A DNA stretch of 64,000 nt from Lachnospiraceae bacterium. Its GTDB lineage: Bacteria > Bacillota > Clostridia > Lachnospirales > Lachnospiraceae. Position 1 is the stretch's first letter; every line of letters begins with the position of its first letter. Location of the stretch: contig SVEK01000010.1 in assembly GCA_015057405.1 (NCBI GenBank), positions 5,538 through 69,537 on the forward strand. The letters are read 5' to 3'. The position numbers and the translations under genes are program-made. A model generated the notes under the pieces. The model worked only from the letters and a program-made list of their open reading frames with translations, was not told where the DNA came from and ran no database searches. This document shows positions 1-64,000 of the stretch, piece after piece.

Positions 1-2
1 AT

Positions 3-191
3 CCGAAAACGCTACAATATCTCATGGGGCATTCGGATATCAGTGTTACGATGAACGTGTACACACATATCAGTTTCGATAATGCCGAGGAAGAACTGAA
101 ACGGATGGAAGAGTTTAGAAAAGCGCAGGCAGAGATTGAAAAGAAAAACGATGCAAAAGCGATATCGCAGAAAATGTTCAAAGTAGTGTAG
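3..191 (+). CDS. Tyrosine recombinase/integrase, C-terminal fragment (5' truncated by window edge)
   Basis: My translation of frame 3 is PKTLQYLMGHSDISVTMNVYTHISFDNAEEELKRMEEFRKAQAEIEKKNDAKAISQKMFKVV*. It contains the box II LGH...T..Y motif with the catalytic Tyr. Not in the ORF track because it has no start codon in the window. Confidence 0.9.
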   Translation, partial: PKTLQYLMGHSDISVTMNVYTHISFDNAEEELKRMEEFRKAQAEIEKKNDAKAISQKMFKVV

Positions 192-339
192 CATTCCAAG
201 TAGCAGAGACTCTCCGGTTATACTGGGGCGTTTTTTCTATGGAAATATATATTAAATTAGATAGAGCATATTTTACTATTTATTTTAGGTGAAAAGTTTG
301 ATATAATAACACATATTGTGAAAAAAGGCAAGGTGAATT

Positions 340-741
340 ATGATAGAAAATATTACAAGATTAACAAATGAAAGATTTCCAGAACCTATAGGAGCATATT
401 CTAATGGTTTATCGATTCCAATTGCAGACAGACAACTGGTGGTGTTGACAGGTCAAATTGCAACTAATTCAAAAGGCGAGGTTCAATTTAAAAATGACCC
501 AGGAAAGCAAACAGAATATATTTTTGAGAACATTAGGTCTTTATTGCTTGAGGCAGGAGGAGATATTAAAAATATTATACGTGTTGTGATTTATGTCACA
601 GATATGTCTTATTTTTCCAGTGTTTCACCAGTTAGAAATATGTATTTAAAAGATACAAAACCTGTAAGTACACTTGTTGAGGTAAATAAATTAGCAGTAG
701 AGGGTTGTAAAGTGGAGATAGAAGCCACTGCAATTATATAG
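340..741 (+). CDS. Rid (YjgF/YER057c/UK114) family protein, non-canonical
   Basis: PIGAYS, TGQI and VEIEATA motifs. KPVSTLVEV stands where RidA has PARSCVEV. Confidence 0.85.
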   Translation: MIENITRLTNERFPEPIGAYSNGLSIPIADRQLVVLTGQIATNSKGEVQFKNDPGKQTEYIFENIRSLLLEAGGDIKNIIRVVIYVTDMSYFSSVSPVRNMYLKDTKPVSTLVEVNKLAVEGCKVEIEATAII

Positions 742-749
742 GTGGTTGT

Positions 750-1682
750 ATGGAATTACTGAAGAAGGCATTTAAATACGGGAAGTGGATTGTTTCCATA
801 GTTGCAGCTATTTTTGCTGTAATGGAATTTTTGGAGTATTTTGGAGTTTTTAGTTTTAGCGGGTTTGGTATAAAGGGAATAATATCATTATTTGTAATAT
901 CTATTATTGGTATAATTTGCAAAATTATTTATGAAAAAAGTCAAACCCCTAATGATGCACAAAATAGGATAAATGAAATTAATGAAAAAATTACAGATCG
1001 TATAGGTGTTTTGAAAAGTAGTGAAAAGCCAGACAAGGATTTAATGGATTCACAGCATTCAATAGCATTGTTTGAAAGAATGGATATATTAGATTACTCA
1101 ACAAATGACTATATGAGCTATAGGATTATAAACGGGAAAAATGATTCGAAGAGCAATAGCCCATTTTTGAAATATAAAGAATCTACTGATTCAAAAACAT
1201 CTGCAAAAGAACTAATAATAAAAGCATATGATTTGAAAACGGGAAAGGAATTAAAGGTTGAGTTTGAGGAAAAAGAGCAAAAAGTGTATGTTCATAAATT
1301 CAAAATAATGTTCACTACGCCTTTAAAACCACAGCAGGAGTTTTCGATTATTTATTTTATTAAAATACCAAACGAATTAAGTCAGTTGAGTGATAATGAA
1401 GAGATGATGAGCGTTTCACTTAATAGATTCGAAAAGAAGATAGAAAAACTGCGCTTTGGTGTATATTTAGATTTTATTCCTGTGCAGATTGAGACTTTTT
1501 TGAGAAATCAGAATAGTGAAGCGGAAATAATAGATTCTATTCCTGAACTTGATGAAACAGGAGAAGTAGCTATCGATGAACGATTTAAGATATTTATGGA
1601 TAATATTTCTATAAAGAGTAAAATACAGTTGGATGTTGAAAAACCTAAAAAAGAAACCTATGTAATATATTATAGAAAGTAG
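750..1682 (+). CDS. Hypothetical protein with two N-terminal TM helices and a beta-rich soluble domain
   Basis: 310-aa ORF, RBS-like AGGTGG upstream, two hydrophobic stretches in the first ~60 aa, 8-bp gaps to both neighbours. Confidence 0.8.
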   Translation: MELLKKAFKYGKWIVSIVAAIFAVMEFLEYFGVFSFSGFGIKGIISLFVISIIGIICKIIYEKSQTPNDAQNRINEINEKITDRIGVLKSSEKPDKDLMDSQHSIALFERMDILDYSTNDYMSYRIINGKNDSKSNSPFLKYKESTDSKTSAKELIIKAYDLKTGKELKVEFEEKEQKVYVHKFKIMFTTPLKPQQEFSIIYFIKIPNELSQLSDNEEMMSVSLNRFEKKIEKLRFGVYLDFIPVQIETFLRNQNSEAEIIDSIPELDETGEVAIDERFKIFMDNISIKSKIQLDVEKPKKETYVIYYRK

Positions 1683-1690
1683 AGATTGTT

Positions 1691-2431
1691 ATGAAAAGAA
1701 TAGCATTAGTGACAGGTGGAACAAGTGGTTTGGGCTTACAGTTAGTAAGAGATTTAGTGTCTGCAAATTATAAGGTGTATTCATTATCTCGTAAAGAAGA
1801 TGCTATAAACCAGTTGAAGAAAGAATTACCGGAAGTTGTTTGTTTATGTGGTGATGTTTCTGATATGAGCGTGTTGATGAATACATTTGAAACTATTGAA
1901 CAAAACGATGGGAAATTAGATGTGTTAATAAATAATGCGGGAATTATTTATCCGGGTGGAGTTGAAAAGTTAGAAGCGGATGAGTGGAACAAAATGTTTG
2001 CTGTAAATGTTAATGGTATTTTTTACTCGGTTAAAACTTTTTTGCCTTTGTTGAAAAAATCAGAAAATGCCAATGTTATTAATGTATCGTCTATTTCATC
2101 ACAAATGACAGGTAGTTCGATTGCATATTCGGCTTGTAAGGCGGCTGTAGATATGATGACAAAGTCGATGGCGAAAGAACTTGCATCATATAGAATCAGA
2201 GTTAATAGTGTGAATCCAGGCATTATCAGTACCGGGTTTCAGATTCATAATGAATTGATGACTGAAAAAGAATATCCAGAGTTTTTAAATGAGATTAGCA
2301 AAACATATCCGCTTGGAATTGGAGAAGCTAAGGACGTTTCTAACTTGATTTGCTTTTTGATATCAGAAGATGCAAAGTGGATAACAGGGAGCAATTATAT
2401 TATTGATGGTGGAAGAAGCATAAATATTTAA
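1691..2431 (+). CDS. Classical SDR family NAD(P)-dependent oxidoreductase
   Basis: TGGTSGLG, NNAG, SS..YSACK, VNPG and DGG motifs are all intact. Confidence 0.92.
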   Translation: MKRIALVTGGTSGLGLQLVRDLVSANYKVYSLSRKEDAINQLKKELPEVVCLCGDVSDMSVLMNTFETIEQNDGKLDVLINNAGIIYPGGVEKLEADEWNKMFAVNVNGIFYSVKTFLPLLKKSENANVINVSSISSQMTGSSIAYSACKAAVDMMTKSMAKELASYRIRVNSVNPGIISTGFQIHNELMTEKEYPEFLNEISKTYPLGIGEAKDVSNLICFLISEDAKWITGSNYIIDGGRSINI

Positions 2432-2440
2432 AGATTATAT

Positions 2441-2477
2441 AAAAGAGGCTGTCTGAAAAGATTGTCTCTTTTGTTTT
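2441..2477 (+). terminator. Probable intrinsic terminator of the cargo operon
   Basis: Imperfect stem aaaagaggc...gtctctttt followed by a T-rich run. Confidence 0.5.
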
Positions 2478-2485
2478 GGAATCCT

Positions 2486-2526
2486 TAGTAGTAAGCCTTC
2501 CCCTTTTACTACTATTTCTACTACTA
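2486..2526. repeat. Three TACTACTA motifs (one inverted, two direct), putative integrase arm-type sites
   Basis: TAGTAGTA at 2486-2493, TACTACTA at 2507-2514 and 2519-2526. Confidence 0.55.
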
Positions 2527-2552
2527 ACAGGTAGTCATAACTTGCTAAATTA

Positions 2553-2561
2553 TGCTATAAT
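2553..2561 (+). promoter_or_regulatory. Extended -10 promoter (TGnTATAAT) for the LMW-PTP/MATE genes
   Basis: TGCTATAAT about 95 bp upstream of the ATG at 2656. Confidence 0.55.
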
Positions 2562-2655
2562 TTGCTTACTTAACAACCAAACAACAATTTAACCATAATC
2601 CCGGAATATCCTGCAAAACTGGGCTTTTCCGGGCAAAAAGGAGCAAACAGTTACT

Positions 2656-3108
2656 ATGATAAAAGTATTATTCATCTGCCACGGCAACATCTGCCGCAGT
2701 CCTCTGGCGGAATTTGTTTTTAAAGACATGGTGGCAAAAAGAGGGATTGCAGATTTGTTTGAAATAGCATCTGCTGCAACAAGTATGGAAGAATTAGGAA
2801 ATGACATTCATTACGGAACCAGAGGGGTTTTGATGAAGTATAAGATTCCTTTTTCGAGAAGAAGGGCTAGACAAATCACGAGACTTGATTATAATGAATA
2901 TGATTACCTGATTGGTATGGATACTGCGAATATACGCAATATGAACCGTACCTTTGGAGGAGATCCGGAAGGGAAGATATACAAGCTGTTAACCTTTGCC
3001 GGTAGTGGCAGGGATGTGGCGGACCCTTGGTATACGGGAGATTTTGAGACTACATATAGGGACGTGTGTGAAGGTCTTGAAGGATTTTTAGAGGAGTTAG
3101 GATATTAA
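2656..3108 (+). CDS. Low molecular weight protein-tyrosine phosphatase
   Basis: CHGNICRS P-loop and DPWY motif. Confidence 0.95.
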   Translation: MIKVLFICHGNICRSPLAEFVFKDMVAKRGIADLFEIASAATSMEELGNDIHYGTRGVLMKYKIPFSRRRARQITRLDYNEYDYLIGMDTANIRNMNRTFGGDPEGKIYKLLTFAGSGRDVADPWYTGDFETTYRDVCEGLEGFLEELGY

Positions 3109-3110
3109 TT

Positions 3111-4511
3111 ATGAATAGTGTTATGAGTAAGTTTTTTGGTGATAAGGCATTTTATAAGAAAGTGCTTTTACTTGTTGTGCCTATTATTGTGCAGAATGCA
3201 ATTACTAACTTTGTTAGTATGCTTGATAATATTATGGTTGGTAGGATTGGTAACGAGCAGATGTCCGGTGTTGCCATTGTTAACCAGCTTATGTTTGTGT
3301 GTTATTTGTGCATGTTCGGTGCCATATCCGGTGCTGGAATTTTTACTGCGCAGTTTTTTGGAAAATCCGATAATGAGGGCGTTAGATATACTTTTAGATT
3401 CAAGCTTATTATTTGTTCTGTTATTGTATTGATTACAATAGCGCTTATGGTGTTGTTTGGAGAAGAACTGATTCAGCTTTATTTGCAGGGAAAGCAGGAT
3501 GGAAGTGACGTTGAGGCGGCGCTCCGGTATGGCAAAAAGTATATGAGTATTATGCTTTTGGGGTTGATACCGTGGATGCTTTCGCAGGTGTATGCAGGAA
3601 CCTTGAGAGACTGTGGTAAAACGTTTGTGCCTATGGTGGCGGGAGTTGTTGCTGTATTTGTTAATCTTGGAATTAATTATGTTCTCATATATGGTAAGTT
3701 TGGCTTTCCTGTTCTTGGTGTTGCAGGTGCAGCTATTGGTACGGTGGTAGCCCGATATCTTGAGGCTATTATTGTAATTTGGTGGACGCATTATAAGAAA
3801 AAAGAAAATGAATATATTATCGGAGTTTACAGTTCGCTGCGGATTCCGATTGACCTCACTGTTAATATAATCAAGAAGGGTACTCCGCTTTTTATCAATG
3901 AAACCCTATGGGCAGCAGGGATGGCTATGCTTGTCCAGTGCTATTCAATCAGAGGAATGAAAGTAGTTGCGGCATTGAATATGTGTAATACGGTTGTGAA
4001 TGTATTTAATGTTGTATTTTTTGCAATGGGAGATGCAGTAGCGATTTTTGTTGGGCAGCTTCTTGGTGCAGGAAAATTAAAAGAAGCAAAAGATATGGCT
4101 CGTAAGCTGATTGTATTTGGTGTTTGTATGGCTTCTGCGGTTATGTTTATTGTGCTTGCTTTGGCAAATTTATTCCCGTTGTTATACAATTCTGATGATT
4201 ATACGCGGTCTGTTGCGGCAAAGTTTATTATGATATCGGCAATTTTTATGCCGCAGGTTGCGTTTCTTCATTGTGCGTATTTTGCAATCCGGTCAGGCGG
4301 AAATACGGTTGTAACGTTTTTATTTGACAGTGTGTTTGTATGGCTGATAACTATTCCGGTTGCGTATATTTTAAGCCGGTTTACCGGATTGGATGTGCTT
4401 GCAATATATATGTGTGTTCAGTTTGCTGATTCTATCAAATGTATTGTTGCATTTATTCTTTTGAAAAAGGGGATTTGGCTTAATAATATCGTCGATAAGA
4501 AGAAAGAATAA
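3111..4511 (+). CDS. MATE family efflux transporter
   Basis: ~12 TM segments, two-repeat MATE architecture, GVAGAAIGT motif. Confidence 0.9.
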   Translation: MNSVMSKFFGDKAFYKKVLLLVVPIIVQNAITNFVSMLDNIMVGRIGNEQMSGVAIVNQLMFVCYLCMFGAISGAGIFTAQFFGKSDNEGVRYTFRFKLIICSVIVLITIALMVLFGEELIQLYLQGKQDGSDVEAALRYGKKYMSIMLLGLIPWMLSQVYAGTLRDCGKTFVPMVAGVVAVFVNLGINYVLIYGKFGFPVLGVAGAAIGTVVARYLEAIIVIWWTHYKKKENEYIIGVYSSLRIPIDLTVNIIKKGTPLFINETLWAAGMAMLVQCYSIRGMKVVAALNMCNTVVNVFNVVFFAMGDAVAIFVGQLLGAGKLKEAKDMARKLIVFGVCMASAVMFIVLALANLFPLLYNSDDYTRSVAAKFIMISAIFMPQVAFLHCAYFAIRSGGNTVVTFLFDSVFVWLITIPVAYILSRFTGLDVLAIYMCVQFADSIKCIVAFILLKKGIWLNNIVDKKKE

Positions 4512-4599
4512 TAAAGCTGTCCTAATATTAATATGTGACTCATATACTATTAAGAGGGTAATGTTTAGTATACCTAAATATAACTTTTGAGGTGTGTGT

Positions 4600-7002
4600 A
4601 TGAGTCGTATTAAAATATATTTTGTTTTTATTTGCATGATGATGTTTGCCTTATGCAGTGTCATGCTATCTGATTTTCTTAAAAATAATAAGTCTGCATC
4701 AGAATATGTAGACAGTATTCATTTTACGCAAGAGTCGGTTGTTACAAGAGGTAATGTAGCTAAGATGCTTGCGTTACTTCGTTATTCAAGAGAAGAGATT
4801 ATTAATATGGCACCTATTACCGGATATACTGATTTGGGTGAAGGCAAATGGTATGATAAGTATTATTATGCTACGGATACTATGGGAATTGTCTGGGGTG
4901 AAAATGAGTGCAGACCCATGGATTGCCTTACATATAAAGAAGCAAAGGAGATATATGAATTCCTTTGTGGTGCTCCGGACGATTCGTTATCAGCATCCAC
5001 AGAAGAAATATCCTTTATTGATTGGATTAATATATATGACATGCTAAGAAGTAATTCTGTAATGGCTTCTCAGGGGCTGTGTCGTGAATTGAAAAAAGAA
5101 ACGGTATTTCTTCTTTCCATGCTACAGGATAATGAGAGTACATGGCAGGTTGCTACTGATATTGGGGCACTGTATTTTGACGGATACGCAATTGATGCAT
5201 ATACCAACACAGCTATTGATGTACTTTGTGATGGTACTGAAATAATATATGTGTACGGACAGAGTAGCAGTGATACGGTTTTGAAAAATGTTTTGATAAA
5301 AAAGTGTAATGAAGATACTTTAAATGTACATTGCAATAATGTGGATATAGAGTTAAAACTAGATTTAACTATTGGTGAAGGGGTGGCTGGGGACATTGTT
5401 CTCCCGGAAGATAATATTCTGACTTTGGCAGATTTGGTTGTCAATATGGGTAAGGTTAAAGATATTAGTATAAAAACTGATTATTTTGAAGACAGAGTGT
5501 TATCGATAGATGAACAAACTATAGAAACTGCAGGCAATGGCGTGTTAAACTTGGATGATAATTACAGGGTGTATAATACAGAAGGAGCATTGCAAACTGT
5601 AGATTACACTGCTATTCCTATTGGATATACGACCGTATCTTTTGTTATTGATTCACAAAAAACTGTATATGCTGTACTGATTGATAAGAATGAGCAACCT
5701 GTTAATATAAGAGTTGCTGTGACTGCTAACGGATTTTCGGGAGTATATCACGAGCACGTAGGAATTAGTTCGGAAACCGGATGTGTATTAACTGTAGGTG
5801 GAGAGGTTTATAACTACGGACCGGGAGAGGTGATTGATATAGTTCCCGGCAATGAGTTGTTAGCAAAAGGAAGAGTTTGTATTTCTCCTGAAGGAGGAGG
5901 GAAACTGATTGTAACAAGTCTGAGTAAAGCCTATGGGAATCCGCATTATAGAGGTAATATTGAGCTTAGACAGCATCCGGAAGGCATAGTCGTAATTAAT
6001 GAATTGTCGATTGAGGAATATCTTTATTCTGTTGTGCCAAGTGAGATGCCGGTTAGTTACGGACCGGAACCTTTAAAAGCCCAGGCAGTATGTGCAAGAG
6101 GATATGCCTACAATCAGATTAAGGCAAGTAAGCTTTCAGGTATAGGTGCCCACGTAGATGACAGTACGGCTTTTCAAGTGTACAACAACACTCAGGAAAC
6201 GGCGGAGTCAATAAATGCGGTTAATGAAACCTGTGGTCAGGTTCTTAAATATGGTGAAAGTATTATATCAGCATATTATTTTTCAACTTCCTGTGGTCAT
6301 ACTGCTAATGTGCATGACGTATGGCCCGGAATGAAAAAACTACCTTATCTTCAAGGAAAATTACAAAATGTTTTGCCTGCTGATTCCAATCAGGATGCCA
6401 ACTTGAATCTTGAGAAAGAAAAGAATTTCCGTGAGTTTATTAATAATCCACCTTGTGAAACATTTGATTCATCTTTTCCTTGGTACAGATGGAGTGTTGA
6501 ACTAACAAAAGAAGAAATTAAATCATCATTTAATAAAATAGCAAAGCAAAGATATGAAATTAAGCCGGTCTTTGTTTTAACCAAGGGTGAAGATGGTTCA
6601 TTTTATTCACAACCTAATATAGACATTGGTAATGTAAGAAAGATAAAAGTTGCAAAGAGAAGACCTGGGGGAGTCGTTACTGAATTGATTATTACCGGCA
6701 CCAAACAGACGATAAAAATTATATCTGAATATAATATTAGACTTGCCCTTGCGCCGCCGGATAATAAACTTATAAGACATGATAACAATATTGCCAGCGG
6801 GATGACGATGCTTCCCAGTGCTTTTTTTTACATATCTTCGGATGGAAAAGGTAAAAATACCACCTATACTATCAAAGGTGGCGGATACGGACACGGTACC
6901 GGAATGAGTCAAAACGGAGCAAAAGCTATGGCAGATTCAGGTTTTGGTTATGCGGATATTCTCAAATTTTATTTTGCCGGTTGTGAGATAGCAGCGTATT
7001 GA
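4600..7002 (+). CDS. SpoIID/LytB domain protein with N-terminal SLH-like segment
   Basis: EEYLYSVVPSEMP, LKAQAVCAR and GGGYGHGTGMSQNGA motifs. ATG at 4600 follows GAGGTG. Confidence 0.88.
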   Translation: MSRIKIYFVFICMMMFALCSVMLSDFLKNNKSASEYVDSIHFTQESVVTRGNVAKMLALLRYSREEIINMAPITGYTDLGEGKWYDKYYYATDTMGIVWGENECRPMDCLTYKEAKEIYEFLCGAPDDSLSASTEEISFIDWINIYDMLRSNSVMASQGLCRELKKETVFLLSMLQDNESTWQVATDIGALYFDGYAIDAYTNTAIDVLCDGTEIIYVYGQSSSDTVLKNVLIKKCNEDTLNVHCNNVDIELKLDLTIGEGVAGDIVLPEDNILTLADLVVNMGKVKDISIKTDYFEDRVLSIDEQTIETAGNGVLNLDDNYRVYNTEGALQTVDYTAIPIGYTTVSFVIDSQKTVYAVLIDKNEQPVNIRVAVTANGFSGVYHEHVGISSETGCVLTVGGEVYNYGPGEVIDIVPGNELLAKGRVCISPEGGGKLIVTSLSKAYGNPHYRGNIELRQHPEGIVVINELSIEEYLYSVVPSEMPVSYGPEPLKAQAVCARGYAYNQIKASKLSGIGAHVDDSTAFQVYNNTQETAESINAVNETCGQVLKYGESIISAYYFSTSCGHTANVHDVWPGMKKLPYLQGKLQNVLPADSNQDANLNLEKEKNFREFINNPPCETFDSSFPWYRWSVELTKEEIKSSFNKIAKQRYEIKPVFVLTKGEDGSFYSQPNIDIGNVRKIKVAKRRPGGVVTELIITGTKQTIKIISEYNIRLALAPPDNKLIRHDNNIASGMTMLPSAFFYISSDGKGKNTTYTIKGGGYGHGTGMSQNGAKAMADSGFGYADILKFYFAGCEIAAY

Positions 7003-7792
7003 TAGCCGCACCCATGTATAAAATGTATATACTAAAGTATAGCCATATCATAAAGAAAACAATAGTTGATACACTTCCGTATATTGAGCTGCCTGATTTG
7101 CTGTTATTAAGATACATAGAGTAAAATGCAGAGAAGGCTATCCACAAAATCGTTGTAAAGATTGTGCCCGGCAGCTCATATCTTATACGTGATTTTCTGT
7201 TTGGTATAAACATATATGTTACAAGTACAAGAACAAAGAATATGCCTAAAGCAATAATAAGTCTGAAATTAACAATGATATTCAATACATCCGGAGTGAC
7301 ATGAAATGTTTCATTAAGCCAGTTGCTGAAGCTTTTTCCGAACACATAAATAACCATTGTTACCAGAATTGTAAAAAGAAATATAAGGGCATATCCCATT
7401 CCGATTATTCTTACTAAAAAATAGTTGTCTGAATATTTCGTATCATATATTTCGTTTAGACTTTTGATAATACCCATGAAGCTCTTTGACACTGCCCATA
7501 GCGCTACTAAAATAGAAACAGACAGTACCCCTGTTTTGTCACTGTATATTTCTTCAATCCAGGATTTTAGTGTGTCATTTATCAGGTTTGGTGTCACGGT
7601 GTTGATTAATTCATAGAGCATTTCTTCAGTTAGGGGAGTATATTTGATGCAGGTCATAAGAATAATCATAAAGGGAAATAGAGAGATAAATGTAAAAAAA
7701 GAAGTGTGGGCGGCATAAGTGCCGATTTTGTCCTCTTTATTTTTATTTATTAACTGTTTTGAAAAATGGAATATTCCGGTAAAATATTTCAT
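6962..7792 (-). CDS. YihY/virulence factor BrkB family membrane protein
   Basis: AAHTSFFTFISLFP and IYGS...FFMIWLY motifs. Start moved to the ATG at 7792, which follows GGAGG. Confidence 0.88.
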   Translation of the reverse strand: MKYFTGIFHFSKQLINKNKEDKIGTYAAHTSFFTFISLFPFMIILMTCIKYTPLTEEMLYELINTVTPNLINDTLKSWIEEIYSDKTGVLSVSILVALWAVSKSFMGIIKSLNEIYDTKYSDNYFLVRIIGMGYALIFLFTILVTMVIYVFGKSFSNWLNETFHVTPDVLNIIVNFRLIIALGIFFVLVLVTYMFIPNRKSRIRYELPGTIFTTILWIAFSAFYSMYLNNSKSGSSIYGSVSTIVFFMIWLYFSIYILYMGAAINTLLSHNRQNKI

Positions 7793-7892
7793 ATGATATC
7801 GACCTCCGATAGTTCTATGATTCCCTTTTTGACACAATATAATAATACACAAAGTCTTGACTTTCTAACCATTATAGGATAGTATACCACAT

Positions 7893-8190
7893 AAAGGCGT
7901 TGATGGTGCAAAAGGTTTATGTATTCCATCAGAGAGGCGGGGTCATTGGCTGAAAGCCCTGTCAGGTTCATGCATAATCTTAATTTCACACCGTAGCTTC
8001 AGCTCTGAACTATGATGATCATTTGTGATTACATATTGTAGGTGTCTGACGTTCTGTTCGTTACGCAGTAATTAAGTGTCTGTAACTGTTATGTACTTCT
8101 TAGTAGTGACCGATATCGTTACAGAAATAAGGGTGGTACCGCGATTATTCGTCCCTTACATGCCGTTTTGGTGTGTAGGGGATTTTTTTT
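7893..8190 (+). promoter_or_regulatory. T-box riboswitch (Phe) leader of pheST
   Basis: AG box and GCTGAAAGCC stem I, TTC specifier at 7985-7987, T-box AAGGGTGGTACCGCG at 8129-8143, terminator hairpin with T8 tract ending at 8190. Confidence 0.92.
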
Positions 8191-8240
8191 GCTTACCGGA
8201 ATAATTTCAAAGAAATTATCCCGGTAAGCAAAAAAAATCC
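8180..8240. repeat. 29-bp near-perfect inverted repeat with 3-nt loop
   Basis: Arms ggattttttttgcttaccggaataatttc and gaaattatcccggtaagcaaaaaaaatcc, separated by aaa, with one mismatch. Confidence 0.9.
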
Positions 8241-8299
8241 GCGGGGATCGCACTGCGACGGATCCATGTCTTTATTTTATTATTATAGGAGGATTAGTA

Positions 8300-9319
8300 A
8301 TGAAGGAGAAGCTTAGTAAGATTGTTGAGGAAGCACTTGCAGGCATTGAGAATTCAGAACATCTTGAAAAACTTAATGAGATAAGAGTAGCTTACCTTGG
8401 CAAAAAAGGAGAACTCACATCTGTTCTTAAAGGTATGAAGGATGTACTTCCGGAGGACAGACCAAAGGTTGGACAGATGGTAAATGATGCAAGAGCAGTA
8501 ATTGAAGAAAAACTTGAGGCAAAGAAAGCAGCATTTGAGAAAAGGATTCTTGAAGAAAAAATAGCAAGTGAAACTATCGATGTAACATTGCCGGGACATA
8601 CACCTGTTGCCGGTCATAAACATCCTAACACAATAGCTCTTGATGATGTTGAAAGAATATTTATCGGAATGGGATATGAAGTTGTTGAAGGACCGGAGAT
8701 TGAGTACGATTATTACAATTTTGAAGCACTTAATATTCCGGCTAATCACCCTGCCAAGGATGAACAGGACACATTTTATATTAATAGTGACATAGTTCTT
8801 AGAACTCAGACATCATCAGTTCAGGTTCATGAAATGGAAAAAGGTAAGCTCCCGATAAGAATGATAGCACCGGGAAGAGTATTTCGTTCTGATGAGGTGG
8901 ATGCAACTCATTCTCCTTCATTTAACCAGATTGAAGGTCTTGTTATTGATGAAAATGTAACTTTTGCTGACCTTAAAGGAACTTTGGCTGAGTTTGCAAA
9001 GGAGATGTTCGGTGAGAAAACTAAAGTTCGTTTCAGACCGCATCATTTCCCATTCACAGAGCCTAGTGCCGAGATGGATGTGTCATGTTTCAAATGTGGT
9101 GGCAGCGGATGTCGTTTTTGTAAGGGCGAGGGCTGGATAGAGATTCTTGGATGCGGAATGGTTCACCCAAGAGTATTGGAGATGCGTGATATTGATGCTG
9201 TTAAGTATCAGGGATTTGCATTTGGTATCGGTTTGGAAAGAATTGCCCTTCTCAAGTATGAGATAGATGATATGAGACTGTTATATGAAAATGATGTTAG
9301 ATTTTTAAGTCAGTTCTAA
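8300..9319 (+). CDS. pheS: Phenylalanine--tRNA ligase alpha subunit
   Basis: LRTQTSSVQ, FRPHHFPFTEPS and GFAFGIGLERIA motifs. Confidence 0.98.
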   Translation: MKEKLSKIVEEALAGIENSEHLEKLNEIRVAYLGKKGELTSVLKGMKDVLPEDRPKVGQMVNDARAVIEEKLEAKKAAFEKRILEEKIASETIDVTLPGHTPVAGHKHPNTIALDDVERIFIGMGYEVVEGPEIEYDYYNFEALNIPANHPAKDEQDTFYINSDIVLRTQTSSVQVHEMEKGKLPIRMIAPGRVFRSDEVDATHSPSFNQIEGLVIDENVTFADLKGTLAEFAKEMFGEKTKVRFRPHHFPFTEPSAEMDVSCFKCGGSGCRFCKGEGWIEILGCGMVHPRVLEMRDIDAVKYQGFAFGIGLERIALLKYEIDDMRLLYENDVRFLSQF

Positions 9320-9345
9320 TAAATAATAAAATGGAGGAATAATAT

Positions 9346-11784
9346 ATGAATACGCCATTATCGTGGATAAAAGCATATGTTCCTGAGCTTGACTGTGATG
9401 CTAAGGAATTTGCAGATGCTATGACTTTGTCGGGAACTAAAGTTGAAGGATATACTAAGTTTGATGACGGCCTTGAAAAAATAGTTGTTGGTAAAATTAC
9501 TAAGATTGAAAGACACCCTGATGCGGATAAGCTTGTTATTTGTCAGGTTGTTATTGATGCGGACGGAACAAGTACACAGATTGTAACCGGAGCACCTAAT
9601 GTATTTGAAGGGGCTTTGATTCCTGTTGTTCTTGACGGAGGACGTGTTGCAGGTGACCATTCAGGCAAGAGAGTGCCGGGTGGTGTTAAGATAAAGAAGG
9701 GTAAGTTAAGAGGAATCGAGTCAAATGGAATGATGTGTTCTATTGAAGAACTTGGCTCAACAACTGATATGTATCCTGATGCAGCTGAGGATGGAATTTA
9801 CATTTTTAATGATAATCCTGAATATTCAAAAGCAACACCGGGAGATGACGTGGTATCCCTTCTTGGTCTTAGAGATGTTAGTTTTGAGTACGAAATAACT
9901 TCTAACCGAGTTGATTGTTTTTCTGTAATAGGTATTGCAAGAGAAGCGGCAGCTACATTCAGAAAGCCGTTTATTCCGCCTGTTGTTACCAAGACCGGTA
10001 ATAATGAAAATGCGTCGGATTATATTACCGTAGAGGTGAAGGACCCTGATTTGTGTCCGAGATATGTTGCAAGAATTGTAAAAAATATTAAGATAGCACC
10101 GTCACCTGAATGGATGCAGAGACGTCTTGCGGCATGTGGTATCAGACCTATCAATAACATAGTTGATATTACCAATTACGTAATGGAAGAGTATGGTCAG
10201 CCGATGCATGCATTTGATTATGACACTCTTGAAGACAAAAAGATTATTGTAAGACGTGCAAATGATGGAGAGAAGTTCCAGACTCTTGATGGTCAGGAAA
10301 GAGAACTTGACTCAGATATTCTTATGATATGCGACGGTAAAAAACCGGTTGGTATCGCAGGAATAATGGGTGGTGAAAATTCTAAGATTACTGATGAGGT
10401 TAAAACAATGCTTTTTGAAGCTGCATGTTTTGACGGAACTAATATTCGTCTTTCAGGTAAGAGACTGGGTATGAGAACTGATGCTCAGACTAAGTTTGAA
10501 AAAGGTCTTGACCCTGAGAATGCCATGGAAGCAATTAACAGAGCATGCCAGCTTATTGAAGAACTTGGTGCAGGTGAAGTGGTTGGTGGTTGTGTTGATG
10601 TTTATAACACAAAAAAAGAGCCTGTTACAATAGAGTATGATGTTGAAAGAATCAATCGTCTTCTTGGAACTGATATTGGAGAAGATGAGATGGTATCTTA
10701 TTTTGAAATGGTAGATCTTTCAGTTGATAAAGATAAGAAACTCGTTACAGTTCCTACATGGAGACAGGATGTATTAAGACTTGCGGATCTTGCAGAAGAA
10801 GTGGCTCGTTTTTACGGATATGACAAGATACCTTCAACACTTCCTAAGGGAGAAGCTACTGCAGGCGGTCTTTCATATAAACTTAGAATTGAATCGATTG
10901 CCCGCAATGTGGCAGAACATCTTGGTTTCTGTGAAGCAAGCACATATTCATTTGAAAGTCCTAAGGTATTTGATAAGTTAAGACTTGATGCAGATGATGC
11001 GGCGCGCGAAGCAGTTGTAATTTCTAATCCTCTTGGTGAAGATTACAGTATCATGAGAACGCTTACCCTTAACGGAATGCTTACTTCATTATCAACCAAT
11101 TACAACAGACGTAATAAAAATGTCAGACTCTATGAGATGGCCAATATATATATTCCAAAGAGTCTTCCTGTTACAGAGCTCCCTAATGAATATATGCAGA
11201 TGACATTTGGTATGTACGGCGGATGTGATTTTTATGATATGAAGGGTATTGTAGAAGCAGTTATTACTAAGTGCGGACTTAAGAATGGGATTTCATATGA
11301 CGCACAGGCAGGTAAAAACTACCTTCATCCGGGGCGTCAGGCTAACATAGTATACAATAATAATGTAATCGGCTATCTTGGCGAAGTTCATCCTGAGGTT
11401 CTTGACAGTTACTCAATAAAAGAAAAAGCCTATGTTGCTGTTATTGATATGAGATTTGTAGTTGAGTATGCAAACTTCAACACCAAATTCAAGGGACTTC
11501 CGAAGTATCCGGCAGTAACAAGAGATATTAGTCTTGTAATGGATAAGAGTGTTCAGGCCGGAAGTATAGAAGAGATTATTCGTAAAAAAGGCGGAAAACT
11601 CATGGAACAGTGCGAATTGTTTGATATATACGAAGGTGACCGTATTGGTGCCAATATGAAGTCTCTGGCATATTCAATTCGTTTCCGTGCTTTGGACAGA
11701 ACACTTGAAGATAAAGACGTTAATGAAATAATGGAGAAGATAATTAGTTCTCTTTCTGATATCGGAGCAACTTTAAGAGCTTAA
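9346..11784 (+). CDS. pheT: Phenylalanine--tRNA ligase beta subunit
   Basis: HPDADKL, ITSNRVDC, RPINNIVDITNY and DLAEEVAR motifs, C-terminal FDX-ACB domain. Confidence 0.98.
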   Translation: MNTPLSWIKAYVPELDCDAKEFADAMTLSGTKVEGYTKFDDGLEKIVVGKITKIERHPDADKLVICQVVIDADGTSTQIVTGAPNVFEGALIPVVLDGGRVAGDHSGKRVPGGVKIKKGKLRGIESNGMMCSIEELGSTTDMYPDAAEDGIYIFNDNPEYSKATPGDDVVSLLGLRDVSFEYEITSNRVDCFSVIGIAREAAATFRKPFIPPVVTKTGNNENASDYITVEVKDPDLCPRYVARIVKNIKIAPSPEWMQRRLAACGIRPINNIVDITNYVMEEYGQPMHAFDYDTLEDKKIIVRRANDGEKFQTLDGQERELDSDILMICDGKKPVGIAGIMGGENSKITDEVKTMLFEAACFDGTNIRLSGKRLGMRTDAQTKFEKGLDPENAMEAINRACQLIEELGAGEVVGGCVDVYNTKKEPVTIEYDVERINRLLGTDIGEDEMVSYFEMVDLSVDKDKKLVTVPTWRQDVLRLADLAEEVARFYGYDKIPSTLPKGEATAGGLSYKLRIESIARNVAEHLGFCEASTYSFESPKVFDKLRLDADDAAREAVVISNPLGEDYSIMRTLTLNGMLTSLSTNYNRRNKNVRLYEMANIYIPKSLPVTELPNEYMQMTFGMYGGCDFYDMKGIVEAVITKCGLKNGISYDAQAGKNYLHPGRQANIVYNNNVIGYLGEVHPEVLDSYSIKEKAYVAVIDMRFVVEYANFNTKFKGLPKYPAVTRDISLVMDKSVQAGSIEEIIRKKGGKLMEQCELFDIYEGDRIGANMKSLAYSIRFRALDRTLEDKDVNEIMEKIISSLSDIGATLRA

Positions 11785-11847
11785 ACGAGTGTTAAGGTGA
11801 ATGAGTTTGTTGTTAAATCCGGTATTGATTAATGGTAAGGATGGAGA

Positions 11848-13152
11848 ATGGATATGGAAGAGTTTGTTGGAAATGTATTGGGGATACTGGCATTAATACT
11901 GCCTGTAGTATTAGTATTAATACTTCTTTGCAGGATATTTGGGTGTAATAAAATACCGTTGATAATGGGTAGCAGGGAGGATTATTCGCTGTATTCACCG
12001 AAAAAAACAGATGTTTTAAGTGTGGGAATTCAGGCACTATTGTTTCGATTGCTGATATACTACATTGCTTTTCTACTTTTAAAGTTAACATATATGAGTG
12101 GAGGAAGCTATCTTGAATGGTGGACTAAGTGGGATGCTACCAATTATATCGGAATTGCCAGCGGAGGATATGACGAGATAACTACTGACGGAGTTGTCAA
12201 TATGGGAAACGGTGTTCTGCAGACACTGGTGTTTCTTCCGTTATATCCTACACTTGTGGCAGGAATTAACTATATAATTCAGAATGTTTATATTTCGGCT
12301 CTTGTTGTATCAACCATATGTTTTACCGTTGGAATTATGGCATTGTATTTGGCCATTGCAAACAGATATGGTAAGTCAATAGCTGAAAAAACAGTTATTC
12401 TCATTTCTGTAAGTCCTTTTGCATTTTATTTTGGCGGGATGTTGCCGGAGAGTACTTTTTTAATGGTAACGGCACTTTGTATGTATTTTACCATTAAAAG
12501 AAGATGGTGGCTGGCAGGCCTCATGGGAGTTTTGTGCGGAACTGCGAGACTTCAGGGTGTAATAATTATTGTATTTATGGGTATTGAGTGGTTTGAGGAC
12601 AAGCAGATAGTTGAACACATTAAGAATAAAGACTGGAAAAAGTTCGGTGAGGCTTTTAAGGTGTTTCCGGCTCTTTTGCTTCCGTTTATGGGGACAGTTA
12701 TTTATCTTATTGTAAATTATGCTTACACTAAAGATTTTACGTACTTTATGAAATTGCAAAGTAATGTGTGGGCACATTCCTTCACAGATATGTATCATGC
12801 GATGAAATGTATGTGGAGCAGTTTGCTGGAATATGAGTTCGAAATCAGACTGTCTGTATGGATACCGCAGATACTTATATATTTCATTACAATAATACTT
12901 ATGTTTGTCGGACTAAAAAGACACAAGAACTCCATGATTGCATATCTTTTGGTGTACCTTATAATCAGTTATTCGACAGATTTTCTTGCAAGCGGCGGCA
13001 GATATATGAGTGCTGCAATTCCGTTTTTTGTTCTGCTTGGAGAACTGTGTGAAAGAAAACCGGTTTGTTACAGATGGTCTGTGGCAATGGGATTACTCTT
13101 ACAGGTTATTTTGATGGGATGTCACGTGAGTGGATGGCACATGGTTACATAA
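11848..13152 (+). CDS. GT-C fold integral membrane glycosyltransferase (PIG-V/mannosyltransferase-like)
   Basis: KWDATNYIGIASGGY and FLPLYP motifs, many TM helices. Confidence 0.75.
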   Translation: MDMEEFVGNVLGILALILPVVLVLILLCRIFGCNKIPLIMGSREDYSLYSPKKTDVLSVGIQALLFRLLIYYIAFLLLKLTYMSGGSYLEWWTKWDATNYIGIASGGYDEITTDGVVNMGNGVLQTLVFLPLYPTLVAGINYIIQNVYISALVVSTICFTVGIMALYLAIANRYGKSIAEKTVILISVSPFAFYFGGMLPESTFLMVTALCMYFTIKRRWWLAGLMGVLCGTARLQGVIIIVFMGIEWFEDKQIVEHIKNKDWKKFGEAFKVFPALLLPFMGTVIYLIVNYAYTKDFTYFMKLQSNVWAHSFTDMYHAMKCMWSSLLEYEFEIRLSVWIPQILIYFITIILMFVGLKRHKNSMIAYLLVYLIISYSTDFLASGGRYMSAAIPFFVLLGELCERKPVCYRWSVAMGLLLQVILMGCHVSGWHMVT

Positions 13153-13197
13153 CATTTGGTATGGTTATTTTGTAAAAATTAAGTGAGGATTATATTT

Positions 13198-14214
13198 ATG
13201 AAAAATAATAATTCTATAGCAGACATTGATGTGACTATTACGTGGGTAGACGGTAATGACCCTGAATGGTTGGAATGCAAAAGAGAATATATGCCTAAAA
13301 AAAACAATTCTTATAAAGCCTCGTCAGATGAATCGAGATTCAGGGATTGGAATAATCTGCAGTATATTTTCAGAGGGATAGAAAGGTTTATGCCATGGGT
13401 TAGGAAAGTACATTTTGTAACCTGGGGACATTTGCCGGAATGGCTTAATACATCCAATCCAAAACTGAATATTGTCAACCACAAGGATTATATACCTGAA
13501 AAGTATCTTCCTGTGTTTAACAGTAATGCAATAGAACTTAATTTTAACAGAATTGAAGGTTTGTCAGAGCAATTTATCAGTTTTAATGATGATTTTTTTG
13601 TTATTGGACCGACCAAACCGACTGATTTTTTTTATGAGGGACGACCAAGACATACGGCGGTTTTAACACCTTTTGTTGTTAATCCAAATGGAATAGCTGC
13701 ATCAGAGATGAATAATCTTGAGATTGTTAATAAGTATTTTTCTAATGCTGATATTAAGAAAAATATGTCAAAATGGATTAACATCAAATACGGTAAGCAG
13801 AATATTAAAACATTATTTTTTATGAAGTCGCCGAATATTAACGGGATATATGAACCGCATATTCCGCTTAGTTTTTTGAAATCGACTTTTGAAATGATGT
13901 GGGAAAAAGAATATGAAGCTATGGATGGAACGTGCTGTAATCGTTTTCGTTCAAAGTCAGATATATCACTATGGCTCATGCGTCACTGGCAGATGTTATC
14001 CGGTGAATTTGAACCAAGACCTTATGCATTTGGAAAATATTTGTGTCTTCCAAATGGACTTGCTGAGGTGGAAAGGGTGCTTGAACATCCCGGTAAGTGC
14101 AGATTGTTGTGTATAAATGATAGTATGGCTATTGATGACTTTGAAAATATTAAATCAAGAGTTAACAATGCTCTGAATAAACTTTTGCCTGAAAAAAGTG
14201 GATTTGAACTTTAA
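13198..14214 (+). CDS. Stealth family polysaccharide hexose-1-phosphate transferase
   Basis: CR1 IDVTITWVDGND, CR2 FNSNAIE...FNDDFF, CR4 CIND. Confidence 0.9.
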   Translation: MKNNNSIADIDVTITWVDGNDPEWLECKREYMPKKNNSYKASSDESRFRDWNNLQYIFRGIERFMPWVRKVHFVTWGHLPEWLNTSNPKLNIVNHKDYIPEKYLPVFNSNAIELNFNRIEGLSEQFISFNDDFFVIGPTKPTDFFYEGRPRHTAVLTPFVVNPNGIAASEMNNLEIVNKYFSNADIKKNMSKWINIKYGKQNIKTLFFMKSPNINGIYEPHIPLSFLKSTFEMMWEKEYEAMDGTCCNRFRSKSDISLWLMRHWQMLSGEFEPRPYAFGKYLCLPNGLAEVERVLEHPGKCRLLCINDSMAIDDFENIKSRVNNALNKLLPEKSGFEL

Positions 14215-14237
14215 TTTTAATTGTCACGGAGAGCAGA

Positions 14238-15419
14238 ATGAAGAAATTGATTAAGCGGATTATCAGAACCGGCCTTACTTTACTGTACCGAATAATGAGT
14301 TATGTGTTGCCTGTAAAATCAAATGTTATTGTATTTGAGGCGTACACAGGCAGAAATTATTCCGGTAACGTTAGAGCCATATATGAGAATATGGTAAAAA
14401 AAGGGTTAGACAATAAGTATAAACTGGTCTGGTCCATGCAAAACCCGGAGGTGATAATTCCGGGCAACGTAACAATAGTAAAAAGAACCAGACTGAAATA
14501 CTTGTACTACATGGCTGTTGCAAAGGTGTGGATATCAGACAGCAGAATGCCGTTATGGCTTAGAAAACGTAAAAAATGTAAGTTCATTCAGACATGGCAC
14601 GGAACACCGCTAAAGCAATTGGCTTTAGATATGAAGCAGGTAAATATGGCAGAATCCGGAGGACTAGATAAGTTCAGGGCAAGCTACAAAAAAAATTCAG
14701 TCATGTGGGATTATCTTATTTCTCAGAATTCTTTTTCTACCGCAATTTTTCGCAGTTGTTTTGCCTACGATAAAGACATTTTGGAAATTGGTTATCCGAG
14801 AAATGATGTGCTGATTTCTTCGAACAAAGAGGCCGATATTATTGAATTGAAGAAAAAGTATGATCTTCCTTTGGATAAAAAGATTATCTTGTATGCGCCA
14901 ACCTGGCGTGATGATCAATATTACGGCAAAGACAGTTATAAGTTTAACACTCCTATGGAGTTTGATAAGATGAGAGATTGTCTTGGCGAAAAGTATTGCC
15001 TTATAGTAAAGCTTCATCACCTGATAAGTGATTCCGTTGACTGGAAGGCTTATGAAGGTTTCATATATGACTGTAATGGATGTCAGGACATAGCGGAATT
15101 ATTTCTCATTTCGGACATGCTTATAACAGATTATTCCTCGGTAATGTTTGATTACAGTATACTGAAACGGCCAATAATTTTCTTTACGTATGATTTGGAA
15201 CACTATAAGAATAATCTGCACGATTTTTATTTTGATTTTCTTGGAACTGCTCCGGGACCTGTTGTGGAAACAACAAAAGACTTGATTGAAGCAATTGATT
15301 GTTATGATGCTGATAGCTGGAAGGAGCTTTATGATGCATTTAACAGAACGTATAATCACGCGGATTGTGGAAATGCGTCGGATATGGTGGTTGAATTAAT
15401 TGAATCATTTAATCGGTAG
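14238..15419 (+). CDS. CDP-glycerol:glycerophosphate transferase (TagB/TagF family)
   Basis: QTWHGTPLK, GYPRND, YAPTWRD and ITDYSSVMFD motifs. Confidence 0.93.
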   Translation: MKKLIKRIIRTGLTLLYRIMSYVLPVKSNVIVFEAYTGRNYSGNVRAIYENMVKKGLDNKYKLVWSMQNPEVIIPGNVTIVKRTRLKYLYYMAVAKVWISDSRMPLWLRKRKKCKFIQTWHGTPLKQLALDMKQVNMAESGGLDKFRASYKKNSVMWDYLISQNSFSTAIFRSCFAYDKDILEIGYPRNDVLISSNKEADIIELKKKYDLPLDKKIILYAPTWRDDQYYGKDSYKFNTPMEFDKMRDCLGEKYCLIVKLHHLISDSVDWKAYEGFIYDCNGCQDIAELFLISDMLITDYSSVMFDYSILKRPIIFFTYDLEHYKNNLHDFYFDFLGTAPGPVVETTKDLIEAIDCYDADSWKELYDAFNRTYNHADCGNASDMVVELIESFNR

Positions 15420-15427
15420 AATTATCG

Positions 15428-15465
15428 AAAAAGTCCAATGCCATTATATGGGAGTGGACTTTTTT
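15428..15465 (+). terminator. Intrinsic terminator
   Basis: Stem aaaaagtcca...tggacttttt ending in a T run. Confidence 0.7.
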
Positions 15466-15618
15466 ACTTGATCCATGTATAACAGAGTGTCCAAGGTCGG
15501 GGACTGTTAAATATGAGGCTCTGTCTCTGTAACCGGTGTTAAAATTTAAAAGAAAGGAAAATGTGGTGATTTCTTGAGATTTACTCTTGACAGGATGTCA
15601 CTTCATAACAGGTGGATT

Positions 15619-16009
15619 ATGAATAAAAAAACAATAATTATATTCTTTTTAGTATTGGTGTTAGGTTCTATAATTGTAGTTACAACGGTCTTTAATTCAG
15701 AGTCTAAATTGATTGATTGATTGTAAGCTAAGTAATGTTAAAGAGATTAGAGTATTTGATAATGCGTCAGAGAAGATATTTACTGATTCAGAAGAATTTG
15801 AAAGAATTATAGACTATTTGAATTCTATTGATGCAACTCCAAAGGAACCTGATGATGTCGATGGATTTGCTTATCTGATTGATATAACGTACAATGATGG
15901 GACAACAACACCAATTGTATTGCGAGGCAACGCAATCGTCGTAGACGAAAAATACTATTCTATATCTGAAGAAGCAAGTGATGGATTTAAAGATTCGTAT
16001 AATAAATAA
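15619..16009 (+). pseudogene. Small exported/membrane-anchored protein gene, frameshifted by one extra ATTG unit
   Basis: ATG at 15619 opens MNKKTIIIFFLVLVLGSIIVVTTVFNSESKLID and stops at 15718-15720. The track ORF 15713-16009 is offset by 4 nt. Removing one ATTG fuses the two. Confidence 0.75.
15708..15723 (+). repeat. (ATTG)4 tetranucleotide tract
   Basis: aaATTGATTGATTGATTGtaag, read directly from the sequence. Confidence 0.95.
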
Positions 16010-16175
16010 TACTTATTCAATGGAGTATTATGTTTTGTGAGCATCATAGCAAAGTGGATAAAACATAATCATCCCGGTCGGAGTATTGGCGTATAAATAG
16101 TGAAAAAGAGTAATCCCGAACAAACAGTCTATAAAAACAAATGATAGTCCACAAAACAGACTGACAGCTTGCGAA

Positions 16176-16337
16176 AACGGATGATGGATTCCATGAAGGG
16201 ATATTTGCGTCCGTCAGTACTTAATGAGTGCCAAGCACGAATTTAGTACTGCTACGTGACGCAATTAAGCGAAAGCGATCCCGAAATGGAACCATCATCC
16301 GTTAATTCATACAGAACCATCATCCGTTAATTCATAC
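16176..16337. repeat. Nested-hairpin REP/MITE-like element with a 24-bp tandem duplication of its right end
   Basis: Terminal inverted repeats at 16176-16192 and 16288-16303, internal nested stems, and GAACCATCATCCGTTAATTCATAC at both 16289-16312 and 16314-16337. Confidence 0.75.
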
Positions 16338-16343
16338 TCCGAT

Positions 16344-16372
16344 TTGACTTTGATAATCAATATTGCTATAAT
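16344..16372 (+). promoter_or_regulatory. SigA-type promoter of the ABC exporter/tagD operon
   Basis: TTGACT-17 bp-TATAAT with a TG extended -10. Confidence 0.75.
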
Positions 16373-16429
16373 GCATTATGTATGTGTATTTAGAAAAGGT
16401 AAATAATACCATGTTATAGGAGTTAATAA

Positions 16430-17230
16430 ATGGGCAAGAAGACAAGTCAGATTTTTTTGAATTTTAAAAAATATAAGTTCCTTTTATCACAGTTGGTGGT
16501 TAAAGATATTAAGCTAAAATACAGGAGATCGTATCTTGGAATTGTTTGGACGTTGATTGAACCGCTTCTTACAATGGTAGTTCTTACGATGGTTTTCTCG
16601 GCATTCCTTGGTAAGAGTGGAGAAGCAGGTGCACTTCCGTTTCCTGTTTATATTCTTGTAGGACGTCTTTTATACTCTTTCTTTTCGGGAGCCACAAAAG
16701 GAGCTATGAAGTCCATCAGAAGTAATGCGGCAATGATTAAAAAGGTATATGTGCCTAAATATATGTATCCGTTAGCATCCATATTATCCAATTTTATTAT
16801 TTTTCTTATATCACTGATTGTTTTGTTCGGTGTGGCTATTATTATGCGTGTGACACCGTCGTTCTGGATGTTTGCTGCAATTGTTCCTATTATTCAGCTC
16901 CTCCTCATATGCATAGGTGTTGGTCTGTTTTTGTCAACACTTGCGGTATTTTTCAGAGATTTGGAGTATTTGTGGGGAGTTGCACTGATGCTTATTATGT
17001 ATACCTGTGCAATCTTTTACGAAGCCGACAGACTATATGCGGCCGGATACGGGTGGCTTTTGGATATTAATCCACTTTACGGAACAATTCGAAATTTCAG
17101 AGAGTGCATAAGCGGAGCCGGATTTCATATGCCGTCATTATTATATTGTACGATATTTGGTGTGGTTTCAATTATCATAGGTGCATTTGTGTTCTACAAA
17201 AAACAGGATGAATTTATACTGAATTTGTAA
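16430..17230 (+). CDS. ABC-2 type polysaccharide/teichoic acid exporter permease (TagG/Wzm)
   Basis: KLKYRRSYLGIVW and FRDLEYLW motifs, 6 TM. Confidence 0.92.
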   Translation: MGKKTSQIFLNFKKYKFLLSQLVVKDIKLKYRRSYLGIVWTLIEPLLTMVVLTMVFSAFLGKSGEAGALPFPVYILVGRLLYSFFSGATKGAMKSIRSNAAMIKKVYVPKYMYPLASILSNFIIFLISLIVLFGVAIIMRVTPSFWMFAAIVPIIQLLLICIGVGLFLSTLAVFFRDLEYLWGVALMLIMYTCAIFYEADRLYAAGYGWLLDINPLYGTIRNFRECISGAGFHMPSLLYCTIFGVVSIIIGAFVFYKKQDEFILNL

Positions 17231-17264
17231 AGGATGATATTACAAACCGGAATGGAGAGAATAT

Positions 17265-18032
17265 ATGGGTAAAATAGCGATTAAGGTTGAAGGAGTTGGA
17301 ATGAAGTTTAACCTTAGCTCTAACAAAGTAGATAACCTTAAAGAATATTTTGTTCGTTTTATAAAAAGGGACATTATGTACAAGGAATTCTGGGCACTTA
17401 AGGATGTTGACTTTACAATCAACAAAGGTGACAGAGTTGCACTTCTTGGTCATAACGGAGCAGGTAAAAGTACAATATTAAAGGTTATTGCAGGCGTACT
17501 TAAACCTACTGAAGGTAAAGTGTCTGTAAATGGCAAGGTAGTTCCGTTGCTTGAACTTGGTGCCGGATTTGATTCACAGTATACCGGAGCTGAGAATATA
17601 TATTTGTACGGAGCTATTCTTGGTTATTCCAAAGAATTTATCGATTCAAAATTTAATGAGATTGTTGAGTTTTCTGAACTGGGTGATTTTATCAATGTGC
17701 CGGTTAAGAATTATTCTTCAGGAATGAAAGCAAGACTGGGATTCTCAATAGCTACTGTTGTAGAGCCTGAGATTTTGATTCTTGATGAAGTGTTATCTGT
17801 TGGTGATGCAAAATTTAAGAAAAAGAGTCTGAATCGTGTGAAGGGAATGATGAAGCAGGGTGTTACCGTTTTATTTGTATCCCATTCAATGAAACAGGTT
17901 AGAAGTGTATGTAACAAGGCAATATTGTTAGAAAAAGGAAAAGTAGTATATAAGGGTGACCTTGAAGAGGCAATTAGTTTGTATGAAGAGGATTTGCCGG
18001 AAGATTCTAAGGCTGCTAAGAAAAAGGAATAA
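17265..18032 (+). CDS. Polysaccharide/teichoic acid exporter ATP-binding subunit (TagH/Wzt)
   Basis: GHNGAGKST Walker A, YSSGMKARL, ILDEVLSVGD. Confidence 0.93.
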   Translation: MGKIAIKVEGVGMKFNLSSNKVDNLKEYFVRFIKRDIMYKEFWALKDVDFTINKGDRVALLGHNGAGKSTILKVIAGVLKPTEGKVSVNGKVVPLLELGAGFDSQYTGAENIYLYGAILGYSKEFIDSKFNEIVEFSELGDFINVPVKNYSSGMKARLGFSIATVVEPEILILDEVLSVGDAKFKKKSLNRVKGMMKQGVTVLFVSHSMKQVRSVCNKAILLEKGKVVYKGDLEEAISLYEEDLPEDSKAAKKKE

Positions 18033-18088
18033 TAATTGGTAACGATAAAGTGTATTTTGTGACTAATGTCAGAAAGGCGGAATGAATA

Positions 18089-18484
18089 ATGAAAAAAGTT
18101 ATTACTTACGGAACGTACGATTTGTTACATGTGGGACATATTAATCTTTTGAGAAGAGCAAAAGAATACGGAGATTATCTTTTGGTAGTTCTTTCAAGTG
18201 ATGAGTTTAATGCAATCAAAAATAAAAAGGCTTATCATCCGTATGAAGACCGTAAGATTATTCTTGAGTCTATAAAATATGTAGATGAAGTTATTCCGGA
18301 GTATACATGGGAACAAAAAATAAAAGATGTTCAGGATAATGATATAGATGTATTTGTTATGGGAGACGACTGGAAAGGAAAGTTTGATTTCCTTGAAGAA
18401 TATTGTGAAGTTGTTTATCTTCCGAGAACGGAGGGCATATCTACTACAAAAATCAAGAATGACCTTAATCTTGGGAACAAGTAA
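18089..18484 (+). CDS. tagD: Glycerol-3-phosphate cytidylyltransferase
   Basis: TYGTYDLLHVGH and RTEGISTT motifs. Confidence 0.95.
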   Translation: MKKVITYGTYDLLHVGHINLLRRAKEYGDYLLVVLSSDEFNAIKNKKAYHPYEDRKIILESIKYVDEVIPEYTWEQKIKDVQDNDIDVFVMGDDWKGKFDFLEEYCEVVYLPRTEGISTTKIKNDLNLGNK

Positions 18485-18556
18485 TTTCATTGTTGAAGAG
18501 TATGGCAGATATTTAATGTTTGAATGTTCGAAGAGACAATTTCGGAGGAATATACA

Positions 18557-20719
18557 GTGAAAACACTAAGTATTATAGTGCCGTTTAGTAACGGTCTATT
18601 CTATCTGGATGATTGTTTTGAAAGTATTCTGGCTCAGAATCTGATTCCGGAGGAGTATGAAGTGATATGTCTTGGGGATGCCCCGGGGGAGGGCATTGTT
18701 GCAAAGATTGAAAAATACGAGCAACAAGGTCTTCCTGTGAGATACATTCAGTGGTTTGATAAAAAAGGAACAGGATATGCACGTAACCGCGGACTTGGAG
18801 TAGCAGAAGGCCGTTACGTGTATTTTCTTGATTGTGATGATTATCTTTTGGACGGAACTATTCCGAGATTGTTAGAGTGTGCTAATGATAATGACGCTGA
18901 TATCGTTTGTGGTGATATTTTCCCGACTTATTTTAAGAGGGAAAGTTTTGATACAAAAGGATATGACTCTAACAAAATTATTCGCAGCGATAAGCGGGTT
19001 GCTAATGTAGAATTATCAAATATTTTTTCTGGTGAAGTTACGGTGCTTAATATGCTTATTAAGCATGACATGATTAAAGATAACGATATTTTATTCAATG
19101 ATGAAGTCTTATATTATACGGATATTCCTTTTGTGATGAAGTTGTTCTTGTCTGTTAAATCGTGTTATCTTGCAAAAGGAGCCGGTCTTGCCAAAAGACT
19201 GCGTAATGACCCTGTTCATTATCCTTCTGTTAACCAGACTGCACTTAAAAATGTTGAACGAATGATTAATGACCTTTTGGTTGTTCATAATGAAACGATG
19301 CAATATGTCAATAATCATCCTAAAAGACGTAATCTGGTTAATATTATGCTGTGTGATGTGATATATGAACAGTGTGTTAAAGGTTGGCATATATCCCATG
19401 GTACATCCGCAAAATGTCAGAAAGTGCTTAAAACTGCATCAGACAGTGTATTTAAGAAGTATGCATTGCCTAAAAGAATGATAATAAAGTTTATTGCCTC
19501 CGGACACTATCATTTTGCCAATATGTTAGGGACTTTGCTTAGAATCCGTAAGAAAAAATCCGGAATGTTCGGTAATAAAATCCAGTGGTACAGATTAATT
19601 GATAAGTTGATTTTCAGACATTTGCCAAGAAAGAAAAACTGGATTGTATTTGAAAGTTTTTTTGGAAGGGGATATAGTGACAGTCCGAAATATTTATATG
19701 AATATATGTTAAAAAAATTTGGCAACAAGTACAAATATATATGGGTTATTAATAAACCGAAGGATAGTATCAAAGGTAAACCGGTTGTTATTGCTTATCA
19801 GGGACTCAGACATGTTTATTATTCCACAAGAGCAAAATATCATATATATAATGTACGACAACCCGGCTGGTTTAAGAAAGAAGATGATATGGTTTTTCTT
19901 GAAACATGGCATGGAACTCCGCTAAAAAAACTTGTTTTTGATATGGAGGATGTACATGTAGTAACCCAGGCTTATAAAGAAGTGTTTTACAAAGATTCCA
20001 GATTGTGGGATTATGTTATTTCTGCTAATTCGTTTTCTACTGAAGTGTTTCAGAGGGCATTTGATATTGATGGGGATAAGATTATAGAATGTGGTTATCC
20101 GAGAAATGACTTGTTATACTCTGAAGATAAGGACGTACTGGCAGGAAGGATTAAGAAAAAACTTGATATTCACGAAGGGAAAAAAGTTATATTGTATGCT
20201 CCGACGTGGCGAGATAATGCTTTTTACGGACCGGGGAAATATAAGTTCAATTTGGCAGTGGATTTGAAACGGTTGTACACGGAACTTTCTGATGAGTATG
20301 TTTTATTGTTAAGAACTCATTATCAAATTTCAGATAAGCTTGATTTATCAGAATATGATGGTTTTGTGTATAATGTTAGTGACTATGAGGATGTGTCTGA
20401 ATTATATCTTATTTCAGATATTTGTGTAACGGATTATTCTTCTGTATTCTTTGATTATGCTAATCTTCGTAGACCGATATTGTTTTATGTCTATGATTAT
20501 GATCTGTATAAGGATGAATTGCGTGGAATGTATCTTGATATGGAGACAGAGATTCCGGGACCGTTACTTAAATCTGAACAGGAGCTTATTGACGCAATAA
20601 AAAATATTGATGATATTTCTGAAGAGTATACAGAAATATATAATGAGTTTTATGACAGATTTTGTTCTGTTGATGATGGTAATGCATCTGAAAGAATGGT
20701 TAAAGCTCTGTTTGGATAA
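18557..20719 (+). CDS. Bifunctional GT2 glycosyltransferase / CDP-glycerol glycerophosphotransferase (TagF-like)
   Basis: N-terminal GT2 (ARNRGL, FLDCDD) and C-terminal TWHGTPLKK/GYPRND. Probable GTG start at 18557 after GGAGG; the track starts at 18524. Confidence 0.9.
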   Translation: MKTLSIIVPFSNGLFYLDDCFESILAQNLIPEEYEVICLGDAPGEGIVAKIEKYEQQGLPVRYIQWFDKKGTGYARNRGLGVAEGRYVYFLDCDDYLLDGTIPRLLECANDNDADIVCGDIFPTYFKRESFDTKGYDSNKIIRSDKRVANVELSNIFSGEVTVLNMLIKHDMIKDNDILFNDEVLYYTDIPFVMKLFLSVKSCYLAKGAGLAKRLRNDPVHYPSVNQTALKNVERMINDLLVVHNETMQYVNNHPKRRNLVNIMLCDVIYEQCVKGWHISHGTSAKCQKVLKTASDSVFKKYALPKRMIIKFIASGHYHFANMLGTLLRIRKKKSGMFGNKIQWYRLIDKLIFRHLPRKKNWIVFESFFGRGYSDSPKYLYEYMLKKFGNKYKYIWVINKPKDSIKGKPVVIAYQGLRHVYYSTRAKYHIYNVRQPGWFKKEDDMVFLETWHGTPLKKLVFDMEDVHVVTQAYKEVFYKDSRLWDYVISANSFSTEVFQRAFDIDGDKIIECGYPRNDLLYSEDKDVLAGRIKKKLDIHEGKKVILYAPTWRDNAFYGPGKYKFNLAVDLKRLYTELSDEYVLLLRTHYQISDKLDLSEYDGFVYNVSDYEDVSELYLISDICVTDYSSVFFDYANLRRPILFYVYDYDLYKDELRGMYLDMETEIPGPLLKSEQELIDAIKNIDDISEEYTEIYNEFYDRFCSVDDGNASERMVKALFG

Positions 20720-20806
20720 AAAAGAAAATAAAAAAATGTGTAAGATTATTATAGTAACCTACGAATAGTGTGTAGGGGTATTTGTATTTAGACAAGGTGA
20801 GGGGCA

Positions 20807-21922
20807 ATGATAAAAAAAATTGGCTATATTTTATTCGCAATGATGTATTATATCGGTTGTATCCGTCCTGTAAATCCTGACAAATACTTTTGTGTCATGA
20901 CTCATGACGGAAGTAAAGACAGTAGCGTAGGGGTTGTTATTGAAGCATTAAGACAAAAAAATCCGAAGGCTGAGTTTACCTGTGTTCGCAAAGATAGCAG
21001 GGGGGGAGCCGGACTGATTAATCTTATATTCAGAATGTCTTTTGCTCTTTCAGTATCAGGAACTGTTCTTATGGATAACGAGTTTCTTCCTCTTGCGTAT
21101 ACGGTGTTGCGAAAGGAGGTAAAGGTAGTTCAGCTTTGGCACGGAACGGGTTCTATAAAAAAAATAGGCCGTGATGCTAACGAAGGGAATCTTCTCGCAC
21201 TCGAAAAAAAAGCGGATAAACGCATAACGCACCTGATAGCTAATTCGGATTATACCGCAAAGCTTCATGGCAACGCTTTTGGAGTTGTAAAAGATAATGT
21301 TTACCTTACCGGAATACCAAGGACAGATATAATGTTTGATGAAAGAAAAAGAAGAGAGTGTATTGCCGGTTTTTTTAAAAAGTATCCTAAACTCAATAAT
21401 AAACGCATGGTTCTTTATGCGCCGACATTCCGTGATGATAAAACAGACAACCCGGATATTGGTCTCGACCTTGGGTATTGGTGTGATAATACGGATGAGA
21501 ATACAGTGTTGCTGTTAAGACTTCATCCTCATGTGGCATCAGCATATGATGATTCGGATTTGTTACGTTACGGTGATAGAATTGTAAATGTTTCGGGACA
21601 TGAAGATTTGAATACCTTGTTGTTTGTTGCTGACATCCTTATAACTGATTATTCGTCAATTGTGTTTGAATATGCATTGTTAGACAGACCTATTATTTTC
21701 TTTGCATATGATTTGGCAGAGTATTCGGATTATGGGAGAGGTTTATATGAAGATTTTGAGAAATTTGCTCCGGGAAAGATTGTGACAACAACAGAAGAAG
21801 TGGTAAATGAGCTGAGTAATAGGGATATTTATTCAGAAATAAGAAAGAAATTTATTGATAAGTATTACAAGTATTTAGATGGTTGCTCAACTAAAAGACT
21901 TGTTGAACTTTTGTTTAAATAG
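20807..21922 (+). CDS. CDP-glycerol glycerophosphotransferase family protein (TagB-like)
   Basis: QLWHGTG, GIPRTD, YAPTFRD and ITDYSSIVFE motifs. Confidence 0.9.
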   Translation: MIKKIGYILFAMMYYIGCIRPVNPDKYFCVMTHDGSKDSSVGVVIEALRQKNPKAEFTCVRKDSRGGAGLINLIFRMSFALSVSGTVLMDNEFLPLAYTVLRKEVKVVQLWHGTGSIKKIGRDANEGNLLALEKKADKRITHLIANSDYTAKLHGNAFGVVKDNVYLTGIPRTDIMFDERKRRECIAGFFKKYPKLNNKRMVLYAPTFRDDKTDNPDIGLDLGYWCDNTDENTVLLLRLHPHVASAYDDSDLLRYGDRIVNVSGHEDLNTLLFVADILITDYSSIVFEYALLDRPIIFFAYDLAEYSDYGRGLYEDFEKFAPGKIVTTTEEVVNELSNRDIYSEIRKKFIDKYYKYLDGCSTKRLVELLFK

Positions 21923-22108
21923 AATAAATTCTGTTTGATATTTTAGGAGAGATACTATATAATTGTAAGAATGTATGGATATATTAGACAGTGTATGGTT
22001 TTAGTTTAATATGTTTCCCCGGAAGACAATCCGATATACTTTGTGCTGAAGTTTGTAAGGGGATTTTGTATAAGAAAAATTATTAACAGAGAGATTATGG
22101 AGGTACTT

Positions 22109-23599
22109 ATGAGTCACTTGTTAAAGAAAAAATTGAGTTTTATATTTATTATATTACAGTTTGTGATAACATTGGGAGTTATCGGTCTGGTTCTTTATGT
22201 TGATATGCTTCCTGATAAGTATTTGCTGGTGTTTGTTTTAGGTGTTATTTTCCTGCTTTTGTATACCTTTTTCAGTCAGATGTCAAAGAGGTTATATATA
22301 CTGGGTCGTGTATTGTCAGTTATTTTTTGCGTGGTTCTTTGTATAGGATCGGCTTATTTATGGCGCGGATACGCTGCTATCAGTAATATGTCCGCTGTTA
22401 ATGTTAAGGTTGATGAGATGTCAGCTATTGTGCTTGCGGAAGATAAGGCTCAGTCAATTAGCGAAGTGCTTGATTATAAGTTTGGTATTTTAGAGACCAT
22501 AGGAAGAGAATATACAGACTCAATGATTCAGACTATTGAAGAAGACAATGATAAAAAGCTTTCGATTGTTTCATATAATGATATTCAGACGCTTGTTAAT
22601 GCGCTTTATTCAAAGGAAGTCGGAGTTATTGTATTCAATGAGGCGTTCAGAGAAGTAATAACTGACTATTTTAAGGATTTTGAGACAACCACAAAAGTTC
22701 TTGGCAATCACAAAGTAGAAACCGTTATCGATGTTGAAGATGAAGAAAAGGATGAAGAAGATACTATAACCAAACCATTTGTTTTGTATTGTAGCGGTAT
22801 AGATGCTTATGGTGCTCTTGCTAAAACAAGTCGAAGTGACGTTAATATTCTGGCAGTTGTCAATCCGCAAACTGCGCAGATTCTTCTTGTGAATACACCG
22901 CGTGATTATTTTATACCATTGTCTATATCAAATGGTGCTCGCGATAAGTTAACCCATGCAGGTATATACGGTGTTGATGTTTCTATTGAAACATTAGAGA
23001 TGCTTTATGATATTGATATTGATTATTATGCCCGTGTTAATTTCTCAGGTCTTCAGGATATCGTAGATGCCCTTGGCGGAGTTAAAGTATATTCTGATTA
23101 CACGTTTACTTCCGACTGGGGTCCGAGTTTCAAGGAAGGATATAATAATGTTAATGGTAAGCAGGCTCTTGCATTCTGTAGAGAAAGACATCACCTTGAA
23201 TTTGCAGGTGGTGACCGTCAGAGAGGACGTAATCATCAGCATATGATATCCGCAATACTTGATAAGGCAACCTCTCCTTCGATACTTAAGAATTTTAATA
23301 AACTTATGAAGAGTCTTGAAGGTGCGTTTGAGACCAGTATGAAGACTAAAAAGATTACAAAGTATGCAAAATACCAGCTGGAAGAGATGCCAAAATGGAC
23401 TATCAATTCCATTAGTGTAGACGGAACAGGTGGAAGAGAATACACATATTCTTTACCTAGCAGATCATCCTATGTAATGTATCCGGATGATAATACTGTT
23501 AATGAAGCTCGTTCTGCCATCAAGAAAATATTAAGCGGACAAAAGTTCAAGAATAAAAAGAACAAAAAAAATAATAACAACAATAGCAGCAGTAATTAA
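22109..23599 (+). CDS. LCP (LytR-CpsA-Psr) family wall-polymer ligase, CpsA-like
   Basis: 3 TM helices, then RSDVNIL, NTPRDY, DKLTHAG and GDRQRGRNHQ motifs. ATG at 22109 follows GGAGG. Confidence 0.92.
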   Translation: MSHLLKKKLSFIFIILQFVITLGVIGLVLYVDMLPDKYLLVFVLGVIFLLLYTFFSQMSKRLYILGRVLSVIFCVVLCIGSAYLWRGYAAISNMSAVNVKVDEMSAIVLAEDKAQSISEVLDYKFGILETIGREYTDSMIQTIEEDNDKKLSIVSYNDIQTLVNALYSKEVGVIVFNEAFREVITDYFKDFETTTKVLGNHKVETVIDVEDEEKDEEDTITKPFVLYCSGIDAYGALAKTSRSDVNILAVVNPQTAQILLVNTPRDYFIPLSISNGARDKLTHAGIYGVDVSIETLEMLYDIDIDYYARVNFSGLQDIVDALGGVKVYSDYTFTSDWGPSFKEGYNNVNGKQALAFCRERHHLEFAGGDRQRGRNHQHMISAILDKATSPSILKNFNKLMKSLEGAFETSMKTKKITKYAKYQLEEMPKWTINSISVDGTGGREYTYSLPSRSSYVMYPDDNTVNEARSAIKKILSGQKFKNKKNKKNNNNNSSSN

Positions 23600-23674
23600 T
23601 TTGCTGTAATGTATTTAGTTCGGCTTAATAGCGAAGAATAATGTTGAAGAACACATGTAAAAGGATGAAATAGA

Positions 23675-25627
23675 ATGCTTAGTAGATTAATACGAGACGG
23701 GAAGTTTTCCACACTGTTTAGGGTTTTACTCGTAATAGCAGATATATTATGTATTAATATCAGTTCATATCTGGCACTGTTAATTCGATTTGAATTGAAA
23801 TGGAGTTCAATTGAAGCTGAATGTTTAATGGCAGTTAATCGTATGTGTCTGTTTAATACGATAGTTACGCTATTATTGTTTTTAGTGTTCAGACTGTATC
23901 ATAGTCTTTGGAGATATGCAAGCATCAAAGAGATAGTTAATATATTGATTGCATGCTTTATTGCTGCCGGCATTCATATTTCGTCATTATTTGTGTGTTA
24001 CAGATATTTTACTAAGAGTTATGTTATAGTGTATTTGATGCTCTTAATTGTATCAGTTATTGCGGTTAGATTTTCATACAGGTTATCGAGACATTTGTTT
24101 GGCACTTATGCTCATGGTGGTGCTACGCGTAATACTATGATTATTGGTGCGGGACAGGCCGGTAATATGGTAATTAATGAGATTGTTCTTAGCAGTAAGC
24201 TCGATGCACGTATAAAGTGTATTATAGACGATGACCCATCAAAGCATAATACTTATGTTCACGGAATCAAAGTTATTGGCGGAAGAGAGTGCATAATAGA
24301 AGCAGCAAAAAATTATAATATTAATGAAATAATAATTGCGATTCCTTCTGCCGGTAAAAAGACACTAAGTGAGCTGATTGACATATGTCGTCAGACAGAG
24401 GGACAGCTTAAGATTCTTCCGGGTGTATATCAGTTTGTAAATGGAGAAGCGACGTTAGAAAAACTTCGTAACGTTGAGATAGAAGATTTGCTTGGAAGAG
24501 AACCGGTAAAAGTTGATATTGAATCAATTATTAATTACGTAAGCGGAAAAGTAGTGCTGGTAACCGGTGGCGGTGGTTCGATTGGAAGTGAACTTTGCAG
24601 ACAGATTGCTGCCCATAATCCTTCAAAGCTTATTATTGTGGATATATATGAGAACAGTGTTTATGATATACAGAATGAATTAAGACGCAAATTTCCTGAA
24701 CTTGAACTTGTAGTTCTTATTGCGTCGGTGCGAAATACTGAAAGAATGAATAGCATATTTGCCAAGTATCGCCCGAATATAGTATATCATGCGGCAGCAC
24801 ATAAACATGTGCCTCTTATGGAAGATAGTCCTAATGAAGCTATTAAAAATAATGTGTTTGGAACATATAAGACTGCTCATGCGGCCAGCAAGTACGGAGT
24901 TGAGAAGTTTGTACTTATATCAACAGACAAGGCAGTTAATCCAACCAATATAATGGGTGCTTCAAAACGTATTTGTGAAATGATTCTGCAGTCTTTTGAT
25001 AAACATTCTAAAACTGAGTTTGTAGCTGTAAGATTTGGTAATGTGCTTGGAAGTAACGGAAGTGTTATTCCTCTGTTTCGTAAACAGATTGAAAATGGTG
25101 GTCCTGTTACTGTTACTCATCCGGATATAATCAGATATTTTATGACAATAGAAGAGGCGGTAAGTCTTGTTTTGCAGGCGGGCGCATATGCAAAGGGCGG
25201 AGAAATATTTGTTCTTGATATGGGTGAGCCGGTAAAAATCATTGATTTGGCAAAGAACCTTATACGATTATCCGGTTATAAGGTTGGGGAAGACATTGAG
25301 ATAGAGATTACAGGACTCAGACCCGGTGAAAAGCTATATGAAGAGATGCTTATGAGAGAAGAAGGTCTTCAAAAAACAGCTAATTCTCTCATATATATAG
25401 GTAAACCTCTTGAATTTGATGAAAAAGAATTGTTTGAACAACTCGACAGATTATATGAATATGCTTATAATGAAAGTGATGATATAAAATCAGTCGTAGA
25501 GCAGATTGTTACAACATACAAAGAAAAAGAAACTGATAAAAAAAGAGACGATGATATATTAAGTTCGCAATTTGAAGAGATAGGAGATAGGGAAAACTTC
25601 TCCAGAAAGTTATCAAGGTTTTTTTAG
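23675..25627 (+). CDS. UDP-GlcNAc 4,6-dehydratase (CapD/PglF/AatA family)
   Basis: N-terminal TMs, TGGGGSIG, HAAAHKHVP, STDKAVNP, RFGNVLGSNGSV. Confidence 0.93.
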   Translation: MLSRLIRDGKFSTLFRVLLVIADILCINISSYLALLIRFELKWSSIEAECLMAVNRMCLFNTIVTLLLFLVFRLYHSLWRYASIKEIVNILIACFIAAGIHISSLFVCYRYFTKSYVIVYLMLLIVSVIAVRFSYRLSRHLFGTYAHGGATRNTMIIGAGQAGNMVINEIVLSSKLDARIKCIIDDDPSKHNTYVHGIKVIGGRECIIEAAKNYNINEIIIAIPSAGKKTLSELIDICRQTEGQLKILPGVYQFVNGEATLEKLRNVEIEDLLGREPVKVDIESIINYVSGKVVLVTGGGGSIGSELCRQIAAHNPSKLIIVDIYENSVYDIQNELRRKFPELELVVLIASVRNTERMNSIFAKYRPNIVYHAAAHKHVPLMEDSPNEAIKNNVFGTYKTAHAASKYGVEKFVLISTDKAVNPTNIMGASKRICEMILQSFDKHSKTEFVAVRFGNVLGSNGSVIPLFRKQIENGGPVTVTHPDIIRYFMTIEEAVSLVLQAGAYAKGGEIFVLDMGEPVKIIDLAKNLIRLSGYKVGEDIEIEITGLRPGEKLYEEMLMREEGLQKTANSLIYIGKPLEFDEKELFEQLDRLYEYAYNESDDIKSVVEQIVTTYKEKETDKKRDDDILSSQFEEIGDRENFSRKLSRFF

Positions 25628-25657
25628 TTAACTAAGAAGAAATGGAGTTGGTTTATT

Positions 25658-26869
25658 ATGGAGAAAATTCTTTTTTCGCCGCCTGATATATCCAAGCTTG
25701 AAATAAATGAAGTAGTTGATACATTAGAAAGTGGCTGGTTAACAACAGGTCCAAAGACAAAAAGACTTGAATTAATGATAGCAGGTTATTGTAATACTTC
25801 AAGAGCAGTGTGTCTCAACTCAGCGACTGCATGTATGGATGCTACGTTGAGTCTTCTTGGGGTGGGCCCGGGAGATGAAGTTATTACAACAGCATACACT
25901 TATACTGCAAGCTGCAGTGTTATAGATCACGTTGGTGCGACCCCGGTGTTACTTGATACAGGGAAAGATTCTTATGAGATAGATTATGACAGCATTGAGG
26001 CAGCAATAACGGAACGTACCAAAGTGATTATTCCTGTTGATATTGCAGGTGTAATGTGTGATTATGACAGAATATTTGAGATACTTGAAAGAAAAAAATC
26101 ATTATACAATCCAACAACGCCGCTTCAAAAAGTTTTTGACAGAGTTATCGTAATGGGTGATTCAGCTCATGGACTTGGGGCTGCTTATCACGGAAAAATG
26201 AGTGGTTCTGTTGCTGACTTCACTACATTTTCATTTCATGCAGTAAAGAATTTGACAACCGGCGAAGGCGGTGCCGTGACATGGAGAAACAAAAAAGGTT
26301 TAGATAATGATGAACTTTATCGTCAATATCAATTATATTCTCTTCACGGACAAAACAAAGATGCCATGAGTAAAGTGATGCGTGGCGGCTGGGAATATGA
26401 TATTGAAGGTTTATACCATAAGTGTAATATGACAGACATTATAGCTTCTGTCGGTATTGGGCAGATGAGACGATATGAAAGTTTTCTGGCACGACGTAAA
26501 GCTATATTTAAACAGTATAAGGAAGGACTTGAAAGCGAAAAGGTTTCGTTGATTGAGCACGAGAGCGAAGGAAAAACATCAAGTTTTCATTTATGTATGG
26601 CAAGACTTAACGGACGTGACAGAGCATTTCGTGACGCATTTATTGAGGAAATGGAGACAAGGGGAGTGCCGCTTAATGTTCATTTTAAACCGCTTCCTCT
26701 CTACACGGCATATAAAAGGCTTGGATTCGATATTAATGATTATCCTAATGCATATGAGATGTTTAGTAATGAAGTTACAATTCCGTTGCATACAAAGCTG
26801 ACAGATGAGCAGATTAAGTATATTATTAATACTTTTAATGAGGTGCTTGATTTGATGAGCAAGTCTTAA
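25658..26869 (+). CDS. DegT/DnrJ/EryC1/StrS sugar aminotransferase (AatB/WcfR-like)
   Basis: FSPPDI, GWLTTGPKT, DSAHG and FSFHAVKNLTTGEGG (PLP Lys) motifs. Confidence 0.92.
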   Translation: MEKILFSPPDISKLEINEVVDTLESGWLTTGPKTKRLELMIAGYCNTSRAVCLNSATACMDATLSLLGVGPGDEVITTAYTYTASCSVIDHVGATPVLLDTGKDSYEIDYDSIEAAITERTKVIIPVDIAGVMCDYDRIFEILERKKSLYNPTTPLQKVFDRVIVMGDSAHGLGAAYHGKMSGSVADFTTFSFHAVKNLTTGEGGAVTWRNKKGLDNDELYRQYQLYSLHGQNKDAMSKVMRGGWEYDIEGLYHKCNMTDIIASVGIGQMRRYESFLARRKAIFKQYKEGLESEKVSLIEHESEGKTSSFHLCMARLNGRDRAFRDAFIEEMETRGVPLNVHFKPLPLYTAYKRLGFDINDYPNAYEMFSNEVTIPLHTKLTDEQIKYIINTFNEVLDLMSKS

Positions 26870-26886
26870 TTTAGGGGGTTTTTGTT

Positions 26887-27567
26887 ATGTTGCCGGAATG
26901 GAATGAGTTACCCGAAGAGATGAAGAATGATTATGTACTGAGATACTATAACGTTCTTAAGGAAAAAGAGAATTCTCTTAGGATAAAAAGAGCATTTGAT
27001 ATTGTTATGTCATTTATTATGATTGTGCTTTTGCTACCGGTTTTCGTAATTATTGCAATTATGATAAAACGGGATTCTGAGGGTGAGGTATTCTACAAAC
27101 AGACAAGAGTCACGACAGGAAACAGAGACTTTACAATATACAAGTTTCGAACAATGGTAAGCGGAGCTGATAAAATTGGTCCGAAAGTAACTGTCGGAAG
27201 TGATATGAGAGTTACTGCAGTAGGAGAGAAACTCAGAAAATACAGATTAGATGAATTGCCGCAGTTGTTCAATGTTCTTAAAGGTGATATGAGTTTCGTG
27301 GGGACAAGGCCGGAAGTCAGAAAATATGTTGATGCATATACTCCTTCAATGATGGCTACGCTTCTTCTGCCGGCAGGAATTACGTCACTTGCCAGTATCA
27401 AATATAAAGATGAAGCAACACTCCTTGAGAATGCTGTTGATGCTGATGATGTCTATATAAGAAAGATTCTTCCTGAAAAGATGAAGTATAACTTAAAAAG
27501 TCTCAGACGCTTTAGTTGTATGTCAGATCTGGCAACCATGATATATACTGTCATATCTGTTTTATAA
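26887..27567 (+). CDS. Initiating phosphoglycosyl transferase (Bac_transf; AatC/WcfS-like)
   Basis: KRAFD, KFRTM, RLDELPQL and VGTRPE motifs. Confidence 0.92.
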   Translation: MLPEWNELPEEMKNDYVLRYYNVLKEKENSLRIKRAFDIVMSFIMIVLLLPVFVIIAIMIKRDSEGEVFYKQTRVTTGNRDFTIYKFRTMVSGADKIGPKVTVGSDMRVTAVGEKLRKYRLDELPQLFNVLKGDMSFVGTRPEVRKYVDAYTPSMMATLLLPAGITSLASIKYKDEATLLENAVDADDVYIRKILPEKMKYNLKSLRRFSCMSDLATMIYTVISVL

Positions 27568-27590
27568 TTACAATAATTGGAGTGGATATA

Positions 27591-28022
27591 TTGTTTGGTA
27601 ATAATAGTAGTCATAATTATGATGATATAATTGAATTGCCACGTCACGTGTCGAAGACGAGAAAGGCTATGTCAATACATGACAGAGCTGCTCAGTTTTC
27701 GGCATTTGCTGCTCTTACGGGGTATGAGGATGCAGTAAAGGAGACTGCAAGATTAACATCATCCCGGCAAGACATATGCTCGGATATGCATGAAGAACTG
27801 GATAATAAACTTAGTATGATTATGAGTGTTCCTGTTAGTGAACGCAGTCAGGTCTCTTTGACATATTTTGTACCGGATGAAAAAAAATCCGGGGGCAGTT
27901 ATGTGAATGTGACCGGGATAATCAAAAAGATTGATAATTACGACAGAACTATCATTATGTCAGATGGTGTAGTTATTAATATAGATTGTGTAACGGATAT
28001 TACAGATAACACCCTGCATTGA
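27591..28022 (+). CDS. YolD-like family protein
   Basis: YDDIIELPRHVS...DRAAQFSAFAALTGY motif. Probable TTG start at 27591 after GGAG; the track starts at 27516. Confidence 0.75.
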   Translation: MFGNNSSHNYDDIIELPRHVSKTRKAMSIHDRAAQFSAFAALTGYEDAVKETARLTSSRQDICSDMHEELDNKLSMIMSVPVSERSQVSLTYFVPDEKKSGGSYVNVTGIIKKIDNYDRTIIMSDGVVINIDCVTDITDNTLH

Positions 28023-28170
28023 ATTGTCCAATATCAAAATGGTTAATTCAATGCAGGGTGTCTTTATGTGTTCCTCAAGTGTTAGTGTCTTCCGGGGATT
28101 ATTTTGAAATCAGATATTTCAAATTATTTTCCGAAAGTGGTTATTGCAAGTTGTACTATGAATTCAGTTA

Positions 28171-29802
28171 CTACATCTGTGTGTTATTATCTCGTTTAAG
28201 TGATTTGATTGCAAATACGGTAAGTATCATTAATGCAATTGCAATTGGAAGAGATATCCATGGGTTTAGTATAAGCCCGGCAACCACATATGATATAAAT
28301 GATACTTCAGCGGCAAGGAATGCATATGGAATCTGTGTTGAAACGTGATTCAAATGATTACACCGGGCACCGGCAGATGACATTATTGTTGTATCTGAGA
28401 TAGGAGAGCAGTGGTCACCGCAAACGGCACCGGCCATACATGCAGATACAGACATAATCATGAGTTCATAATTGGTGCCTGAGAATATATTAACAACTAT
28501 AGGTATGAGAATTCCAAAGGTTCCCCACGAAGTTCCTGTTGCAAATGCAAGAAAACAACCAACAAGGAATACAATTGAAGGAAGAAATCTCATAAGATAG
28601 TTAGGAACATAAGCCATAGTTCCTGCAACAAATTCCTTTGCACCAAGGGAATCTGTAACTGATTTTAAAGACCATGCCAATGTAAGAATAAGTATAGCAG
28701 GTACCATTGCCTTGAAGCCGGTTACAAGGCAGTCCATACATTTTGTGAATGACAGAACTTTTCGTAAAACATACAGAATAATAGTAATTACCAGACCGAA
28801 AAAGCTTCCCAAAACAAGTCCGACAGAAGCATCTGATTGAGAAAATGCAGTAACAAAGTCTGCGCCTTCAAAGAATCCGCCAGTATATATCATTCCGATT
28901 ACACAACAGATAACAAGACTTATTATCGGAATAATCAGATCAATAACTTTGCCTTTTGTTTCTGTATCATCAGGGTTTTCAATGCTGTCATATGAATTTT
29001 GTCCTGATGTAAACAAATCTCCGGCTTCGGCATTCTTTTCGTGTTTCGCCATTGGACCGAATTCAACTTTGAGCAGTACCATTGTTACCATCATTATGAT
29101 TGTGAGTATTGCATAGTAGTTATATGGGATGGCTTTGACAAATAGTGATAATCCATCTTCTCCTTCGACAAATCCGCTAACTGCAGCTGCCCAGGATGAG
29201 ATAGGTGCAATAATACATACCGGAGCGGCAGTGGAATCAATAAGATAAGCAAACTTTGCACGGGAAATTTTATGTTTTTCTGTAACAGGGAGCATAACGC
29301 TTCCTACAGTAAGACAGTTGAAATAATCGTCAATGAATATCAATGCTCCCAAAATGATGGTTGCAAGCTGAGCTCCTGCCTTTGTTTTGATGTGAGTGCC
29401 GGCCCATTCGCCAAATGCTTTGGAGCCGCCGGCTTTATTCATAAGAGCAACCAGCGTACCGAGCAACACAAGGAATATAATAATACCTACATTATAAGAA
29501 TCGGACAGTACCGAGATAATACCGTCATTAAATATATGAACTACTGTTTTTTCAAATGAACCGCCGGAGTATAAAATACCCCCTGCGATAATTCCTATAA
29601 ACAACGAACTGTATACTTCTTTTGTGATAAGTGCAAGTACGATAGCAATAATAGGTGGTATCAGCGCGCAGAAAGTTTGATACACAGCAGGAACGTACTC
29701 TGTTTTGTTATCAGCTGCCTGTGCATTGGTAACAAGTGTGAACATTAGTACAATTGCAAGGCATACTGAGCTTAAGAGTATTTTTTTTGTTTTCTTCCCC
29801 AT
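28171..29802 (-). CDS. Na+/H+ antiporter NhaC family transporter (probably amino-acid transport)
   Basis: FIDDYFN, DSTAAP, ATGTSWGTF and GDHCSPISDTT motifs. Confidence 0.9.
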   Translation of the reverse strand: MGKKTKKILLSSVCLAIVLMFTLVTNAQAADNKTEYVPAVYQTFCALIPPIIAIVLALITKEVYSSLFIGIIAGGILYSGGSFEKTVVHIFNDGIISVLSDSYNVGIIIFLVLLGTLVALMNKAGGSKAFGEWAGTHIKTKAGAQLATIILGALIFIDDYFNCLTVGSVMLPVTEKHKISRAKFAYLIDSTAAPVCIIAPISSWAAAVSGFVEGEDGLSLFVKAIPYNYYAILTIIMMVTMVLLKVEFGPMAKHEKNAEAGDLFTSGQNSYDSIENPDDTETKGKVIDLIIPIISLVICCVIGMIYTGGFFEGADFVTAFSQSDASVGLVLGSFFGLVITIILYVLRKVLSFTKCMDCLVTGFKAMVPAILILTLAWSLKSVTDSLGAKEFVAGTMAYVPNYLMRFLPSIVFLVGCFLAFATGTSWGTFGILIPIVVNIFSGTNYELMIMSVSACMAGAVCGDHCSPISDTTIMSSAGARCNHLNHVSTQIPYAFLAAEVSFISYVVAGLILNPWISLPIAIALMILTVFAIKSLKRDNNTQM

Positions 29803-30135
29803 AAGATAATTCCTTTCTTCGTAAAATGAAATAGTGTTAACAGGTTGTCACATTAATATAATACTGAATAATGAAGGATAATTCAATAAAGATTATTTCT
29901 TAGAATTCTTTTAATAGCAATATATTTACATGCGAAGAAAAGCACAGGATGACACTATGGGAAATCGTGGTGAAGTATTTGATTATGCAGCAAATAATTG
30001 TGGTATAGAAATAGATGGTTTTTCTGCACCAAAACGTTATTTATAATATGCTAAATTGGTTATTCAGGGTTGTGTAGAAAGACAAAAAAATGTATAATGA
30101 ACATACTTATAATAATATAGAAATGGGGTTATTTG

Positions 30136-32001
30136 ATGATTAAGAGCAGTTTTTTGGTTAAGAAGATGCTTCGTAATGTTATGGTAACGGCATTTGCGGT
30201 TGCCGGTTCATTTTTGTTTAGCGGTAATGTTTTTGCTGCAAACGTTACGGTAACGGTTCCTACAGAGAGAGCAATTTACCAGAGAAACAGTGATAATGTT
30301 GCCGATATGACAATAGTTGCGACAGCTGATGAAGGTGCAGTTGTTAAGGCAAAGGTTATTGACGGAAGTAATGATTTATGTGATTGGACAGTTCTTGAAA
30401 AGGTTGATGGTTCAGATAATGAATTCAAGGGTATACTTAAGAACATACCGGGTGGCGGCTGGTATGAAGTAGATGTTGCCGCATTTGATGCAACAGGAAA
30501 AGAGATTGCTTCTAATTACGTTGAGATGGTAGGTGTCGGAGAAGTATTCATTACAGGCGGACAGTCAAATTCAACTAATTTCGGCGGTGCTAAGACTACT
30601 GCTGAAAGTGATTTTGTTTCAGCAATTGATGTTAAAAATAAATGTTGGGTTCATTGTGAAGACAGTCAGCCTAATAATAGCGGATTCAATATCGGTAACG
30701 GTGGTGGTTCTCCATGGCCGACAACCGGTGACAAGCTCGTTGAGAGTCTTGGTGTACCTGTTGGATTTGTATCAACCGGTGTGGGAGGTTCTTTGATTGC
30801 AGAACTTGCTGATCCGAATAAGAACTACAGACCAATTAAAGAGGCAATTGAGTTTCTTGAGCCATACGGATGCAGAGCATTTCTTATTCATCAGGGAGAG
30901 GCAGATTCCGGCGGAATGAATGGCAATCCGGGAACTGAGATGTCAGTTTACAAAGAAACTTTTGAGCAGCTTATTGCTCAGACAAGAGAAGATGCAGGAT
31001 ATGATCTTAACTGGCTTATTGCAAGAGTGTCTTATGCATGGAGTGGTTTCAATAATCCTGACAGAACAAAGGAAGTTACGGAAACCCAAACTTCTATATG
31101 TAACAATTATAATATATTTGTAGGTCCTGATACAGACGGTCTTCAGGGAGAAGACAGACATACTGATAATCTTCACTTAAGTGAGCAGGGACTTATTAAG
31201 CATGGTACTATGTGGAGCGAATGTATTATTAATGCTTTCTTTACACCACGTAAACTTAATGCGGATGCATCAATTACAGGTGGTAAGATTGAACAGTGTG
31301 ACAAGGAATTATTCGGTGGACAGACTGTTAAACTTACAGCGGTTCCTGATGAAGGATATTATCTTGTTCCGGGTTCATACAAAGTAACTGATGCTAATGG
31401 TGAAGAAGTTGAAATAACTAACGATTCATTTATCATGAGAGCAGAAGATATGACTGTTTTTGCAACTTTTGCAAAACTTCCGCAGTATATGCTTGACCTT
31501 GGCGCCAAGATTAAGGAAGCAAAAGCTATTAATGTAAGTGCATATAATAGCGAAAGTGTAGCGGCTCTTAATACAGCCATTGCAGCTGCTGAGAAAGTTT
31601 ACGGTAATGTTGCATCAACTGAATCAGAAGCAGTAGCAGCAAATAATGTTCTTTCGGCAGCAATTTCAAAACTTGTTCCGATAGCACAATCTACACAGAC
31701 ACCACCGGTGAACAATGTTGACAATACTGTGGTTAAGGAACCTTCAACTAAAAAATACGTTGTTAAGGCTAAAAAGAAATCAATAACTGTAAAAAAAGGT
31801 AAGCAGATTAAAATTAAATACACAGTTACCAAAGGCTTTAAGGGTAAGGTTAAGTTCGTTTGTTCCAAGAAGAAAATTGCTAAAGTAAGTTCTAAAGGTA
31901 AGATAAAAGGATTGAAGAAGGGCAAATGCAAGATTACAATTCAGCTTATTAAGGGTAAAAAAGTAATCAGCAAAGCAGTAATTAAGGTTACTGTAAAATA
32001 A
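30136..32001 (+). CDS. Secreted SGNH carbohydrate esterase (SASA/CE6-like) with FIVAR-like segment and C-terminal Lys-rich Ig-like domain
   Basis: Signal peptide, GGQSNS, HQGEAD and DNLH catalytic motifs, Lys-rich last ~80 aa. Confidence 0.8.
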   Translation: MIKSSFLVKKMLRNVMVTAFAVAGSFLFSGNVFAANVTVTVPTERAIYQRNSDNVADMTIVATADEGAVVKAKVIDGSNDLCDWTVLEKVDGSDNEFKGILKNIPGGGWYEVDVAAFDATGKEIASNYVEMVGVGEVFITGGQSNSTNFGGAKTTAESDFVSAIDVKNKCWVHCEDSQPNNSGFNIGNGGGSPWPTTGDKLVESLGVPVGFVSTGVGGSLIAELADPNKNYRPIKEAIEFLEPYGCRAFLIHQGEADSGGMNGNPGTEMSVYKETFEQLIAQTREDAGYDLNWLIARVSYAWSGFNNPDRTKEVTETQTSICNNYNIFVGPDTDGLQGEDRHTDNLHLSEQGLIKHGTMWSECIINAFFTPRKLNADASITGGKIEQCDKELFGGQTVKLTAVPDEGYYLVPGSYKVTDANGEEVEITNDSFIMRAEDMTVFATFAKLPQYMLDLGAKIKEAKAINVSAYNSESVAALNTAIAAAEKVYGNVASTESEAVAANNVLSAAISKLVPIAQSTQTPPVNNVDNTVVKEPSTKKYVVKAKKKSITVKKGKQIKIKYTVTKGFKGKVKFVCSKKKIAKVSSKGKIKGLKKGKCKITIQLIKGKKVISKAVIKVTVK

Positions 32002-32041
32002 TAACGCACAATAATTGATTATCACAGTAGAAAAATAATTA

Positions 32042-32074
32042 AAAGCGCTATGTCAGGTGTTGGCATAGCGCTTT
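32042..32074. terminator. Bidirectional terminator between convergent genes
   Basis: Stem aaagcgctatgtca...tggcatagcgcttt. Confidence 0.8.
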
Positions 32075-32115
32075 GTGTATTTACAGTTTTTCTAAAATTA
32101 AATAATACTTTGTTT

Positions 32116-33951
32116 TTATTTACCGGAGTTCTTTTTGGCTCTGTATCTTAATGTGGGGTCAAGAATCTTTTTTCTGATTCTGAGCGACTCGGGAGTTACT
32201 TCAAGAAGCTCGTCTGTGTCTATATATTCAAGTGCCTGTTCAAGGCTAAGTACTGTAGGCGGAGTCAGTCTCAGAGCATCGTCGGAACCGGAGGCACGTG
32301 TGTTGGTGAGCTGTTTTTTTTTGCATACATTAACTTCGATATCATCTGTTTTTCCGTTTTGGCCTACAATCATTCCGCTGTAAACTTTTTCACCGGCGCC
32401 GATAAAAAGTGTTCCGCGTTCCTGGGCATTGAACAGACCGTAGGTTACTGATTCTCCGGTTTCAAATGCTATAAGTGAACCTTGTTTTCTGTAAGCGATA
32501 TCGCCCTTGTAAGGTGCGTATTCCTCAAATACCGTGTTGATGACACCATTTCCTTTTGTATCTGTCATGAATTCGCCACGGTAACCGATAAGTCCTCTTG
32601 AAGGGATAAGAAACTCAAGACGAGTATAACCTGCTCCGAGAGGAGTCATTCCCTGTAATTCGCCTTTTCGCTGGCTTAATTTCTCAATTACGGAACCCTG
32701 AAATTCATCAGGGACATCCACATATGCCCGTTCAATCGGTTCAAGTTTATGACCTATTTCGTCGTATTTGTACAAAACTTCTGCTTTGCTTACGGCGAAT
32801 TCATATCCTTCCCGGCGCATATTTTCTATGAGAACAGACAAATGTAATTCTCCACGTCCTGAAACTTTGAATGCTTCTGTTGAATCAGTTTCTTCAACTC
32901 TAAGACTTACGTCAGTATTGAGCATTCTGAACAGTCTGTCGCGAAGATGTCTTGAAGTGACGAATTTGCCTTCTTGTCCTGCAAATGGACTGTCATTTAC
33001 TATGAAATCCATGGAAATTGTAGGGTCTGATATTTTTTGGAAAGGAATAGCTACAGGATTGTCCGGGGAACATATTGTATCTCCGATATGAAGGTCAGAA
33101 ACTCCCGATATTGCAACAACATCACCTATAGTGGCTTCCTCGATTTCGATTCGTTTTAAACCGTCAAACTCATACAACTTGTTGATTTTCACGCGACTAC
33201 ATTTGCTCTCATCATGTGCGTTAACGATAACAGCTTCCTGATTAACCCGTATGACACCGTTGTCGACTTTGCCGATTCCGATTCGTCCAACGTAATCATT
33301 ATAATCTATAGTACTGATGAGGACCTGGGTTCCGGCATCAGGGTCTCCTGTGGGTGCCGGAATGTATTCAATAATCTTTTCGAAGAGTGGTATCATATCT
33401 GTTCCCGGTTCGTCTAATGATAAGGTAGCATATCCGCCTTTTGCTGATGCAAAAACAAATGGGCAGTCAAGCTGTTCATCATCTGCATCAAGGTCAATGA
33501 ACAGCTCCAGCACTTCATCAACAACTTCAAGCGGTCTGCCGTCAGGACGGTCGATTTTATTAACGCAGACAATAACCGGCAATGAAAGTTCCAGAGCTTT
33601 TTTAAGTACGAATTTAGTCTGTGGCATAGCACCTTCATAAGCATCAACCACAAGAATTACCCCGTCAACCATTTTCAATACACGCTCAACTTCACCACCA
33701 AAGTCCGCGTGTCCCGGGGTATCTATAATATTAATTTTGACGTCATTATATATAACCGCCGTATTTTTTGACAAAATTGTTATACCACGTTCTCTTTCAA
33801 GGTCGTTAGAATCCATTACTCTTTTTTGAACAACCTGATTAGAGCGAAACACACCGCTTTGTTTTAGCAGTTCATCTACCAGTGTGGTTTTTCCGTGATC
33901 GACGTGGGCTATAATGGCGATGTTTCTTACATCATCTCTGTTTTGTTTCAT
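32116..33951 (-). CDS. typA: Translational GTPase TypA/BipA
   Basis: [23 protein letters not shown] and GRGELHL motifs. Confidence 0.98.
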
Positions 33952-34098
33952 AATGTAACAATCTCCTATCTGAAGTTAACATAATATATTTAACATGATT
34001 AAACGAACATAATAATAGCGTGTGAAAAAACACACGCCCACCATTATAGTCTTCTTATTCAAAAAATTCAAGGGTTAGAGTATACAAATTACCCTTAA

Positions 34099-34971
34099 TC
34101 AGCCAATTGCACTTTCAATTGCTTCAAGAAGGTCCTCCCGGTTCACCGGTTTTACAAGATAACCGCTTATTCCCAGGCTGTGACATTGTAAAACATTTTC
34201 ACGTTCTGAAAAAGAGGTCAGCATAATCACGGGAATTCTCTTGGTTTCGAAATTGTCGCGTAACATTTCCAGTGTTTTTTTACCATTGCATATCGGCATC
34301 ATGTAGTCTAGCAGAATTAAGTCAGGCTTTGATTTGCCTATGCTTAAAAATGCGCTGGATGCTGATTTTACTGCTTTAACCTGATAAGTTGGAGTGAGCA
34401 GTTTTGCGACAGAAGTTAATATCGTAATATCGTCATCAACTATGAGAATATCAGGTTTTTTTGGAGGGATTGCAGATTCTTCCTGTTTTGTGTTTTGTAC
34501 AGGGTTACTGATAGAATCGCTATTGGATTTGTTAACGGTAGTACTTTGTGGACCGTTAAACGGATTGTTAACAGTAACATTGACACTTTCTATAATATTC
34601 AGGTTGCAAAGAGTTAACATAATGTCTCTTTGCAATATATTAATATCGCTGTTTGAAAGGAAGTTTGTATTGCGTAATTTCGTAATCTTGGATGTGAATA
34701 CTGAATGGGAAAAATAACTTCCTGAATAAATAATAGGAGCTTTATCATACGGTTTAGAATTGAGTCCGTCGCACAAATACAAAATGTCTCCTTTTGAAAC
34801 ATCCGTAAAATCTATTAAAAACGCATCAATAGTAAGGTTTTCCGGAATCTTTTTCAGTTCTGTAGCAGACGGTTTTAATGAAATACACTTATTCTCTTTT
34901 GACAAATTATCATAAAGCATTTGAAATGCTTTTGTATTGTGGTGCATTATAATGATATTCTTTACTGCCAT
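34099..34971 (-). CDS. Response regulator: degenerate N-terminal receiver-like region plus intact C-terminal receiver, no DNA-binding domain
   Basis: C-terminal IVDDD, LLDYMMP and YLVKP motifs. Confidence 0.8.
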   Translation of the reverse strand: MAVKNIIIMHHNTKAFQMLYDNLSKENKCISLKPSATELKKIPENLTIDAFLIDFTDVSKGDILYLCDGLNSKPYDKAPIIYSGSYFSHSVFTSKITKLRNTNFLSNSDINILQRDIMLTLCNLNIIESVNVTVNNPFNGPQSTTVNKSNSDSISNPVQNTKQEESAIPPKKPDILIVDDDITILTSVAKLLTPTYQVKAVKSASSAFLSIGKSKPDLILLDYMMPICNGKKTLEMLRDNFETKRIPVIMLTSFSERENVLQCHSLGISGYLVKPVNREDLLEAIESAIG

Positions 34972-35015
34972 AGTATTGCTCCTTTTTTTGTTTGTCGGTC
35001 CGGTTACGATAATAG

Positions 35016-35609
35016 TTAGCTGTTGATATTAATAAACTCGTCTATTAATGAGATTGCGTGAGCATATTCCATTTCTAATGCAAGGTCTTTAATGGTATTA
35101 ATAAGTGAGTTGGTTTCTTCGTCATAATACACACCTTCAAGTTGTTCTAAGGTGTCATTAATAAGAAGAATATCATTATCGGCCATATAATTTCTGATAT
35201 CATCCAATATGAACAACAAACTTTCAAGATCTATAGTGCCGGTAATATCTTGTTCAGGAAGAATAGCGGATATTGTATCTTTAAGTTGTTGGCACTTTTG
35301 TACCAGAGCCGGTGTTTTAGCTTTTATCGTTTCAATATCACTACTTTTTCCGCAAAGTTCCAGTTCATAGGCGTCGTCTCCTAATTCGTATGCTCCGATA
35401 ACTCTTGAAGAAGACTTGAGAGCGTGAACATGAATCGTATAATTCTCAATGTCATTATCGGAAAAAGTCTGTATGATATCATCAATTTTTTTGTCGAGTG
35501 TGAGGTAATATGTTTTAAGAATATCCAGATAATCTTCATAAGACATTCCGGTGTTGTTTATTGCTTTTTCAATATCAAGTCCTTCGACCTGCGGTAACAT
35601 ATCTCCCAT
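35016..35609 (-). CDS. Stand-alone Hpt (histidine phosphotransfer) domain protein
   Basis: IHVHALKSSSRVIGA motif. Confidence 0.85.
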   Translation of the reverse strand: MGDMLPQVEGLDIEKAINNTGMSYEDYLDILKTYYLTLDKKIDDIIQTFSDNDIENYTIHVHALKSSSRVIGAYELGDDAYELELCGKSSDIETIKAKTPALVQKCQQLKDTISAILPEQDITGTIDLESLLFILDDIRNYMADNDILLINDTLEQLEGVYYDEETNSLINTIKDLALEMEYAHAISLIDEFININS

Positions 35610-35829
35610 ATCTTACCCTCCTGAAAATTTATGTTAGAAAACAACTTATATTATACAATAATTGTATATGATTTGTAAATGACCAGATGGAGAATTATGG
35701 AATTAGACCATGCTGGCGGATTATGGTATTTGACAAACTATTAATATATCAGGTAGTATTTAAACTAATTTGTAAAATGATTTGATTAGAATTCACAATA
35801 TTAAGGTGAGAAAAGAGGTAACTGTCAAT

Positions 35830-36435
35830 ATGCGTATGTATTTGATGAGACACGGAGAAACAGAATGGAACAGATTGTTAAAACTTCAGGGGAGGTCGGA
35901 TATTCCTCTTAATGATAATGGAATCGCGATGGCAAAAAACGCGGCAAAGGGGCTTTTGGACGTGGATTTTTCTGTAATCTATTCAAGCCCGTTAACAAGA
36001 GCATTACAGACTGCCGAGATTATTCGTGGTGCCGGGAATATTGATATAATTAAGGATGACAGAATAATTGAAATTGGTTTTGGTGAAAATGAAGGGCGTA
36101 AGTACGATAAAACGAAGCCGGAAGAATATCCTGACCTTATTAAGTTTTTCACCGAACCTGATATTTATGTGCCGGCAAATGGCGGTGAAACGATAGAAAA
36201 TCTAAAAGAAAGAACAGCTAATTTCGTAAAATATATTGCAAAGACCTATGGTGCGACGGATGATAACATATTGGTAACTACGCACGGAGCCACAATCAGA
36301 GGTATTATGTCATATATTAAAGGGACTTCTCTTCGGGACTTTTGGAGAGGAGGGGTCCAAAGTAACTGTGGTGTGACAATAATAGAGATTACGGATGAAA
36401 GTATTACAATAATTTCTGAAAATATTACATTTTAG
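35830..36435 (+). CDS. Histidine phosphatase superfamily protein (PGAM/CobC-like)
   Basis: RHGETEWN, SSPLTRA and THG motifs. ATG at 35830 follows GAGGT. Confidence 0.92.
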   Translation: MRMYLMRHGETEWNRLLKLQGRSDIPLNDNGIAMAKNAAKGLLDVDFSVIYSSPLTRALQTAEIIRGAGNIDIIKDDRIIEIGFGENEGRKYDKTKPEEYPDLIKFFTEPDIYVPANGGETIENLKERTANFVKYIAKTYGATDDNILVTTHGATIRGIMSYIKGTSLRDFWRGGVQSNCGVTIIEITDESITIISENITF

Positions 36436-36441
36436 TTTTGC

Positions 36442-36470
36442 AAGCCTGCATGTGTGATATGCAGGCTTTT
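36442..36470 (+). terminator. Intrinsic terminator
   Basis: Stem aagcctgcat...atgcaggctt followed by Ts. Confidence 0.75.
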
Positions 36471-36551
36471 ATTATTTTTGCCGACATGCTATAATTAGTT
36501 CGTTGTTTTAATTAGTTAATTTTATGTACATTTTGAAAGGAGAGATACGTA

Positions 36552-37076
36552 ATGAATCAATTAGATCAGTACATTAGAAGTATTCCTGATTTCCCGGAGA
36601 AAGGTATTATTTTCAGAGATATTACCAGTGTGCTTGAAAAACCGGAAAGTCTTAAACTTGCAATAGATGAGATACTCGGTAAGCTTGAAGGAGTAGATTT
36701 TGACGTGGTGGTCGGTCCGGAATCCCGCGGATTTGTGTTTGGAATGCCGGTAGCATATGAGCTTAATAAGAGTTTTGCAATGGTAAGAAAAAAAGGTAAG
36801 CTTCCTTGTGAGACAATTGAAAAAGAGTACGACCTTGAGTACGGTAGTGCAGTTGTTGAGATGCACAAAACTTCAGTTAAACCGGGACAGAAGGTGGTTA
36901 TTGTTGATGACCTTATTGCAACAGGCGGTACTATAGAAGCAATTATCAGCATGGTTGAGGAACTGGGTGCAGAAGTTGTTAAAATAGTATTTCTCATAGA
37001 ACTTGCAGGTCTTAAAGGAAGAGAAAAGCTTAAAAACTATGACGTTGAATCTGTTATATGTTATGAAGGGAAATAG
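36552..37076 (+). CDS. apt: Adenine phosphoribosyltransferase
   Basis: IPDFPEKGIIFRDIT, ESRGF and VDDLIATGGT motifs. Confidence 0.97.
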   Translation: MNQLDQYIRSIPDFPEKGIIFRDITSVLEKPESLKLAIDEILGKLEGVDFDVVVGPESRGFVFGMPVAYELNKSFAMVRKKGKLPCETIEKEYDLEYGSAVVEMHKTSVKPGQKVVIVDDLIATGGTIEAIISMVEELGAEVVKIVFLIELAGLKGREKLKNYDVESVICYEGK

Positions 37077-37088
37077 GAGGAAAATATT

Positions 37089-37781
37089 TTGATTGGAATT
37101 ATAGGTGCAATGGATGAAGAAGTTTCCATGCTTATAGGTGCAATGGAAGAGAGCACTACATTTAATAAAGCGGACATGACATTTTACGAAGGAAATATAG
37201 CCGGTAAGGAACTTGTTGTAGTCAGATCGGGAATCGGTAAAGTAAATGCGGCTATATGTGCTCAGATACTTGTAGATAAATACAATGTTGAGGCGATTAT
37301 TAATACCGGTATTGCAGGTTCACTTGATAAGAGAATTGATATTGGTGATATTGTTTTGTCAGAAGATGCTTTGCAACATGATGTAGATGCAGTTGCTTTT
37401 GGTTATCAGAAGGGGCAGATTCCGCGAATGGATACCCTTTCATTTAAGGCGGATGCTAAACTTATTGAGCTTGCAAAGTCCTGTTGTGAAAAGGTATGTA
37501 CGGATATAAAAGTATTTGTTGGAAGAGTAGTAAGCGGTGACCAGTTTATTGCTGACAAAAATGTAAAGAATACTATTATAGATAATTTTGGCGGATTGTG
37601 TACTGAGATGGAAGGTGCCGCAATTGCTCAGACTGCATATCTTAATAATGTACCGTATCTGATTATCAGGGCAATATCAGACAAAGCAGATGATTCTGCA
37701 AGCATGGATTACCCTACTTTTGAAAAAAAGGCAATAGCCAATTCGGTCAAGATTCTTACTGAGATGATAAATAACTTCTAA
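37089..37781 (+). CDS. mtnN: 5'-methylthioadenosine/S-adenosylhomocysteine nucleosidase
   Basis: IGAMDEE, SGIGKVNAA, EMEGAA and RAISD motifs. Confidence 0.95.
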   Translation: MIGIIGAMDEEVSMLIGAMEESTTFNKADMTFYEGNIAGKELVVVRSGIGKVNAAICAQILVDKYNVEAIINTGIAGSLDKRIDIGDIVLSEDALQHDVDAVAFGYQKGQIPRMDTLSFKADAKLIELAKSCCEKVCTDIKVFVGRVVSGDQFIADKNVKNTIIDNFGGLCTEMEGAAIAQTAYLNNVPYLIIRAISDKADDSASMDYPTFEKKAIANSVKILTEMINNF

Positions 37782-37886
37782 TAATTTCCAAAAAATGGTT
37801 TACAAATGGAAAAATATGGAATATAATGTTTATTGCAAAATATTTTATTTGAAAACACATTTTTTGAAGAGAAGGGAGTAAAAATC

Positions 37887-38537
37887 ATGCCGGATAAAGT
37901 ATTTACAAACAATCAGGTTGAAATTTCAGGAGAGGTGGTCAGCCTATTTGAGTTTAGTCATGAGGTGTACGGAGAAGGTTTCTATATGTTAGATATCTCT
38001 GTTCCAAGACTAAGTGATACGTATGATATAATACCGCTTATGGTATCTGAGAGACTAATAGATGTTACTAAAGATTATAGGGGGTGTTATTTGGAGGCGA
38101 TTGGTCAGTTCAGATCTTACAATCGTCACGAAGAAACCAAAAACCGGCTTGTGTTGTCAGTATTTGTAAGAGAAGTTAATATTAACGATATGGTTAGCGA
38201 TGAAGAAATGAGCAAGCCTAACCAGATTTTTCTTGATGGATATATATGTAAACCGCCTGTATATCGAAAAACTCCTCTGGGACGGGAAATTGCTGATGTC
38301 CTTTTAGCAGTTAACAGGCCGTATGGTAAGTCAGATTACATTCCATGTATATGCTGGGGACGTAATGCAAGATATGCTAATACTTTCGAGGTTGGTGGTC
38401 ATATTCAGGTTTGGGGACGTATTCAGAGCAGGGAATACCAGAAAAAAATAAGTGAGACTGAGGTTGAGCGACGTATTGCTTATGAGGTGTCCGTAAGTAA
38501 ATTGGAATATGTGGAAGAAAATGTATATGAAGGATAA
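37887..38537 (+). CDS. Single-stranded DNA-binding protein with tandem OB folds
   Basis: Two OB repeats, RKTPLGREIAD and GRIQSREY motifs. ATG at 37887. Confidence 0.88.
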   Translation: MPDKVFTNNQVEISGEVVSLFEFSHEVYGEGFYMLDISVPRLSDTYDIIPLMVSERLIDVTKDYRGCYLEAIGQFRSYNRHEETKNRLVLSVFVREVNINDMVSDEEMSKPNQIFLDGYICKPPVYRKTPLGREIADVLLAVNRPYGKSDYIPCICWGRNARYANTFEVGGHIQVWGRIQSREYQKKISETEVERRIAYEVSVSKLEYVEENVYEG

Positions 38538-38711
38538 ATTTGCCTTTTTATTGATGATATGCTATATTACATGACATGGGCGTTTTTCTCAGAATAATTC
38601 GCGAAGAAACTATAAGTGATACGTATTGATTTGTGTAAGCAGACGGACTGGATGTTGCTTCATGACAGGGAGTTTGGTTCTGAATGTTTATACAACTATG
38701 TGGAGGATATC

Positions 38712-39209
38712 ATGAAAGATAACTTTGTTCAGGTAATATATGGCGAAGGACCGGGAAAGACTTCAGCTGCTTTGGGTAAATGTATTCAGGCAGTCAGTCT
38801 GGGGTATACGGTTGTATTTATCAGTTTCCTTAAAGGAAAGAATCAGGATGAGTATGAGTGTATAAAAAGGCTTGAACCTGATATGAAAGTTTTCTGTTTT
38901 GAGAAAGAAGAGGAACGGTATGAAGAACTGTCCTCTGAAAGACAGGAAGAAGAAAAACTTAATCTTATGAACGGATTCCATTTTGCCAATAAGGTTGTAG
39001 AGACAGGCGAGTGTGATTTACTTGTGCTTGATGAAGTGCTTGGTATGCTGGATCTTGGAATGATTACAGTTCAGGATATTTACAGACTGATTGAGCATTG
39101 TGAAGGACAGACGGACCTGCTTATGACAGGAAAATGTATACCAAAGGAATTGCTTCAGCATGTTAATTTGGTGGCTGAGATTAAGTTGGTTAAAAGTGAT
39201 TTAGATTAA
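38712..39209 (+). CDS. Cob(I)alamin adenosyltransferase CobA/CobO/BtuR family
   Basis: YGEGPGKTSAA, FLKG and LVLDE motifs. ATG at 38712 follows GGAGG. Confidence 0.82.
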   Translation: MKDNFVQVIYGEGPGKTSAALGKCIQAVSLGYTVVFISFLKGKNQDEYECIKRLEPDMKVFCFEKEEERYEELSSERQEEEKLNLMNGFHFANKVVETGECDLLVLDEVLGMLDLGMITVQDIYRLIEHCEGQTDLLMTGKCIPKELLQHVNLVAEIKLVKSDLD

Positions 39210-39271
39210 GCTTGTTAAGAATAGTACTTGACATAAGTTGAATTGGGTGTTACTATTCTTAATACATATAC

Positions 39272-39436
39272 GGATAGAGGTGCGTTTTTTATCAGTAATC
39301 TGATTGATGCATACAGGTGCAAGTGATTTTAGATGAAAGGAAAAGACGCCGAAGAGGATAAGCCCTGTAGCTTGTTTATCTGGGCATACGATTAATAGTC
39401 GTATGACTGTCATCATTTTATGATGGAGTGCTATCC
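39272..39436 (+). promoter_or_regulatory. Lysine riboswitch
   Basis: GATAGAGGTGCG...GAAAGG...CGCCGAA...ACTGTCA...GGAGTGCTATC upstream of dapA. Confidence 0.92.
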
Positions 39437-39473
39437 CCTAACAATATCATTTTTTGTTGTGAATGAATGTTTA

Positions 39474-39499
39474 GGCCGGCACTTTATGGTGCCGGTTTT
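39474..39499 (+). terminator. Riboswitch expression-platform terminator
   Basis: ggccggcac-tttatg-gtgccggtttt, located between the aptamer and dapA. Confidence 0.75.
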
Positions 39500-39584
39500 A
39501 TTGTTATATAGATGCTATATAGCAATAAAACAGCTCCTCGAAGGAGCGCACGATTACATAATTAAGTATAAGGAGGAATAAGTG

Positions 39585-40472
39585 ATGGCAACAATATTTG
39601 AAGGTGCAGGTGTAGCTTTAGTTACGCCAATGAAGGAAAATGGTGAGGTTAATTACGATAAGTTTCAGGAACTTGTTGATATGCAGATTGAAGGCGGTAC
39701 AGATTCTATTGTAGTTTGCGGAACTACCGGTGAGGCATCAACTCTTACTCATGAGGAACATCTTGAGTGTATATCAGTAGTTGCTTCATGTGTTAATAAA
39801 AGGGTTCCTGTTATAGCAGGAACAGGTTCGAACTGTACACAGACTTCTATTTATCTGTCAAAGGAAGCTCAGAAAAGAGGCGCTGATGCGTTGCTTCTTG
39901 TATCTCCATATTACAATAAGGCTACACAGAAGGGTCTTAAGGCTCATTTCCTTGGAGTTGCCGGTAATGTTGATATACCGATTATTTTATATAATATTCA
40001 GGGAAGAACCGGTGTGAATATTGCACCACAGACAATGGCTGATCTTGGAAGAGAAGCTGATAATATTGTTGCTGTTAAGGAAGCAAGCGGCGATATATCC
40101 CAGGTGGCTGATCTTATGTATCTTTCAAATGGTGAACTTGATGTATATTCAGGTAATGACGACCAGATAGTTCCGCTTATGTCTCTTGGCGGAAAGGGAG
40201 TTATCTCTGTGTTGTCAAATGTTCTTCCTAAAGAAACCCATGATATAGTGGCTCTGTATTTGGAAGGTAAAGTAAAGGAAAGTGCAGAACTTCAGCTTAA
40301 GTTACTTCCGCTTATTCATGAGCTTTTCAGTGAAGTTAATCCTATTCCGGTTAAAAAAGCAATGAACCTTATGGGTTATGAAGTTGGACCACTCAGACTT
40401 CCGCTTACTGAGATGGAAGAAGCTCATGCAGCTGTTTTGGCAAATGAGATGAAGAAAATTGGAATTATCTAA
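39585..40472 (+). CDS. dapA: 4-hydroxy-tetrahydrodipicolinate synthase
   Basis: CGTTGE, PYYNK, YNIQGRTG and AVKEASG motifs. Confidence 0.97.
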   Translation: MATIFEGAGVALVTPMKENGEVNYDKFQELVDMQIEGGTDSIVVCGTTGEASTLTHEEHLECISVVASCVNKRVPVIAGTGSNCTQTSIYLSKEAQKRGADALLLVSPYYNKATQKGLKAHFLGVAGNVDIPIILYNIQGRTGVNIAPQTMADLGREADNIVAVKEASGDISQVADLMYLSNGELDVYSGNDDQIVPLMSLGGKGVISVLSNVLPKETHDIVALYLEGKVKESAELQLKLLPLIHELFSEVNPIPVKKAMNLMGYEVGPLRLPLTEMEEAHAAVLANEMKKIGII

Positions 40473-40553
40473 TTGAATATTGAGTATCGTTTTTATCTGA
40501 TTGATAAGAATTAATATAGTTCTATTTATTTGTATACGAAGGGAAATGATAAG

Positions 40554-41309
40554 ATGGTTAAAATACTTATGCATGGCTGTAATGGTAAAATGGGTCAGGT
40601 TATTACTAATATTGTAAGTGAAGATGAGCATTCTGTAATAACTGCAGGAGTTGATGCGTGGGACGGAATTAAGAATGATTATCCTGTTTACAAATCTGTG
40701 GCAGATTGTAAAGAAGATTATGACGTTATTATTGATTTTTCCAATGCAAGTGCTGTAGATGCTTTATTAGAGGATGCTGTGGCAGTGGGTAAGCCGATAG
40801 TATTATGTACAACAGGTCTTTCGGAACTTCAGTTGTCAAAGGTTGAAGAGGCCTCCAAAAAGATTGCCATAGTTCGTTCTGCTAATATGTCAATCGGTAT
40901 TAACTTTATTATGAAGCTTTTAAAGGAAGCAGCTAAAAGACTTTCTCCGGAAGGATTTGATATAGAGATTGTTGAAAAACATCACAATCAAAAGGTGGAT
41001 GCTCCTTCGGGAACTGCTCTTGCCCTTGCTGATTCAATTAATGATGCTATGGATGGTGCATTTGAGTATGTATATGACAGAAGTGAGGTCAGACAGAAAC
41101 GTGATAAAAAGGAACTTGGAATATCTGCTGTACGTGGCGGAAGCATTGTAGGTGAACATGATGTAATATTTGCCGGGATTGACGAAGTTATTACTATATC
41201 ACATACCGCATATTCAAAGGCGATATTTGCCAAAGGTTCTGTAACTGCTGCAAAATATGTAGCAGGTAAACCGGCAGGAATATATGATATGTCAGATGTA
41301 CTTGATTAA
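40554..41309 (+). CDS. dapB: 4-hydroxy-tetrahydrodipicolinate reductase
   Basis: GCNGKMG, EKHHNQKVDAPSGTA and RGGSIVGEH motifs. Confidence 0.97.
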   Translation: MVKILMHGCNGKMGQVITNIVSEDEHSVITAGVDAWDGIKNDYPVYKSVADCKEDYDVIIDFSNASAVDALLEDAVAVGKPIVLCTTGLSELQLSKVEEASKKIAIVRSANMSIGINFIMKLLKEAAKRLSPEGFDIEIVEKHHNQKVDAPSGTALALADSINDAMDGAFEYVYDRSEVRQKRDKKELGISAVRGGSIVGEHDVIFAGIDEVITISHTAYSKAIFAKGSVTAAKYVAGKPAGIYDMSDVLD

Positions 41310-41446
41310 TTTGTTTCAGATTAATTCACCGGAGTTATTAGTTGTAAAACAGAGAGGTTTATTGTCTGCAATATAGATTAATGAATGGGAAGTAAACTAA
41401 CAGAATAATAGAATAAAAGTAATTTAACAGAATAAATTAGAAAATT

Positions 41447-41483
41447 AAAACCGGTCACATGTTGTTTTTGTGTGACCGGTTTT
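41447..41483. terminator. Bidirectional terminator
   Basis: Stem aaaaccggtcac...gtgaccggtttt between convergent genes. Confidence 0.8.
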
Positions 41484-41493
41484 GTATATCAAA

Positions 41494-43179
41494 TCATAAT
41501 TTTGATTGCATACTTTTTTTCATTGCTTTTTTCATAACATACATTTTTTGATCGGCTCTCTCAAAGGTATCCTGTAAGTTCCTGTCAATGAGTGTATTAA
41601 CAGTTGCAAGACCGATTGAGATATAAAACGGAAATGAGAAGTGATCGTTATGCTCACTAACCTGTTGATATAATGTTGTAATTTTTTGGTCGATAATTTC
41701 ATCAGAAGCATTTGAAATAATAACTACGAATTCATCTCCTCCAATTCTGTATGTATAACCTATATCGGAAAACTGCTGTCTTAAGAGAGAACCGCAAGTA
41801 ATTATCGCCTGGTCACCGTGGGTGTGACCGTATTGATCATTTATTATCTTAAGATTGTTGACATCACACACAAGAAATGACATTTCCGAACAATTGGCAA
41901 TGTTTTTCTTTTGGATGTGTTCCATGTACTCTATATATGCAGCACGGTTACGACAACCTGTCATTGAATCGGTAGAGGCAAGTTGCTCATAATGCTTGGC
42001 TTTGTATCCCATTTTGATATGTTTTTTGGCTGCGTTAATTTCGTTGATTCCAAAGCAGATGGCTATAAGTCCTATACATGGAAGCAGAATAGAGCCAATG
42101 TACAGATTCTTTAATACAGAGTATCTGAGAACTTCTATTATCGCGCATATGCAAAGCAGAAGAATTGCTGTCATAAAGAGTTTGGAATTGATTTTCTTTT
42201 TTATAAATGTGTATCTGATAATCTGTATCAGTAAGAACAAACAGGTAATAATTAATATTACAACAAAAGCTGTGGATGATTCATAATATGAGATGGTATT
42301 GGTTGCATCTAATATGAAAAATGCTATAATTGCCAGACATAACATTATGGTGTACAGATTTTCAAATAACCGATTTGCAAATCCTAAAAGTCGGTTAGTA
42401 TATAAAAAGAAGGCGCGTAATGTCATTTCTGCCGCAACATAGGAAAAAATCATATTAAATGCCGCATTGGAGGAAAATGTCTGAAGAAATGAAGATTCGG
42501 TCAGTATCCAGATTCCGGCCCATATAAGAAAATCTGCCGAACATATTCTGTTAAGATTATTGCCTTTGTTTAGGTTATTAAAAATAAACAGTACTAATAA
42601 TATGCCGCCAAGAAGCAGGCATAGACCGGCAATAACAATTTCCAAAGCATGGTGTAACAACAAAGTACATATTATGGAAATCTTATCTCCTACGTAGACA
42701 CTGCCGATGATTCCCTGATAGGCTTCGTTAGGAGAATATACTTCCAGAGTAAATTCTTTATTGCTACAGTTCCTTGGGAGTTTTACAAAAGAAAGATAGC
42801 TTCCCTTTGAAGAATCATAATAATTGCCCAGAGTATTCTGTATACGACTGTCGTATATTATGTCATCTTCTATGTACAACTTATAATCCATGTAAGTGCA
42901 GTACATGGCAAAATAATCTTCATCTCTGACTATTGGGAGAGTATTATGCGTGACAATGGTTCCATCATTAATATCGTGTACTATAGTAGTAACTTCATAC
43001 GGAACTTCTTCACCGGCTGAGTTAATATAAGTCCAGCCTGTATAAAGTCTGTTATTGTCGGAGTTGAGAAAACTTATGTCAGAATGTTTACGGGTGTACA
43101 CAAAAACCATTGCACCAATAACTAACAGTATTGTGGAAATATTCATTATTCTTTTTATGTATTTTACTGTAGTTTTCAT
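41494..43179 (-). CDS. Membrane-bound diguanylate cyclase (extracellular sensor, ~7 TM, GGDEF)
   Basis: DSMTGCRNR, DVNNLKIINDQYGH and RIGGDEF motifs. Confidence 0.92.
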   Translation of the reverse strand: MKTTVKYIKRIMNISTILLVIGAMVFVYTRKHSDISFLNSDNNRLYTGWTYINSAGEEVPYEVTTIVHDINDGTIVTHNTLPIVRDEDYFAMYCTYMDYKLYIEDDIIYDSRIQNTLGNYYDSSKGSYLSFVKLPRNCSNKEFTLEVYSPNEAYQGIIGSVYVGDKISIICTLLLHHALEIVIAGLCLLLGGILLVLFIFNNLNKGNNLNRICSADFLIWAGIWILTESSFLQTFSSNAAFNMIFSYVAAEMTLRAFFLYTNRLLGFANRLFENLYTIMLCLAIIAFFILDATNTISYYESSTAFVVILIITCLFLLIQIIRYTFIKKKINSKLFMTAILLLCICAIIEVLRYSVLKNLYIGSILLPCIGLIAICFGINEINAAKKHIKMGYKAKHYEQLASTDSMTGCRNRAAYIEYMEHIQKKNIANCSEMSFLVCDVNNLKIINDQYGHTHGDQAIITCGSLLRQQFSDIGYTYRIGGDEFVVIISNASDEIIDQKITTLYQQVSEHNDHFSFPFYISIGLATVNTLIDRNLQDTFERADQKMYVMKKAMKKSMQSKL

Positions 43180-43318
43180 TCAGATCCACCTTGCTAAGTT
43201 TTATTTTCCATTGAATAGTATACACAAAAAAAAATATTTTGTAAATTGAAACTGTACTATTTATTGAAGGAAAAGGCATATAAATATAATAAAGAGAAAG
43301 CTTTGGATGGGGCGTTGT

Positions 43319-44128
43319 ATGCGTTTTGCAAAAATGCATGGTTGCGGTAATGATTATGTGATAGTAGAAGAAGCTGAAATAAAAAAAACTAACCTCAAAA
43401 ATAACATGAATGAATTAGTAAAAATGATATGTGAAAGAAGAAGAGGGATAGGTTCTGACGGCATTATTATTATAGGACAATCTGACATAGCTGATATTAG
43501 TATGAAAATGTACAATGCAGACGGCTCAGTGGGCAAGATGTGCGGTAACGGGATAAGATGTTTGGCAAAATATGCTTTTGAAAATAAGATTACGATAAAA
43601 ACAGCATTTTCAGTTGAAACTGATGCAGGAATAAAAAATGTAAAATTACGATTTAACAATTTGTTCGTGGGATCTGTAAGGGTTGATATGGGAAGTCCTG
43701 TTATAAAAGAAACAGGAATGAAGTACATGTATGATGGAAAAATGTACATAATAACCAATGTGGATATGGGCAATCCTCACGCGGTAATATTTGTGGATGA
43801 TGTAGATAGTGCACCTGTTTGTGCGGTTGGAAATCATTTATGTTCCCATCCGTCATTCCCTGAGGGGGTTAACACGGAATTTGTGACTATAGTAGATAGT
43901 AATAATATCAGATTGAGAGTGTGGGAACGTGGAAGTGGAGAGACAATGGCTTGCGGAACCGGAGCATGCGCCTGTGTTGTGGCCTGCGTTGAAAAATATA
44001 GTACTGATAAATGTATCAATGTGCATATGCCCGGTGGCAACCTTCTGATTGAATATAATACAAAAGAAAATGTTGTGTACATGGAAGGTGAAGCTGTTCT
44101 TGTGTACGAAGGCATTATTAATATTTAA
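43319..44128 (+). CDS. dapF: Diaminopimelate epimerase
   Basis: KMHGCGNDY, MCGNG, MGNPH and ERGSGETMACGTG motifs. Alternative start at 43307. Confidence 0.96.
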   Translation: MRFAKMHGCGNDYVIVEEAEIKKTNLKNNMNELVKMICERRRGIGSDGIIIIGQSDIADISMKMYNADGSVGKMCGNGIRCLAKYAFENKITIKTAFSVETDAGIKNVKLRFNNLFVGSVRVDMGSPVIKETGMKYMYDGKMYIITNVDMGNPHAVIFVDDVDSAPVCAVGNHLCSHPSFPEGVNTEFVTIVDSNNIRLRVWERGSGETMACGTGACACVVACVEKYSTDKCINVHMPGGNLLIEYNTKENVVYMEGEAVLVYEGIINI

Positions 44129-44141
44129 GGATGGTAAATGA

Positions 44142-45755
44142 ATGGGAAAATCAGCCGGTATGAGTTTATGTGATTTGTTGGAAAAAGATGATTATATACT
44201 TTTAAACGGTGATGAACGAATTAATGTACATGCAATATGTTATGATACCAGAGATATGAGTGCGGAATCTGTGTATGTTTGTATTAAAGGAGAGCATTAT
44301 AACGGACATGACCTGATAAGGGAAGCTATATATAAAGGTGCCGTAGCAGTTGTTGTTGAAGAGAATATTCAAAAATCATATGGTGAAATAACAATTATTA
44401 AAGTGAATAGTACAAGACATGCCCTTGCAAAAATGTCTGCAAAATTTTTTGATTATCCGGCATGTGATATGATAATGATTGGGATAACCGGTACGAAAGG
44501 AAAAACAACAACGGGATATATGATAAAGAGTCTGCTTGAAGCATCCGGTATCTGTGTGGGGATTATAGGAAGTATTGAGATTGCGTATAAGGATGTTTCA
44601 ATTCATAATGATAATACTACTCCGGAATCATATATACTTCATAAAACACTTGCTCACATGCGAAGTCTTGGAATAGAAGCGGTTGTTATGGAGGTTTCTT
44701 CCCAGGCACTTAAACTTGGAAGAGTTGAGGGAATTGAATTTGATTACGGAGTTTACACTAATCTGTCTAAAGATCATATCGGACCTACAGAGCACAAAGA
44801 TATGGATGAATATATGAAATGTAAAGCAAAATTATTCGGACAGTGCAGATGTGCGGTGATTAATCAGGATGATTCCTGTTCGGAATATATGATTGAAGAA
44901 GCCAACAGAAGTGATGTTTTGGCGAAGATTATATGTTACGGAACAGAAGTGGTTAATAAATTCGAAACAGAGTATGTGTTTGCAGAAAATGTGTGTGCCA
45001 CAGAAAATATGCCGGGCATGAAGTATAAACTAAAGAACAATCAGAGTGCAACATTAGATAAAAAGTTAAATTGCGATATAACAATACGCCTTCCCGGATT
45101 TTTTTCGGTATATAATTCGTTGGCGGCTGTAGCCGTATGGGATGATATTATGTCAGATAAAAAAATGGAACTATCGAATGACAGATATCGTGTTATGGCA
45201 AATGTTTTGGAGTCATTTAGTGTGCAGGGCAGAACAGAATTAATGGAATCTGTTTTCGGCTACAGAGTCATGGTTGACTATGCCCATAATGAAATGAGTC
45301 TTAAGTCTGTTCTTGTAACTATGAGACAATATACGGAGAAGAAATTGATATGTATATTTGGATGCGGAGGTAACCGTTCTAAGGAGCGGCGTTATAAAAT
45401 GGGAGAGGTTTCGGCAGAGTATGCGGATGTGACTGTAATAACAGATGACAATCCACGCTATGAAGCTTCTATGGATATTATCAGCGATATTGAAACCGGA
45501 ATTTTGAGAGTTCTTGATAAAAGTGACTGTATTTCTTTTATGGATGAATTGTCTTGCGGAAAATACATTATCCGTAGCGATAGACAAAAAGCTATACAGA
45601 ATACTTTGTCAAAGGCAGAGAAAGGTGATATGATAATAATTGCCGGTAAGGGGCATGAGAATTATCAGGAGATACTTGGAATCAGGTATCCGTTAAATGA
45701 TATGGAAATAGTAAAAGAAATTATCAGACTGGAAAAGTCGGAATACTACCGGTAA
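44142..45755 (+). CDS. murE: UDP-N-acetylmuramoylalanyl-D-glutamate--2,6-diaminopimelate ligase
   Basis: GTKGKTT, NTTP, EVSS, DYAHN, DDNPR and AGKGHE motifs. Confidence 0.93.
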   Translation: MGKSAGMSLCDLLEKDDYILLNGDERINVHAICYDTRDMSAESVYVCIKGEHYNGHDLIREAIYKGAVAVVVEENIQKSYGEITIIKVNSTRHALAKMSAKFFDYPACDMIMIGITGTKGKTTTGYMIKSLLEASGICVGIIGSIEIAYKDVSIHNDNTTPESYILHKTLAHMRSLGIEAVVMEVSSQALKLGRVEGIEFDYGVYTNLSKDHIGPTEHKDMDEYMKCKAKLFGQCRCAVINQDDSCSEYMIEEANRSDVLAKIICYGTEVVNKFETEYVFAENVCATENMPGMKYKLKNNQSATLDKKLNCDITIRLPGFFSVYNSLAAVAVWDDIMSDKKMELSNDRYRVMANVLESFSVQGRTELMESVFGYRVMVDYAHNEMSLKSVLVTMRQYTEKKLICIFGCGGNRSKERRYKMGEVSAEYADVTVITDDNPRYEASMDIISDIETGILRVLDKSDCISFMDELSCGKYIIRSDRQKAIQNTLSKAEKGDMIIIAGKGHENYQEILGIRYPLNDMEIVKEIIRLEKSEYYR

Positions 45756-45773
45756 AAGAAGGAGTGGGTACTT

Positions 45774-48071
45774 ACGAAAAAGTTATATGCAGATATAATA
45801 GTTGATTTATCCGTGGAAAGTCTGGATAGGAGATTTCAATATAAAATACCGCAACGATACGAAGAAAGCATCACTATCGGAACCCCTGTTAAAATACCTT
45901 TCGGTAAAGGGAATAGAGTAATAAAAGGATATGTTGTGGGAATATCAGACGTTCCAAAATGGGATACAGATAAAATGAAATATATCACTGAAATAGAAAA
46001 GCGTGGAATTTCTGCTTCGGAGCAGTTGCTGACCCTTGCGTATTGGATAAAGGAAAAGTATGGTTCTACTTTTAATGAAGCAATTCGTACAGTTCTTCCT
46101 GTTAAGAAGTCGGTAAAAAGTGTAGAGAATCGTATTATTTCTCTTAAACTTGATAAGGATAAGGCAAAGAGTGTTCTTGCAGAACTTGAAGGCAAAAAAA
46201 ATGCTGCAGCAAGAGTAAGACTGCTAAAGGAGCTTATTGACAGGGAATATGTGTATTTCAGTGAAGTTAAATCAAGAATTAACATTTCAATGCAGACTGT
46301 AAACAGTCTTTTGGCGGCCGGAGTTATTAATATAGACAACGAACGTGTATATCGCAATCCGGTTAATAGTGAATCCTGTGCTGATGAACCGGATAGAGAT
46401 GTTATTAATCTTAACAGTGAGCAGCAAATGGTTGTTTCTTCAATAGTAAATGATTACCAATCAGGAAAGAGAGATACTCATCTTATTCACGGAGTAACCG
46501 GAAGCGGAAAGACAGAAGTTTATATGAGTATTATGGATTATGTAATTAGTCAGGGTAAACAGGTTATTATGCTGATTCCGGAGATTGCCCTTACATATCA
46601 GACCGTGAACAGATTTTACAAAAGATTTGGGGACAGAGTTTCCATACTTAATTCAAGAATGTCGGCAGGAGAAAGATTTGACCAGTACGAAAGGGCGTCA
46701 AAAGGTGAGATTGATATTATAATAGGTCCGCGTTCTGCATTATTTGTTCCGTTTGAAAGGCTTGGTCTTATAGTTATTGACGAGGAACATGAGGATTCAT
46801 ATAAAAGTGAGAAACCCCCAAAGTACCATGCCAGGGAAGTAGCAATAAAAAGAGCGGAATTATCAGGTGCAATGGTTATTTTGGGTTCGGCAACTCCGTC
46901 TATTGACAGCTACTATAAGAGTGAATTGCCTGAAAATTGTCCTGACAGGTTTATCAGACACGAACTAAATTACAGAGCAGTTAGTCAGGGATTGCCTCTT
47001 GTAAATGTAGTAGATATGAGAGAAGAGTTTGCTGCTAAAAATTATTCAATGTTCAGCAATGAACTACGGACAAGTATAGGAGAGTGTCTGAGTCGCAGAG
47101 AGCAGATAATTCTTTTTATTAACAGAAGAGGTTTTTTAGGTTTTGTATCATGTCGAAGTTGCGGACAAGTTATTAAATGTCCCCATTGTGATATTTCACT
47201 TACCATTCATAATGTAAAAGAAAATGGTAACGCAAGCAGAAACGGAAGTGGACAGGCACAGAAAATGATTTGTCATTATTGCGGATATGAACAGCCAATG
47301 ATAAAACAATGCCCGTCCTGTGAATCAAAATATATCGGTGGTTTCGGAATCGGAACACAACAGGTAGAACAGATGCTTGTAAACACATTTCCGGGGATAC
47401 GTGTTCTTAGAATGGATGCAGATACTACATCCGGCAAAGAAGGACACAGCAATATACTCAAACAATTTGCGGCTCACGAAGCTGATGTGCTTCTTGGAAC
47501 CCAGATGATAGTCAAAGGACATGATTATCCTCTTGTTACACTGGTTGGTGTGCTTGCTGCGGATCTTTCACTTAATATGAATGACTACAGAGCTGCCGAG
47601 AAAACATTTGAACTACTTGTTCAGGCATCCGGCAGGGCAGGAAGAGGTCAGAAACCGGGAAAAGTTGTAATTCAGACTTATCAGCCGGATAATTATGCAA
47701 TAGAGAGGGCAGCAAAACAGGATTACAGGAGTTTTTATGAGCAGGAAATTATGTATCGCAGACTTATGAAATATCCGCCTTGTGCAGGAATGATGTCTGT
47801 GTTTGTTGCCGGTGTGGAAGATGATGAAGTTTATAAAATCATTTCCAAAGCTTCACACGTAGCTGAAGAATGTATAAAATCAGGGGTAAAGGCAACTGTT
47901 ATAGGACCGTCCAGGCATCCGGTATCCCGTGTCAATGACAGATACCGGTATATCATGTATATAAAGGGAGAAAATGTGTCTGACCTGATAGATATCCGTA
48001 ACTGTATAGATGACGCAATAGGGGATTGCTGCAGTGAAAAAGAGTGTGTTGTGCAATATGATATGACATAA
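45774..48071 (+). CDS. priA: Primosomal protein N'
   Basis: GVTGSGKTEVY, DEEH, two Cys-pair zinc clusters, GRAGR. The conserved N-terminus extends upstream of the track's GTG at 45813; start placed tentatively at ACG 45774. Confidence 0.95.
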   Translation, partial: TKKLYADIIVDLSVESLDRRFQYKIPQRYEESITIGTPVKIPFGKGNRVIKGYVVGISDVPKWDTDKMKYITEIEKRGISASEQLLTLAYWIKEKYGSTFNEAIRTVLPVKKSVKSVENRIISLKLDKDKAKSVLAELEGKKNAAARVRLLKELIDREYVYFSEVKSRINISMQTVNSLLAAGVINIDNERVYRNPVNSESCADEPDRDVINLNSEQQMVVSSIVNDYQSGKRDTHLIHGVTGSGKTEVYMSIMDYVISQGKQVIMLIPEIALTYQTVNRFYKRFGDRVSILNSRMSAGERFDQYERASKGEIDIIIGPRSALFVPFERLGLIVIDEEHEDSYKSEKPPKYHAREVAIKRAELSGAMVILGSATPSIDSYYKSELPENCPDRFIRHELNYRAVSQGLPLVNVVDMREEFAAKNYSMFSNELRTSIGECLSRREQIILFINRRGFLGFVSCRSCGQVIKCPHCDISLTIHNVKENGNASRNGSGQAQKMICHYCGYEQPMIKQCPSCESKYIGGFGIGTQQVEQMLVNTFPGIRVLRMDADTTSGKEGHSNILKQFAAHEADVLLGTQMIVKGHDYPLVTLVGVLAADLSLNMNDYRAAEKTFELLVQASGRAGRGQKPGKVVIQTYQPDNYAIERAAKQDYRSFYEQEIMYRRLMKYPPCAGMMSVFVAGVEDDEVYKIISKASHVAEECIKSGVKATVIGPSRHPVSRVNDRYRYIMYIKGENVSDLIDIRNCIDDAIGDCCSEKECVVQYDMT

Positions 48072-48227
48072 AACTCATATTGATTTATGTACAATGCAAA
48101 AGAAACAGTAAATTATATTACATAAGTTAATACAATATGATATAACATTATGTCTATTTTACAGTACAATTTTTTTGAAAATAATGTATAATTACATTTA
48201 TAATGTATTTTAGGAGGAAAGTTTAAT

Positions 48228-49628
48228 ATGAAAAAATGTATTAAAAGTAAGTTAATAGCAGCATTTCTTGCCGTTAATATGGTTATCGGCATTGCTTCAC
48301 CGGTGGCAAATGAATCATCGGCTGCCAAGGTTGCGAAACTTGGATTTAAAAAAGTTAAGCTGGAAGTCGGACAGAAAAAGAAGGTTGTTATTAAGAATAA
48401 GAAAAAGAAGGCAAAGTATACATATAAGTCTTCTGCAGTTAAGAAAGCCGGCGTTAGTAAGTCAGGTTTGATTGTTGCCAAAGCAAAAGGTAAGGCTGTA
48501 ATAACTGTTAAAGAGAAGTTTAACAAAAAGAACAGATTAGTTGGAAAAGTTACTGTTACAGTTAAAGCAAAGAAGATAAGTAACACACCTGTTGTATCGG
48601 TTACCCCTGTTGTAACAGATAATCCTGCAACAGCCATTCCTCAAAGTACACTTGCACCTGCGACTCCTACTGCAACTGTAGCAGCAGTTGATCCGACAGC
48701 AGAGCCAACACCGGATGTATATTCAGAGGAATTATTTACTATGTATATTCAGGATATTTCCGATAAAAAATATGAGGTTAACGGTGCAACTTGTGACGTG
48801 ACCATGCAGTATTTTGAAGGCGAAGCAGAAGGCGAATATTTTAACGGCAATATTAAGAGAGCAAGCTCCAATGTTATCAAAGCATATAAAGAAGGTTACA
48901 AGGATGGTAAGTCATATACTACTGCAAGATACATCCTTGAAGGTAAAGACAGCAGCGGTAATGCATGTAGTTTATTCATTGAAGATAACGGTATTATTAA
49001 TGCTGATAAGTCAATAACAGGAAAACCTACAATTATTACTAAGAATGAGGAACTTGCATGGCTTCAGACTGCTGATATACAGACCAGAGTAATCGACAGA
49101 GGCGATGGTAACAAAGAAATCAGTTTTATGTGGAATAAGGATAATACTGAACCGGTTCCATATCCTACAGTAACAAGACCTGATGAGACAAAGAGTTATA
49201 CAGAGGAATTGTTCAGATTCGCTATAGGAATAGGTGCATCAGATGAAGTTCCGGGTTCTGACGGGGCATCCTCTTCAATGATTAATTTTACATGTAAGAC
49301 AGCTGAAGGATTTGATAAGTTTGTTGGTGAAGGTGTTGATAATTTTGCTGACACAAGAATGCAGTTTAAAGGTCAGGTTCAAACACTTTCTGCACGTTAC
49401 ATTATGGTTGGAGAAGATGCTGACGGTGATGAATGCACCATATATGTAGAAAATAATGGTATAGATGATAACGGTATGGTGACTGAACCTACTATCATCA
49501 CAGATAATCCGGACTGGGCATGGATTGAAACAGCACCTTTGCACGGTACTGTAAGCTGGGGAGCTTCGCTTACAATTCATATGTGGTCTACAAAAGAAGC
49601 TTATGATGCCGGTCAGGCAGAAAAATAA
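48228..49628 (+). CDS. Secreted protein: Lys-rich Ig-like domain, P/T linker, two DUF3237-like domains
   Basis: Signal peptide; the motif ARYI(L/M).G.D..G..C...(I/V)E.NG...P.IIT....AW occurs twice. Confidence 0.7.
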   Translation: MKKCIKSKLIAAFLAVNMVIGIASPVANESSAAKVAKLGFKKVKLEVGQKKKVVIKNKKKKAKYTYKSSAVKKAGVSKSGLIVAKAKGKAVITVKEKFNKKNRLVGKVTVTVKAKKISNTPVVSVTPVVTDNPATAIPQSTLAPATPTATVAAVDPTAEPTPDVYSEELFTMYIQDISDKKYEVNGATCDVTMQYFEGEAEGEYFNGNIKRASSNVIKAYKEGYKDGKSYTTARYILEGKDSSGNACSLFIEDNGIINADKSITGKPTIITKNEELAWLQTADIQTRVIDRGDGNKEISFMWNKDNTEPVPYPTVTRPDETKSYTEELFRFAIGIGASDEVPGSDGASSSMINFTCKTAEGFDKFVGEGVDNFADTRMQFKGQVQTLSARYIMVGEDADGDECTIYVENNGIDDNGMVTEPTIITDNPDWAWIETAPLHGTVSWGASLTIHMWSTKEAYDAGQAEK

Positions 49629-49690
49629 GACATGCTAACCAATAAGAGCATAAAGATTTGTTATATGAATTAACTTAATAAGAAGTTCAA

Positions 49691-49739
49691 AAAACTCCTG
49701 AGCAGACAAGGTGACGAACCTAAACTGCTTAGGAGTTTT
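49691..49739. terminator. Bidirectional terminator
   Basis: Stem aaaactcctgagcag...ctgcttaggagtttt. Confidence 0.78.
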
Positions 49740-49783
49740 ATTTATCCGAAAATATAATCTATCATATGATGTTTTTGTGAGTC

Positions 49784-51121
<1,338 letters not shown>

Positions 51122-51148
51122 TTATTAAGTAACCTTATTTATAGGCTA

Positions 51149-52189
51149 TCATAATTTTATGGCATATCTTAATTTGGTGGAAGTAGAGCGGGGATTTTTA
51201 AAACATTCTTCTGCAGAAGGTCTTATTACCTCTTTTGAAATCTCTGCATAGTCTCCGCAATTAAAATGTTGTTTAAAAGACTTTTTAACAAGTCTGTCTT
51301 CTCCGGAATGGAAAGTTAGTATTGCAACACGTCCGCCGGGATTTAGTACATCCGGTAATTTTTCAAGGAATGCATCAAGAACTTCAAATTCATTGTTTAC
51401 GTCTATTCTTAATGCTTGAAATGTTCTTGCGGCTGATTTTTTGAGTGCTTCTTTACGGTCATAAGCAGGAAGAAATGCAAGAGCATCCGCTACAGCATTA
51501 TATAAGGCCTTTGTTGTATTGATGCGTCCGCCGTTTCTCCTGATTTTCATAATCTGTGCGGCAATCTGTGCGGCGTATGGCTCGTCTGCATTTTCAACAA
51601 GCATTCCTTCAATTTCAGCTTCACGCATCTTGGCCAGTCTGTTTGCTCCTGTTATTCCTTCGTTAGGATTCATTCTAAGGTCAAGATGAGCATCTGTTTT
51701 ATAAGAAAAACCGCGTGTAGGATCATCTATCTGCATTGATGATACGCCGAGATCTGCAAGGACAAAGTCAAACTTGCCTGTAACCGTAGCAAGAACGTCA
51801 ATGTCTGCAAAATTCAGGTTTTCAATTGTCAGAATAGAATTGTCGTATCCAAATGCGGCGAGCCTGTCTCTTGTTTTGACAGATTCTATAGGATCCACAT
51901 CCAGAGCATATATATGTCCGGTACCGTTCAGCTTTTCAAGCATGTGTCTTGTATGTCCGCCATATCCAAGGGTGGCATCAAGTCCCTGTTCGCCGGGCTG
52001 TATGTTGAGGATATCAAGTATCTCATTAACCATAATTGACAGATGCATCCCGGCAGGAGTGCTTCCCTTGCTGATTACTTTTTCGATTGTATCCGAGTAT
52101 TTTTCCGGATTATGCTCTTTATATTTTTCTTCATATTTTTTAGGGTGGGTTCCGCTGTAGCGTACCCGTCTTTTATGTTCCTGTTCCAT
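51149..52189 (-). CDS. rsmH: RsmH/MraW-family 16S rRNA m4C1402 methyltransferase, stand-alone copy
   Basis: DATLGYGGH, DLGVSSMQ, RTFQALRI and TFHSGEDR motifs. Confidence 0.85.
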   Translation of the reverse strand: MEQEHKRRVRYSGTHPKKYEEKYKEHNPEKYSDTIEKVISKGSTPAGMHLSIMVNEILDILNIQPGEQGLDATLGYGGHTRHMLEKLNGTGHIYALDVDPIESVKTRDRLAAFGYDNSILTIENLNFADIDVLATVTGKFDFVLADLGVSSMQIDDPTRGFSYKTDAHLDLRMNPNEGITGANRLAKMREAEIEGMLVENADEPYAAQIAAQIMKIRRNGGRINTTKALYNAVADALAFLPAYDRKEALKKSAARTFQALRIDVNNEFEVLDAFLEKLPDVLNPGGRVAILTFHSGEDRLVKKSFKQHFNCGDYAEISKEVIRPSAEECFKNPRSTSTKLRYAIKL

Positions 52190-52465
52190 AAGGGCTCCCT
52201 TTCGTTTATTTGTATTTCAACTCATTATAATATATACAGAGGTAAAAAGGCTACCCCATTTATTAATTTCACGAACATATTATATGATACTCACGGCTCG
52301 GTATAATTTGTATAACAGAGGTTAAAATCATTCCTATGTACGATAGATGCAAATCATAACTTGTTCTTGTATCTTAATCTGTGGTGTAATATAATTATGT
52401 AGTGTTAAAATGATACTATGATGATGTAATACGATAAAGAGAAATTGATTTTGGAGGTAATGAAT

Positions 52466-53770
52466 ATGAAAAAAACAAGAATAATAATAGCCTCTGTGTT
52501 AGCAGCTGTTATGAGTTTATCCGGTGTGGCAGAGAACGGAATTGCTACGAAATTTGTATCAGCGGCAAAGAAACCGGCAATTGCAAAGAAAATATCAGTC
52601 AATGTTGGAGATACTGTTAGTATTAAAGTAAAATATGCCGGAAAAAAAACAAAGGTTAAGTGGTCTGTAAAGTCAAATGGGAAAAAGACTGTTGTAAAAC
52701 CGGGTAAAAAGATATCAAAAGGAAAAAAAGCATCTATAAAAATTAAAGGTGTGGCACCGGGTAAAGCAACCGTGAAGGCTGTTATTAATAACGGCAAGAA
52801 AAAGATTACTTCAAAATGTACGGTGACAGTTCGTAGTGTGAAAAATGAAACCGATGTTCCTGTAGCGGTTCCGACTAATGCGCCGGTAACGCAGGCACCG
52901 GTTATTGTAACGCCTACCAATACACCTGAAGCTACAGTAGGTTCAACCAATGCTCCGACAAACGAACCGGCTGCAACGCCAACAAACGAACCGGCAGATG
53001 AACCGACAAATGAGCCGGTTGCGACTCCGACAAAGGAGCCGGACGAAGACATCAAAGATGAACCGATAGTTACTGACCAATTTGAAATTACTTATGACAG
53101 GGATGAGAACATCGAACAGATAATAGAGTATACTACTCAGGATTATGAATCCGGAAAAGGTGTTATAGTTGATCCTAAGGTAGGTTTTGCCCGTAATAAA
53201 GAAACCGGAGATTTTGACGTTAGTGGCGAGGGACAGGTTAATTTTAAGGTTGTGCCTAAGGAAGGGTATGAAGTAGATACAGTAACAGTCGTTGCAAAGG
53301 ATGGCAGTGATGAAAAGTATTATTCAAGTATTAAGGGAAAACCGGATACAGAAGTTGACAATTTGTTCAGAGTTACTAAAATTACCGGTGATATTATTAT
53401 AAAAATTACATTAAAGGTGGCTGACAATACACCTGTAACAGAATTTGTAGGAACATTTGTTGTAGAGGGCGGACATGCTACAATTACAACTTACAAGTCA
53501 CAGAATCTGTCTGAAGATGGAAAAACCGAGAATGCAACATCAGCTGTTGCCCGTACAAAAGAAGGCGAAGTAGATATTAACGGAGACGGACAGATAAACT
53601 TTGTAGTTAATGTAGAAGACGGCTATAAGGCAAAGGTTAAGGTTTCTCCAAGTATTAATTACAAAAACATTAAAGATTCCAAGGAAGACGGATTGCCTGT
53701 AAACACCTACAGAATAACAAGAATATACGGTGATATAACTATTACGGTAAAGGTTTCACCGGTTGAATAA
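52466..53770 (+). CDS. Secreted protein: Lys-rich Ig-like domain, PTNEP repeats, two repeated unknown beta domains
   Basis: Signal peptide; G.GQ(V/I)NF.V....GY and (F/Y)R(V/I)T(K/R)I.GDI.I each occur twice. ATG at 52466 follows GGAGG. Confidence 0.75.
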   Translation: MKKTRIIIASVLAAVMSLSGVAENGIATKFVSAAKKPAIAKKISVNVGDTVSIKVKYAGKKTKVKWSVKSNGKKTVVKPGKKISKGKKASIKIKGVAPGKATVKAVINNGKKKITSKCTVTVRSVKNETDVPVAVPTNAPVTQAPVIVTPTNTPEATVGSTNAPTNEPAATPTNEPADEPTNEPVATPTKEPDEDIKDEPIVTDQFEITYDRDENIEQIIEYTTQDYESGKGVIVDPKVGFARNKETGDFDVSGEGQVNFKVVPKEGYEVDTVTVVAKDGSDEKYYSSIKGKPDTEVDNLFRVTKITGDIIIKITLKVADNTPVTEFVGTFVVEGGHATITTYKSQNLSEDGKTENATSAVARTKEGEVDINGDGQINFVVNVEDGYKAKVKVSPSINYKNIKDSKEDGLPVNTYRITRIYGDITITVKVSPVE

Positions 53771-53891
53771 TCAATATAGGGTGAATAAGCACACAGGATG
53801 AATAAAATGGAATATACATGGTAAATTATATCTGATGTATCGCCCCTCTGCTTTAGCAAAGGGGCATCAATAATGTATTAAAAATGGAGGA

Positions 53892-54275
53892 ATGATGATG
53901 AAAGTAATATCAACTGAAAAAGCGCCGGCAGCAATCGGACCGTATTCACAGGGGATTATATCCGGAGGATTATTTTTTGCTTCAGGACAAATTCCGATTA
54001 ATCCTGAAACGGGAGCTATAGAAGGAAGCACAATTAAAGAGCAGGCGGAACGTGTAATGCGCAATATTGGGGAACTTCTTAAGGCAGCAGGATGTGATTA
54101 TACAGATGTTGTTAAAACAAGTTGTTTTATAGCAGATATGGATGATTTTTCAGCCTTTAATGAAGTGTATGCAGAATACTTTACCGGTAAACCGGCAAGA
54201 AGCTGCGTAGCAGTTAAGACACTTCCGAAAAATGTTTTGTGCGAAGTGGAAGTAATTGCAGAAGTAAATGATTAA
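53892..54275 (+). CDS. ridA: RidA enamine/imine deaminase
   Basis: APAAIGPYSQG and PARSCV with the catalytic Arg. Overlaps the ilvA start. Confidence 0.93.
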   Translation: MMMKVISTEKAPAAIGPYSQGIISGGLFFASGQIPINPETGAIEGSTIKEQAERVMRNIGELLKAAGCDYTDVVKTSCFIADMDDFSAFNEVYAEYFTGKPARSCVAVKTLPKNVLCEVEVIAEVND

Positions 54276-55509
54276 TCCGGAGGAACAAAAAGTGGAAAAG
54301 TTAACGATAGAAATGTTTGAAGAAGCAACTGAAAAGGTTAATAAAGTTGTTCTTCCGACTCCGCTTGTATATAGTGATTTTTTTAGCAGACAATGTGGCA
54401 ATAAGGTGTATTTAAAACCTGAAAATATTCAGCATACCGGTGCCTACAAGATTAGAGGAGCTTACTATAAAATAAGTACTCTTCCCAAAAATGAAAGGGA
54501 AAAAGGTCTTATTACAGCGTCAGCAGGGAATCATGCACAGGGGGTTGCTTATGCGGCTCAAAGATATGGTGTAAAAGCAGTTATTGTTATGCCAACATCT
54601 ACGCCTCTTATGAAAGTGAACAGAACCAAAAGTTACGGTGCTGAGGTAATCCTTTACGGAGATGTGTATGATGACGCTTGTAACGAAGCTTACAGACTTG
54701 CACAAGAGAACGGTTATACATTTATTCATCCGTTTAATGATATAGAGGTATGTGCCGGTCAAGGTACAATTGCCATGGAGATAATAAAGGAACTTCCTAC
54801 GGTGGATTATATTCTTGTACCAATTGGTGGCGGAGGCCTGGCAACCGGTGTCAGTACTTTGGTCAAATTGCTTAATCCGGGGATTAAAGTTATAGGGGTT
54901 GAGCCGGCGGGAGCAAATTGTATGCAACAGTCGATAAAAGAAGACAAAGTAGTTACTCTTACCACTGCACAGACGATAGCGGATGGTACTGCAGTAAAGA
55001 CCCCTGGAGATATAACATTCGAATATGTTAAACGTAATATTGACGAAATCATTACCGTTGAAGATGACGAACTGATAGAAGCTTATCTTGATATGGTAGA
55101 GAATCATAAAATGGTATGTGAAAATTCAGGTCTCTTAACGATAGCTGCGTTGAAGCACCTTACTTTCAAAGAAAAAAAGGTTGTGTCAATATTAAGCGGA
55201 GGAAATATGGACATAATAACAATGTCCTCCATGATTCAGCACGGACTTATTCAGCGCGGGAGAATATTTACCGTGTCTGTGCTTTTGCCTGATAAACCGG
55301 GACAGCTTGCCCAGGTGTCAGAAGTTATTGCCGGGGAACAGGGCAATGTAGTTAAACTTGAGCATAATCAGTTTGTAAGTATTAACAGGAATGCAGCAGT
55401 GGAGTTAAGAATTACTTTGGAATGTTTCGGTATGGACCACAGGGACACAATAATGAACAGGTTGGAAATCGAAGGGTATCGTCCTAAGCTTGTTCGTACC
55501 AATTTGTAA
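54268..55509 (+). CDS. ilvA: Threonine ammonia-lyase with C-terminal ACT domain
   Basis: TGAYKIRGA, SAGNHAQG, PIGGGGL and LPDKPGQL motifs. Confidence 0.92.
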   Translation: MINPEEQKVEKLTIEMFEEATEKVNKVVLPTPLVYSDFFSRQCGNKVYLKPENIQHTGAYKIRGAYYKISTLPKNEREKGLITASAGNHAQGVAYAAQRYGVKAVIVMPTSTPLMKVNRTKSYGAEVILYGDVYDDACNEAYRLAQENGYTFIHPFNDIEVCAGQGTIAMEIIKELPTVDYILVPIGGGGLATGVSTLVKLLNPGIKVIGVEPAGANCMQQSIKEDKVVTLTTAQTIADGTAVKTPGDITFEYVKRNIDEIITVEDDELIEAYLDMVENHKMVCENSGLLTIAALKHLTFKEKKVVSILSGGNMDIITMSSMIQHGLIQRGRIFTVSVLLPDKPGQLAQVSEVIAGEQGNVVKLEHNQFVSINRNAAVELRITLECFGMDHRDTIMNRLEIEGYRPKLVRTNL

Positions 55510-55528
55510 AAAGTGATGGTATAGATAT

Positions 55529-56071
55529 ATGATTGAAATGATAGAATCATTTGATTATACAATTCTTGATTGGTTTATATCAATTCAGAATCCTATATTA
55601 ACTTCGGTTATGAAAACCTTGACTAATGTCGGTGAATGGGGAATACTCTGGATATGTATTGCAATCGTTTTGATTATTAAGAAAAGTACAAGACATATAG
55701 GTATTACGGTGTTGCTGGCACTTATTTTGTCGGCTGTTGTGTGTAACGGTGTGTTAAAAAATGTTGTTGCAAGACCGCGTCCGTGCTGGCTGCATCCTAA
55801 GATAAATATGCTTATAGGTATTCCTACAGATTATTCTTTTCCGTCAGGTCATACGTCGTCATCTTTTGCGGCAGCAGTAGCAATGCTGGCGTGGAATAAG
55901 GTAATAGGCATACCGGCTGTCGTGACGGCGTGTATTATGGGAATTACAAGACTGTATTTTACTGTGCATTTCCCGACGGATGTAATTGCAGGAGCTGTTA
56001 TTGGAGCAATGCTTGGTTTTGTCGCATATACAGTGGTTAACAGGCAGAAGCGAAACTTGACTTTTGATTAA
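55529..56071 (+). CDS. PAP2 family phosphatase (undecaprenyl-PP phosphatase-like)
   Basis: K...RPRP, SFPSGH and RLYFTVHFPTD motifs. Confidence 0.92.
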   Translation: MIEMIESFDYTILDWFISIQNPILTSVMKTLTNVGEWGILWICIAIVLIIKKSTRHIGITVLLALILSAVVCNGVLKNVVARPRPCWLHPKINMLIGIPTDYSFPSGHTSSSFAAAVAMLAWNKVIGIPAVVTACIMGITRLYFTVHFPTDVIAGAVIGAMLGFVAYTVVNRQKRNLTFD

Positions 56072-56173
56072 TGTATGATATACTATGAAAACGTTGTATA
56101 ATGATGTAATAATGCATCCGACGTGGGGGAATCTCAAGAAGGATAAAAAAAAACAAAAATGGAGTGGATTACT

Positions 56174-57565
56174 ATGAAGAGAATATCAAAGAAGGCTGTA
56201 TCTGTTGTTATGACTTTCGCGATTGCAGCAAGTGTGTTTAATGTTCAGACATCAGATGCAAAAGCCCCGAAATTGAGTACAAAAAACATTAAGATTAATG
56301 AAGGCGGCAAGAAAGTTCTTAAACTTAAGAATGGTTCAAAAAAAGCAAAAGTAACATGGAAAATCAATAAGAGTAGTATTGCAAAGCTTAGTAAAAAAGT
56401 TACTAAAGGTAATAAGGCTTCCGTTACCGTAAAGGGTGTTAAGAAAGGTAGTGCAAAGATTACCGCTATTTATAAAATTAAAGGTGGCAACAAAAAGTTT
56501 ACCTGTAATGTTAAGGTAATGAAAAAAGCAGTGCAGGAGGCAACAGTGACACCGGCAGGCAATAATATTGTTACGGCATCACCTACAGTAGTTCCTGTAG
56601 TAACACCTACAATTCAGCCGACAGCTGTTCCGACAGAGACACCAACACCTACTGCAAAAGTTATTACAGCTGATGAAGCGGTTAATGTTATAGGTAATAT
56701 TCCGTCAGATTACAAGACAGTCAGAGACGATGTTGATTACGGTACATTTGAAGGAATAAAATATCACTCTAATATTACCAATTCAATGAGATCTGCCAAT
56801 GTATTCCTTCCTGAAGGCTATGATGACAGTGATTATGAAACATTATATCCTGTTGTTTATTTGATGCACGGAATTGGACAGTACAGAGGTCTCTTTGGTA
56901 TGAGTGTTGATCAAAGCTCAGTCGCACATATTGCCGGTAACGCAGTAGCAAACGGACTGACTAAAAAGTTTATTATTGTATGTCCGGATATTCGTGTGTC
57001 AGATACAAGAGAAACAGATAACCCTGATCCGAATAACCCGAATGAAGTAAAAACACATTCTCTTGCTAATTACAAGTTCTATGATGATTTCAGAGAGGAT
57101 CTTATAAACAACCTTATGCCGTACATGGAGGAGAATTTCAACGTAGCAACAGGTCGTGAAAACACTGCTGTATGCGGTTTCTCAATGGGAGGAAGAGAAA
57201 GCCTTTATATCGGAATATCAAAACCTGAGTTCTTTGGTTATGTTGGTGGTTTGTGTCCTGCATTTGGATTGGTGGATTATGAGAATGCTAATGTAGCAAT
57301 GGGTGAAGATTCGTTATTCGGTGCACCTGAGAATCTTACACTTCCAAAGGATTATATTAACAATACTTATATACAGATAACTGCCGGTACCAATGATACC
57401 GTTGTTAATAAGCAGCCGCTAGAGTATTATCAGATTCTTCAGGAAAATAATGTTCCGATTCTTTATGCCGAGGTACAGAACGGATATCACGGAGACAATA
57501 CTTATGATCCGGGATTCTATAACTTTATCCTGAACGTATTTCCGTCAGAAGAAGCGAAACAATAA
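56174..57565 (+). CDS. Secreted alpha/beta-hydrolase esterase (CE1-like) with Lys-rich Ig-like domain; paralog of 49784-51088
   Basis: [22 protein letters not shown] and NGYH motifs. Confidence 0.85.
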   Translation: MKRISKKAVSVVMTFAIAASVFNVQTSDAKAPKLSTKNIKINEGGKKVLKLKNGSKKAKVTWKINKSSIAKLSKKVTKGNKASVTVKGVKKGSAKITAIYKIKGGNKKFTCNVKVMKKAVQEATVTPAGNNIVTASPTVVPVVTPTIQPTAVPTETPTPTAKVITADEAVNVIGNIPSDYKTVRDDVDYGTFEGIKYHSNITNSMRSANVFLPEGYDDSDYETLYPVVYLMHGIGQYRGLFGMSVDQSSVAHIAGNAVANGLTKKFIIVCPDIRVSDTRETDNPDPNNPNEVKTHSLANYKFYDDFREDLINNLMPYMEENFNVATGRENTAVCGFSMGGRESLYIGISKPEFFGYVGGLCPAFGLVDYENANVAMGEDSLFGAPENLTLPKDYINNTYIQITAGTNDTVVNKQPLEYYQILQENNVPILYAEVQNGYHGDNTYDPGFYNFILNVFPSEEAKQ

Positions 57566-57645
57566 TATTTTGATTTATACTACAGGTCAGCAGTAATTAA
57601 TTATAATTTGTGAATACTTATTTGTATAGAAAAGAGGATAATAAT

Positions 57646-59190
57646 ATGATTAAGAAACCAACCGTACTTATGATTCTTGACGGCTACGGACTCAATGAAA
57701 GAGAACAGGCAAATGCAGTGGCTGAAGGAAAAACTCCCGTAATGGATATGCTTATGGATAAATACCCGTTCGTAAAGGGTTATGCAAGCGGACTTGCAGT
57801 CGGACTTCCTGACGGACAGATGGGTAATTCTGAGGTAGGTCATATTAATATGGGTGCCGGAAGAATTGTATATCAGGAGCTTACACGTATAACAAAAGAG
57901 ATAGAAGATGGAACGTTCTTTACTAACGAAGGACTTATGGATGCAATCAATAATTGCAAGAAAAATGATTCATCACTTCATATGTATGGATTGTTATCAG
58001 ACGGAGGAGTTCACAGTCATAATACTCATCTGTATGCACTCCTTGAGCTTGCCAAGAGAGAAGGACTTAAAAAAGTATATGTTCACTGTTTCTTAGACGG
58101 TAGAGATACTCCGCCGGCTTCAGGTAAGGATTATGTTCAGGAACTTGCTGATAAGATGAAAGAAATCGGCGTTGGTGAGATTGCAACTGTTATGGGTCGT
58201 TATTATGCGATGGATAGAGATAACAACTGGGACAGAGTTGAAAAGGCATACGTTGCAATGGCTAAAGGTGAAGGAATACAGGCAGAAGATGCAGTTAAAG
58301 CAGTTGCAGATTCTTATGAGAACGAAGTTACGGATGAGTTCGTTGTTCCTACAGTTGTATGCAAGGACGGAAAGCCGGTTGCAACAATTAATGAAAATGA
58401 TTCTGTTATTTTCTATAACTTTAGACCTGACCGTGCAAGAGAGATAACGAGAACATTTTGCGCTGATGATTTTGACGGATTTAACCGCGGAGCCAGAATG
58501 GATATCACATATGTATGTTTTGCAGAGTATGATGTGACAATTCCTAATAAGGAAATTGCTTTTAAGAAAGTTGAGATAACCAATACATTTGGTGAGCTTA
58601 TAGCTGCTAAAGGTATGAAACAGGTAAGAATTGCCGAGACTGAAAAATATGCTCACGTTACATTTTTCTTCAATGCAGGTGTTGAAGAACCGAATGAAGG
58701 AGAGGATAGAATCCTTGTTCCGTCCCCTAAAGAAGTTGCTACTTATGACCTTAAGCCTGAGATGAGTGCTTACGGAGTTTGTGATAAGCTCGTGGAGGCT
58801 ATAGAATCCGGCAAATATGATGTTATCATCATTAACTTTGCAAATCCTGACATGGTTGGTCATACAGGAGTTGAGGAAGCTGCAATTAAGGCTGTTGAAG
58901 CAGTTGATGAATGTGTTGGTAAGGCATATGATGCATTGATGAAAGTGGATGGTCAGATGTTTATCTGTGCTGACCATGGGAATGCAGAGCAGCTTGTTGA
59001 TTATGAAACAGGTGAACCATTTACTGCCCATACAGTTAATCCGGTTCCGTTTATCCTTGTAAATTATGATGAGGATTATACACTTGCAGAAGGCGGATGC
59101 CTTGCAGATATCGTTCCTACTCTTCTTGAAATGATGGAGATTGATAAACCGGTTGAGATGACAGGAAAATCATTACTTGTCAGAAAATAA
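57646..59190 (+). CDS. gpmI: 2,3-bisphosphoglycerate-independent phosphoglycerate mutase
   Basis: ILDGYG, GNSEVGH, NPDMVGHTG and DHGNAE motifs. Confidence 0.98.
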   Translation: MIKKPTVLMILDGYGLNEREQANAVAEGKTPVMDMLMDKYPFVKGYASGLAVGLPDGQMGNSEVGHINMGAGRIVYQELTRITKEIEDGTFFTNEGLMDAINNCKKNDSSLHMYGLLSDGGVHSHNTHLYALLELAKREGLKKVYVHCFLDGRDTPPASGKDYVQELADKMKEIGVGEIATVMGRYYAMDRDNNWDRVEKAYVAMAKGEGIQAEDAVKAVADSYENEVTDEFVVPTVVCKDGKPVATINENDSVIFYNFRPDRAREITRTFCADDFDGFNRGARMDITYVCFAEYDVTIPNKEIAFKKVEITNTFGELIAAKGMKQVRIAETEKYAHVTFFFNAGVEEPNEGEDRILVPSPKEVATYDLKPEMSAYGVCDKLVEAIESGKYDVIIINFANPDMVGHTGVEEAAIKAVEAVDECVGKAYDALMKVDGQMFICADHGNAEQLVDYETGEPFTAHTVNPVPFILVNYDEDYTLAEGGCLADIVPTLLEMMEIDKPVEMTGKSLLVRK

Positions 59191-59283
59191 TTTACAAAAA
59201 AAGTTGTTGAAATATATAACCAGGTATGCTAGAATACCCTTTGTGTGATAATGTGTTTGTAATGTAATTTAGGAGGAAAAGTA

Positions 59284-59523
59284 ATGTTAGTAGTATTAAG
59301 AACGATAGCAACTGTTTTATATATTCTCGTATGTGTTGCACTTATTATTGTTGTACTTCTTCAGGAAGGAAAGTCAGCAGGACTTGGTGCAATCAGCGGT
59401 GCGGCTGAGACATATTGGGGCAAGAATAAGGGAAGATCAATGGAAGGCGGATTACTTAGAGGTACTCAGGTGCTTGCAGGAATGTTCTTCATTTTATCAC
59501 TTATTCTTAATCTTAACTGGTAA
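59284..59523 (+). CDS. secG: Preprotein translocase subunit SecG
   Basis: VLLQEGKSAGLG motif, two TMs, upstream of rnr. Confidence 0.93.
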   Translation: MLVVLRTIATVLYILVCVALIIVVLLQEGKSAGLGAISGAAETYWGKNKGRSMEGGLLRGTQVLAGMFFILSLILNLNW

Positions 59524-59549
59524 GATTGTGTAGTAAATGATTAGAGCCT

Positions 59550-59579
59550 AACCCCTTGTGTTAATCGCAAGGGGTTTTT
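59550..59579 (+). terminator. Intrinsic terminator after secG
   Basis: Stem aaccccttgtg...cgcaaggggtt followed by Ts. Confidence 0.75.
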
Positions 59580-59663
59580 GTCGTTATTCAGGCAGGGGTT
59601 ATATTTCGCCGGGCGGGAATTTTGTATTGAGTGTGTTTAGTGAAATGATAAGAGAGGTAGTTA

Positions 59664-61805
59664 ATGAAATCTTTGTATGATGAAAGAAAAAACATGATAG
59701 ATGAGTATATTCATTCTAAAGAATATAAGCCAATAAAATTAAAACAGATGGCAATGATGTTAGGTGTTCCGTCGGAAGATAAAGCTGAGTTTAGACAGAT
59801 TATAAGAGAACTTACAGAGGATTGTCGTATAAGCATAGATAAACATGGAAAAATAAGACCACATGTTGATGAACTGATTAGCGGTACATTTTCACAGACT
59901 CAAAGAGGTTTTGGTTTTGTGATTCCGGATGAAGAGGGAGAAGATATATTCATACGAGAATCAGATACAGGCAACGCCATGCATGGGGACAAGGTTAAGG
60001 TAAAATTGAATAATTTTTCACGTGGTAAAAGACGTGAAGGGAGTATTGTTGAGATAACCGAAAGAGCTGTGACGACTGTTGTTGGAACTTTGGATAAAAG
60101 TGATAACTTTGCTTTTGTTATTTCTGATAATGTAAGGCTAATAAAGGATACATTTATTCCAAAAGAGAAGATTGGTGATGCCAGGGATGGACAGAAAGTT
60201 GTTGCATTAATTACCGATTATGGCAAAGGAAAGAAAAATCCCGAAGGAGAAATTATAGACATTTTGGGGTATCCTGATGAAGTTGGTGTGGATATTTTAT
60301 CTATAGCAAAAAGCTTTGGGTTGCCGGATTCATTTCCGGCAAATGTAATAAAGGAAGCAAAACGTGCACCTGTAAAAGTTGTCGAAGAAGACATTCAGGG
60401 AAGAAAAGATATAAGAGATTGGTTAACTATAACTATTGACGGGGAAGATGCCAAGGATCTTGATGATGCGGTAACGTTAACATTTGAGAATGGAATATAT
60501 ACTCTGGGTGTTCACATAGCAGATGTTACACACTATGTTAAGGAAGGCAAGCCTCTTGATAAAGAAGCATTGAAAAGAGGTACAAGCGCATATCTTGTGG
60601 ATAGGGTAATTCCGATGCTTCCAAGAGAATTGTCAAACGGCATCTGCTCCCTTAACGAAGGGGTTGACAGGCTTTGCCTCAGTTGTATAATGCAGTTAGA
60701 TATGAGTGGCAATGTGATTGGGCATGAAATAGCGGAGACGGTTATTAACGTTAATCACAGAATGTCTTATACAGTTGTTAACAGATTGGTTAGTCAAAGT
60801 GAAGACAGTATCCGTGAAGAGGAATCAGCAGAGTATATAAAATATAGAGATATATATGGGATGTTAAAACTGATGGAAGAACTTGCCCAAAAGCGTATAG
60901 ATATACGTAAAAAACAGGGTTCGATTGATTTTGACTTCCCGGAAAGTAAGATACTTCTTGATGAAAAAGGTTGGCCGGTTGAGATAAAACCATATGAACG
61001 TAATATAGCAACGAGAATTATTGAGGAATTTATGCTGATAACCAATGAAACAATAGCGGAGGATTATTTTTGGCAGGAACAGCCATTTTTGTATCGTTCC
61101 CATGAGAATCCTGATCCGGACAAAATACAGGAATTGTCATTATTTATAAGTAACTTTGGATTTCATATGAAGAGAACGGGTACCAAGGTTCATCCGATGG
61201 AGGTTCAGAAGTTGCTTGCAGGAATAAGAGGAACCGCAGAAGAAAACCTTATCAGCAGACTTGCCCTTCGTTCTATGAAGCGAGCAAAGTATACTCCGAC
61301 AGCAGACGGCCATTTTGGTCTGGCAATGAAATATTATTGTCATTTTACTTCGCCAATCAGACGATATCCTGATTTGCAGATACACAGAATTATTAAGGAA
61401 AACATTCACGGTGAGCTGTCTGAGAAGAAAAAGGAGCATTATCATTCCATTCTTCCGGGTGTTGCAGAAACCTCCAGTATGTTAGAAAGACGTGCTGAGG
61501 AGGCAGAAAGAGAAGTTCATAAATTAAAAAAAGCTCAATATATGAGCAATCATGTTGGAGAAACATTTGACGGAATAATATCAGGAATAACGGGATGGGG
61601 AATATATGTAGAACTGCCTAATACCGTCGAAGGAATGGTAAGACTTGAAGAACTCTTTGATGATGAGTATTATTATGATGAGAGTAATTATCAGATTGTT
61701 GGCAGATATTCAGGAAATGTTTATTCCCTTGGACAGAGGGTAAAAGTTAAAGTTTTACATGTAGACTTAGACGTTCGAACAATTGATTTTGTGTTTGATG
61801 CGTAG
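59664..61805 (+). CDS. rnr: Ribonuclease R
   Basis: TIDGEDAKDLDDA, HIADV and HFTSPIRRYPD motifs, C-terminal S1 domain. Confidence 0.97.
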   Translation: MKSLYDERKNMIDEYIHSKEYKPIKLKQMAMMLGVPSEDKAEFRQIIRELTEDCRISIDKHGKIRPHVDELISGTFSQTQRGFGFVIPDEEGEDIFIRESDTGNAMHGDKVKVKLNNFSRGKRREGSIVEITERAVTTVVGTLDKSDNFAFVISDNVRLIKDTFIPKEKIGDARDGQKVVALITDYGKGKKNPEGEIIDILGYPDEVGVDILSIAKSFGLPDSFPANVIKEAKRAPVKVVEEDIQGRKDIRDWLTITIDGEDAKDLDDAVTLTFENGIYTLGVHIADVTHYVKEGKPLDKEALKRGTSAYLVDRVIPMLPRELSNGICSLNEGVDRLCLSCIMQLDMSGNVIGHEIAETVINVNHRMSYTVVNRLVSQSEDSIREEESAEYIKYRDIYGMLKLMEELAQKRIDIRKKQGSIDFDFPESKILLDEKGWPVEIKPYERNIATRIIEEFMLITNETIAEDYFWQEQPFLYRSHENPDPDKIQELSLFISNFGFHMKRTGTKVHPMEVQKLLAGIRGTAEENLISRLALRSMKRAKYTPTADGHFGLAMKYYCHFTSPIRRYPDLQIHRIIKENIHGELSEKKKEHYHSILPGVAETSSMLERRAEEAEREVHKLKKAQYMSNHVGETFDGIISGITGWGIYVELPNTVEGMVRLEELFDDEYYYDESNYQIVGRYSGNVYSLGQRVKVKVLHVDLDVRTIDFVFDA

Positions 61806-61883
61806 TAGTTATCTAATGTGTTATCAATCCCGTGTGTCAGCCTATGGGGAGTCAAAGGTTAATGGAAAGGAAGAAAGATTACT

Positions 61884-62354
61884 ATGGCAAATGAAGCAGT
61901 CAAATTAATTGCTAATAATAAAAAGGCTTATCACGATTACTTTATAGAAGAAAAATATGAAGCCGGTATTGCACTTCACGGGACTGAAGTAAAGTCTCTC
62001 AGAATGGGGAAATGCAGTATAAAAGAATCTTTCATGAAAGTTGAGAAAGGTGAAGTTTTTGTATACAATATGCATATTAGTCCATACGAAAAGGGCAATA
62101 TATTTAATAAAGATCCTCTCAGAGTAAGAAAACTTCTTCTTCATAAAAGTGAAATCAGAAAGATTGCCGGGAGTATGTCTCAGAAAGGATATACACTTGT
62201 TCCTCTCAGAGTATATCTTAAAGGAAGTCTCGTTAAAATTGAGATTGGGCTTGCCAGAGGTAAAAAATTATATGACAAGCGTCAGGATATTGCTAAAAAA
62301 GACCAGAGAAGAGAGGCTGAAAGAAGTTATAAATTGTCAGGAAAAATGTATTGA
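61884..62354 (+). CDS. smpB: SsrA-binding protein
   Basis: [16 protein letters not shown] and GKKLYDKR motifs. Confidence 0.98.
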
Positions 62355-62379
62355 CAACTATTTTTATTTGACATACAAT
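62351..62379 (+). promoter_or_regulatory. SigA-type promoter of ssrA
   Basis: TTGACA-17 bp-TACAAT. Confidence 0.75.
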
Positions 62380-62393
62380 GTATTTACTTTTAC

Positions 62394-62730
62394 GGGGTAG
62401 TAAAGGTTTCGACAGGGTATTAGAAGTCGGAGAAGCAAGCCGTAGGATGATGCGTCAAATCTCAAATTAAATATAATCGCTGAAGATAATTTAGCATACG
62501 CTGCCTAAGTGCAGCAGTCCGCTCTAAGGCACCTACACCTTAGAATCCGGGCTTCATCCATGTAGGAAACGACATGCACAAAGCTTTGAGTGTATGGGCG
62601 TATTATGAAGCTACTGAAACTGTAACCGTGCTGTTCCGGGTACAGCGTAGGGAATGTATATAGATCAGCTAAGCTTGTAGAAGGACGATGGAAGGTGCTT
62701 TGGACGCGGGTTCGATTCCCGCCTATTCCA
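62394..62730 (+). ncRNA. ssrA: tmRNA; tag (A)AEDNLAYAA* at 62479-62508
   Basis: 5' GGGGTAG...GGTTTCGAC, 3' T-arm GCGGGTTCGATTCCCGC and CTATTCCA, tag ORF ending in YAA*, directly after smpB. Confidence 0.96.
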
Positions 62731-62793
62731 TATTTTGTTTTATGGTTGATGCTTATATGGATTATTACCAAAACTGCACATTTGGGAAGAGAT

Positions 62794-62819
62794 GCGGACA
62801 GATTATTCTGTCCGTTTTT
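62794..62819 (+). terminator. Intrinsic terminator downstream of ssrA
   Basis: Stem cggacag...ctgtccg followed by T5. Confidence 0.7.
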
Positions 62820-62891
62820 GTTGATTCACAATAAGTCTTATGGTATAATCTGTTTGGTCGTAATATTACAATAATATAAGGAGAGATAAAT

Positions 62892-64000
62892 ATGATATGT
62901 CCAAAATGTAAAAGCTTAGTAGAAGATGGTTCTACGTTTTGTAATGTGTGTGGAGCACAGGTTACTAATTCGCAACAGCAATCACAACCTGTTCAGTCTC
63001 AAACTGAAGTGATGCAGGATAGTCAAAACGTTGCATTTGACCAGAATGTTGCAAACAATCAGAGTAATACATACAATCAGGGGTACCAAGGTGCTCCGTA
63101 CGGAGGAAATTTTATGGAACAGACACCTAAAAAATCACGCAAGGGGCTTAAGATTGCAATTCCGGTTATTGCAGCAATTGCAGTGGTTGGCGTTGTAGCT
63201 GCAGCTAATGCTTCAAAGATTAAAAACTTTGTTAGTAAGACATTTCAGTCACCTACTGAATACTATAAGTCAGTTGAGATGGAAAGCATTGATAAAGCAT
63301 CAGAGGGATTCGAACAGTCTTATGGTATGATTGTTGGTGCGTTTGATGATTTGGATAGTAAGTCATGTTCAGTAGATGTTGGCTTTGAACTCGGCTCTAT
63401 GGCAAAACAGTATATCAATATGGCAGCTGCTTCATCAGGTTATGATTTGTCATGGCTTGACAACGGAAAAATCGGTTTAACCATTAATTCTGATGAAGGA
63501 ACATATGGAATCAATGGTAAAGCTTCAATTAATGATACAGATATTGTTTCTTGTGATGTGGTATATTCTGCCGATGAATCTAAAGTATACATGGCAGTTC
63601 CTGAAGTATGCGGAAAGTATTTTTCAACTGTTGCAGAAACTGAAGTAGATATGAATTATGTTACACAATTAATTAAGAGTTGCGCAGATGCTCTTCCGGA
63701 TTCTGATGTGGTGGGCAATATTATTGCAAGATACGGTAAAACCATTATTGATAGTATTGACAATGTAGAAGAAGAATCCGCAGTGCTTGAAGCAAACGGA
63801 GTAAGCCAGGATTGTACAGCATATTCTATGGTTATTGATACTGAAACAGCTAAGAAAATGTTGAAAGCAATTGTTGAGGAATTAGGCAAAGATGATGATA
63901 TTAAGAAAATAATGTGTGAAAACTATGATGCTCTTGTTAATGTTTTCGCTAATAGCAATTTGCCGGGCATGGCAGAAGGTGACGTTTCAATCCCTGCTGT
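62892..64000 (+). CDS. Zinc-ribbon domain membrane-anchored protein (3' truncated by window edge)
   Basis: My translation starts MICPKCKSLVEDGSTFCNVCG, then a Q/N-rich linker and a TM (KIAIPVIAAIAVVGVVAAA). RBS GGAG; frame open to the window end. Confidence 0.88.
   Translation, partial: MICPKCKSLVEDGSTFCNVCGAQVTNSQQQSQPVQSQTEVMQDSQNVAFDQNVANNQSNTYNQGYQGAPYGGNFMEQTPKKSRKGLKIAIPVIAAIAVVGVVAAANASKIKNFVSKTFQSPTEYYKSVEMESIDKASEGFEQSYGMIVGAFDDLDSKSCSVDVGFELGSMAKQYINMAAASSGYDLSWLDNGKIGLTINSDEGTYGINGKASINDTDIVSCDVVYSADESKVYMAVPEVCGKYFSTVAETEVDMNYVTQLIKSCADALPDSDVVGNIIARYGKTIIDSIDNVEEESAVLEANGVSQDCTAYSMVIDTETAKKMLKAIVEELGKDDDIKKIMCENYDALVNVFANSNLPGMAEGDVSIPA

Follow-up and report, generated by a model that had tools for sequence, protein, structure and literature searches.

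The window analysed here is a stretch of 64,000 nucleotides from a Lachnospiraceae genome (contig SVEK01000010.1), near the left end of which a cassette of three genes lies between the remnant of a tyrosine recombinase and the conserved core of the genome. The following features were recognised in this part of the window:

1-191, + strand: 3' end of a tyrosine-recombinase remnant (whole ORF 118 aa, starting 166 bases upstream of the window).
About 212-238, + strand: terminator-like hairpin and T-run that close the integrase remnant (consensus scan).
299-307, + strand: extended -10 promoter element TGATATAAT, a perfect TGnTATAAT.
340-741, + strand: Ser-type (Arg-less) Rid family protein, 133 aa (PF01042, 6.8e-25).
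750-1022, + strand: N-terminal 2-TM module and connecting helix, residues 1-91 of the middle protein (AF2 helices 2-30 and 41-81; hydrophobic segments).
1023-1682, + strand: β-sandwich domain of an unannotated family, putative cytoplasmic ligand sensor (AF2, pLDDT >90).
1691-2431, + strand: classical SDR oxidoreductase, 246 aa (adh_short, 2.6e-52).
2439-2478, + strand: intrinsic terminator of the operon (hairpin 2439-2474, then a U-run).
2479-2655, no strand assigned: stretch in which the accessory island meets the conserved core (the LMW-PTP gene starts at 2656).

The three ORFs (340-741, 750-1682 and 1691-2431; 133, 310 and 246 aa) share the + strand and are separated by exactly 8 bases each, as an initial annotation made from the sequence had described. 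The extended -10 element that it had placed at about 299-307 is present there; the site is missing from our consensus promoter scan because its -35 region is poor, and a TGATATAAT-type element also precedes several homologous cassettes as well as a separate Rid-SDR pair in the genome G582. The terminator announced for the end of the last gene is a strong hairpin with a U-run (-17.9 kcal/mol, z = -4.3), and the AT-rich character of the block is reflected in a GC content of 31.6% versus 36.9% for the genome, which is within the lowest 4% of the 2.1-kb genome windows. With a promoter and a terminator of its own the cassette appears to be an autonomous transcription unit.

The block had been placed directly behind an integrase, in a cargo slot of an ICE/IME-type element. 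Integrase sequence does precede it, but as a C-terminal remnant of 118 aa and not as an intact gene: the ORF covers only positions 103-170 of the 172 positions of the Phage_integrase profile (E 3.7e-13). The cargo slot is supported at its right boundary, a synteny break at ~2650, whereas a full-length integrase and defined element ends were not found, the left end of the island lying beyond the start of the contig. Two genomes of the same genus (G408 and G403) have the LMW-PTP and MATE genes in common with the window and nothing upstream of ~2650, and in G408 a Tn916-type integrase ORF abuts the same LMW-PTP gene; the site of the cassette is an integration hotspot upstream of that gene. The low GC content, the sporadic distribution described below and the synteny break at the hotspot all point to a horizontally mobile operon.

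The middle protein had been listed as a 2-TM protein of no recognisable family, and indeed it has two TM helices and no match in Pfam, NCBIfam, PADLOC or PHROGs. Its Lys-rich N-terminus and post-TM2 stretch suggest an N-in/C-in topology. The β-domain (~220 aa) was compared by Foldseek, as the initial annotation had proposed, and was found to resemble the N-domain of M1-aminopeptidases/LTA4H (E ~1e-8) and a subunit of the oligosaccharyltransferase complex (chain E of human OST entries, E ~1e-8); the family profile gave no sequence match in the PDB. The family has 118 representatives in which the N-terminal module is swapped: relatives carry fusions to ThsA-like SIR2, TIR, α/β-hydrolase, DUF4145 and HTH modules, and the SIR2 part has its best match in the SIR2 region of ThsA, with the β-domain in the place of SLOG. 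Nine residues are invariant (D100, H103, R110, D112, R125, N131, E144, E209 and R226). Interchanged modules and invariant polar residues fit a putative ligand sensor that can be coupled to different outputs. In the module of enzyme, sensor and membrane effector that had been suggested for the operon, the likely sensor is the β-domain of the 2-TM protein and not the Rid trimer.

The first gene encodes a protein with the YjgF/Rid fold (PF01042, 87.8 bits versus a cut-off of 27.3) that does not qualify as a RidA equivalog (76.5 versus a cut-off of 106.25 for TIGR00004) and that shows weak similarity to RutC (score 41, cut-off 169). That it is Arg-less, as had been claimed, follows from the comparison with the housekeeping RidA encoded in the same window (53892-54275), where the motif is KPARS versus KPVST in the cassette. 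The position of the catalytic Arg (Arg105 of Salmonella RidA) is occupied by Ser in 13/13 system-linked Rids, setting them apart from RidA, and these 13 proteins all carry a signature that is private to them, P[VA]STLVEV..GC. The roles of the Arg-less Rid subfamilies are, to our knowledge, an open question in Rid biology.

The SDR assignment of the third gene also stood: its cofactor and catalytic motifs (TGxxxGxG, G9-G15; NNAG, N81-G84; N106/S133/Y146/K150) are present, and they are invariant across the system SDRs. It is neither a FabG nor another named equivalog, the best NCBIfam equivalog score being 187 bits versus a cut-off of 215, with 250/250 matches under their own cut-offs. In a tree that contained no actinobacterial outgroups, the 12 system SDRs formed one clade versus 29 generic SDRs with moderate support (SH-aLRT 80), and subclades with support of 94 and 99 mirror the classes of the β-domain. 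Pairwise identities among the β, SDR and Rid proteins are correlated (rho 0.88 and 0.76). SDR and Arg-less Rid thus belong to dedicated lineages that travel with the β-domain.

The order Rid-β-SDR is kept, with tiny gaps, in 7/7 distinct close contexts: that of the window itself and 6/6 independent others, in which the middle protein has 48-63% identity to that of the window. The search for co-occurrence that the initial annotation had recommended thus returned the same genes in the same order each time, and the triplet is a conserved module; the initial interpretation stands in this respect. That three unrelated accessory genes came together by chance, or that they belong to the PD-T4-2 system reportedly described by Vassallo et al. 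in 2022, is hardly credible: chance is ruled out by the conservation of order in the seven contexts, and PD-T4-2 by the very match that speaks for it. The PADLOC model PD-T4-2_B has a Rid-like C-terminal region to which the cassette Rid gives a weak match (2.3e-10), but the housekeeping RidA fits the same model far better (6e-37) and the match is therefore generic for the Rid fold. PD-T4-2 is a DUF262/HEPN system (PMC10952713), and both of these domains are absent from the cassette.

The family is distributed very sporadically. No member of the close family turned up among 185,579 species-representative genomes, or in 11 genomes of the same genus, 400 of the same bacterial family and 398 of the same class; the β-domain family was not found in IMG/VR, which counts against a role in defence. 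The gene combination was not found described in the full-text literature searched, which covered few papers from subscription journals.

Known defence genes recur beside the cassette in independent contexts, which places it in defence islands. The island of the window itself holds mREase_IV (2e-164; a Type IV REase) and PDC-S07 (5e-49), while neighbours in the other contexts include HEC-05 (1e-225), PDC-S37/Hhe (2e-119), NERD, a TIR-domain gene and SNF2, and further PifA/PDC-S20 and a CBASS cyclase. Homologous triplets in ordinary catabolic clusters, which the initial annotation had named as the outcome that would speak against it, were not what we found: the triplets sit in defence islands. 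Neither the middle protein nor the SDR is represented by a model in PADLOC-DB v2, in agreement with the earlier statement that the combination corresponds to no named system. We infer the defence role of the cassette by guilt by association.

Our main reading, to which we give a probability of about 0.5, is that this autonomous, horizontally mobile operon in a hotspot defence island is most likely an undescribed small-molecule-triggered system of the abortive-infection type. The β-domain would lie in the cytoplasm and bind a small and probably anionic metabolite through its invariant Arg, Asp, His, Asn and Glu residues. For Rid and SDR the more likely role is that of paired enzymes with this ligand as their target: an NAD(P)-dependent oxidation or reduction by the SDR, and the handling of an imine or enamine without α-carboxylate by the Ser-type Rid, would each help to make, convert or remove the metabolite of the sensor, a task that in relatives would be shared by aldolase, decarboxylase, methyltransferase and DHQS-II-like enzymes. 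Upon infection the level of the ligand would shift, whereupon the 2-TM module would oligomerise and permeabilise the membrane, and the cell would die ahead of phage release.

An exclusive tie between the Ser-type Rid and the β protein is ruled out by G582, where a Rid(Ser)-SDR pair forms a 1.6-kb mini-island without any β protein. The pair thus occurs alone as well, as a mobile two-gene unit. This counts against the main reading, since the two enzymes could have a role of their own, for example in detoxification. We regard it as rather unlikely, though deserving of attention, that the whole cassette is stress or detoxification cargo, with Rid(Ser)-SDR turning a reactive amine, imine or aldehyde into a harmless alcohol or ketone and with the 2-TM β-protein as a membrane sensor or accessory and not a killer. 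The solitary pair in G582 and the weak RutC similarity agree with this, as do the LysE exporters, aldolases, decarboxylase-fold protein, FAD oxidase and VOC/glyoxalase genes of relatives and the HTH-β fusions, which resemble one-component regulators. RutC and YdfG convert a reactive intermediate in pyrimidine catabolism, and the Rut pathway (RutC with YdfG/RutE) likewise pairs a Rid-family protein with an SDR-type reductase around a reactive intermediate; the cassette Rid, however, has Ser for the catalytic Arg and scores far under the RutC and RidA cut-offs, and the cassette belongs to a sporadic family and lies in a defence island, among defence genes rather than catabolic operons. The extremely sporadic distribution also argues against detoxification, and so does the fusion of the β-domain to effector modules that kill the cell or deplete NAD, namely TIR and ThsA-like SIR2. 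Should the cassette prove to serve in detoxification, one would still have to explain why metabolic enzymes are so tightly coupled to classical immune effector domains.

The more distant relatives are heterogeneous in their enzymes. In favour of a conserved module, the gene immediately after the β protein still encodes an SDR in loci where that protein has only ~30-38% identity and a different N-terminal module (L020, L021, L022, L029 and L033). SIR2-β loci without SDR exist (L025, L030, L031 and L034), however, and the TIR-β and wHTH-β loci have other enzymes instead, so that no single enzyme is universal. The loci without SDR and those with other enzymes count against the defence reading, and so do the LysE exporters and HTH-β fusions, which resemble common metabolite pathways under a one-component regulator. 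The extra genes of the distant systems are OMPdecase-like, RraA-like, DeoC, LysE, methyltransferase and DHQS-II-like. In L021, L022 and L033 the gene after the SDR encodes a LysE-type exporter, an agr-type locus adjoins L020 and LuxS adjoins one TIR-β system, all of which would suit a small molecule that is made and exported for chemical defence, as an antimetabolite or as a quorum-type signal, and whose receptor would be the β-domain protein. We consider this improbable, as the cassette of the window has no exporter, the predicted topology places the β-domain in the cytoplasm and a biosynthetic pathway would be expected to have more than two enzymes.

Also unlikely is a metabolite-gated addiction module akin to a toxin-antitoxin pair, in which the enzymes would keep making a small-molecule antidote that holds the 2-TM protein, as the toxin, closed; once the element is lost or the host is shut off, the ligand would decay and set the toxin free to act, so that the island is stabilised and phage defence is a by-product or does not occur. 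The occurrence on integrative elements and plasmids, the tight translational coupling with the putative toxin gene between the enzyme genes and a RelE/ParE TA pair adjoining a haloarchaeal system would be in line with this. However, an obligate toxin-antidote pair would not be expected to yield the enzyme pair alone (G582) or β proteins without these enzymes, and the toxicity of the β protein is a conjecture.

The logic proposed for the abortive-infection-type system would parallel that of the effectors of type II Thoeris (2TM-Macro), CBASS Cap15 and Pycsar, with an unrelated sensor and unrelated enzymes. In Thoeris, type II ThsA consists of 2TM and Macro and acts with the TIR protein ThsB, and type I ThsA consists of SIR2 and SLOG. 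In both cases, as presumably here, an effector made of a killing module (2TM or SIR2) and a cytoplasmic small-molecule sensor stands beside one or more ligand-acting enzymes, and the SIR2 part of the relatives is closest to that of ThsA; unlike Thoeris, the cassette has a β-sandwich sensor unrelated to SLOG or Macro and has an SDR and an Arg-less Rid in place of a TIR synthase. It is not a Thoeris system: no TIR, SLOG or Macro match was found in its three proteins, and ThsA is matched only in the SIR2 of distant relatives. CBASS Cap15 (S-2TMβ) and the 2TM effectors of Pycsar have two N-terminal TM helices and a β-rich cytoplasmic ligand-binding domain. The middle protein has the same order of 2 TM helices and β-rich domain, with membrane disruption as the presumed output, but the operon holds no CD-NTase or pyrimidine cyclase partner, its ~220-aa β-domain resembles the M1-peptidase N-domain fold and no PADLOC effector model matches it. 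Membership of CBASS or Pycsar is not indicated, the operon having no cyclase and its middle protein and SDR no PADLOC match.

More tentatively, and with the doubt appropriate to so broad a proposal, the cassette may be the minimal form of a new immune superfamily of bacteria and haloarchaea. In such a superfamily dedicated enzymes of metabolic type (SDR, Arg-less Rid, aldolases, an OMP-decarboxylase-fold protein, methyltransferase, DHQS-II-like) would make or process a non-nucleotide messenger, which might be a keto sugar, an amino sugar or an amine-derived compound and which the new β-sandwich would read to switch TIR, SIR2, 2-TM or transcriptional outputs. If confirmed, this would be a defence family whose signalling chemistry differs from that of the nucleotide and NAD-derived messengers known to date; it would add a new ligand-sensor domain, coupled in evolution to outputs by TIR, by SIR2, at the membrane and through DNA binding, and for the first time a subfamily of Arg-less Rids would have a biological role assigned to it. 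The cassette, at 2.1 kb and with its own promoter and terminator, is easily testable, and the SIR2-fused relatives make a simple NADase read-out available for ligand discovery.

The cassette lies in a window that starts at base 5538 of the 81.9-kb contig and is an autonomous operon, the genes of which (taken from the ORF list) are separated by gaps of exactly 8 bases each:

299-307, + strand: extended -10 element TGATATAAT, a perfect match in the sequence
340-741, + strand: ORF1, Rid protein
750-1682, + strand: ORF2, middle protein
1691-2431, + strand: ORF3, SDR
2439-2474, 3' of the last stop codon: terminator hairpin with U-run (-17.9 kcal/mol, z = -4.3 versus shuffles)

The promoter went unreported by a two-hexamer scan because its -35 is weak. 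The GC content of the cassette (31.6% versus 36.9% for the genome) places it in the bottom 4% of equally long genome windows. The initial annotation, made from the sequence alone, read the three same-strand ORFs with their 8-bp gaps, the extended -10, the terminator and the AT-rich block correctly. Its upstream integrase stands only as an integrase-related ORF of 118 aa, which covers positions 103-170 of the 172 in the Phage_integrase profile and is a dead C-terminal remnant. The LMW-PTP and MATE genes that follow the cassette (2656-4511) are common to same-genus genomes, and nothing is in common upstream of ~2650. In G408, the closest same-genus genome, a Tn916-type integrase ORF of 332 aa (L045:2054-3049, - strand) combines the Integrase_DNA domain with no more than the first third of a catalytic domain and stops 5 bp short of LMW-PTP, at the site where the window's island ends too; the site is therefore an integration hotspot. 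The synteny break and the G408 integrase together place the cassette in a decayed insertion at this hotspot; that it is a metabolite-gated addiction module we consider improbable.

The triplet recurs as a conserved module. In a search of 5.8 billion proteins, ORF2 is represented by only 25 clusters (90% identity), and all six of its contig-traced homologs (48-63% identity) stand in the order Rid-ORF2-SDR with tiny gaps and in unrelated surroundings, the Rids being 66-80% and the SDRs 59-68% identical to those of the window. The pairwise identities of Rid, β protein and SDR correlate across systems, which fits co-inheritance, the correlation not being independent of host relatedness. An ORF2 search of 400 family genomes recovered nothing, nor did a broad β-family profile in 11 other same-genus genomes or 398 class genomes, and the close ORF2 family was absent from other species-representative genomes and IMG/VR.

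The surroundings of the cassette are defence islands. On the window's own contig, upstream, a DUF3427/ResIII helicase matches, in PADLOC, a Type IV methyl-directed restriction enzyme (2e-164), and a NUDIX protein encoded 10 bp past it matches the candidate PDC-S07 (5e-49), so that the cassette's own island looks to hold a helicase-NUDIX pair (L002:3-2519, contig C62). The other traced loci contain HEC-05 (L013, 1e-225); a PDC-S37/Hhe-type helicase (2e-119) and a TIR-domain gene (L012); NERD proteins, an HTH and M78 peptidase pair, an MBL-fold protein and AAA_14/DUF4143 (L008-L011); and a SNF2 helicase and nSTAND/AAA proteins (L004-L007). Both the recurring gene order and these neighbours agree with the defence-type module that had initially been suspected. 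Five small same-strand ORFs (L002:2808-5287), featuring zinc-ribbon motifs, DUF4177 and TM segments, lie in the interval that separates the NUDIX gene from the integrase remnant.

ORF2 has no match in Pfam, NCBIfam, PADLOC or PHROGs, and its family profile no sequence match in the PDB. Its AlphaFold2 model (14 homologs; mean pLDDT 85.7, >90 over residues 100-310) consists of two long N-terminal helices (2-30, 41-81) followed by an all-β domain, in keeping with the 2-TM protein of unrecognised family that was described at the outset. The nearest Foldseek matches of the β-domain (E ~1e-8, TM 0.35-0.47 when normalised to full length) are the N-terminal β-domain of M1 aminopeptidases/LTA4 hydrolase and an oligosaccharyltransferase-complex subunit (chain E of human OST entries). 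To judge from the Lys-rich N-terminus and the basic residues that follow the second TM helix, the topology is probably N-in/C-in, in which case the β-domain would be cytoplasmic; that the cassette makes an exported signal or toxin seems improbable.

The β-domain family comprises 118 proteins (profile search, 1.84 billion representatives) in which the N-terminal partner is swapped: many members carry 2-TM modules, others SIR2_2 domains (best matched in PADLOC by positions 11-237 of 478 in ThsA, its SIR2 part), TIR-like, DUF676 α/β-hydrolase, DUF4145, HTH or SARP-type regions. The SIR2-β members correspond to ThsA in which the β-domain takes the place of the SLOG sensor. The polar residues D100, H103, R110, D112, R125, N131, E144, E209 and R226 (window ORF2 numbering) are invariant in all β classes, and in several cases they alternate on adjacent strands. 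A small-molecule sensor would be expected to have this make-up: an unchanging domain that keeps its polar site and is joined to exchangeable outputs, whether killing or DNA-binding.

ORF1 has the Rid fold (PF01042, 6.8e-25), scores below the cut-offs for RidA, RutC and enamine-deaminase and, as initially claimed, lacks the catalytic Arg. The internal control is the window's housekeeping RidA, which retains the Arg and overlaps the downstream threonine dehydratase gene by 8 bases (53892-55509), the classical RidA-IlvA pairing; in the alignment its KPARS is KPVST in ORF1, with Ser at the Arg position. This Ser and the motif P[VA]STLVEV..GC are found in 13 of 13 system Rids, one of them beside a TIR-β gene. 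Membership of the cassette Rid in PD-T4-2 was rejected: its match to PADLOC PD-T4-2_B (2.3e-10) carries no weight, since the housekeeping RidA reaches 6e-37 and PD-T4-2 is described as a DUF262/HEPN system (PMC10952713). ORF3 reaches no NCBIfam equivalog cut-off and is a classical SDR, as first called (adh_short, 2.6e-52; TGxxxGxG, NNAG and the tetrad N106-S133-Y146-K150). In the SDR tree, a branch (SH-aLRT 80) separates the 12 system SDRs from 29 generic SDRs, the best matches from related genomes, and subclades (94, 99) mirror the β classes. On these sequence grounds, the Rids and SDRs of the systems are dedicated enzyme lineages.

One of the 398 class genomes, none of which has the β-domain, carries the pair by itself: G582 (0.8 Mb) encodes a Ser-type Rid (40% identity) and, 16 bp later, an SDR 49% identical to that of the window, under a TGATATAAT promoter element of their own. 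These are the sole content of a 1.6-kb mini-island (L106:5548-7256) with tRNA-Leu(CAA) at one end and, at the other, the 3' half of that tRNA again as a 55-nt direct repeat. Rid-SDR is thus a mobile enzyme unit that can stand alone, and in window-type cassettes the β gene sits between the two. A detoxification cassette is an unlikely reading that nevertheless keeps some weight.

We infer that the cassette works as a membrane effector gated by a ligand. Its SDR and Ser-type Rid would act on a metabolite, possibly by two-step oxidative deamination, or the reverse, of a substrate without α-carboxylate, which would fit the intact SDR tetrad and the loss of the carboxylate-binding Arg from the Rid. 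The β-domain would read this metabolite and the 2-TM module would then damage the membrane, with a presumably abortive outcome. The nearest analogues, Thoeris ThsA, CBASS Cap15 and the Pycsar 2-TM effectors, work like the proposed effector but are not homologous to it. The initial annotation had recognised the combination as no named system; no component matches a catalogued system (PADLOC-DB v2), and no description of the gene combination was found in full-text literature, in which subscription journals are poorly covered; the cassette may represent an altogether new kind of system, with a putative function.

The enzymes also travel with the β-domain in distant loci.

Enzyme genes beside distant β genes
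L020, 2TM-β (~38% β-domain identity): β, SDR, DeoC-family aldolase
L021, SIR2-β, in an element with integrase and Prim-Pol: β, SDR, LysE; on the opposite strand RraA-like, OMPdecase-fold, Rid
L022-24, 517-aa relative, 46 contigs: Rid, OMPdecase-fold, RraA-like, β, SDR, LysE; a CBASS cyclase adjoins
L029, metagenome: Rid, RraA-like, FAD oxidase, Rid, SIR2-β, SDR
L033, metagenome: β, SDR, LysE, Rid, OMPdecase-fold, RraA-like

The L020 genes are flanked (L020:3488-6917) by an agr-type quorum-sensing locus (AgrB, a 50-aa ORF, a LytTR response regulator and a histidine kinase), an RHS-repeat protein and a Tox-REase-7 gene. Some SIR2-β loci have no SDR; OMPdecase-fold and RraA-like genes lie upstream, with a convergent NUDIX-NrtR-type regulator instead, of a family in which members respond to ADP-ribose. 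SDR-less SIR2-β genes flanked by NUDIX and an NrtR winged-helix regulator occur in soil metagenomes (L025:4436-5434, L030:2004-2714, L034:706-1446). TIR-β genes (L048-L053; Christensenella, Ruminococcus and other Clostridia MAGs) come first in a conserved set of three, followed by those of a SAM methyltransferase and of a DHQS-II-like protein whose match is confined to the C-terminal half of 3-dehydroquinate synthase II, and L048 has a Ser-type Rid and LuxS in addition. On plasmid NZ_CP071310.1 of the haloarchaeon Actinarchaeum halophilum (L062:6311-9152), a winged-HTH-β gene precedes those of a class I SAM methyltransferase and a VOC-family protein, so the β-domain occurs in archaea too; a RelE/ParE pair adjoins this locus.
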